Assembly: GCA_003614675.1 (NCBI GenBank)
Contig: ML002353.1
Location: 1-39,318, forward strand
From: Dimargaris cristalligena
Taxonomy: Eukaryota
DNA length: 39,318 bases
Direction: 5' to 3'
The notes below the pieces were generated by a model that searched no databases, was not told where the DNA came from, and worked only from the letters and a program-made list of their open reading frames with translations. Numbering within the stretch: position 1 is the first letter of the stretch; each line of letters starts with the position of its first letter. Position numbers and translations under genes: made by a program. This document shows, one piece after another, positions 1-39,318 of the stretch.

Positions 1-2313
1 GTCCAGAAGGAACTCGGCGGCGGTCAGCAACTCATCCACATAGGCGTCGTGGGCCGCCGAGGTTGGGATGTTTCGGACGGGCATTTGTAGGGCGTCGCTT
101 GATGACGAGGACGTGGAGGAGGCTTCAGGTCCATTGGGGACGGCGGGGGCTAAAGGAAGGGTCTGGTCCCGATCGTCCGTAAATTGGAGAGAATGGGCCG
201 GGGTAGTGCGCCGGCCGCCGAGGGAAAGGCTCGGCAGGGGATAAATCGAGCCACTCGGATTGGTGGCGGGTGGGAGCTGCATGGTAGCCAACGAGTCGGG
301 CGAGGCGGGGAAGGAGTAAATGGCTGATGACGCCCCCACCGCCAGTGAATTAGGGTCGGAAAAGACCGACGGGGTGGGATTGTAGGGTTGCGAGGGGCTC
401 TGGACGGCCGAGGACGGTACAGAGGTCAAACTAGGTTCCCGGATACGGAGCGGGTTGCGCATTCGGCGACTGAGGCGGAAACTTGTGGAAAGATCGGGTG
501 ACTGGGGCGCGGGTGGACCGGGAAGGTCAGTGGGGCGCCGCAAAAGTCCTCGTCGCGCGTCGGATTCCGGGGCCGAGGGCGGTGTGACAGCGGAGAGACC
601 CATGAGGTCGGAGCCGGGGGATAGGCCGGGGTGGGGGTCTGATCCAATGGGTGGGATAGCTGGCGGAGAGGCGGGGTAGGCCGGTAGAAGGGGGAACGGT
701 AACAGGCGGTCAAGGGGCACCGGGTCACGGTAGGCCAGGGGAACCCGGCGGGTAGGGAGACGGGTGGGAGTTAAGGTGTTTTGCAAATATGTGACCGGAT
801 AGTAGGGCTGATGTCCGGGTAGTCGGCGGAGGTGGGTCAGTGAGATGGGTAGTGGAGAGCCCGGGGTTGGCAGCGGGGAGACGGCGCCCCACGAACTGTT
901 GGCCGGGGTGGTCGCAGACGAATTCCGGAGGACCTCTGACCTCCGTTTGAACCAGCCTAGGCGGGACGTGCGATTGACCCGTGGTGGAGCAGAGGAGGTT
1001 GGGTCAGTATATGAGGAGTGGGTCGGGACGTGGACCTGCGAAGGGGACTCGTAGGTCACCGGGGTCAACTGGGTCAAGTGGCGGAACCGCCGCCGGTCGT
1101 TGGAAACAAGTCCGCTATGGGGAGGGGGGGCAAACATGGCCCGAATACGCTCGACATCGGTGTTCCAGTGCGGACTACAGAGACGATACTCCAGGGGGAT
1201 CCGCTTGGTGGATTTAGTCATGAAGCGCCAGCGCTTGTGACAGTTCTCAAAGTAAGGGCCATGGCAATAGGTACAAAAATTTACGGAGCCCAGGTAGGCC
1301 TGGAGGTGGGGCGGGAGGCGAGCGGACACCGGGACCCGCCAGCGGACCAAGGTACGAGCGGCCAGCTCAGCCAGGGTGGGTACGCGACGGGCCGGCGAGG
1401 GATTGAGACCAGCGGGAGGGGCGGGGGCCTCCGGGCGAGTATCAAGAGGCAACGAGGTCAACAACGGACAGCGGTTCAACCTCAACTTGCGCAGACACGG
1501 GAGCTCGGCCAGCTCGGCGGGAAGCACGCGAATGGGATTCTGGCTAATGTCGAGGGTAAAGAGCGAATGGAGAAGGCCGATTTCGGGGGGGAGGGAGGCC
1601 AGGCGATTGCAGCCCAAGTGAAGGACAGAGAGTTTGGGCAAACAGCCGATGCTGGGGGGGAGCTGGGTTAGCTGGTTATTGGTCAAAGTCAGGCAGACCA
1701 GCTTGTCCAGGTAGCCGATGGAGCTGGGCAGGACCTTGAGTTTGTTATGGGTCAGGTCCAACACGGTCAGGTTGGACATGTAGCCGATTTCGGGGGGCAG
1801 GGTGGTGAGTAGATTACAGCACAGTTGGAGGTAGTAGGTGGTTTCGAGGAGGGCCACGTTGGGCGAGAGGTGCACGAAGCCCTTGCCACACAGGCCTACG
1901 CTATTGAGATTGCACAGCTGACCCAGACGGTAGGTGGAGCAGGGGGCGGACTGGGGGGTGATATTCGCACCGGCACGGGCGGCCAGGCCACGGCGGGGCT
2001 GGGAGGCGACGGAGCGGGAGCGGAGATGGTCGGAATAGCCGGTGGGGTGGGGGTCGTCGGGGTCGACGTCGTCCGGCGGCAGCGAACCCAGTTCCAGGAG
2101 GTTGGGCAGGGCGGTCCAGGTGGGTGGGTAGTCCTCGCCATAGAGCGTGGGCGGGTCCACGATGGGGTGCACGTGGGTCGGGCCCAAGAGGGTGGAAAAC
2201 TCGGCGGACGGGTCAGCAGGGTTGATAGTGGACAGCTGGCCGGCCCTTCCTTTCTTAGGTAGGGTATAGCCAAAGGGTAGATCGGCCACCTCGCGGCTAA
2301 GGCCAGAACCCAT
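1..2313 (-). CDS. LRRC58/LRRC28-like leucine-rich-repeat protein with BC-box/cullin-box and Cys motif; 3' end truncated by the window (>=771 aa)
   Basis: ATG at 2313, frame open to position 1 with no stop, so absent from the ORF track. Starts MGSGLSREV. LRRs: LQLCCNLLTTLPPEIGYMSNLTVLDLTHNKLKVLPSSIGYLDKLVCLTLTNNQLTQLPPSIG. Then VPTLAELAARTL..LPPHLQAYLGSVNFCTYCHGPYF..IPLEYRLCSPHW and a long Pro/Ser-rich tail. Confidence 0.85.
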   Translation of the reverse strand, partial: MGSGLSREVADLPFGYTLPKKGRAGQLSTINPADPSAEFSTLLGPTHVHPIVDPPTLYGEDYPPTWTALPNLLELGSLPPDDVDPDDPHPTGYSDHLRSRSVASQPRRGLAARAGANITPQSAPCSTYRLGQLCNLNSVGLCGKGFVHLSPNVALLETTYYLQLCCNLLTTLPPEIGYMSNLTVLDLTHNKLKVLPSSIGYLDKLVCLTLTNNQLTQLPPSIGCLPKLSVLHLGCNRLASLPPEIGLLHSLFTLDISQNPIRVLPAELAELPCLRKLRLNRCPLLTSLPLDTRPEAPAPPAGLNPSPARRVPTLAELAARTLVRWRVPVSARLPPHLQAYLGSVNFCTYCHGPYFENCHKRWRFMTKSTKRIPLEYRLCSPHWNTDVERIRAMFAPPPHSGLVSNDRRRFRHLTQLTPVTYESPSQVHVPTHSSYTDPTSSAPPRVNRTSRLGWFKRRSEVLRNSSATTPANSSWGAVSPLPTPGSPLPISLTHLRRLPGHQPYYPVTYLQNTLTPTRLPTRRVPLAYRDPVPLDRLLPFPLLPAYPASPPAIPPIGSDPHPGLSPGSDLMGLSAVTPPSAPESDARRGLLRRPTDLPGPPAPQSPDLSTSFRLSRRMRNPLRIREPSLTSVPSSAVQSPSQPYNPTPSVFSDPNSLAVGASSAIYSFPASPDSLATMQLPPATNPSGSIYPLPSLSLGGRRTTPAHSLQFTDDRDQTLPLAPAVPNGPEASSTSSSSSDALQMPVRNIPTSAAHDAYVDELLTAAEFLLD

Positions 2314-3007
2314 GGTGAGCGGAGACGGAGAAGGAAGTACAGTCAGTAGAGGAGGTGGTCACACAGAAGCAGCGACTGGCAGGGTTACAGCGAGGCTCCG
2401 AGCGCAAGAGAGACAGTAGGAAGCAGCAAATGGGGAGGAGCCGCCGCCTTTAACATAAAAGAGATGAGCGGTTAGGGCGTCGCAGGAACGAACTGAAATA
2501 ATAGAACGAAATAATAAATAGAAATAGAAAGAGTTGGGAGAACAAGCCAAGCCGTAACCAAGGGACATTTAGAAAACACCGCATACAACGGTGGTTGTTG
2601 TAAAGAGGAGATGGTGGGAACTGTGGGAGAGGCGGACTGACACTTAGGAAAGAAGGGTACGTGTGGTGTATACTACTATAATATGTCTAGTCCAGCTAGA
2701 TGGGTGGGTTATACATTATATTTTTGGTTGGTGCTGTGCTTGTATTATGGTAGGAATAATGAGGGCGGTAGTTGTGGGTGACAAGTGCTATTATTACACC
2801 CCACGGCCCTTAAAATAATACTGTGGGCTTCCTCCCCTTTTATAATCAGCTGACTTGAAGCACTTCACGTGGTCAATACGACGAGACGACCCTTCCCATG
2901 GGAATAAACCCTGGCAATGTTGATCCAACCTGGTTTATTATACACCAATCATCTATAGAGCCATTTTGTAGCCCTTCGTCACCTCCAAAGCCCTACACTA
3001 ACGGGGT

Positions 3008-4048
3008 CTAGTCACTCGGCCCAAGTAGCTGTTTTTCGAGAATATAAGCGTCCGCGGGGCTAATACGCGTGTAGTAGTCGGGCACCGTCTCCACCATGAG
3101 GAATCCTTGCCGCTGGTAAAAAGCCATGGCGTCCTCGTTCGATACCTGGACATGAAGGCGCACCCGTTTGATCACTGGCCCGTGGTCCCGGTAGTTCGCG
3201 GTGTGCGCGGCCTGTAAGATATGTTCCAGCAACACCCGGCCTGCAGGTCGACACGTCAGCGTCATATACAAAACACCAAGGGGGTTCTCGTTTGGTTAGT
3301 GGGGCCTTCGCATTCTACTCCCTTCGTCTAAACAAAACTGTGCATCCCGGGCACTATAGGGCAGAAGCCCACTGGCCTAGAAGAGGGGGTAGGGTACACA
3401 AACCCTCAGCCCATTACCTGTATCGGGTCGGGTGGTTCCCTCGATAACTTACCGATTCCCAGCCGGCGGTAGGGGGCCAGCACCCCCAAAGTCATGATAT
3501 ACAGTTGGTGGTCCGATTCGGGATCCTCCGCTATTGGTTCTAGTTTACAGCCGACCGTCCCCACGCAAACACGGTTGAAGTACGCTAGATGGTTTGGGAT
3601 GGCACATCAGGGGAGAACAACATCAACGTTGATCTATATCGCGTTAATCCAGACATACCAACCGCCAGAAACACACACGGTCAACATCGACATCGACATA
3701 AATTCCAAAAGCGTTAGGGTAGGAGTATTCGCTGTTGCCAGTCGGGGACGCTCTGATTAATCCCCGTGGGATTGCCCCTCCCAATTATCCACCGCTCCTT
3801 ATTCCTAAGCAGCGGCTCCAACCAAGCTCCTCCGTCGCCGGATACTCTCCCCACAGAGGCCCTTTATCAAAGCAACGGGCGAAAAACGTACCTAATTTGG
3901 CATACTCCCCCACGGTTAGTAGTAGCTTGTAAAAGGATGGACTATATTGTACGGGAAACAGAACCCCGTTAAGTCGCTTGACCTGAGGGAGGAGGTCGGG
4001 GGTAATGTCCACGAGTTGGACGCTGGAGTTCGGGGCATCGGATAACAT
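3008..4048 (-). CDS. NAA50: N-alpha-acetyltransferase 50 (NatE catalytic subunit, GNAT), 173 aa, 3 exons
   Basis: Exons 4048-3892, 3584-3453, 3240-3008 with GT-AG introns in phase. Motifs VKRLNGVLFPVQYSPSFY, LYIMTLGVLAPYRRLGIG, LHVQVSNEDAMAFYQRQGF, YYTRISPADAYIL. Confidence 0.93.
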
Positions 4049-4506
4049 GGTTAAGTAACTAACTTAAACAAAGAGCTATAGGACACACTAAGTATAAGAG
4101 CATGGGGCCAGCATTGCGGAGAGTTAAAGGGGGGTATGATGATGTGGAAGTCTCCTCAAATAGAGCATTCCCAAGGCGGCTTCCAAGTTCCCCCCCCCCC
4201 ACAAAGTAAACCAGGGCAAGTTGGGGTGGCTGTGGTCTATTTTGAAACTCCCCGCCGTGTCATGGGTATATAGAAAATTGGGAGAAAAAAATCACCCATC
4301 ATTGTCATGGTACCCCCTATATAATACGCTGCTATACAATAAACTATCAACATAGGTGATGTCCGTGATTGAGGGAAATCAATCCAGCCATATACAATGA
4401 TGGGCGTTAATCCCACTAAAGGGGGTTTCAGCGACAAAATGGTGCTTTAATTTACAAGATCCAAGAAATTCTTAAGCGTAGGCTATAATGGTCGTAACCA
4501 TCAGGT

Positions 4507-5008
4507 TTATTTCATGACGGAGGTCATTTTCTCCGCGATGAGAGCGAGGTCGCTGGTTAACTGTTCGTGCTGTTGAACTTCCTGTGTACGTTGCTGGGTA
4601 TTCCACTGCGAATCAGGGACGGAGGCAGTCAAGAGTGGAAGCGACGAGGCTCGTGTAGATGACTATAGACCAAAAAAAAGTCCATCATAGTTAGAGTTAG
4701 TTCAACTGGACCCAAGAGACTACCCGTATTCTATAATAATGCTAATAAAAAGAGGCCCTTTAGGGATATTAGATATATGCAGGTCTAAATAGACTTACCC
4801 TCGTTACCCGGACAGAGGGCTGTCTAATACCCCGCAGGGTCTCGGCGAGACTGGTCGAGCAGTTGGGATCGAGCTCGGCTTTGCTGGGCCGCCGGGACTT
4901 CTTTTGAATCTTGGAGCTACCGGCCGCTTGCCGGAGTTTACTGGATTCCGCTTTCTGGGGAGCCCTCTGGCGGGTGGGAAACGGGCCTGAGCGTCGTTTA
5001 CTGGCCAT
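4507..5008 (-). CDS. Small Lys/Arg-rich protein of unknown function, ~121 aa, 2 exons
   Basis: Exons 5008-4799 (AGG|GTAAGT donor) and 4662-4507 (CTAAC branch site, TAG acceptor) join in phase 0: MASKRRSGPFP...VRVTR/SSTRASSLP...EQLTSDLALIAEKMTSVMK*. Confidence 0.6.
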
Positions 5009-5528
5009 GGTAAACTATAGCCGGGTATAGTGGATTGGTGAATGGGAAAAGGGAGGGCAGAGGTGCCGCAGTTCGTCGGGTAGCTCACCTTAAATAAGGA
5101 CGAGATGGGGTCAATAAAGGGGCGCACGGGTCGCTCGATGGGGCGGCGGTTTATAAGGAGAGAGAGGGAGAGGCCAGCAGGACGGATCGCAGGGTCCCGA
5201 GGGTTACTTGAAGTAAAGTAATGCGGAAAATAGGCGAATAGAAAAAAAAGAGCGAAGGGAAAGGCAGAGAGGGAGAGCCGTACAAATAACCCGAGCATAT
5301 AGTCCACCTATTACCCACCTAACCCATTCAGCCAGCCTTAACTAACTGTACTATTACTATGGCTGCAAAGGGTTTAGAGCCAGTTAGCTATTTAACCCTA
5401 CTCCTGATACTCGGGACTGCTCTTCTTGCTTCTTGCTCCACATTTGCTCCTGTTGGTTGGAAAAACCACCTTACCTGTCTTCTCTAACTCACTTGCATCT
5501 TGTATATCGTCAATTTAATCAGTATAGC

Positions 5529-6957
5529 ATGGAAAAGAAATCGTCTCTGCCTCCTCCTGTCCTCATTCCCGAGCTGGGGCACCTGTTTTACACCCTCGGG
5601 TGGATGACCGGGACCGGGTAAGTTGGGTCTCGCTGACTCTAGAGCCTGATTCCTTACGAGGGCCTATAGGAGCAACTCCACTTACACTAACACACTCGCA
5701 TGTCTATACCTATACCACCTCTACCATGTATTGTCCTCCCCCCTGCTCATGTGTATAGTGGCGGCATCAGTATTCGAGAAGGGTAGGTTGTGCGGTTATA
5801 CCTAGTCCCCAATATCACCACCACATTACCACCTCCCCCTTAAGATAATAATGCTTACCAACTCACACCCCCTTCCAATCATTGACCCACGCCCCCCCCA
5901 CCCAGAGACACCATATTCGTAACCCCCTCAGGTAAGAGGTATTACCTATTCTTTGGCTAATAAAACTGGACTGGCCTGATTTCAGCTATGGACGCCTACC
6001 CCTCCATCCTCCATAACCGTCACTAATCACAGTTATCAATAACAACAACCCCCTGCTATGCTCCAGGTATCCAAAAGGAGCGCCTGACTCCCTCGGACCT
6101 CTTCCTACTGGATTTCCATACCCGTAGCATCCTGAAGGCACCCACCCTTCCGGTACAGCCTTCCGCCTGCACCCCTCTATTCTACCACTGCTTTCAGCTT
6201 CGGGACGCCGGCGCCTGCATCCACACCCACTCCCAGAATGCGCTGCTGGTTACCCTGATTTATCCCGGCCCGACATTCACCATTACCAACCAGGAGATGA
6301 TCAAGGGGATTCGCCGGGGCACCCACGGGCCTGGCCTAGCCAATACAGACACCCTAGTCGTCCCTATTATCGAGAATGCCCCCACTGAAGAGGATCTGTC
6401 CGATGGGCTAACTCAGGTAAGCCTATCAGTGCCCATTGCAATGTAATGGTCCCCTACTACTGCACAACTGGCTGACCACTCCTCGGACTCACTCCACCAC
6501 ACTCCTTAATTGGGGATTCCCCGTGATCTTTCCTTAATAGGCCATGAGCGAATATCCCGATACCTGTGCCATTCTCGTACGCAACCACGGCGTTTTCGTT
6601 TGGGGCGGTAAGTGTTCTCCATCTAATTCACCCTAGAGATTTACGAATATGTTGGGAGGGAAGGGGGGCGACTCGATCCCCTTGTGCTTGACCACTCTCA
6701 CCCTAACTACCCAACTCAATCGGGTGAATACTGCCCGTTTAGTAAAAGAGTGAGCGGTCTAGCAACATCCTTTTTTTTGTTACATATTTATTGACGAATC
6801 ACCCACCATTTACGGCCCTTTTTGTGCATTGCATCCCCCGCACCATACTTCAACTCCAGCCACTTGGGAAAAGGCGAAGACCATGACGGAATGCTATGAC
6901 TACTTATTCGAAGTGGCCATTAAAATGAAACAACTAGGAATGGATCCCCATTGTTGA
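5529..6957 (+). CDS. MDE1: Methylthioribulose-1-phosphate dehydratase (methionine salvage; APIP/MtnB, class II aldolase family), 217 aa, 6 exons
   Basis: Exons 5529-5617, 5759-5782, 5906-5931, 6067-6416, 6541-6607, 6860-6957. Motifs [81 protein letters not shown]. Confidence 0.95.
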
Positions 6958-7206
6958 AACCGAATGGACTAACACGGTAATCCGGATTCTCGTTTCCGTC
7001 GGTATATTTTTGACTTTATTATATTGGGGACTGCCTCCCGGTCGTAAATAAATATATGGGACATATTCCTGCTTGCGTGTAGCCCCCAAACATAGAGGTC
7101 ATTCATAGGAGATGCCCTGACTGTTGTGGATTAGGTGGTCTTGACTGATAATGATTTCAGTGACCGGGTCTAAAGAAACCCCGGACCTTTCCCATTAGAA
7201 GGTCAA

Positions 7207-10101
7207 TTAATGCTGTTTACATAGCATATTGCCCTGGGATACCTGAAATTTACAGAGGCCCATCTCCAGCGCCATACCCACAAACGCCGCGATCGTAATG
7301 CCCATCGAGCCTCCCACACCGCATACCCCCATAGAGAACTCCCGGTGAGTAGAGGGGACGTCCTTGGACACGTTAAAATACGTATTAACATAAGTGCTTC
7401 CTAAAACCCGAAAATGATTAATGGCCCAACAAGGGATCCGGAATATTCCATAGTTAGTAGTTGACTTATTACCTCTCAATAAAACAAACCCGCGATCAAA
7501 AGTGGTGGAGGGGGGGGGGCTTTAGTCGCCACCGGAGCTATATCTAGATATTCACATACTGCGTATCACTTACCACCCAAGAGTCCTTCCCAGAAGATAA
7601 CGGCAAATACCAGGTAGACCGACGGCATCCACCCAAATAATGCCTGGCTCAGGAGTAGCAACATGGTGAGTACTTGCATTGAGCTGGGTATCCAGACCCG
7701 TTGAATATGTAAAATCGAAACGCTGGACCGACTAATGAATACGCCAGCCTGATACAGAGCTGTTGGTTTACCCCGCGCCGCGAGTATCCCCGAATTAAAT
7801 CGACAGTGTACAGTCATTACCGGGCCAAAATACAGTCACAGTGGGGAGATTAGCAATCCGAAAGTACAAAGTCCCGGGGGACTCTCCTAGCGGGCCGCTT
7901 TAGCCCTGGCCGGGTCACTATTCTCATGCGATGGGCGTAACACACTCGACTAGCCGCACTTGGCGACCCTCCATGGGCATAACGATCCATCATACAGGAC
8001 TTGAGGGACATTCATCTCCAACAAAACCTACCTTGGTAGTAAATGTAGTGGTCCGTCATTTTCTGAAACGGTGTCTTGTTCAAGTTAAAGAGAATGGTGG
8101 GGGTGATGCCCGAGTTAGTCAAATATTGGGCCCAGTATACCACAAAGAGAGGTAAAACGTAGGGCACAATGAGCAGTTTGACCAACTGGACCCGCTCCCG
8201 GAGCGTGGCAGCCTCCCTGACTGGCCACTTATCGGCACGAAGCGCGGACTCGCCCAGCTCTGACTCCGCCGGAGATGAAGGTGTGTATTTCTCCTTTTGA
8301 ATCGGTAACAATCCACTGTCGGCGGAACCCAACTGCGCGGGCTCCATCCACGCCTTCTGAGCCTCCATAAATTCCTTCTGAAGCTTCATGGTGGCGGACG
8401 AGATACGTAAATAGAAAAAATAGACCACCAGCATCACGGGGGGGAGTGCGGCAACGATGCACAGCGTGATGGTAAGGGACAGCCGAGCCCACACCGTAAA
8501 TGCGAGGAATAGGAAGGACCCCAAAAGGCCCGAGCCGCCAGTACCCGACGACCACGCCGACACGCTGGATGACTCGTAATACGATGTCATCATAAGGAAG
8601 GTTAGTTCCCCTAATCCACTACCAACCGAGCAGATCATAACCCCTGACATGGCAGATTTAAGGAGAGAAGTGAGAAATTAGAGGATTAATAATTCGCTCC
8701 TAGAGGCCCAGCTGGATGAAGGTGTTATCCGCATCCTTTAGGGCGATGTGGACAGCGGTACAGTTTATACCATTTACTGGCCATTAATGGATAGCCAAGA
8801 GTGAAATAAGCCATTAAATAATCTCTGAAGAGTGTCTAAAACTATGTGGTAAGGGCGCGGCGATAGTACCAAGTGAACTTACCCATGAGTCGCAGAGCGA
8901 CATTATCAATCCAGGCGACCACCTGTAGGATAGAGTAGCGAAGGTATACCAATTTTAAATGAAGGTTATAGGAGTACCGTTATAATATCCGAATTATTAG
9001 TTATGGCCACTGGCACTTTTTTTAAATATTATATATATATTAATAGATAATAGAGTATGTGATAGAATGAGCTCCTCAGACCAAATAATAATAATATCAG
9101 TACCACTGGATAATATTGGTTCTTACCAGAAGTGCACCTAGTGACGCTACCACAACAGCGATAATCCGGGTACTTCGAGGGAACAGGATCAATATTACGT
9201 TGGATATGTGCAAATAGTACTCGTTGGTAAATTCAATGAAGCGCGCTTGTAAATATTTACAATACAATGCGATGCTAGTTAGTATGGGAGTGCCCGATAA
9301 CGGCCCTTACAAAAAGCGGATACTGGTGTGATTCTAGGCACTCGGTAATCTATCCAAATAACTCAACCTTACCTGTAGGGAATGCGGTGAATAAAGTAAG
9401 GGGCAAAAATGCTCACCAGTGAAGAGGGTACGATGTTGGCCGCCAGCACAACTGACTACATTCCGAGAATAAAAAGCAAAGGGAAGGGGTTTACATTAAG
9501 GGCACTATAAGAACGGGGAGAAGAGGTGGAGGAGGGTAGGGGCCAATTATCTAATTTATCAGCAGGCCACCGTATATAAATATGCATCGAAACCCAGGTT
9601 TAAATACTCAAGCACCGACTAATCGCTTTCTAGCCACTTACTACTGGAATATTACTGTTCGATTCGAGAATTCGCTGAGCGGCCGAGAGAAAGATGGCAT
9701 AGACCAAATTATTGATAATACCTGATTATAGGGAGAGACAAGAGTGCATGTGGAGGGGAGATCGAGGTCAAAATAGGGACAATTCACTCCCACTAAAGAT
9801 ATCCGGCGAAGTTCACGTACACGACGGAGATTCAAGGGTCGGCCAAGAACTTGACTTACCGCAAATGAAAAAGGCGGCCCTAATAGCCATTGTGACGGGA
9901 AGCCGCCCTGTCGATATGGATTGGTACGAGGGAATAAGGAGTAGGGTAGCAGCCGAGAGGGCATAGTGAGAAATTGTATATACAAACGAGACTAGTGACG
10001 GTCGGTCCATATGAGGGCATTGTCTCCAAAAGTAAAATCACAGTCATCGGTTTATTCTTACCGGCACTATCAAATACATCCGAGCCTAGGTCTGACTTCA
10101 T
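7207..10101 (-). CDS. BTN1: Battenin / CLN3-family vacuolar membrane protein, 442 aa, 9 exons
   Basis: Exons 10101-10062, 9907-9860, 9721-9642, 9455-9373, 9172-9127, 8922-8883, 8643-8032, 7759-7574, 7400-7207, all in phase. Motifs AFFICGIINNLVYAIFLSAA, GLGELTFL, AWSSGTGGSG, LYQAGVFISRSS, WEGLLGGSTYVNT, REFSMG. Confidence 0.93.
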
Positions 10102-11739
10102 GGTGGAATTAAACGGAATTCCAAATAAAAAACTGTTGAATTAATAAGAGTAGACTACAAGGGCTCGCCTTATTAAAATCTGGACTCTAGCCTGAATTAA
10201 GAACAAAAGGATTAAATAATAAGAAGCTCGAAATTGGGCGCGGAGGTGGACATTCTTATAAGGATCCCCCTTCAGGTGAAGGCGAAACGAATAAACCCTG
10301 GCTGAATAGAATCAAGGCCTAGGGTTAGAGGAATTTATTACATGCCCCGAAACTGTATCCCTTCCAATGTCTCCAACCACCGTTGATAGGGCCATGCGCT
10401 GACGACAGATTAAGAGCCGAGTTGGCCCGCCCGTGGAACCCGACAAAGAGGGGCTAAGCAGGCCCCTCCCTGAAATAGTACGGCCGGGGGAATCCATAAC
10501 ACCCTAACAGATGCCCATTTTAGAGAATACTCCACTAGCTGACTCGATGGACCAAAGTGGGGATGGGATAAACTAGGTATATTAGAGCAGACCTGTAATC
10601 AAATCAATTAAAAATTAAGCAACAGCACAAGCCAGTCTTGGTGGCGGTCAACAACGACTACGGCCCCGCTTGGTCAAAAGCGACTGATATCCCGTTGAAT
10701 TGGTACTACCTCAACTTGGAGGCGGTCCGTATGAATTGTGCGACAACAACGGGAGTATGGAGAGGATGCCTTGATATAGTACCAAGACTATAGCCCCTTA
10801 ATGATTCGGAGGGGAATAGAAGGAAATCACACTATTCGCTCCGCATCATGCTACTCCCGAATTTTAGGGTTTAGCGACTGTGAATCAATGGGCCAATTAC
10901 CTTGGGATTAGTAGTCATATTTGGCTAAAGGTATCGGAGGTTCATCATCAGTATCAGCATTATCATCATCATCATGAATAACTGTTTCATCCTTCCTTCG
11001 CCTGTGCTATCCCCATTGGTACTTCAATAGGAGTTGGTAATATTCTTGGCCACCCAAGGAAAGGGGGCAAATAGGCATGAAAATTAGCCCTCCCCTTCAA
11101 ATATTCCAGTGGGTTGACAGGGTTTCTCACCCTACTCCCCAGTCCCACTATATAAAATCAGGCAGTTGGCTGATCACCTACGGTTTTGGTGTAACCGATT
11201 TGGACTACTAAAACCGCCGTATTGTTGTTAACGGGGGAACTCCCCCTCCCCCTCCCCCCAAAAAAATAAAACATTGACCCATTGAGGTTTGACGCGTTGG
11301 CTATGGATTTTGCTTGCTACCTTTCAAACATCACCCAGATAAACATAGGGTATGGGTAATTCCAGGGGTTGATAGTTGCCCCGCACTACCACAAATTATA
11401 TATAACACCACCCCCTCCATATAGCCTGCTACTATTCATGGTGGGGGCGCGAGCCATAGGCCATGCCGGCTAGGACCACATTCGTGGAATAAATATGCTT
11501 ATCCAAATAACAACGGCCGATCGATTAGAATCGGCATAGTTCGAGGTAGGTATGGTATTAGATTAAGGTACAGTCGGTGGGGAGGAGAAAGGAGATACGA
11601 ATAGCAGAGAATGGTAGATTAGAGGGAATGGATAAATAATAGGTAAATTAGAAAAAAATGAATAATGGTAGAATAGAAGGTGTATTAGAAATAGATTTGG
11701 GGAAATAAGATGAAGAAAGTGGTAAAAGACGATGCCGTG

Positions 11740-11767
11740 ATTATTATTATTATTATTATTATTATTA
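11740..11767. repeat. (ATT)n microsatellite
   Basis: About 9 perfect ATT units downstream of the coiled-coil gene. Confidence 0.9.
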
Positions 11768-11874
11768 GAAGGTAGAGACACACTCAAATAGGAAAGTGAA
11801 GGAAAGTACAGCAACTTAACAGGGGGATGGTCGACCGGTCGACTCACCCTGTTATGGCCCTAGTGCAGCTAAAT

Positions 11875-12703
11875 TCATAAGAAACCAGAGCCATCTAATT
11901 CCTGATTTAGGTTCTGGCTCTCAGGCAGGGGTGGTTTAGAGACCTGCCCGCGGGGATGGTTCTGGGACAGGTAGCTGAGGACCCTCAGGCCAACGGAGTG
12001 GGGCGGACGGAAAAATGGCCTGAAGGGAGCAGGCATGGTTTGGGTGGGGCTCCCCGGGCAGCTGGGCAGACCCGATGGGCTAGGCGTGGACTGGGGCGAG
12101 GTCAGGATCTTGTTGAGGGGTTCTGGCGGCGGGGTAGTCAGGCGGGTTTCTTGTAAAAGCATATTGAGGCCCACCTGGGGGGATTGGGAGCCTAGGCTAT
12201 CGGTGCGCGACGCAGTGATAGATCGCAGCCCACTTAGTAACGGGAAGTTGGAAGAGCCCGTTTCAGGCACCTCGAGGAAGTGAAACAAAAGGGAAAGATG
12301 ATATACATTTTTTGAAGGTTATCATACTGCTGAAATAGGGACCACATAAGGCACGTGGGGGGGGGGTGATATAGCAATGCCCCTCGGGCAGGAAAGGGAC
12401 GGGGGAAGCGATATAATAACAAATATGAAATGTGCCTACCTCGACAGGGGGGCCATTTATAAGCGAAAGTGGGGGGAGGAAGGACGTATCCGAGGAGTTG
12501 GACCGCATAGCGTGCAGTTCCAGTAGGCCCTCGATGGTGGCCTGGGCCTCATCGAGCAAATGGCGGTAGTTAACGACATCTTCCTGTAAAGCAGAATCGA
12601 TATCGGCCCGGCTCTGCTGCAATTCAATGACCTCGTCCCTCAGGATATCGAGATTGGTGCGGGCCTATGGTATATATAGCGGAGAGACAGGGCAGTTGAG
12701 GAT

Positions 12704-12740
<37 letters not shown>

Positions 12741-13756
12741 TGGGATTGGGGTTAGAATAACGTAAAAGCGGGTAGGATTCGATTCGTTAGGGGGGACAGC
12801 GACTAAGCAGTGGGATAGACGGCAATTTACCATATTCAGGCTCTCTTGGAGCGAACGGATGGTGTGGGAAAAGATATTGCCTTGGTTAGAGCTCTTATCG
12901 TGGAGATGACCAAGTTGGGTTCGAGTATCAGCGATATTGACGCGCTCCCGCTCGAGGGTTTCCTCAACCAGATCTGCAGCAAGTGAGGGGGAATATATAT
13001 ATATATATATTATAATAATGGAGAGAGTTAGCTGGGGCCGTGCAATAGGATGCCAACAAGTAAGGCCAGGTTGGAAAAGGGGATGTATATGGATAATAAA
13101 AGGGCGGCTTACGCAGTTTTTGTAGGGCCTTGAGACTGCTATGGGTAGTTTTGCCGTGGGACTCCTGAATCTCGGTAAAGTGGGTAGAAAGCGAGCGCAT
13201 TTCTTCCCGGAGGGTCTTGTTCTCGTCACGCAGGTCACGGATAATGCGCTCGAAATTATGGTTAAGACTGCCCTGGCTCTGGAGGGAATCTTCTAGTAGC
13301 TGGAGGCGAATCGTTACATCGTCAATTTGGTAGGATTTGTCGAGAAACGACCGCCGGTCGTGCTCGGCTTTGCTCAACTAAAGGGTTAGAGTTGAGGATA
13401 ATTGATGGCGGGATACAATTGGGGTTAGTGGCAGGGGCAGGGTCCACAGACTGCGTGACTGGGGTCACCAGGTCGAGAGAGACAGAGAGAGAGAGTGTGT
13501 GTGTGTGTGTGTGGTTCGGAATGAAGGGGTCAGGGAGAGGCTTGGGCCCTCGGATAATTACCCTGTCGACAAGCTCCTGTTCGAATTGGGAGGTTTGGTC
13601 CAAACGGGTTTGAAGTGCGTGGTTCTGTTCGGCCAGACTAAGCCCGATCTGTGCGGCCATTTCGAGTTCCCGCTCTTTGTTAGTCAGGGCCTCGCGTAAT
13701 TCGACGGCCTCGTCGAACCCGGCAGGCGATCGTGTCGAGGGATGCTCCATGGTCAT
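11875..13756 (-). CDS. Coiled-coil protein with N-terminal CC1 box (HAP1_N / TRAK / BICD-like), ~407 aa, 5 exons
   Basis: Exons 13756-13562, 13377-13113, 12973-12831, 12664-12440, 12270-11875 (last acceptor is GAG after a strong pyrimidine tract). LTNKERELEMAAQIGLSLAEQNHAL, ~230 aa of heptads ending NYRHLLDEAQATIEGL, then a Pro/Ser-rich tail. Confidence 0.8.
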
Positions 13757-14849
13757 TGCGATAAGTCCACTTGTGTGGAGAGGGGGCTGGATGGCAAGGC
13801 AAGGTAAATCAAAGCGAGGGAGGAAGGAAGAAACAATAGAGGCGGATGGAGTATGGCTAGAGAGTGGAAAAGGTTGACTGGACTCGGAGAGCGTAGGGAA
13901 TACACAACAGCAGCCTTGAATGCCCCAGAATATGACAAGGGTTAGAGAGATTGAGAAGGAAGGCAGGGTTCAGAACACCTCCCAAGGCCCAGAGCGGAGT
14001 TTGTTGTTTGTATTTAGAGGAGGTGGGCGGGGCCTGAAAAGTTGGTATTATCATTACTTCTCTCTCTAACCCTCTCTCTCCCTCCCTGCTGCAGGCCAAT
14101 AGGTCCTCCTCCTCCTTATAAGCCCCCTTGACGACGGGACCAATGGACATCGAAGGCGACGCAGTACAGGGCGACTCCGCACTGAGAGAGCCCCGTAAGG
14201 TAAACAACATGGCACTTTTACCCGCACCGTTCCCATCCTCCGCCACCATAATGTAGGGTGCTTTTCCACTAAAACCACCACAGTGGACGACCCCCCTTTA
14301 CGGCTGGTGCGTGATGGAATATGGTCTTGACCCGCGCAGTGGATACCCTCTCTGCGACGAACCGGTGACATGATCCCACCACCATCGACTTGCATAACGG
14401 TAAGGCCAACACAAATAGGGGGGCAGGCTTGCTTCGAAAACCAGGGGATGTGATTCTGGGATGGCCTGGAATTTCTATTCCATCGGGTCCTTGTGAATTT
14501 ACGGGTGCCGGTTGTTGGCCCATTCATGCAACTGTTGATATCTCACCATAAAGGAGAGTCGCGGCGACTGTTCAGGGATGGCGGACAGAGACCGCTGCGG
14601 GTATTATGCAGAAACCCACGTTGAATCCACACAGTCGACCTGGCTATGTACAAAAACAAGAAGGGAAGGAATGGAGGAAATGTCTCCTTCGGGCTGAGGG
14701 AGTCCTTTCCTTGGTAATAGATCCCCAGCCTCCGTTTTTCCGCCCCTTCGCAGTGCGCCAGGTTTATCCCTCCCTAATGGCCAATTCGGATAGGAACATT
14801 GGAAACAAATCGGCGATGGCGCCCCCCTACCGTATTATCAAAATATCAA

Positions 14850-14853
<4 letters not shown>

Positions 14854-14881
<28 letters not shown>
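14854..14881. repeat. (AT)n microsatellite
   Basis: About 14 AT units. Confidence 0.9.
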
Positions 14882-14884
<3 letters not shown>

Positions 14885-15498
14885 AACAGCCAAAGCAGCA
14901 GCAGAATGTGGCGGGAAAACATTAGGGATGGCTCAGCGGTGATTATGATCAGGTTGGCTCTAGCCACGAGTACGTCTGGGTTAGCCCCCCCCTCCCTCCC
15001 ATGTGGGCGTTCCTAGTCCCTCATCGACAACCTAGTAGTCCCAAGAGGCATCGATGCCACTACCCGATGAAGTCGATTACACGCAAGGCGGAGGTCTCCT
15101 ACCTACTCGCCTTGAAACCCATTATTGGCTGCAGGGGGTTGGGCGACGGCGGTAGCTCTTGTGGCCGTTCAGGAATTTCAAGGGGTACCGCGACCACTTT
15201 CATCTAAAAATATAGCACATCATTTACTCTTGGTCCGCACTAATATTTAGCGCACCATGTCCACACTGGCGGACGGGGAGGTCAATGGAATGGCAGACTA
15301 TATATATATCTGTAAATGTGTATGTATGTATGTATGTATTTTACCTTAGCGCGGACGGTCAAAAAGGGCAATGGACGAGCTAGCTCCCCCTCTCCGTCTT
15401 ACACTGGTATAGGACGATGCGTTGATAAATAATAAATCGGCTGAGGCTGTGATTATTGCCAGTCACACCCATCCAGATGCATCATAATCACTCCCTCC

Positions 15499-15520
15499 CA
15501 CACACACACACACACACACA
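15499..15520. repeat. (CA)n microsatellite
   Basis: 11 CA units. Confidence 0.9.
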
Positions 15521-16096
15521 TGACCAGAAGTCGGCTTAATACCCAGGTAGTATAGTAGTATTATTATTATTTAAACCTCAACTAGATGATTACTTCTCCT
15601 TTCCACCACTTTACTCCACGGCCCCAGCTATTAATCAGTCTCCGCAACGGTGATCCTATCCTATCCGATTGTATTCTATCTATTATATCCCATCCTCACA
15701 TTTCACGGCCAGGCCTACGCAACGGGAAATCTGATTGGCCACAGTCCTTGGACACAGGACAAACTCTGCCCAATAATAATGCTCCATAGAAAGAGGGCTC
15801 TTAATGTGGAAAATCACCCCCCAACATAGAAGACATAGATATTGAGAGGCAACTTCCCCTTTTCTTTCACCTTCTATTTCGGGTCCCAGTCAGCATGCCG
15901 CGTCCCGGACTTAAGCCTAATTACTATTCTATACAATCTGCCTCATCAACACTACAGGCCATTGTTGGGTGACTTTACTTACCGGAAACAAAGAAAGATG
16001 TGTGTTAACGGGATGGGTGGAGCAACCAACACCCCCCAGTTATTATTGGGTCTTGGACCAGTTAGTTCATCTACCGTATCTATTGATGATTCAGTC

Positions 16097-16100
<4 letters not shown>

Positions 16101-16134
<34 letters not shown>
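16101..16134. repeat. (TA)n microsatellite
   Basis: 17 TA units. Confidence 0.9.
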
Positions 16135-16138
<4 letters not shown>

Positions 16139-16964
16139 GGGGTGGGGCATTGTTATCCATCGCCATCTTCTTCTATTAACTAGTTACTCCGACATTCAAC
16201 AGCTTAGGGGTGAAACGATCCCCTAACTTGTCAGTACCGGGGCGGGGGGCATCGTCCCCCAGCTAATAGGCCATCGGCCGCTGGGCTATTCCACTGACCC
16301 ACCACCACCGCTGCACCCGTCCTGCCGGTTTCCCACTGTGGAAGCTTTCCCCTTTGTCCACCACCAAGGTCGAGTGGGCCAGCTCAACTACCCTAGCCCT
16401 CCAAGTCAGCTGGGGAATAAAAGGGCCGCCAGCCCTCGCTATAATGAGAGTAGAGCAGGGCAGTCTCTCCAAGCCAACTGTATCGGCTAAGCCAGCGGTA
16501 GCACACAAGTCACCTGGACAGGTGTCTCCTTCTAATGAAAAGGATGTTCCATGGTTGATCGTTCGGGTGAGGCGGATGAGGAAGGTACTCTCTCTCCCTC
16601 CCATCATCCCTCTCCGGTCAGTCACATGGCCATCCGAGGGAAAGCCGCCAAAAAAATAGGAGAAAAATAATAATATTGATGGATCATTATTCAACCGCAG
16701 GTGTGAGATGGTCGGCGCGAATGTTGGTGGGTAGCCGTTGCATCGTTTCTTTTATACATACCGCCACATTTTCCGGCTGCATTGGGAAGGTAGGTCAGGC
16801 GCAAAGGATTCAGGAGGTTTCTCTTCCCTTCACTGCATTACTAAGTCCTAGGTACTCCTACCACACTACATCCTAAACCAAACTTCAGACTGGGCTGGGC
16901 TGGACTGGACCTGTTCCATCGAAATAATTCGCCCAGTTGCTATGCCGGCTTAACTATCTCTGGA

Positions 16965-17385
16965 TGATAAAGCACCGATGCGTCACAGCGTAACCGAAGC
17001 AAAGATAAAGCAGGAATGGTGGGCCGGTTGAATGCATCATGGGTCCCTAGGTTCGACGGTAGATACCGGCGGCAGTAAGCGGCGTATACGTACTTCCTTT
17101 TACATGGCGATTAGATGATTATAACAAGATAAAGCAGCAAAGGATTGGCCAGCTGCCATCATCACGTTCGACAAGTCCCAAGGAAAATGGCCTAAAAAAG
17201 GAACAGCGGATTTGTCACCCCGTTAGAGCCAATCACTGTTCCGTACTGTACGCATATACTCTCTCTCTCTCTCTCTCTCTCTCCTACTAGCTAGCTGCAA
17301 ATGCATATATCATCCACCGTGATTAAATGCCCCCCCCCCTACCACTGCATATACGCTCTCCCCCCCCTAACCCATTCATAAATAG
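16965..17385 (+). promoter_or_regulatory. Putative promoter of the cyclin-like gene: 3x GATAAAGCA, CCAAT boxes, (CT)n tract, TATA-like CATAAATA
   Basis: GATAAAGCA near 16966, 17004 and 17128; GATTGG near 17142 and CCAATCA near 17229; (CT)n 17259-17283; CATAAATA near 17377, followed by a pyrimidine-rich ATG-free stretch. Confidence 0.4.
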
Positions 17386-17931
17386 ACCCTCCCGCCCCGC
17401 CACAGCCTGGTTGTCCATATCCTCCTCCCTCATCTTCTCTCTTTCTAAGTGGTAGTTCCTGGATCCGTGTCAACCCCGAATTTGCCCTTTATCCGTCCCT
17501 GGCTGCCGCTGTGACTTTCGCCTGGTTTGTTTCAGAACCACGCGCTGTTTCAGCCTATCCCCCCTCCCGTAACTGCTTTCTCCGCCACTTTGCTGGGTTC
17601 CTGTCTCAACCCGCCCGCCCAACGCCTTCGTTCCACCCAACCCTACAGTCTTTGGAAGACCGTCCCAGTAGTCTACGGCTCTTTCTCTATAATATCCACT
17701 TACATACATAGCTATATATATTCTCGTATCTATCACTTGTTTATCTTGGGCTCCTCTGACTGGCCTTTCCCTTACTCGCTTGTTCCACTACTTCCGTGTT
17801 TTGCCGCTTATTGGTGCTTTTCCCCACTTCAACCCTGTCCGTATCCCCCCCAGCTGCTGCCTTTTTGGCAGGAACTCTGCCAGCGCCAGCCCGTTTTCCG
17901 CTGCCCTTTGTCTCCACTCCCAGTTTGTCCG

Positions 17932-19084
17932 GTAAGTGTTACTTAGCTATGCCTCCCCTTCCTCCGTTAAGGGGGGGACGTTGTGCCGTATTTTCGGTCC
18001 CTCCCCCACCTCCTATCACCAATTGCCTCTTCATTCAGTATGGCTCACGCGTAGTTGGACTGTCCCCAACGAGGTGTTTGGGCCCCTGAGCTGGTGGTGG
18101 GTGTGTCCCTCCTTTCTCCGTCTCTCTATTTTGGCCGCCTTAGCATTAGCATTATTATTATTATTTTTTCGCTACCGACCCTTATGCCAGCTGTGCCAAG
18201 GGGTCGATCGTGTGATTATCTTCTCCTTCTCTCCGCCCGGCTGTTCTGTTATCCTGTTTCTCTCACTCTAATTGCCACGCAACTGGACTCTCCCTGAATT
18301 GTAGGTGGTTTTGGGGAAAGGGCAGTTTGAGAGCCTTCCAATGTCTTTGTAGCATATATATGTATATAAATGGCCTCCATGACTAATTCTGAATTCCCTT
18401 ATCTGTCTGCTGGTAATCCCCTCGACTTGTGCCCCTCCCAGCGGCTCCGGTGCTTCTCCGGCCGGACTTATACGATTCTCGGTTGTTTAAATAACCGCCT
18501 GTAAACTATTAATAGTGCCCTGTGCGGCTTCTCACCTCACTCTCCGCATCTGACCAACCAGCGCTACGCCTAGGGTTCATACCCGAATTCCATTGTCACA
18601 CCCCACGTGTCCATCCCGTCCGACCCCTGCTGAGCCTCATCCGCCCAATTTCATATGCTCACACACCGTCGCTCCTCCACTTTTTGGCATCCAGTTTCCA
18701 TTCCTCCTCCCATTTGGCCTTGCCATACTAACCCTCGTCGTTCCTTTTTAAACCCTTAAATGTGCCTCCACTGCTCTCTTCAGTCTCCTCCCTCCAATTA
18801 CTCATCCACCGAACTATCTGACTTGATTTAAGCACTTATCTTTCCTCTCTCTCCCTCTATATATCTATCATATTTTCACACGTTTATACCCCCCCCCGGG
18901 CCTGACTGTTGCCCATTTGGGTCATTCCTGTAATTGTTTACGCCTCTTTCCATCCGACCGGTTATTCCCGAACCGCTTTTTTTTTATAAAAAAATATATA
19001 ATAGAATCCATATATATATTTATATTCTCATTCCCACCCTCTCATTCGTGTTATTGCGTACTCCTCATTAACTTGTTTATCCAG
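17932..19084 (+). other. Putative 5'-UTR intron of the cyclin-like gene
   Basis: G|GTAAGT donor at 17932; ATTAAC branch-like site near 19067 and TTGTTTATCCAG acceptor ending 19084, 2 nt before the ATG at 19087. Confidence 0.5.
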
Positions 19085-19086
19085 CC

Positions 19087-19728
19087 ATGAATTCCTCATC
19101 ACTCGGTGTCCGAGAGTCTCCCCTCTCTTCCTTTACCCCCGATTCCAAGTCCCAGCACTTTGACTCCACGATGTTTCCCCCCTGCGACTACATCGTCTCG
19201 GTCCAACTTAATCAACATATCACTGAATCATTGACCACCGTCTACCTAGTCCCGGACTGCGATCAAATCTGGCACACCACCCGTCCTCGGTCCATTCTGG
19301 AGCAACTGCATGACATTCACAATGCCCTTAAAATTAAGCTGTCGCTGGTCTACTTCGCCGTCAAACTGGTGGAGCGCTCGGCCCAGCGGCTACAGCACGA
19401 CCATGCGAATGGACGCCACGAATTCGCCAATGGTTCTCGGATACCCGGGACCCTTGACGATATGATCCATTTCTACTTGGCCTGCCTGGTCATCAGCACC
19501 GAGGGAATCTTCCTGGACCGCAAGTCCAAAAAGAAGGGCGAACCCGTCGTCGTGCCGGACAACCCCATCCTCGCTCGCGTCAACGCCCTCATCGTCCAGT
19601 TCTACAGCCCCGAGCGAGTCCAAGAAAAAACCCAACTGATTCACAAGCTCCTGGGAAGCCGGGTCAATGTGACCTGCCGAAGTATTAATCGCTGGATGAG
19701 GCAAAACCGGGGATTGTGCCTCTCCTAA
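19087..19728 (+). CDS. Divergent cyclin-fold protein resembling Pho85 cyclins (Pcl/Pho80 family), 213 aa, no intron in the CDS
   Basis: GCCATG context and coding-like GC3. The pattern LVYFAVKLVER...FYLACLVISTE..LD...NPILARV..FYSPERVQEKTQLIHKLLGSRVNVT..I..W follows the helix spacing of the Pcl cyclin box. The CDS is well supported; the family call is tentative. Confidence 0.65.
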   Translation: MNSSSLGVRESPLSSFTPDSKSQHFDSTMFPPCDYIVSVQLNQHITESLTTVYLVPDCDQIWHTTRPRSILEQLHDIHNALKIKLSLVYFAVKLVERSAQRLQHDHANGRHEFANGSRIPGTLDDMIHFYLACLVISTEGIFLDRKSKKKGEPVVVPDNPILARVNALIVQFYSPERVQEKTQLIHKLLGSRVNVTCRSINRWMRQNRGLCLS

Positions 19729-20065
19729 ATGCCCCGGCCTTCACTATCGAGCCCCCCAAAAGAAAACCTGACCTGTGATAGTATATCGAATGGGACTCCT
19801 CACTCCCCCGCCCATATCTGTTCTTTTTTATAATACCTATCCTCATTTCTCACCCACCACCTCTAATGCCATTCCCCTGTACCGTGCCAGTGTATTATAC
19901 ATGTTCTCCTCCCCCCTATTCGATCTTGTCCCGTTTGACCTTATATTTTTATTCTGTAATACCTTCCAGGTCACCTTTATCGCTCCTATTCTACAATGGA
20001 TCTAATTCAATAACTTCATTAAAAGATTAGCAATCCCCTCGTCCACCTCGCTCTGACTAGAGAAG

Positions 20066-21395
20066 CTAATTTGGCTGTTTGGGAGGAAAACCAAGTTTCG
20101 GAACCACTCCTTTGGCACGTGGTAGTCCTCGAGCCGAAATTCTTAACCTGGCAAAATGGGCTGGAGTTGGTTGGTTAAGATCACCATCTACAATTTTTGC
20201 TATTCCGGCCCTACTTTTTAGTGGTGCCCAATATAGGCAGGTGCGCCTTGGGACGTTCACATGGTCTGCTGTACTGGTCCAATGACTTGGTTTGTAATGC
20301 ACATGAGCCGCAGCGCTTCCGCCACCCTCCAATTTTCACAGCTGGCTTCCAGTCCCTCTAGACTAGGATTTGATTTGATCACGTCATGGATTAGTTATTG
20401 GCCATCTCCGACACCATAGGCGTATATATTCTTACTAATGGGTGTGGTGATTTTCGTCCGGCTGATACTTTTTGACTAATCTGCGTGGTCTCCGCTAGCC
20501 TTACGGAAAAGGCCAATGCTTCATTTTGGTCAGTCGGAATCGCCACACGTGTTATTGTCCCAAACTTTTTGATTGTAATGGCGGGAATGGAAAGGAAGCT
20601 CAGCGCGGGTATATATGTAATCCAAACAATCAGCGGTACCTAACGGAGCTCTTCCGGGCATGATAGTAGTATGGGCCCGGTATTTACATTGTCCCCAGAT
20701 CGGGGCATTTGCTCCAATAGACCAGCTGGGCTGGTCGAGGTCCAGCCCCGCTCGGCATCCGAAGATACTTCGTAACGCCAAGCTGGGATTTGGAAAACAA
20801 AACCCATGGATAGGTCCCCGTAGTAAATTCCCAGGTGGTTGGCCTATTAATATCGCTCCCAAGGTCCGATCCTTCTTTTAATTTCCTCGCATTTTTGGAT
20901 AAGATGGTCAGCGCACCCTGTGTATCGCATTGGTCGCATATCACGTCTAATCAGAGAGCCCGGGGCTTGGCTAATGGGTATATATTAAACCCAATATTTA
21001 CTTGAAAATAAATAAGGCAAATGACTTGGCGTCCCTGGAAGACCATTTTCGCAAGCAAGGGCCGCTTGTGCCCCCAGGGAAGTTACAGAGTGCCGAATAA
21101 ACTGCTCCCAATATCCAATCCACCATTCCCACTTGGTGGAATGAGGAAAGATATGGTCTCCCCACTTCTCAGACACACTGCATCGTACTCAACTCCACCA
21201 AGTTAGTTTATTCCAAATAGGTCGTGTTTGCCCCTGAATACCATTTTTACCATTATCTATCAGTCCAAAAACAAGCCCCGCTACGGGAATCTTAATATTT
21301 GAGAAACGCTTGCTGACTATATGGCCCCTTCGGCCAGCTTCTGTCATTATTATGCTAACCTTCGGCCGCTTATTCGATCCAGTTATTCGTAACAT
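20066..21395 (-). CDS. Possible cryptic multi-exon gene (~165 aa), unknown function
   Basis: Phase-compatible GT-AG chain 21395-21360, 21064-21002, 20843-20688, 20494-20436, 20362-20261, 20147-20066. First and last exons are uncertain; no family recognised. Confidence 0.3.
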
Positions 21396-21470
21396 TAGAT
21401 TCCGAGGCGCAGTCGGTGCCTCGGCTATTGCATTCCTTCTTGTTCCCTTTTCTTACCCATCGACACACCA

Positions 21471-23243
21471 ATGCTGTATAGCCCTGTTCGGAAATGGGCC
21501 CCATTATCAGCCGGCACCCTCATTCGATGCGCACAGCGACCCGTCCCTTTCGTCTGTTTCATTCCGACTCGCCGGATCCAGACGGTCGAAACGCATCCCA
21601 CTGGTACCGATTGGGGATCCCGGCTTTTCCAAGGGCGGCTTACCTTTAAACGGCCGGTCCCTCTTTCGGGCGATCTCCTGGACTTGAATCGGGCCCGGGT
21701 ATCCCTGCGCGAGCCCCCCACTCCCCTGAGCACCGCCCAGGTGATCCGCTCCCTTTTTTGGTACACCGTACCAATCCTGACCGACTCCAGTTTGACCGCC
21801 CACTACCCCGCCTTTGGCCTAAGGTCCGTACCACCCCCAGCCGCACTGCCACCCGCTTTATACAAAGACTGGGCCCGGCTACTCATGGCCGTTTACCAAA
21901 TGAACCTGGACCTAGCCTGGTCCCGTTACGACCAACTCGTGCGCGACGCAGGAGGTCCTTTTTTGAGCGAATCGCTCTTCCATAGCCTCCTCCGCCTCAT
22001 TATTCGCTTTTTCCAGCACGAACCGGTCAAGTCCGGGTTCCGGCTGAGTCAGGCCTGGGCCATCATTCAGGATTTCCGGGCAACAGGTCGGCCTTTCACC
22101 CAACCTTCGAGCTACCATGTCCTCATCCAGATACTCGTTCTGAGCAACCAACCGGAAGCGGCCCGGCACGTTCTACAGGCCATGCTGGAGCAGGGCCTCC
22201 CCCTCACCGCCGAGACCTTCCGTGCGTTTATCATGGTTCCCGGTATCAAGGATGAGCATTATGTCATGCGCATCTTTGAGACTTTCGTTGAGTTGGGGGT
22301 CACGCCTACCGTTCCCATCTACGAAACCATGGCCTTCTTGGCCGGGCGCAACGGCAACCTGCAACTATTTACCTGGCTTCTGCAGGACATGGACAAAAGG
22401 GGCCTCACGCCATCCCCAAACGTCTATGCGGCCCATATTCAAATGCTCACCCGACGCCATTTTCGGCGCATGGCCTACGAAAAATTGCTCCAGTACTTTT
22501 CGTCCCAGCACTTCCAGCCCATTGAGCAAAACTCCGCCAGTCTTCGGAGCCGCCGGAGGGGCACGGGGTCTAATCTCTTCATCTATATTGTCCGTAATTA
22601 TTTGCATAGTGCTCCACCGCATTGGGTACTCAACATCCTTGATCTTATGAAGGACTACGAAATTGAAGTGTATGAGCCTATGCTAGCCAAGCTCATTATT
22701 CGCTTTGTAGACCGCCAGGACTACCAAAATGCCATGAAGTTCTACCAGCTTGCCCTAGACCGGGGTGTGACGCTAAGGCCGCAGTGCCGGCGCTACCTAG
22801 CCCGTCTTTTTATGGTCTTTGACTCGTTCGAGTTGGGATGGGAGCTCTTTACCCAGTCGGACCTGGCCTACCAGTACCAGTTTACCAACCCCGAGACCCC
22901 TCCGGCTCTGGACGACCGTCACTTACCGACGGACCCCGGTGCACCTACGAAACCGTCGGCGCTGTACATTCCGCCGGACACCCAGACTCAGATTAGCCTC
23001 GACACGCCCACGATTACGTCCCTAGTCCCCCTATTTTATAGCCACCAACAGTACCGTGCGGTAACGGTGCTCGTCAAGCACATTTGGAGTAAGGGTTTTA
23101 ATCTGCGGACGCCTTTACCGACCCAAATGGTCGCATCGTACATTGCTCTGGGTAAAAAGACCGAAGCCTTACTGTGGTACCGACGCTTCTTAAACAATCG
23201 GATTAACATTGATATCGGAATAGTGGATCAATTGGGTGTTTAG
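21471..23243 (+). CDS. Pentatricopeptide-repeat (PPR) protein, probably mitochondrial, 590 aa, intronless
   Basis: ~35-aa repeats such as SSYHVLIQILVLSNQPEAARHVLQAMLEQGLPLT and VPIYETMAFLAGRNGNLQLFTWLLQDMDKRGLTPS; Arg-rich, acid-poor N-terminus resembling a presequence. Confidence 0.85.
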   Translation: MLYSPVRKWAPLSAGTLIRCAQRPVPFVCFIPTRRIQTVETHPTGTDWGSRLFQGRLTFKRPVPLSGDLLDLNRARVSLREPPTPLSTAQVIRSLFWYTVPILTDSSLTAHYPAFGLRSVPPPAALPPALYKDWARLLMAVYQMNLDLAWSRYDQLVRDAGGPFLSESLFHSLLRLIIRFFQHEPVKSGFRLSQAWAIIQDFRATGRPFTQPSSYHVLIQILVLSNQPEAARHVLQAMLEQGLPLTAETFRAFIMVPGIKDEHYVMRIFETFVELGVTPTVPIYETMAFLAGRNGNLQLFTWLLQDMDKRGLTPSPNVYAAHIQMLTRRHFRRMAYEKLLQYFSSQHFQPIEQNSASLRSRRRGTGSNLFIYIVRNYLHSAPPHWVLNILDLMKDYEIEVYEPMLAKLIIRFVDRQDYQNAMKFYQLALDRGVTLRPQCRRYLARLFMVFDSFELGWELFTQSDLAYQYQFTNPETPPALDDRHLPTDPGAPTKPSALYIPPDTQTQISLDTPTITSLVPLFYSHQQYRAVTVLVKHIWSKGFNLRTPLPTQMVASYIALGKKTEALLWYRRFLNNRINIDIGIVDQLGV

Positions 23244-23681
23244 TCGACCAAGCCGGGTTTGGTGGGAACTACTCTTATCTTTCGGTTGCGAGTGCAATAA
23301 TAATGAATAATAAAAGACCGAACCGGTTGGTTGGATTCTTGTAAACAGTAATAAATAGGTAATCAAAATATATATAAAAAACTACGCCCTTCGGCATAGT
23401 ATTGATGGCTGGCTAGCCATTGGTTGCCATTAATGCCAAAATAAAATGATACCCCAAACGACACGCTGTAGCCAGTTAGGGCAAGTGGGTATGTTTATTC
23501 CCTTCTGACCAGTTGCCGATGGAGGTTTAGTGTAATCTTGTCGCCAGTTACCAAAATTTTAGTGTTAGTGTATGGCGGAGTAGTAGGGAGGAAGTATTGC
23601 GGATAATTTTTTTAGCCAACGACTACCTGTAGGGCCGTTTTAACAATCAGGCAATGCTCTTCGTAGTTGGAGACAAAGAGA

Positions 23682-24851
23682 CTAGACGAATAATTCATGG
23701 ACGAGATTTTGGCATTGGGCCTGGCTCATGAATTCGGAATTAATGATGGCATTACAAGCAAAGATGGTCAACCGGGGTTCCTTGGTGAAGACCCATATCC
23801 GACCGTTTAGGCCAATGGCAACATCCAGGGGCATTTTGGAGCCTAGGAGCGAAAGGATGGGTGTGTTGGGGTTGAGAAGTCTGGCGAAGGAGGAATGTGG
23901 AATCGGGGGTACGCATGCATGGTGGGGGGGGTTAATGAATGAGTTACTTCTACTACGATACCCTCTATCCCGTATCTTTTACTTGACCAAGTCTGTCTAG
24001 TAGAGTGGTACTATAGTGGTAAGCAGTCTACAGTGCGAAATTGGGTTGTTAAGAAAAGGGGGTGGGGGGACCTACCTCTGGCAAAGTTGAAGCGAGCAGT
24101 TCACGACCAGACCTTCCTTTAATTCGCCGTAGCCGTCGGCTTTCCCGGAGTTGGAGTTATAGCATTCCATTTCGGGTTCCATATCTTTGTTGGCGATGGT
24201 CAGTCGACCGTAAACGACGGTGCCGACCTAGAATATGAGGGGGAATGAAGAGCAGTATAGTATAATATAGTATATACTAGTATATTTAGAATGAAGGACG
24301 GGGTGAGAGGGGCATGTATAAAGCCATTATGTAGTTAAGAAGAAGAAGGGCCGGTTGATCCAGTGGTTATTTTACAATTCATTGGGGACTTACGGCGAGG
24401 TTGGGGCGGTTGCGCTTGGTAGCGCCTTCGAAGGCCAGTATGGGCAGTAGGGCGGAGTAGGCACTTCCGATATCCACCTTGTAGTATTCGGCAGAACGGG
24501 CAATGATGGTTCCCACTACAGGTTCGCCGGTGGCGGGTACGTACTGAAGAGACAGGTCGAGGGTATGGGTGTGAGGAGGGTTATGGTTATAGAGGGTTAG
24601 GATATAATGCTTGGTAGAGAGAGGGGTTCTATAGTTCAATCGGGTTTGGTTAGAATTGGACTTACCCGTTTCTTGCTGCCGGTGATCCACCAGCTGTTGC
24701 CGGAGGAATTGTTGGCCAAATAGCCGGCCTGGACGGCCTGGATTCCGGCTTCGGTCTGGAGCAGACCGGGGCCCAGGCGCACGACCTGCTTGGGGTCCGT
24801 GGCCGTAACGGGGGCGGAGTCGCCCGGAAGGACAATGGTGGCGGGGGACAT
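23682..24851 (-). CDS. RRP40: Exosome cap subunit Rrp40 (EXOSC3), 228 aa, 4 exons
   Basis: Exons 24851-24666, 24543-24394, 24227-24076, 23880-23682. Motifs IVLPGD, RLGPGL, KKRYVPATGEPVVG, AFEGATKRNRPNL, KDMEPEMEC, GKADGYGELK, AIGLNGRIWV. Confidence 0.95.
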
Positions 24852-25502
24852 GGTGAGAGTGGGACGGATGCGTTAGGTGGAGGGAGAAACAGGCAGGAGA
24901 GGGTGGCAATGGCAATGGCAATGGAGAGGAAGGTGCATTTACTTCAGGTCTAGTCACTTTCGCCCATTCTCTCTCTCTTTTACTCTATTTTTTTTGTAGA
25001 GGGAAGGAGCCAGTTAGGGTTCTGCCAGCCTGAGGGCAGTGGTGGATGGCGGAGTGATCATCTGCCCATCACGTGAGCCGCCGGGGCTTGGGCTTGGGCG
25101 CGAATATGGCTCAATGGACCTCGGTGTTAGCTGCGGGGAGTGTATATATAATAGATGAGAGATGGAGTGAACGAACGGGGGTAGGAGTATCGCCGATACT
25201 GCTACGTTCACCATAGACGATAATACCCTAAAACAGCCAATAGAGCCGCCGTGGTCAAGCGGGTAACCCCGACCAAGGAAGGAGAGAGGGAAAGGGGCTC
25301 TTTCTTTGTACCTCTCTATCTCTCTGTATATGCGTGCAACCTTGACTTCCCCAGCCGTCTCGCCTCTATGCATACACCTTCCTCTCTTCTTTACTTCACC
25401 CTACTTTACTTCTCTTCTCTTGTATTCCTTCATCCCGTTCTGTGCCGCTTTCCCTCCATCATTCGACCTTATTTACTTCCTTAAGTCTCCTTATTGTCCA
25501 CC

Positions 25503-26480
25503 ATGCCTCCGCCGCCACCACACCCCGACGACAACTTCAACTGCAAGCTGATGGACAGCTTTGCCATATTTATCCAGTCCCTGCTGGGCATCGTGGCTAT
25601 TTCCACGCTGTTTCTCAAACGCCAACACGAGGTTCCCCAGCGTCCGTTTCTGATATGGTTCTTCGACGTTAGCAAACAGGCCTCCGGCTCCGCCATGGTC
25701 CACGGCCTCAACCTATTCGCCGCCTACTTTTCTGGTAAGTCTTCCCACGAGGACTCCAACCCTTGCATATGGTACTTTATGAACCTTGTGCTTGATACCA
25801 CCTTTGGCGTCTACATTCTGTATCTCTACCTCAAGCTGATAAATGTCATTGTCCAGCGGCTCGGCATCGAAAACATGGACTCCGGCGACTACGGCTCCCC
25901 GCCCCGCCCCATCAACTGGGTCAAGCAGTCCATTGCCTTCTTCATGGCCCTCCTGTCCATGAAAGTCACCGTCATGATTGCCCTGGCCCTCTTCCCGTTC
26001 CTCGCCATTGTCGGCCGCATGTTCTTGGCCCCCTTCCAGCACCTGGGCGACCCCCGCATCCAGATTGTCATGGTCATGCTGGTCGTGCCCTTGGTCATGA
26101 ACATTATCCAATTCTGGCTCATTGACCATGTTATCAAGCAAAAACAACCCTCCAAAATTTACATCCCCGACCACGAATCTCCCTCCGACGAGAGCGAGAC
26201 CTTCTTGACCGTCGTATCCGACCACGACTGTGACGATGACCGGGACTCCCTCCCGTACCCCTCCGGCTCGTCCCATGCTTCCGATGATTATCAGGGGGGC
26301 GATGGCCGTCTCGGCGCTCGGCCTGGCTCCTCTAAATTCGCCCAACGGCCCCGTCCGTGGAGCCACACCCACTTTGACGTCAACCATGTGCATGCCTCCC
26401 GTAGTCTTTCCCGGAGCGGGTCGACGGATGATTTCTCCGTGACTGCTTACAGCCGTTTCGAGATGAACAAGTCCCCTTGA
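25503..26480 (+). CDS. STIMATE/TMEM110 (yeast YPL162C-like) multi-pass membrane protein, 325 aa, intronless
   Basis: ATG at 25503. Motifs CKLMDSFAIFIQ, KRQHEVPQRPFLIWFFDVSKQ, NPCIWYFMNLVLDTTFG, SGDYGSPP, VMLVVPLVMNIIQFWLIDHVIK. Confidence 0.88.
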   Translation: MPPPPPHPDDNFNCKLMDSFAIFIQSLLGIVAISTLFLKRQHEVPQRPFLIWFFDVSKQASGSAMVHGLNLFAAYFSGKSSHEDSNPCIWYFMNLVLDTTFGVYILYLYLKLINVIVQRLGIENMDSGDYGSPPRPINWVKQSIAFFMALLSMKVTVMIALALFPFLAIVGRMFLAPFQHLGDPRIQIVMVMLVVPLVMNIIQFWLIDHVIKQKQPSKIYIPDHESPSDESETFLTVVSDHDCDDDRDSLPYPSGSSHASDDYQGGDGRLGARPGSSKFAQRPRPWSHTHFDVNHVHASRSLSRSGSTDDFSVTAYSRFEMNKSP

Positions 26481-28077
26481 AGGCATCTTCTCTTCTCGTA
26501 TTTCATTTTGTGATTTTAGGACCGGTTTGATCGCTCCATTCCATACATCATTGCATCGATAACTTCACCTTGGCTTATTTTGTTCCCCGTTATCTCTTTA
26601 TATTTAGCTCCTCTCTGCAGTGCCGCCGTGTTTTGTATTTCTGGTTAGTTTCCCCCTTATTATTAATTGAAGACCCTAAGCTACCCATTATCTCTTGTTA
26701 TAGTTCCCCGCCCTCCCTATGTATACTTCTTTCCTTGGGCTCGTGTGGTCCCCCAACCCACAGTCACTCCCCCCCCTCCCCTACGCTTGCATCCCCCTCC
26801 AAAGACCACCCCACCTTTTCCCCGCTATATTGAATTAATTGCCGCACTGCGCGACTTGAATCTGTACATTTTCAATCCAGGAGATGCAGCTGTGACCAAG
26901 CCCCCCTCCCATTTTGCTATATTCCTTTTCGTTTTCCCCTTCAGTGTTGGATTTGCTTTTTATACTGTATTGGAATGATCGTACTTCCAATATCCCCGGT
27001 GCTTCCTAGATTTTTAGGATGATGAGACAGTACCCCCTGGCCCCACAGGATGTCCCAACCTTCTCCTCCACCCGCACCACCGAAGTTGTATAACCTAGTC
27101 TGCGGTTCCTTGAATTTGGTCTATTTTAAACAATTATCTCTACCGTGTTTTTTTTTCGCCCCTTTAATCGGAATAATTGTGCTTCTGTGGTCCATACTGT
27201 CGATGCCATTCAATAAACGAGACGGGATTATCCGTCAACAATAGATTTAACAAAGTGAGGGGGGAACATCACGGGAGCCCCTCGCCCAGTTAGAACTTAG
27301 AGGGTTAGGGTAGTCTTGGTTAGTTAGTTGATCGCAGCGGGACAAGACCCAATCAATTGCTGGGCAACTTGGACTGCTCAGCCCCCGCTTGGCGGGCGGG
27401 TGTTAACGGCGTACCTACCACATGGCGGGGTTGCTGTGTATGTCAACTGTGCGGCTATCCATGCCTATGCCTGTGATCCACCAGTATTTATCAGGGCTAT
27501 AGGAAGGAGGAGAACCTTCCGGTCGTGTTCCGGAGCAGGGTGTTCCCTCAGCTTGGTTGGGCTTGACTCTCTCACTCAGACGAGATGGTGGGCATTTATT
27601 TAATCAATCACCCGATACACATACTCGGTGCCCTTTCTTCACTTCTCTACTCGTGACATCAGTGAGCTATCTAACCTTCCGATATTGCCCTACGCCCAGC
27701 GATTGGCTGTGTTTCGTCCCGTTTCTACATTCCTCTCACCTTTTCCATCTCCTCCTGCTCTTGTCTCTAAGTACAGCTTTATACCCTGCTCTCCTACCAG
27801 CATATCCCCCCACCCCGCATACACGCATATATATACCATCCGCCTTTATTGTCCCCTTAGAATACAATCCCATCTCTTCTCATCGCTCACCCCACATTCA
27901 GCTTTGTTTATCCACAGTACTAACGATAGATTCGCTGGATTCAACTAGTAGTCAACTAGTTCCCAACCATCTTGGCAAATTTGAGACAGCTTTGGCCCTC
28001 TAAAGTAACCAACTCCCGAATCCCGCGTCTTAAATAAGCCCCTTGCCGGCCCACAACCACGTCTTTTAGTATCTGTC

Positions 28078-30522
28078 ATGAATATGATGAAACTTAAACA
28101 AGTAAGTGTACCATTTGCCCAGGCTATTAGGCCAGTCCACAACCCCCCCATGCCCATTATCTCAATAAAACTAGCCGTCACATTTACAATAGGCGCTGAC
28201 GATGGCTTCCCACCACAACCAGTCATTAAATACATATGAATATATATATATACCTCCTGATTGACCATTCTTTTTGCCACCCCCTGTTTATATCCCACCA
28301 ATCCAATGTCGCCCTAACCCTCAGTGGACGGGTGAGAAGATGGGTATGAATGAAAAGACCAAGGAGTCGGACGAGTTCACCGCGCTTCAGGAAGTCACTG
28401 ATGCCAAAAAAGGCGCCATCGAAGGGCTCGAGTCGGCCGTCATCCTGTACATCGCCCAAACGGGTAGGTTGATTGATTAGTTACCCCGTGAACCACCACC
28501 TCCCCGCACCTGGCCATTATGCCTGCGAATATTGGAAGTTTTTGATTAGTCAATGGTAGTAAATTGGCTACCCTAGGCCACTAAAATTACAAAGAACCTA
28601 ATGATGTACATCTGCCGTCCCCTCCTTTCGCCTCTACAGAGAAAAAGAAGGGCAGTACCGAGGGTTCCAAGACCAAACTCACCCCCATCGAGAACCTCGG
28701 CGCTAGTATGGTGTCTTTCGGTAACTCCCTCGGCGACCGATCACTCCTGGGGCAGTCTATGGTGAAAATGGGCGAGTGCCAGGAAAAAATTGCGCGGTCC
28801 CTCGAAGAATTTGTAAGTATTTCTATAGGCCCGCGCAGGGCCTTTTTATGTGGAATTCGCTCACCCCTACCTCGTTTTATTTTGGTTGGATTCCTCCACC
28901 CGCGGGCACACCTCAATGTCGGATTCTCTAGAGCTGGCCGGTTCTTATTCCCCTCCCCATGTATATATTCTCTATCGCCGAATATTCCCATATTAATACC
29001 ATGGCTATTATCGACAACCCCTTAGATCCATGAAATCAAAGACCCCTTTGCACGCAATATCAACGAGCTTAAGCGGCAGCTGGATGAATACCACCACCTG
29101 AAGAAGAAAATCAAGTCACGTCGACTAGACTATGATTCCAAGGCCACTCGCGTACGCAGTAGCAAAAAGGAAAAACCCGAACTGGAAGAGGAGGCCCTGG
29201 CGGCCCAAATTAAATACGAAGATACCTACGACGACGTCCTCAACCGCATGATTCAGTTGGAGGACGATGAGGACATGTATCTGGAGGACCTCAGCTCCTT
29301 CTTCCAGTCTGAACTGGCCTACCACCGTAAAGCAGTCGCCACCCTCGAGGAAATCGCTGAGTGGATGGAAAGTAGCACCCAAATGAAACGTAAGAGCGCC
29401 CGCGAGCGTTTCAACATCGAAGTACCCGAACGCCGTCGGAACCACAGTCCCTACAGCGAAGTGGGTGGATCCATTCGACGTACTTCGACCTACCGCCAAC
29501 CGGGCTCCGAACGTTCCCCTAGTCAGCGGCCCGCCAGACGACCCTACGACCCCGATGTTCAGGACGATGACCGGTCCGATACCTACAGCCAGGCTCCGAG
29601 TCGATTAGACGATGACTATGAGGATGACGCCCGTAGTTTCCGTACCACCGGTTCCCGCTCCCGCAGCCGGGCTGGTTCAAGCAACCGGCGACCAAGCGTG
29701 TATTCGACGGCTTCGGGCCATGAGACGGACCCCTTCGACCGGCCTGCACCACCTAGCCAGCCCCGTGAAAAGGAGCCAGTTCGGGAGCCGGCCCGTCCCC
29801 CGCCCCCACCACGAGCCGCCCCACCACGCCCGAAGTACCATAAGGCCGTTTACGAATTCGACAGCGGGGCGACTGATGAATTGGCTTTCCAAGAAGGGGA
29901 CCTTATCGCCATCGTGGAGGAGCTCCCGGACGAAGGTTGGTGGATGGGCGAAATGACTGATCCGCGCACCGGCCGGGTTACCAAGGGGCTGTTCCCGGTG
30001 AATTACACCGAGGAGTGTGCCGAAGAAGAACTCCCTCCCTATGTGGATGAGGAGCCCGAGGTCCGACCGGCACTACCATCCCGGGCCCCATCGTTTGCCC
30101 AACCTTCCCCGTCCACCTCGTCTTTGTTTTACGATACAGCGTCACCTAGTGTTGTGTCCACCGCCAGTTACGCTAGCCCAGTCGTACCCTCTGTGCCCCA
30201 ATTTACCCGATCTTCACCCGTAGCCGCTGCTGCCGCCGCCGCCGCTTCGCGGGCTAATGTAGTGCCTCAGACGGCCATCTCGGCAGCAGGTCACCATCGA
30301 GCCCCTCCCCCGCCCCCACCAGCATCGGTATTGGCCGCTGCGGTGCCTGCTTCCTCTGCTGGTATGGTAAAGGCAACCAGAGTCGCCGCCGCGGTCAATC
30401 GACCCACAGGCGGGGGACCGTCCGCATCAGCGGATGCAGCTTGTTCGACTTGTGGATGCGACGACTACTCTCCCAACGTATTCCGTAAGAATTATTGTAA
30501 CAACTGCTTTCACTGCCATTAG
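28078..30522 (+). CDS. Endophilin-like N-BAR + SH3 protein with C-terminal Cys/His motif, 610 aa, 4 exons
   Basis: Exons 28078-28101, 28325-28463, 28640-28812, 29026-30522. N-terminus MNMMKLKQWTGEKMG..KTKESDEF, BAR signature KKKIKSRRLDYDSK, SH3 KAVYEFDSGATDELAFQEGDLI..GWWMG..GLFPVNY. Confidence 0.88.
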
Positions 30523-31008
30523 ATATGGGCGCGATTTCTCTCAACTCCGCTTCACCCCTGAATCCCCTCATAGGCCTTGCTTGCTTTTTATAGTTTATTT
30601 TATTTTTTTATAAAAACCTCGGTTAGGCTGTTGGTGTCTTTCCCTTTTAGCTCTTAGTGAGTCCGTGTTCGTTTTATTGACATTTATATGTCGCTGTACA
30701 CCCCTCTTCCTCCCACCTTCCCTTTCTTCTGTGCCCGTCCTGTTTAGTAGTATTTTATTTTTAAACCAAATACATTATTTACTGTGCATTCTAATGGTCT
30801 AAATAGCCCCTGGTGGATGGGCCTTGAGAATCTCACTGAGGGGTGGGGTTGTTAGTGTGGTGGATTTTCTGGAGTTCGGATAACCCTGATTAAACCCAAA
30901 AAGGGGACACCTTCATTTCACAGCCATAATATGACTTCGCTCCTAGGTGACTGAGGGCGAGCCAGTTGTCGTATAGTGCCGTTTATATCGGAATACCCCC
31001 TTCAGAAA

Positions 31009-31431
31009 CTAGATGGGTGATGGAACAATGGGCGGACTAGTTGATACACTCAGATCCAAAGGGGCTTTCGACGACCTTTGGTATTCTTCCAATTCTGGTA
31101 GCGTTAATGGAATATCCGGTGGGGGCTGGGTATGGTATAGCGAAAGAATGTGTCCGGCAATATTGACTAGGTCCCGAAGATCGGAGTCGAACACCGTCCA
31201 CCAAGGGGGCTGGTCCGGGAGTTTAACCTGACACTGGCGGGCCGCTAGAAAGAGCGCCGCACAGGCAATTATGGGTGGTTGGTAACTGACATAAATATTG
31301 GTACGGAGCCTAATCGGGGAAGCGGCAACATCCACATAGTAATATAACAGTATATATATATAAGGTCGTTAATGGATAATATAGCGGGTGAATTAAGGTT
31401 ATGGTGGATATATGGGAAATGTCGAGTAGCG

Positions 31432-31492
<61 letters not shown>

Positions 31493-32668
31493 GATCCGCA
31501 ATCAATTAGAGGCATACGCCATGAAAGAGGCTGGGTACTCACCCATCATTGAGATAGTTCCAGGACATTTGAGGGATCCGGGGGTGTTGGGTAAGGCCAA
31601 GGCATTGTAAATAATTAACTAATAGGGCGTAAGGCAACTGGACTTGTACGTTGAAGGCCAGTCGCTTAAGGATCTGAAGCTCAGCGACCGTTAGCCCGTT
31701 TTTCATATCGTAAAAGAGCTTTAGGTAAAGGTCAGTAAGGAAGGATGCAGAGCATAAGGTCAAGGTCAAGATTAATTAGAAGGTTAATCGCAGCTAGGGT
31801 TGCACGACGATCCTCGTGTCTCTAAAGGTTCATGGACATGCTAGCCCTGGAAAGCGGGAATAGGGGGCATACATCGTTCTACAATGCAATGGAGTATATC
31901 GACCCGAATAATCGGGTGGACCTCGGGTAACTTACTGGACTGAAACTCTCAAGTGGGATAATGGGTAAATCCTGTTTCTTTTTAATAACATAATCAAATA
32001 CATTGATAATGTCCTTGACTTTTCGGGGCGATTCCTCGATTTTACAGGCCAGGAAAAGCGCACCCATGATGGTGTCCTATATAGGGTCGACGTTAGAGAA
32101 TAATGAAAGGAGGAGGAGTCCATATTTCCTAAAGTTAGTTTGCCGAATACTGAGTAATACGGGCCGCTTTAAACTACAGGACTCGTACCTGGGTGTAGGC
32201 TAGGGCAGGTGGCCATGTAGCATGGTAAACCATGTCCACACCGTTATGGCGCGGACCTGGATCGCAGGGATACTGTTGGAGGGTGTGGGAGGGACTTACC
32301 CGCAATGCGAACTTGGTGAAGGACGACACGTAGTAAAACCGCTGAACTAGGACCTGCGCAGTGGCCATTGCTACCTGGGGTCTACGTCAAAAACCAACGA
32401 TAGGCAAACGCAGTGGGCGGGATTAGGCAAATACCGGGGAATCCATTACATACTTAGAATGACAGAGCTGGGGAGATCTTTGGCCAATGCCGGTGAGGGA
32501 AGTGCTGACTTACAGGCCCAGGAGAATGCCAGCGGCTTGAATGAGGTCGCAGCCGGTGCAGCGTAGTTGCTGTTCGAGAGCCGGGTCCACCCCATCCCGC
32601 CCTGACGGGGTGGTTTCGAGCTGGTCGGCGGTTACTAGCGGATTGGCCAGCGATAGTCGGGGAGCCAT
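31009..32668 (-). CDS. Cyclin L (CDK11 partner), 284 aa, 5 exons
   Basis: Exons 32668-32514, 32381-32300, 32076-31936, 31718-31543, 31309-31009. Motifs [83 protein letters not shown]. Confidence 0.92.
31435..31489. repeat. (AG)n microsatellite in the last cyclin L intron
   Basis: About 27 perfect AG units. Confidence 0.95.
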
Positions 32669-32911
32669 GCGTGAATATACAGTACAAATATAAAAGGTAT
32701 GTTTGGAATATAATAAGAGGCGCATGTGGAATTAGGATGCGGGGCCCGTTTCACCAATGTAAGTTAGTGAGTGATTTGGTGGTGGTTGGTTACCTATGGG
32801 CTATTATTGGTGTGGTGGCTTGTATACATCTTTTGGAATGTAGGAGGGGGAAGAGTTGGTGTGACTGTATGCTCTCCAACATCACCCCGGATGGAGAGAC
32901 TCAATGGAATA

Positions 32912-32921
32912 GTCACGTGAC
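32912..32921. promoter_or_regulatory. Palindromic E-box GTCACGTGAC in the divergent cyclin L / LIM promoter
   Basis: Perfect 10-bp palindrome between two head-to-head start codons (32668 and 33320). Confidence 0.4.
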
Positions 32922-33319
32922 AAATGGCCCATCACTCTACAGTGGAACCAAGGCCCGGCATTTATCACTGTGGTTTCATTTTCAATAGTCAGCATCGGCA
33001 GCGGCTTACGTTAAGCCGAGCAAGGACAATGAAATAGGGGCATACGTTGTGTGGTTATCTTTGGCCCTTCAGCGACGGCGCTCCGGCCCATTTAGGTACG
33101 CTGCTATTACTTTGCCCTTCGAAACACCCTCCTGCACTCCACTGTTCTCTTCTCACTCCCCCCGGCTTTTGCTTTGTTCCTTAATACTTCGCTTCCCCCG
33201 CCCCCGAATCCCCGCACTTTGCCCTAACCGTATCGTACCATATCGTTTCGTATTGTCTTGTATCGCCCCCGCGGTTTCGTCGAACTTCCTGCCTCCTCTT
33301 CTTAAACCACTAGCCCGCC

Positions 33320-34743
33320 ATGCGTTTTGCAGCTGCGCCCAAATGCCCCCGGTGCGGTAAATCAGTCTTCGTGGCCGAGCAGGTAAGTCGACCAGGCCCT
33401 TGAGCCCCCTCCTACCTTCGCTGTCCCCAGTCAGCCTCACTAAACCTACATGGCTACCCTTGAGGTAAATAGGGCTGTCGACTGGCCCCACCCTGCACTC
33501 CCCAACCAGCCCACCTGACTCATAGTTCCCGATAATTGACATGTCCCTTCTTTTCCCAACCACCTTAACCAGGTCATTGGTCCCAACGGGCCTTGGCATC
33601 GGGCCTGTCTGACCTGCGCCCAGTGCAACGTTCGATTAGACGCCAATCGATTGCTGGACAGCGACGGTGAGGCCTACTGCAAACTCTGCCACCATAAATT
33701 GTTTGGCCCCCGGGGCTATAATCTAGTGGGCGGCACTGCCCCCGCCAGTCCCGTCCCCAGCGACACACGCATCGCCTCCGAAATCCGATCCCGCTCTAAC
33801 TCGCGGGCCCTGGGGGCGTCCAACCCCCAGCTATACGTTGACGCCCGGCGGTCCCCGTCCATTCCCCCCACGCCTTCTCGTGAATTGAATACCCCGACCA
33901 GTTCAACCTTCTCGTCCTGGGGCTACCACCAGTCCAAACCCGTTGGGCCCCTGACCCCAGTGGAAACCACCCCGACTGACCCCGCAACCGCTCCTTCGCC
34001 CGATCGACCACCGTGGACCCCTACCACCAGTGAACCCGAGTCGGAAGACCAAGCCCCGGCCCGTTCCCCCGCGGCACCGCGCTTCCCCACTGCGGCCACT
34101 GCTCCGCAACCACCGAAATCTTCGACGGAGATCGGGGCAACTAAAAGCATCTCTCTTGTGGGGAGTGGCGGCATCACCCCCGGAGGCTGGACCTCTGGGT
34201 CGTCCTATGTGCCACGGAAACTTAACTTGAATATCAATAGCGACCAATGTGCTAAATGTCACAAGGTGGTCTACGCGGCCGAATCAGTAAGTTTGTTATT
34301 ATGGTTGTCCGCCATGCCACTAACCCAATTTTTTTTCAAGGGATTTATCTACATCTCATTTGATTCTCTGGGCAGGAGTTCTTACTTTAGTATCTTATAG
34401 ACGGCCGGAGTTGAGTAATCGATGTATCATTTGATAAGCAACGCGGGGAGATAATGGGCCGATATATCCTATTGTCCAGCTCCATAACTCTTTTTAACTA
34501 ATTCATCATTCACATTCACCATTCGACTGATTTACTACTACCCAGATTAACGGCGTGGGCAAAAAATACCACCGCTCTTGCTTTAAATGCACCGAGTGCA
34601 AGGGAACCCTCTCGGCCTCCAACCTTACCGAGAACGACAACTTACCCTACTGCAAACGGTGTTATGCCCGTCTCTTTGGACCTAAAGGGTATGGCTTTGC
34701 CGGTGGGGCTGCCTTTCTGACTACCGAAGGGTCCGCCCGCTGA
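33320..34743 (+). CDS. Cysteine- and glycine-rich protein (CSRP/CRP-like) with two LIM domains, 324 aa, 3 exons
   Basis: Exons 33320-33382, 33573-34286, 34546-34743. LIM1 CPRCGKSVFVAEQ..WHRACLTCAQC..YCKLCHHKLFGPRGY; LIM2 CAKCHKVVYAAE..YHRSCFKCTEC..YCKRCYARLFGPKGYGFAGGA. Confidence 0.92.
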
Positions 34744-34977
34744 ATTGGACCAGTCTGACCCGTCTCTATCGTGTGCATATCCCCTACTATAGATACATAT
34801 TTCTTACTTTACATGTTCATATTCATATCCATACCAACTTATCCATATTTTACACCCCCTGATCTTTATGATGGGGCCTACTGACTATATACTTCCTTTA
34901 TCAACTCCGATATTCAGCCACTTTTTTTAATATGTGATGCCAATTCCCGATTATTGTAATAAATACTAGTCAATTTT

Positions 34978-37900
34978 TTAGGAAGTTGGCTTCGGGGATG
35001 GTTCTGAATGTGAGGAATCATTGGCTGAAGTCCAGAGGGATACCTTGTCGAATAAAACTTGGTGCCGGCGGCGGTCCGCCAGTAGGTTCAGTTCCTCGGT
35101 TAATTTTGTGATGAGAGGGCCGGCGTATTGCGGCTGACTAGCAGCCGAAAGGTGGTTACAGAGCCGTTCAATTGTGTCCATGAGGATAATATCCATCTGA
35201 TCAACAATGAGCCGGGCGTCTAGAACCCTCCTCTGCTCAACCTCATTCCCTGTGAGTACATTCTTCAGCTGGACACGCGAATGGAATTGTAGCGTTTGGA
35301 CTATCTCGAGCACGTATAAATGCCCGCAGACGACATTTGAAGGATCAAGGGCTGTACAACCAGGCTCCGGGTTCTAAACGGGTGAGAGATAAAATAGGTG
35401 GAAAGGGAGTGGGTATCTAGATAAAGCTGCGTCAGTATTGCTAAAGTTGGAATGTCCCATATACAAGTCTTTTGTACTAGATGGAGACAGTGCTCGTAAC
35501 CTATTCATCCTCGCGCTCCGAATTAGAGACTTTCTATTTGAATATGATATGGCCCTTTTCATTTCCAGTGACCATATACCGAAAACCTCCGACTGTTGTC
35601 ATTGGCATCCAGTTTACCTTTAAATACCGAACAATGGCCCGATGCCAAGTGTCCGCGGGAAGTGTGCCATATCTTCGTGGTTGTAGCCCAAGTTCCAGTA
35701 TTTCCAATAAGCAGCGACGATACGCCAAGGCAAGTCGATATACCCGTGGAAGTGGGTCTAGAAAGAAGGCTGGCAATCCCGCTAGAAACGGTTCCGGGTC
35801 GGGGTCGCAGCTCGATATTAAATGCCGAAACACATGCCGAAGGCTGACTTCCAAGGCACCTTCGGCGGTGCTGCTGACTCCGGCCAGAACAGCTGCTGGT
35901 AGGGCATTCAACATGGTATCCCGTTGACCCTTCCAATAAGCCATCTGGGCCTGTAGGATCCGCCCCGCAACAGCGGGATTATGATTCATGAGTCGGATCA
36001 CGTCCCTAAGTAAACTTGTTACCGAATGTGAGTCTGCATCATTGTCATTGTCATTGTCATCAGTACGGACGTCGGATTCGGATTCGAACTCCCAAATCAT
36101 ATCGTGCCGGTCGGACTCACAACAAAGTTCGTAAAGATGGCGGGGTACGAGAACCGGCCACTCGAGGGGCTGTCCGAGCTCCGACGCTAAATGGTGAAGT
36201 GTCTCATCGATGATGGATGGGTACACCCAATCCGCCTCCCGGAGCCTGTTGTAAAGAGTCTCGAGGTAACCTGCAATGCGACCTGTCAATACAGCCAAGG
36301 AAATATAATATTGATGTTAGGGGGTAATCTAGCAGCATTTAAGGGTTTGTTATTCCAGTGGGCTAAACGGCTGATCATCGTCTCAACCGGGCAATATAGC
36401 TTACCTGAGCTAGAGTACCTCTGAAAAACCACTGAGGTGAGGGCATGTATCGTTTGCTTAAGTAGGTCAAAGTGCATGCGATAAAATTGTTCTCGGTCGT
36501 GAGATTTCGTCCACTGAAAAATGTCACAAAGGTCAAGTAGCATCTGATCGGCACCGATCCTAGAGAGCTCTGAGGTGACCACCAGGATATGTGGATTGGC
36601 CAATTCGGCCAGGAGTAGTCCGTTCGGTGCCCCTGGGTCACAGGCCAGAATCACCCGGGCCATCAGGCGGTTAAAAAGGGCCGAGGCCACCTGGAACTGG
36701 CCCGGATGTTGATGGTAGCTGGTTGAATTAAGATGATTCAAAACAAAGAGCTGGAGGGTACTCGGGAGATGTATCCCTGGGAGAGCTACTGAATGAGGGG
36801 TGGATGAGGACTGTAATTCAGTAAGGGTCATAATGAAGGACCCGATATTGTCAATGGACTGCGTTGAGTGCTGAGTTGGTGACTGAGATAAGCTGGTGTC
36901 AATGGCCTGTTTGAGGGCCACCAATAGTAGAGCACCATGCGTTTGCTTGGGAATGTCTTGCTCAGGGACCCTCTTCGGAGGTGGAATACGGGCATAACAC
37001 TGAGCAATTCCCAGCTCTTTGATAATGCGAGTGACCGTTTCAGTAATCGAGGGTTTCGCTAAACACTCGGACAGTAAACGGCCAAGTGTATTGACTGGCT
37101 GCAAAAAAGTCAACTAGGGTTAATCAAAACCACATCCCCCATGTATATATTAGGACCAAGGGCAATACATTAGTAAGTGTCCGGAGGGTAGAGTGCAGGT
37201 GGCATGACTAGCCCAAACAAGATCAAAGCCAAAAACTGCCTTCCCAAATCAGCGTGCAGGAGTTAGAAAAAATGGCCGTAACTACTTTGGGAGAAAGAGA
37301 CTTAGGATTACCTTCATAACAGCCAGGACTAAACCGTCGAATTCGCCTACTTCATACTCGCCCGATGCTTTGATTTGATTTAGAGTGGCAATTAATTCGC
37401 CGGCGTATAGGATATCGGAGTCGGGACTAGCGTATAGCTCATTATCGTGGAACTCGCCACTGGGATTAAGCCTGTATATATATATATATATGTGTGTGTG
37501 GGTATATGTTAGACAGTAGCAATAAGAATTCAAAAATGACATGCTGAACAGCAGGACATATCCACCCGATACGATTTTCAAAAGGGAAGTCAGGAATAGC
37601 TTTTCAAATCAATCAACCCAATTAATAAATGCCTATGGCGGGGGTAGGGTTTACCTTTGTTGGATTAGGGCCATATAAAATACACCCCGCTGTCCTATTT
37701 CCATGGAAATAAGTGTGGGGTGGATTCGATCGAAGATTTGTCGGGAAGAATTCATACGATGGCTATCTTTTCGAGCGGATATAGAGATGAGCCAATCAAC
37801 AGTGTCACCCTGCGTTCGTAGGGTCGGACGAAGCGCCTCGACACTATTAGGGGCAATCATTACAGGTATGTCGTTTTGCTGTTAATTATATCACAAAAAA

Positions 37901-38833
37901 TAATCAAATGTACGCTAAATGCCAATGCTCTTGTTTGCGATGAATCAGTCAGATCAAGCGGAGTAAGGCAGGCAGCGCCGTATTCCATATAAAAGCGGAA
38001 ACTGATTTTAATGTTGGGCCTACCATGTATCGTTCATCCGGTGACTGAATTGGGCCAGGAGCCGCGTAAGTGTGATCCCCGCTGGCCCCTCGGGGTAGTA
38101 CGGAAACGGCCACACGCTGCATGCGGGGGGATTTCGACAGCTCGAGTTTGATGCAGTAAGGGCAGGTGGGTGCTTATTTACGATAGTTTCATCGCCTGGA
38201 GATTGAGTTCCCAGCCAAGCGGTAGGGCAGTGATGCAAGATCATAGAGTGAATAACCTCTAATGGATCAGTCATCCGAGGTAAATCGCGCAAGGGCGAGC
38301 AGTTGGTGAGGGATTGGGTATCCTCGAGAGTCCTAAACCACGCAAAAGTACGCCAGCCAAAAAATACCGGCATTAGCACCGATAGCAGCGCAATGGAGCA
38401 CAGCATATATCATGCGATGAGAGTATGGGGTATAGAGCATGGCACATTGAGGATCAGGCAATTCCGAAGTGAATATGAAGACCCCACACATTGTATATGG
38501 AGCGATAATTACCTTTGATCCAAAATCCTGGCCGGATCCACGGGTGCTTGTTGAAGGTTTGGACCACTTCTCGATAAAACCGTCGGAGTATGCTGCAGCT
38601 GTAATGCTGAGGGTTCGCTGGAAATAGGGGCATATTCGCGAGACAACTCGTCGAATATAATGACGGTTCTATGGGAATATAATAGGGGCATAGTAGAAGT
38701 CACTTTAAATATAAGTTGCAGACAAAAAGTAACAAAGTAACTGACCAGAAAACAGCACTCTAATGGAAATGAGTCATAACTGAGCTTACTTAAGGCCTCT
38801 GGAATGCCGTAATGACCCAAACTGGGCGGACAT
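34978..38833 (-). CDS. Large Leu-rich, probably alpha-helical protein of unknown function, ~870 aa, 8 exons
   Basis: Exons 38833-38790, 38668-38513, 38332-38024, 37843-37655, 37471-37312, 37098-36405, 36282-35618, 35373-34978 join seven ORF-track fragments in phase through GT-AG introns (2613 nt). No family recognised. Confidence 0.72.
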
Positions 38834-39064
38834 GGCGTGGAGGTAGAATGAAGAGGATAGTTGTCTCGCCCACGAAAAGAAATGTCAACGAGTATGGTGG
38901 CGCTAACAAGCTAGATAAGAAGTCGAAAGTAAATAAACAACAGTTGCTTGTCAAAGAAGCGAAGTAAGGTAAAGGATGGGACCAAAGCCACTAGGCCTCG
39001 GGCTGGTCAATATTGCCAGGAAAACTTAAAGAAACGAATATTAATAAAAAATTCGAAATAAAAG

Positions 39065-39148
39065 TCCGAGAACCCGGATTTGAACCAGGGACCTAGAGAT
39101 ATCATGGTAAACTACAGTCTCCCGCTCTACCAACTGAGCTATTCTCGG
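39065..39148 (-). tRNA. tRNA-Tyr (GTA) with an 11-nt intron (39111-39101)
   Basis: CCGAGAA TA GCTCAGTTGGTAGAGC G GGAGA CT GTA G [TTTACCATGAT] A TCTCT AGGTC CCTGG TTCAAAT CCGGG TTCTCGG A. Full cloverleaf, intron at 37/38, oligo-T runs downstream. Confidence 0.96.
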
Positions 39149-39318
39149 TCTATATACTGTTGTGACAGGTACTGAACACCCTTAAGCTTTGGTGATGTCA
39201 CCGATGATGTACCTAACGTCCATTAATCAAATTACTACCGTTTTACTATATTTAGCTTAGTTTATCAATTGCAATGTCATATCATAGCTATATCCATTTA
39301 TCACCTTCTATATCATAG

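Follow-up and report, generated by a model that had tools for sequence, protein, structure and literature searches.

The locus described here raises the question whether fungi possess a motor adaptor related to TRAK, Milton and HAP1. TRAK1, TRAK2 and Milton are mitochondrial adaptors of animals which serve both kinesin-1 and dynein and are built from HAP1_N and Milton domains. In those parts of the literature that we consulted, TRAK, Milton and HAP1 are regarded as proteins of animals, and the dynein activating adaptor that has been characterised in filamentous fungi is Hook. Our full-text searches found no paper on a fungal HAP1_N- or TRAK-like protein and none that says explicitly that fungi lack TRAK. 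The gene in question lies in a window of 39,318 nucleotides, the whole stretch analysed, from contig ML002353.1 of the early-diverging fungus Dimargaris cristalligena (assembly GCA_003614675.1). An initial annotation made from the letters alone proposed that it encodes an ancestral opisthokont adaptor with a CC1 box, the motif through which adaptors of this kind bind the dynein light intermediate chain (LIC). Overall we find this interpretation partly supported. The reading that we favour, with moderate confidence, is that the protein belongs to the HAP1_N (TRAK/Milton/HAP1) family of motor adaptors with a CC1 box, as a minimal and divergent representative in fungi; it probably serves dynein, and perhaps kinesin-1 too, as a cargo adaptor.

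Gene model and predicted protein

Positions 11875-13756 of the minus strand form a gene of five exons, whose 407-residue product is translated without an internal stop and is letter for letter the NCBI hypothetical protein H4R33_000753 of D. cristalligena. All four introns are bounded by GT...AG. The gene is real and intact. Exon 1 (13562..13756, minus strand, as are all features below) carries the start codon, a short disordered N-terminus and the CC1-box region (aa 1-65). Exon 2 (13113..13377, with GT-AG borders) encodes aa 66-153 and the first base of codon 154, and exon 3 (12831..12973) the rest of that codon and aa 155-201. The end of the coiled coil and the start of the tail are found in exon 4 (12440..12664, aa 202-276), and the remainder of the Pro/Ser-rich disordered tail in exon 5 (11875..12270, aa 277-407 and the stop codon), the translation of which has no Pfam match at E<=10.

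In the AlphaFold2 model residues 1-15 are non-helical and residues 16-254 form a single uninterrupted helix with a pLDDT mostly above 90. A heptad pattern runs through the whole of this rod of about 240 residues. Behind it follows the tail, composed of 17% Pro and 16% Ser, with a pLDDT below 50 and one short helix at residues 369-379. The initial annotation had described a coiled coil reaching from the CC1 box to NYRHLLDEAQATIEGL, followed by PPLSL and a disordered tail, and the model agrees with this, with NYRHLLDEAQATIEGL at residues 233-248 and PPLSL at 265-269. The modelled helix also lies in the range expected of CC1-box adaptors, in which the coiled coil spans roughly 200-300 residues from the LIC site to the pointed-end site; a reference length of about 260 residues is reported (PMC5379953). 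A Foldseek search of the model against the PDB gave no match at E<=0.001, which is expected for a model that is a single long helix, and structure matches in the ESM Atlas were generic helical proteins throughout.

Relationship to the HAP1_N family

The top Pfam match of the D. cristalligena protein is HAP1_N (PF04849), with 28.1 bits and an E-value of 1.5e-6, and aligns aa 23-230 to profile positions 72-297 of 307. The score is below the gathering score of the family, which is 33.9 bits. HAP1_N is the top match for three of the four Dimargaritales orthologues (E 1.5e-6, 4e-6 and 6.1e-5) and ranks third for the D. xerosporica orthologue (E 5.1e-3). Exon 1 alone scores 28.6 bits (E 1e-6, profile positions 71-103), at least as much as the full-length protein, and therefore the signal at the Pfam level comes from the CC1-box region only. 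Among the 21 fungal members that we aligned, none reaches the gathering score and only 5 match HAP1_N at E<=0.01. The four Dimargaritales orthologues have no match at E<=1 to the Milton domain (PF12448) or to BicD, and exon 1 has none to BicD at E<=10. Precomputed Pfam tags (PF04849.19) are already attached to the D. cristalligena protein and two relatives, and one of these two is named 'HAP1 N-terminal domain-containing' in UniRef.

Sub-threshold matches of comparable strength among the 21 members were found to GAS (5/21) and SHE3 (3/21). The latter raises the possibility of a She3-like adaptor for class V myosin and mRNA transport, and UniRef indeed calls the Tieghemiomyces orthologue 'SWI5-dependent HO expression protein 3'. 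The three SHE3 matches at E<=0.01, the best at 0.0014, fall well short of the cut-off, however, and do not surpass those to other coiled-coil families. SHE3 (PF17078) is absent at E<=1 for the four Dimargaritales orthologues, for which HAP1_N is consistently stronger. We have rejected a She3 identity on these grounds and regard it as very improbable.

More specific information comes from an exhaustive search of 1.84 billion proteins with a profile of the four Dimargaritales sequences, which returned 30 matches at E<=1e-3. Twenty-four of them are fungal and come from the Dimargaritales, the Kickxellales, Basidiobolus and, in two cases, the Mucorales, Absidia being represented among the latter. 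The remaining six are all HAP1_N proteins above the Pfam cut-off (75-268 bits), one of them also with a Milton domain, and no other CC1-box family (BicD, BICDR or Spindly) appears among the 30. A comparison of the 21 fungal with 7 animal sequences by hhalign gave a probability of 96.8% and an E-value of 2e-10 over 221 collinear columns, against a probability of 1-2% and a score of 24-26 for reversed controls. Without the CC1-box region the comparison is weaker, with a score of 41.1 and a probability of 54.6%; the reversed control scored 27.1, and none of 60 heptad-block shuffles reached the real score (mean 14.2, maximum 20.2). By BLASTP the protein aligns with a nematode protein containing HAP1_N and Milton domains over 289 columns (59.7 bits, 26% identity). 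Hhalign and BLASTP recover the likeness that the initial annotation had noted at the two ends of the domain, and at the C-terminal end it leans on one nematode sequence, because only this one of the 7 animal rows covers that end.

Searches against PDB sequences give a less uniform picture. With exon 1 as a phmmer query, six of the seven matches at E<=10 belong to dynein adaptors of the CC1-box type, in each of which the aligned region is the CC1 box, TRAK2 being first (E 0.24) and Spindly nearly tied with it (E 0.29). The 21-sequence profile places generic coiled coils first (keratin, E 5.4e-5), gives Spindly at E 0.014 and BICDR1 at E 0.033, and does not have vertebrate TRAK2 (9dgv_a) among the best 60 of its 226 matches. 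The four-sequence profile does not match TRAK2 at E<=1.

Two alternatives have to be weighed against these searches. The family may be a separate one in which only the LIC-binding box is shared with TRAK, BICD and Spindly, whether the box arose by convergence or all CC1-box adaptors go back to a very remote common ancestor; its members would still be dynein adaptors. This would account for a Pfam score that lies wholly within the CC1-box region, for exon 1 matching TRAK2 and Spindly almost equally and for the absence of a Milton domain. It would also fit the nearest ESM Atlas clusters of aa 15-130, which are HAP1_N, two Bicaudal-D and, at rank 29, Spindly (scores below 0.9; leads only). It does not sit well with HAP1_N proteins being the sole matches outside fungi in the exhaustive search, with a collinear signal that persists beyond the CC1 box well above the shuffled maximum, or with the length of the alignment to the nematode protein, and we consider it unlikely. 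The second alternative is a structural or regulatory coiled coil without a motor link, for example at the spindle pole body, septum or cortex, in which the N-terminal box would be a dimerisation trigger or the site of an unrelated partner. That the fungal profile prefers keratin, tropomyosin and myosin rod over TRAK2, and that Foldseek found nothing specific in the PDB, would suit such a protein. The reciprocal retrieval of HAP1_N proteins is specific, however, and some 30 residues at the N-terminus share about 40% identity or more with TRAK sequences of animals (24/57 in one comparison), so that we give this alternative little weight too.

The gene model, the existence of the family, its conservation pattern and its profile-level relationship to HAP1_N are established by these sequence comparisons, and it is on them that the reading as a HAP1_N family member is built.

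The CC1 box

The core of the CC1 box, L31-N45, with the pattern L-x2-A34-A35-x2-G38-x6-N45, lies at 13622..13666 and is the putative site of LIC helix 1. Residues 24-48 read as first annotated and are found at 13687-13613, with the AAxxG core (A34-G38) at 13657-13643. L31, A34, A35, G38 and N45 are invariant in the 21 fungal sequences and also in a joint alignment of 9 fungi and 4 animals, and the pattern L-x2-AA-x2-G-x6-N is present in all 30 fungal relatives examined and in 7/7 animal HAP1_N proteins. When residues 1-256 were shuffled 100000 times, AAxxG by itself arose in 2589 cases and the extended pattern in 18; the box of the D. cristalligena protein is, as judged from such comparisons, more than chance. 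The annotation had named in advance two outcomes that would speak against it, a loss of AAxxG among orthologues and the lack of a HAP1_N or BICD profile match. What we find is that AAxxG is conserved in 30/30 relatives and invariant in the alignment, and that HAP1_N is the top Pfam match, below the cut-off, and BicD gives no match at E<=1 in the four Dimargaritales orthologues.

Spindly and BICD2 are reported to need the alanines of the CC1 box for binding LIC1 (PMC5379953), and the first coiled coil of TRAK1 to bind LIC1-C via helix 1 (PMC6336354). By analogy with these two reports, AAxxG is a putative binding site for LIC helix 1 in the fungal protein also. In TRAK the contacts to dynein-dynactin are described as the CC1 box, a heavy-chain site and a Spindly motif (bioRxiv 10.64898/2026.04.25.720804).

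Further conserved sites along the rod and in the tail

Conservation within the fungal family peaks at aa 31-50, 71-90, 231-250 and 361-380, and the middle of the rod is less conserved. Such a layout would be expected for a LIC site, a heavy-chain site, a pointed-end region and a cargo site. This match to adaptor topography counts further against a coiled coil without a motor link.

The second peak contains the block D72-D85 (13318..13359), which reads D-R-R-x-F-L-D...Q-x-D-D and has nearly invariant D72 and D84 in the 21-sequence alignment. Its position corresponds to heavy-chain-binding site 1 and the acidic patch of TRAK, the site being described as QxxH/Y with the acidic patch about 20 residues further on (bioRxiv 10.64898/2026.04.25.720804). 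The acidic D84-D85 is likewise about 20 residues beyond the position aligned with QxxH, and BLASTP pairs KAEH (68-71) with nematode LRH(D). QxxH is not conserved among the fungal orthologues aligned: D. cristalligena has R-L-S-K / K-A-E-H at the corresponding positions, D. verticillata R-L-R-H and the Kickxellales Q-R-L-x.

A block at aa 106-128 (13189..13257), reading …L-R-D-E-N-x-x-L-R-E-E…, is seen in the joint alignment and is where the hhalign match without the CC1 box begins. The kinesin site of TRAK is reported at aa 205-260 (PMC13545989), and we infer that the block corresponds to the start of this kinesin-1 segment, the mapping being approximate. This raises the question whether the protein is a HAP1_N relative that, without activating dynein, serves mainly kinesin-1 or another motor as an adaptor or scaffold, like Drosophila Milton, which is reported to drive kinesin transport only (PMC13545989). 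The alignment of aa 106-128 and the lack of conservation of the heavy-chain site and the Spindly motif could be explained in this way. Milton however reportedly lacks the CC1-box alanines (PMC13545989), while these are invariant in every fungal sequence examined, which points to selection on the CC1-box site, and within fungi no part of the protein is less conserved than the mid-rod, to which the putative kinesin segment belongs. A predominantly kinesin-type adaptor seems improbable to us for these reasons, and an adaptor with a dynein function remains the reading that we prefer.

The third peak is the end of the coiled coil, Y234-M254 (12506..12568), in which Y234 and L238 are nearly invariant across the 21 sequences. 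Its counterpart is the C-terminal end of HAP1_N, and its partner in hhalign is the nematode block y-a-e-v-m-a-m-l-r-d-a-e-e-e-l. Dynactin p25 is the partner of the Spindly motif. No Spindly motif (L-phi-x-E-phi or J-x-x-E-phi) is conserved after the rod or in the tail in the 21-sequence alignment, and the initial annotation was correct that a canonical one is not evident. Within Y234-M254, LLDEA (L237-A241) fits L-phi-x-E-phi in D. cristalligena only, E240 being E, Q or D among orthologues, and it is aligned with the end of HAP1_N and not with LAAEI 374-378 of TRAK1.

At the other end of the protein, an N-terminal regulatory helix of the type found at aa 85-106 of TRAK, which is described as folding onto the CC1 box (PMC13545989), is absent. 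The alignment to HAP1_N begins at profile position 72, and with only 33 residues preceding A34 there is no room for such a helix.

The fourth peak is the C-terminal motif P365-R383 (11950..12006). It includes a hydrophobic helix, V369-Q379 (V-G-L-R-V-L-S-Y-L-S-Q), modelled by AlphaFold2 at low confidence, and G370 is invariant in 21/21 fungal sequences. We suggest this motif as a candidate cargo- or membrane-binding element.

Taken as a HAP1_N-type adaptor, the protein might work as follows. Two chains would form a parallel coiled coil in which A34-A35-x-x-G38, by homology, would provide a hydrophobic cleft for helix 1 of the dynein LIC. The rod would lie along the dynactin filament and place D72-D85 near the dynein heavy-chain site and Y234-M254 near the pointed end. 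A segment at about aa 106-160 may, more speculatively, bind the kinesin-1 stalk as in TRAK, and cargo would be attached through the C-terminal motif at aa 365-383. Since there is neither a fold-back helix nor a Milton domain, the adaptor may be constitutively 'open' and have a different link to its cargo.

Comparison with known adaptors

The closest likeness is to TRAK and Milton. The CC1-box pattern is near-identical and its flanks match D-x-E-A-[LV]-x-x-L-L-x-x-K-E-[KR]-[DE]-L-E-[LM]. In hhalign and BLASTP the coiled coil can be matched collinearly to the end of HAP1_N, with a weaker signal outside the CC1-box region. The second coiled-coil segment opens with an [ED]-N-x-x-L block, and the long rod is followed by a disordered C-terminal half. 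The fungal protein is, on the other hand, less than half the size and is without the Milton domain, the N-terminal 70 or so profile positions and the regulatory fold-back helix. Its coiled coil is one helix (16-254) with no break, QxxH and an LAAEI-type Spindly motif are not conserved, the C-terminal motif is another one, and the Pfam score is below the cut-off. What can be kept of the proposal of a TRAK/HAP1-like adaptor is therefore the relationship, in that the exhaustive profile search yields, at E<=1e-3, only HAP1_N proteins outside fungi; the sub-cut-off score, the missing Milton domain and the unconserved QxxH and Spindly motifs weaken it.

HAP1 itself is like the fungal protein in having a CC1 box and a HAP1_N-type coiled coil without a Milton domain. 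This is a likeness of described architecture, the lack of the Milton domain in HAP1 being taken from a published account (PMC5064798). The same source describes HAP1 as derived from a TRAK-like protein by an adaptation in eutherians, and the absence of Milton from both would thus not reflect shared ancestry. BICD2, BICDR1 and Spindly also carry a CC1 box with AAxxG, close to the N-terminal end of their long coiled coils, and there are weak matches centred on the CC1 box to Spindly (8arf_B) and BICDR1 (6f1t). They differ in that the fungal protein has no Pfam BicD match at E<=1 and no conserved Spindly motif, and that none of them was retrieved by the exhaustive search. HookA and other Hook proteins are comparable in that they, too, are coiled-coil proteins of fungi for which a role in linking cargo to dynein-dynactin is proposed. 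Hook is described as binding LIC not with a CC1 box but with its globular Hook domain (bioRxiv 10.64898/2026.04.25.720804), and the Pfam search found no Hook domain in the D. cristalligena protein.

Taxonomic distribution and ancestry

The tree of the family, which has no root and contains no more than 3 animal rows, follows fungal taxonomy and splits animals from fungi with a support of 100/99. The 'ancestral opisthokont' origin put forward in the initial annotation fits this split, and the missing root and few animal rows leave it at that. In a word-index search with the 21-sequence profile, which reached its ceiling of 8000 candidates, relatives came at least from, and among the matches listed only from, Kickxellomycotina, a result with no bearing on Dikarya or chytrids. 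The close CC1-box match suggests that the TRAK/HAP1 adaptor family is older than animals.

A more far-reaching reading, which we put forward tentatively and think possible rather than probable, is that early-diverging fungi (Kickxellomycotina, Basidiobolus and Mucorales) keep a stripped-down, ancestor-like TRAK as a second class of dynein activating adaptor beside Hook. With the same reservation, this adaptor would couple an organelle to dynein-dynactin, and perhaps to kinesin-1, without an autoinhibitory helix. The cargo could possibly be mitochondria held via Gem1/Miro, or be reached through a membrane-binding C-terminal helix. On the same tentative reading the family would predate the split of animals and fungi and would, in Dikarya, have disappeared or changed too far to be recognised.

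If true, the conservation of a HAP1_N-like protein with a CC1 box across three lineages of zygomycetes would place the beginnings of the adaptor family before the animal-fungal split and give fungi a second candidate adaptor class. A natural 'minimal TRAK' with a rod of about 250 residues, and with neither regulatory helix nor Milton domain, would also help to define which elements are sufficient to engage dynein (and kinesin), and would raise the question of the microtubule cargoes in these little-studied fungi. For now the finding is of limited value, since all of it is drawn from comparing sequences and some members already bear a HAP1_N label in automated databases.

Miro-binding motifs insert a Leu or Phe into the ELF pocket of Miro and are, according to the authors describing them, not predictable from sequence (PMC10897228). 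A motif of this kind is not claimed for the D. cristalligena gene, since the Dimargaris protein is without the one seen in Kickxellales. The tail motif of the Kickxellales proteins, G-E-S-L-[GD]-D-I-F-A, resembles the Miro-pocket motifs FADI and LADI given in the same source (PMC10897228).

Gene and product

The gene lies on the minus strand in five exons (13756-13562, 13377-13113, 12973-12831, 12664-12440 and 12270-11875) separated by GT...AG introns. Its 407 aa translation is identical to the NCBI 'hypothetical protein H4R33_000753' of Dimargaris cristalligena (Kickxellomycota, order Dimargaritales). The residues quoted by the initial annotation are all in place, namely the CC1 box A34-A35-Q-I-G38 (bases 13657-13643, minus strand) within residues 24-48, NYRHLLDEAQATIEGL at residues 233-248 and PPLSL at residues 265-269. 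It had also described a coiled coil followed by a disordered tail, and this agrees with an AlphaFold2 model built on a 21-sequence alignment, which predicts one unbroken helix over residues 16-254, with pLDDT mostly >90, and disorder past residue 254, with a short helix at 369-379. The tail of the window protein contains 17% Pro and 16% Ser.

Family assignment

Our comparisons make it likely, with good confidence, that the fungal protein is homologous to HAP1_N, and they point to a homology that peaks at the CC1 box and is weak but real along the rod. HAP1_N is the best Pfam match of the window protein (E 1.5e-6; its residues 23-230 align to profile positions 72-297 of 307), and the runner-up family reaches only E 0.047. 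The profile match expected from the proposed TRAK/Milton/HAP1-like identity is thus the top one, but its 28.1 bits stay under the gathering score of 33.9 bits, which no fungal member reaches. Three further Dimargaritales orthologues and Basidiobolus also match HAP1_N, but only 5/21 fungal members do so at E<=0.01. The Pfam signal is confined to the CC1-box region, because exon 1 alone scores 28.6 bits. The Pfam scan found no Milton domain in the window protein.

A profile of the four Dimargaritales orthologues, searched against all 1.84 billion representative proteins (E<=1e-3), gave 30 matches, which were sorted by name and Pfam. The fungal part consists of three query members, Dispira, 17 Kickxellales, Basidiobolus and two Mucorales (Absidia and Halteromyces). 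The other six are proteins with HAP1_N far over the cut-off (75-268 bits); nematodes contribute three of them, the name of one is 'trafficking kinesin-binding protein 1', and in one a Milton domain accompanies HAP1_N. BicD, BICDR, Spindly or any other family is not represented among the 30. The matches extend well beyond the CC1 box, for example from profile position 25 to 239 against residues 40-260 of the nematode HAP1_N and Milton protein P0024.

Two annotations in the family deserve comment. The Tieghemiomyces parasiticus orthologue is named 'SWI5-dependent HO expression protein 3' in UniRef, but our scans do not support a She3 identity, as Pfam SHE3 is absent from its matches at E<=1; the label was probably carried over too freely from one coiled-coil protein to another. 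The 1309 aa Halteromyces radiatus relative is annotated as a fusion to a 3'-5' exonuclease domain (PF01612, aa 1066-1251), which is probably a merged gene model and not a true fusion.

Profile-profile comparison of 21 fungal with seven animal sequences gave a probability of 96.8% (E 2e-10) over 221 collinear columns, from the CC1 box through to the block closing HAP1_N, where fungal E-Y-x-a-m-L-x-e-h-E-q-t-I-r pairs with nematode y-a-e-v-m-a-m-l-r-d-a-e-e-e-l-r. Reversing the alignment on either side left a probability of 1-2% and a score of 24-26. Once the CC1 box and everything before it are removed, the score is 41.1 (probability 54.6%, E 1.2e-4); the reversed template scores 27.1, and 60 heptad-block shuffles of the template average 14.2 (s.d. 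2.2, maximum 20.2). The earlier suggestion that both ends of HAP1_N resemble the window protein holds in this comparison, with the far end covered by one animal row only, P0024. Aligned pairwise by BLASTP, the window protein and P0024 are 26% identical over 289 columns (59.7 bits).

By contrast, searches of PDB sequences were weak. The four-sequence profile found nothing significant, with TRAK2 absent at E<=1. The 21-sequence profile placed generic coiled coils on top (keratin 5.4e-5), with Spindly at 0.014 and BICDR1 at 0.033, and TRAK2 was absent from the best 60 of 226 matches. TRAK2 (9dgv_a) is present in the library, since the animal profile matches it at 1.3e-46. Exon 1 alone matched seven chains at E<=10, six of them CC1-box adaptors aligned at their boxes, with TRAK2 first (0.24), Spindly next (0.29) and then BICDR1. 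Vertebrate TRAK is thus linked only faintly to the fungal family, and invertebrate TRAK-like proteins more clearly.

Conservation of the CC1 box

AAxxG alone occurs in 2.6% of rod shuffles, and the extended pattern L-x2-AA-x2-G-x6-N in 18/100000. Conservation is the more telling argument that the motif is more than chance. L31, A34, A35, G38, N45 and G370 are the sole invariant columns among 21 orthologues from Dimargaritales, Kickxellales, Basidiobolus and Absidia, which share 18-52% identity with the window protein. AAxxG is thus kept in orthologues, and the extended pattern is found in 30/30 fungal sequences examined (from a set of 60 proteins, with near-identical members of a cluster left aside) and in 7/7 animal HAP1_N proteins. 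The upstream flank is also alike, fungal D-P-E-A-L-R-A-L-L-A-D-K-E-R-E-L-E-M-A-A resembling animal D-[VL]-E-A-V-T-R-L-L-x-E-K-E-K-D-L-E-L-A-A, and 24/57 positions across the region are identical in one fungal-animal alignment.

Comparison with TRAK and possible function

The elements described for TRAK1 include the CC1 box, a coiled-coil break, pointed-end contacts, heavy-chain site 1 (QxxH 163-166 plus an acidic patch, 183-188) and a Spindly motif, LAAEI 374-378, with the updated consensus J-x-x-E-phi (bioRxiv 10.64898/2026.04.25.720804). The CC1-box alanines of TRAK are given as A129/A130, with an N-terminal helix (85-106) that folds on the box and gates LIC binding and a kinesin-1 stalk site at aa 205-260; fly Milton is described as being without these alanines and its transport as kinesin-only (PMC13545989).

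Conservation in the fungal family peaks at aa 31-50, 71-90, 231-250 and 361-380, with the mid-rod less conserved. The CC1 box makes up the first peak; with just 33 residues ahead of A34, the protein has no room for a TRAK-type regulatory helix. The second, D72-R-R-x-F-L-D...Q-x-D84-D85, coincides in position with heavy-chain site 1 of TRAK. The TRAK QxxH aligns with R-L-S-K / K-A-E-H in the window protein, R-L-R-H in D. verticillata and Q-R-L-x in Kickxellales, and the acidic pair D84-D85 lies ~20 residues past these positions in the fungal family; this is no match, but the likeness is suggestive. Fungal L-R-D-E-N-x-x-L-R-E-E (aa 113-123) matches animal L-E-x-[ED]-N-x-x-L, which by approximate mapping starts the TRAK kinesin-site segment.

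The third peak closes the rod and is matched to the end of HAP1_N, at a position before that of the TRAK1 Spindly motif. In this species LLDEA (237-241) conforms to L-phi-x-E-phi, but other orthologues have Q or D in place of its Glu, and no conserved motif of this kind lies further on in the tail, in keeping with the original remark that a canonical Spindly motif is not evident. A C-terminal motif specific to the family, P-P-x-x-V-G-L-R-V-L-x-Y-L-S, accounts for the fourth peak; it has an invariant Gly and reads H-V-G-L-G-W-G-N-Y-W in Kickxellales.

MAFFT places V-P-N-H-I-L-A-K-L-L-R-R-S of P0024 (aa ~369-383) under fungal P-P-[HN]-[SK]-V-G-L-R-V-L-x-Y-L-S (aa 365-379), each 125-132 residues past the end-of-HAP1_N block; with one animal sequence compared, this likeness may be due to chance.

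Most probably, the window protein would form a rod of two parallel chains, in which four parts would do the work. By analogy with Spindly, BICD2 and TRAK1, for which CC1-box binding of LIC helix 1 is established (PMC5379953, PMC6336354), its CC1 box would receive LIC helix 1. At ~240 residues the rod would have a length suited to the dynactin filament; the stretch ahead of the Spindly motif averages ~260 residues in adaptors (PMC5379953). Two further conserved blocks would touch the dynein heavy chain and the pointed end, and the C-terminal motif is a candidate cargo binder. Judging from sequence, we consider LIC binding fairly probable, lean slightly against true activation of processive motility, regard kinesin-1 binding as unlikely and a Miro/mitochondrial cargo as quite improbable.

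Kickxellales tails (e.g. P0033, P0007 and P0041) share G-E-S-L-[GD]-D-I-F-A, R-K-A-A-S-V-I-G and R-P-R-x-S-S-F-S, in alignment columns ~445-455 (window protein aa ~296-301). The first is similar to the FADI/LADI motifs (Leu/Phe-x-Asp-Ile), whose insertion in the Miro ELF pocket has been reported (PMC10897228). At this site the Dimargaris protein reads only D-S-L-G.

Distribution and descent

An unrooted maximum-likelihood tree of the rod (19 fungal and three animal rows, three rows being of deviant composition) separates animals from fungi (support 100/99) and recovers Dimargaritales (98/99), Kickxellales (99/97) and Basidiobolus with Absidia (95/91). It fits vertical descent inside fungi, with nothing in it pointing to a recent animal-to-fungus transfer. 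Dikarya and chytrids are absent from the 30 reverse-search matches, which given the narrow profile is not proof of absence; the ESM Atlas offers, as leads only, two clusters, one of Mucoromycota with 62 members (score 0.91) and one of Basidiomycota (0.89).

Some members already carry a HAP1_N label in the protein collection's precomputed tags and in UniRef. Our full-text literature search found no description of a fungal HAP1_N/TRAK-like protein, and a term search of PMC5064798, the single study of HAP1_N evolution that it brought up, returned no mention of fungi. The family would represent a known CC1-box/HAP1_N module, in stripped-down architecture, in a kingdom where the module has not been studied.

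Genomic context

Long open frames in the window match Pfam LRR repeats (1-2358), CLN3 (battenin; 8012-8677) and the RRP40 S1 domain (24379-24984) on the minus strand, and STIMATE (25485-26480), BAR plus SH3 (amphiphysin/Rvs167-like; 29026-30522) and LIM (33540-34400) on the plus strand. None of these six neighbours has an evident tie to the adaptor gene; the locus is an ordinary eukaryotic one and its context is uninformative for this gene. In the minus-strand reading, simple repeats are seen in intron 1 ((CA)n(CT)n, 13475-13513), intron 2 ((TA)n, 12993-13013) and intron 3 ((CT)n, 12703-12740), and (AAT)n lies in the 3' flank at 11741-11766, ~110 bases past the stop codon.
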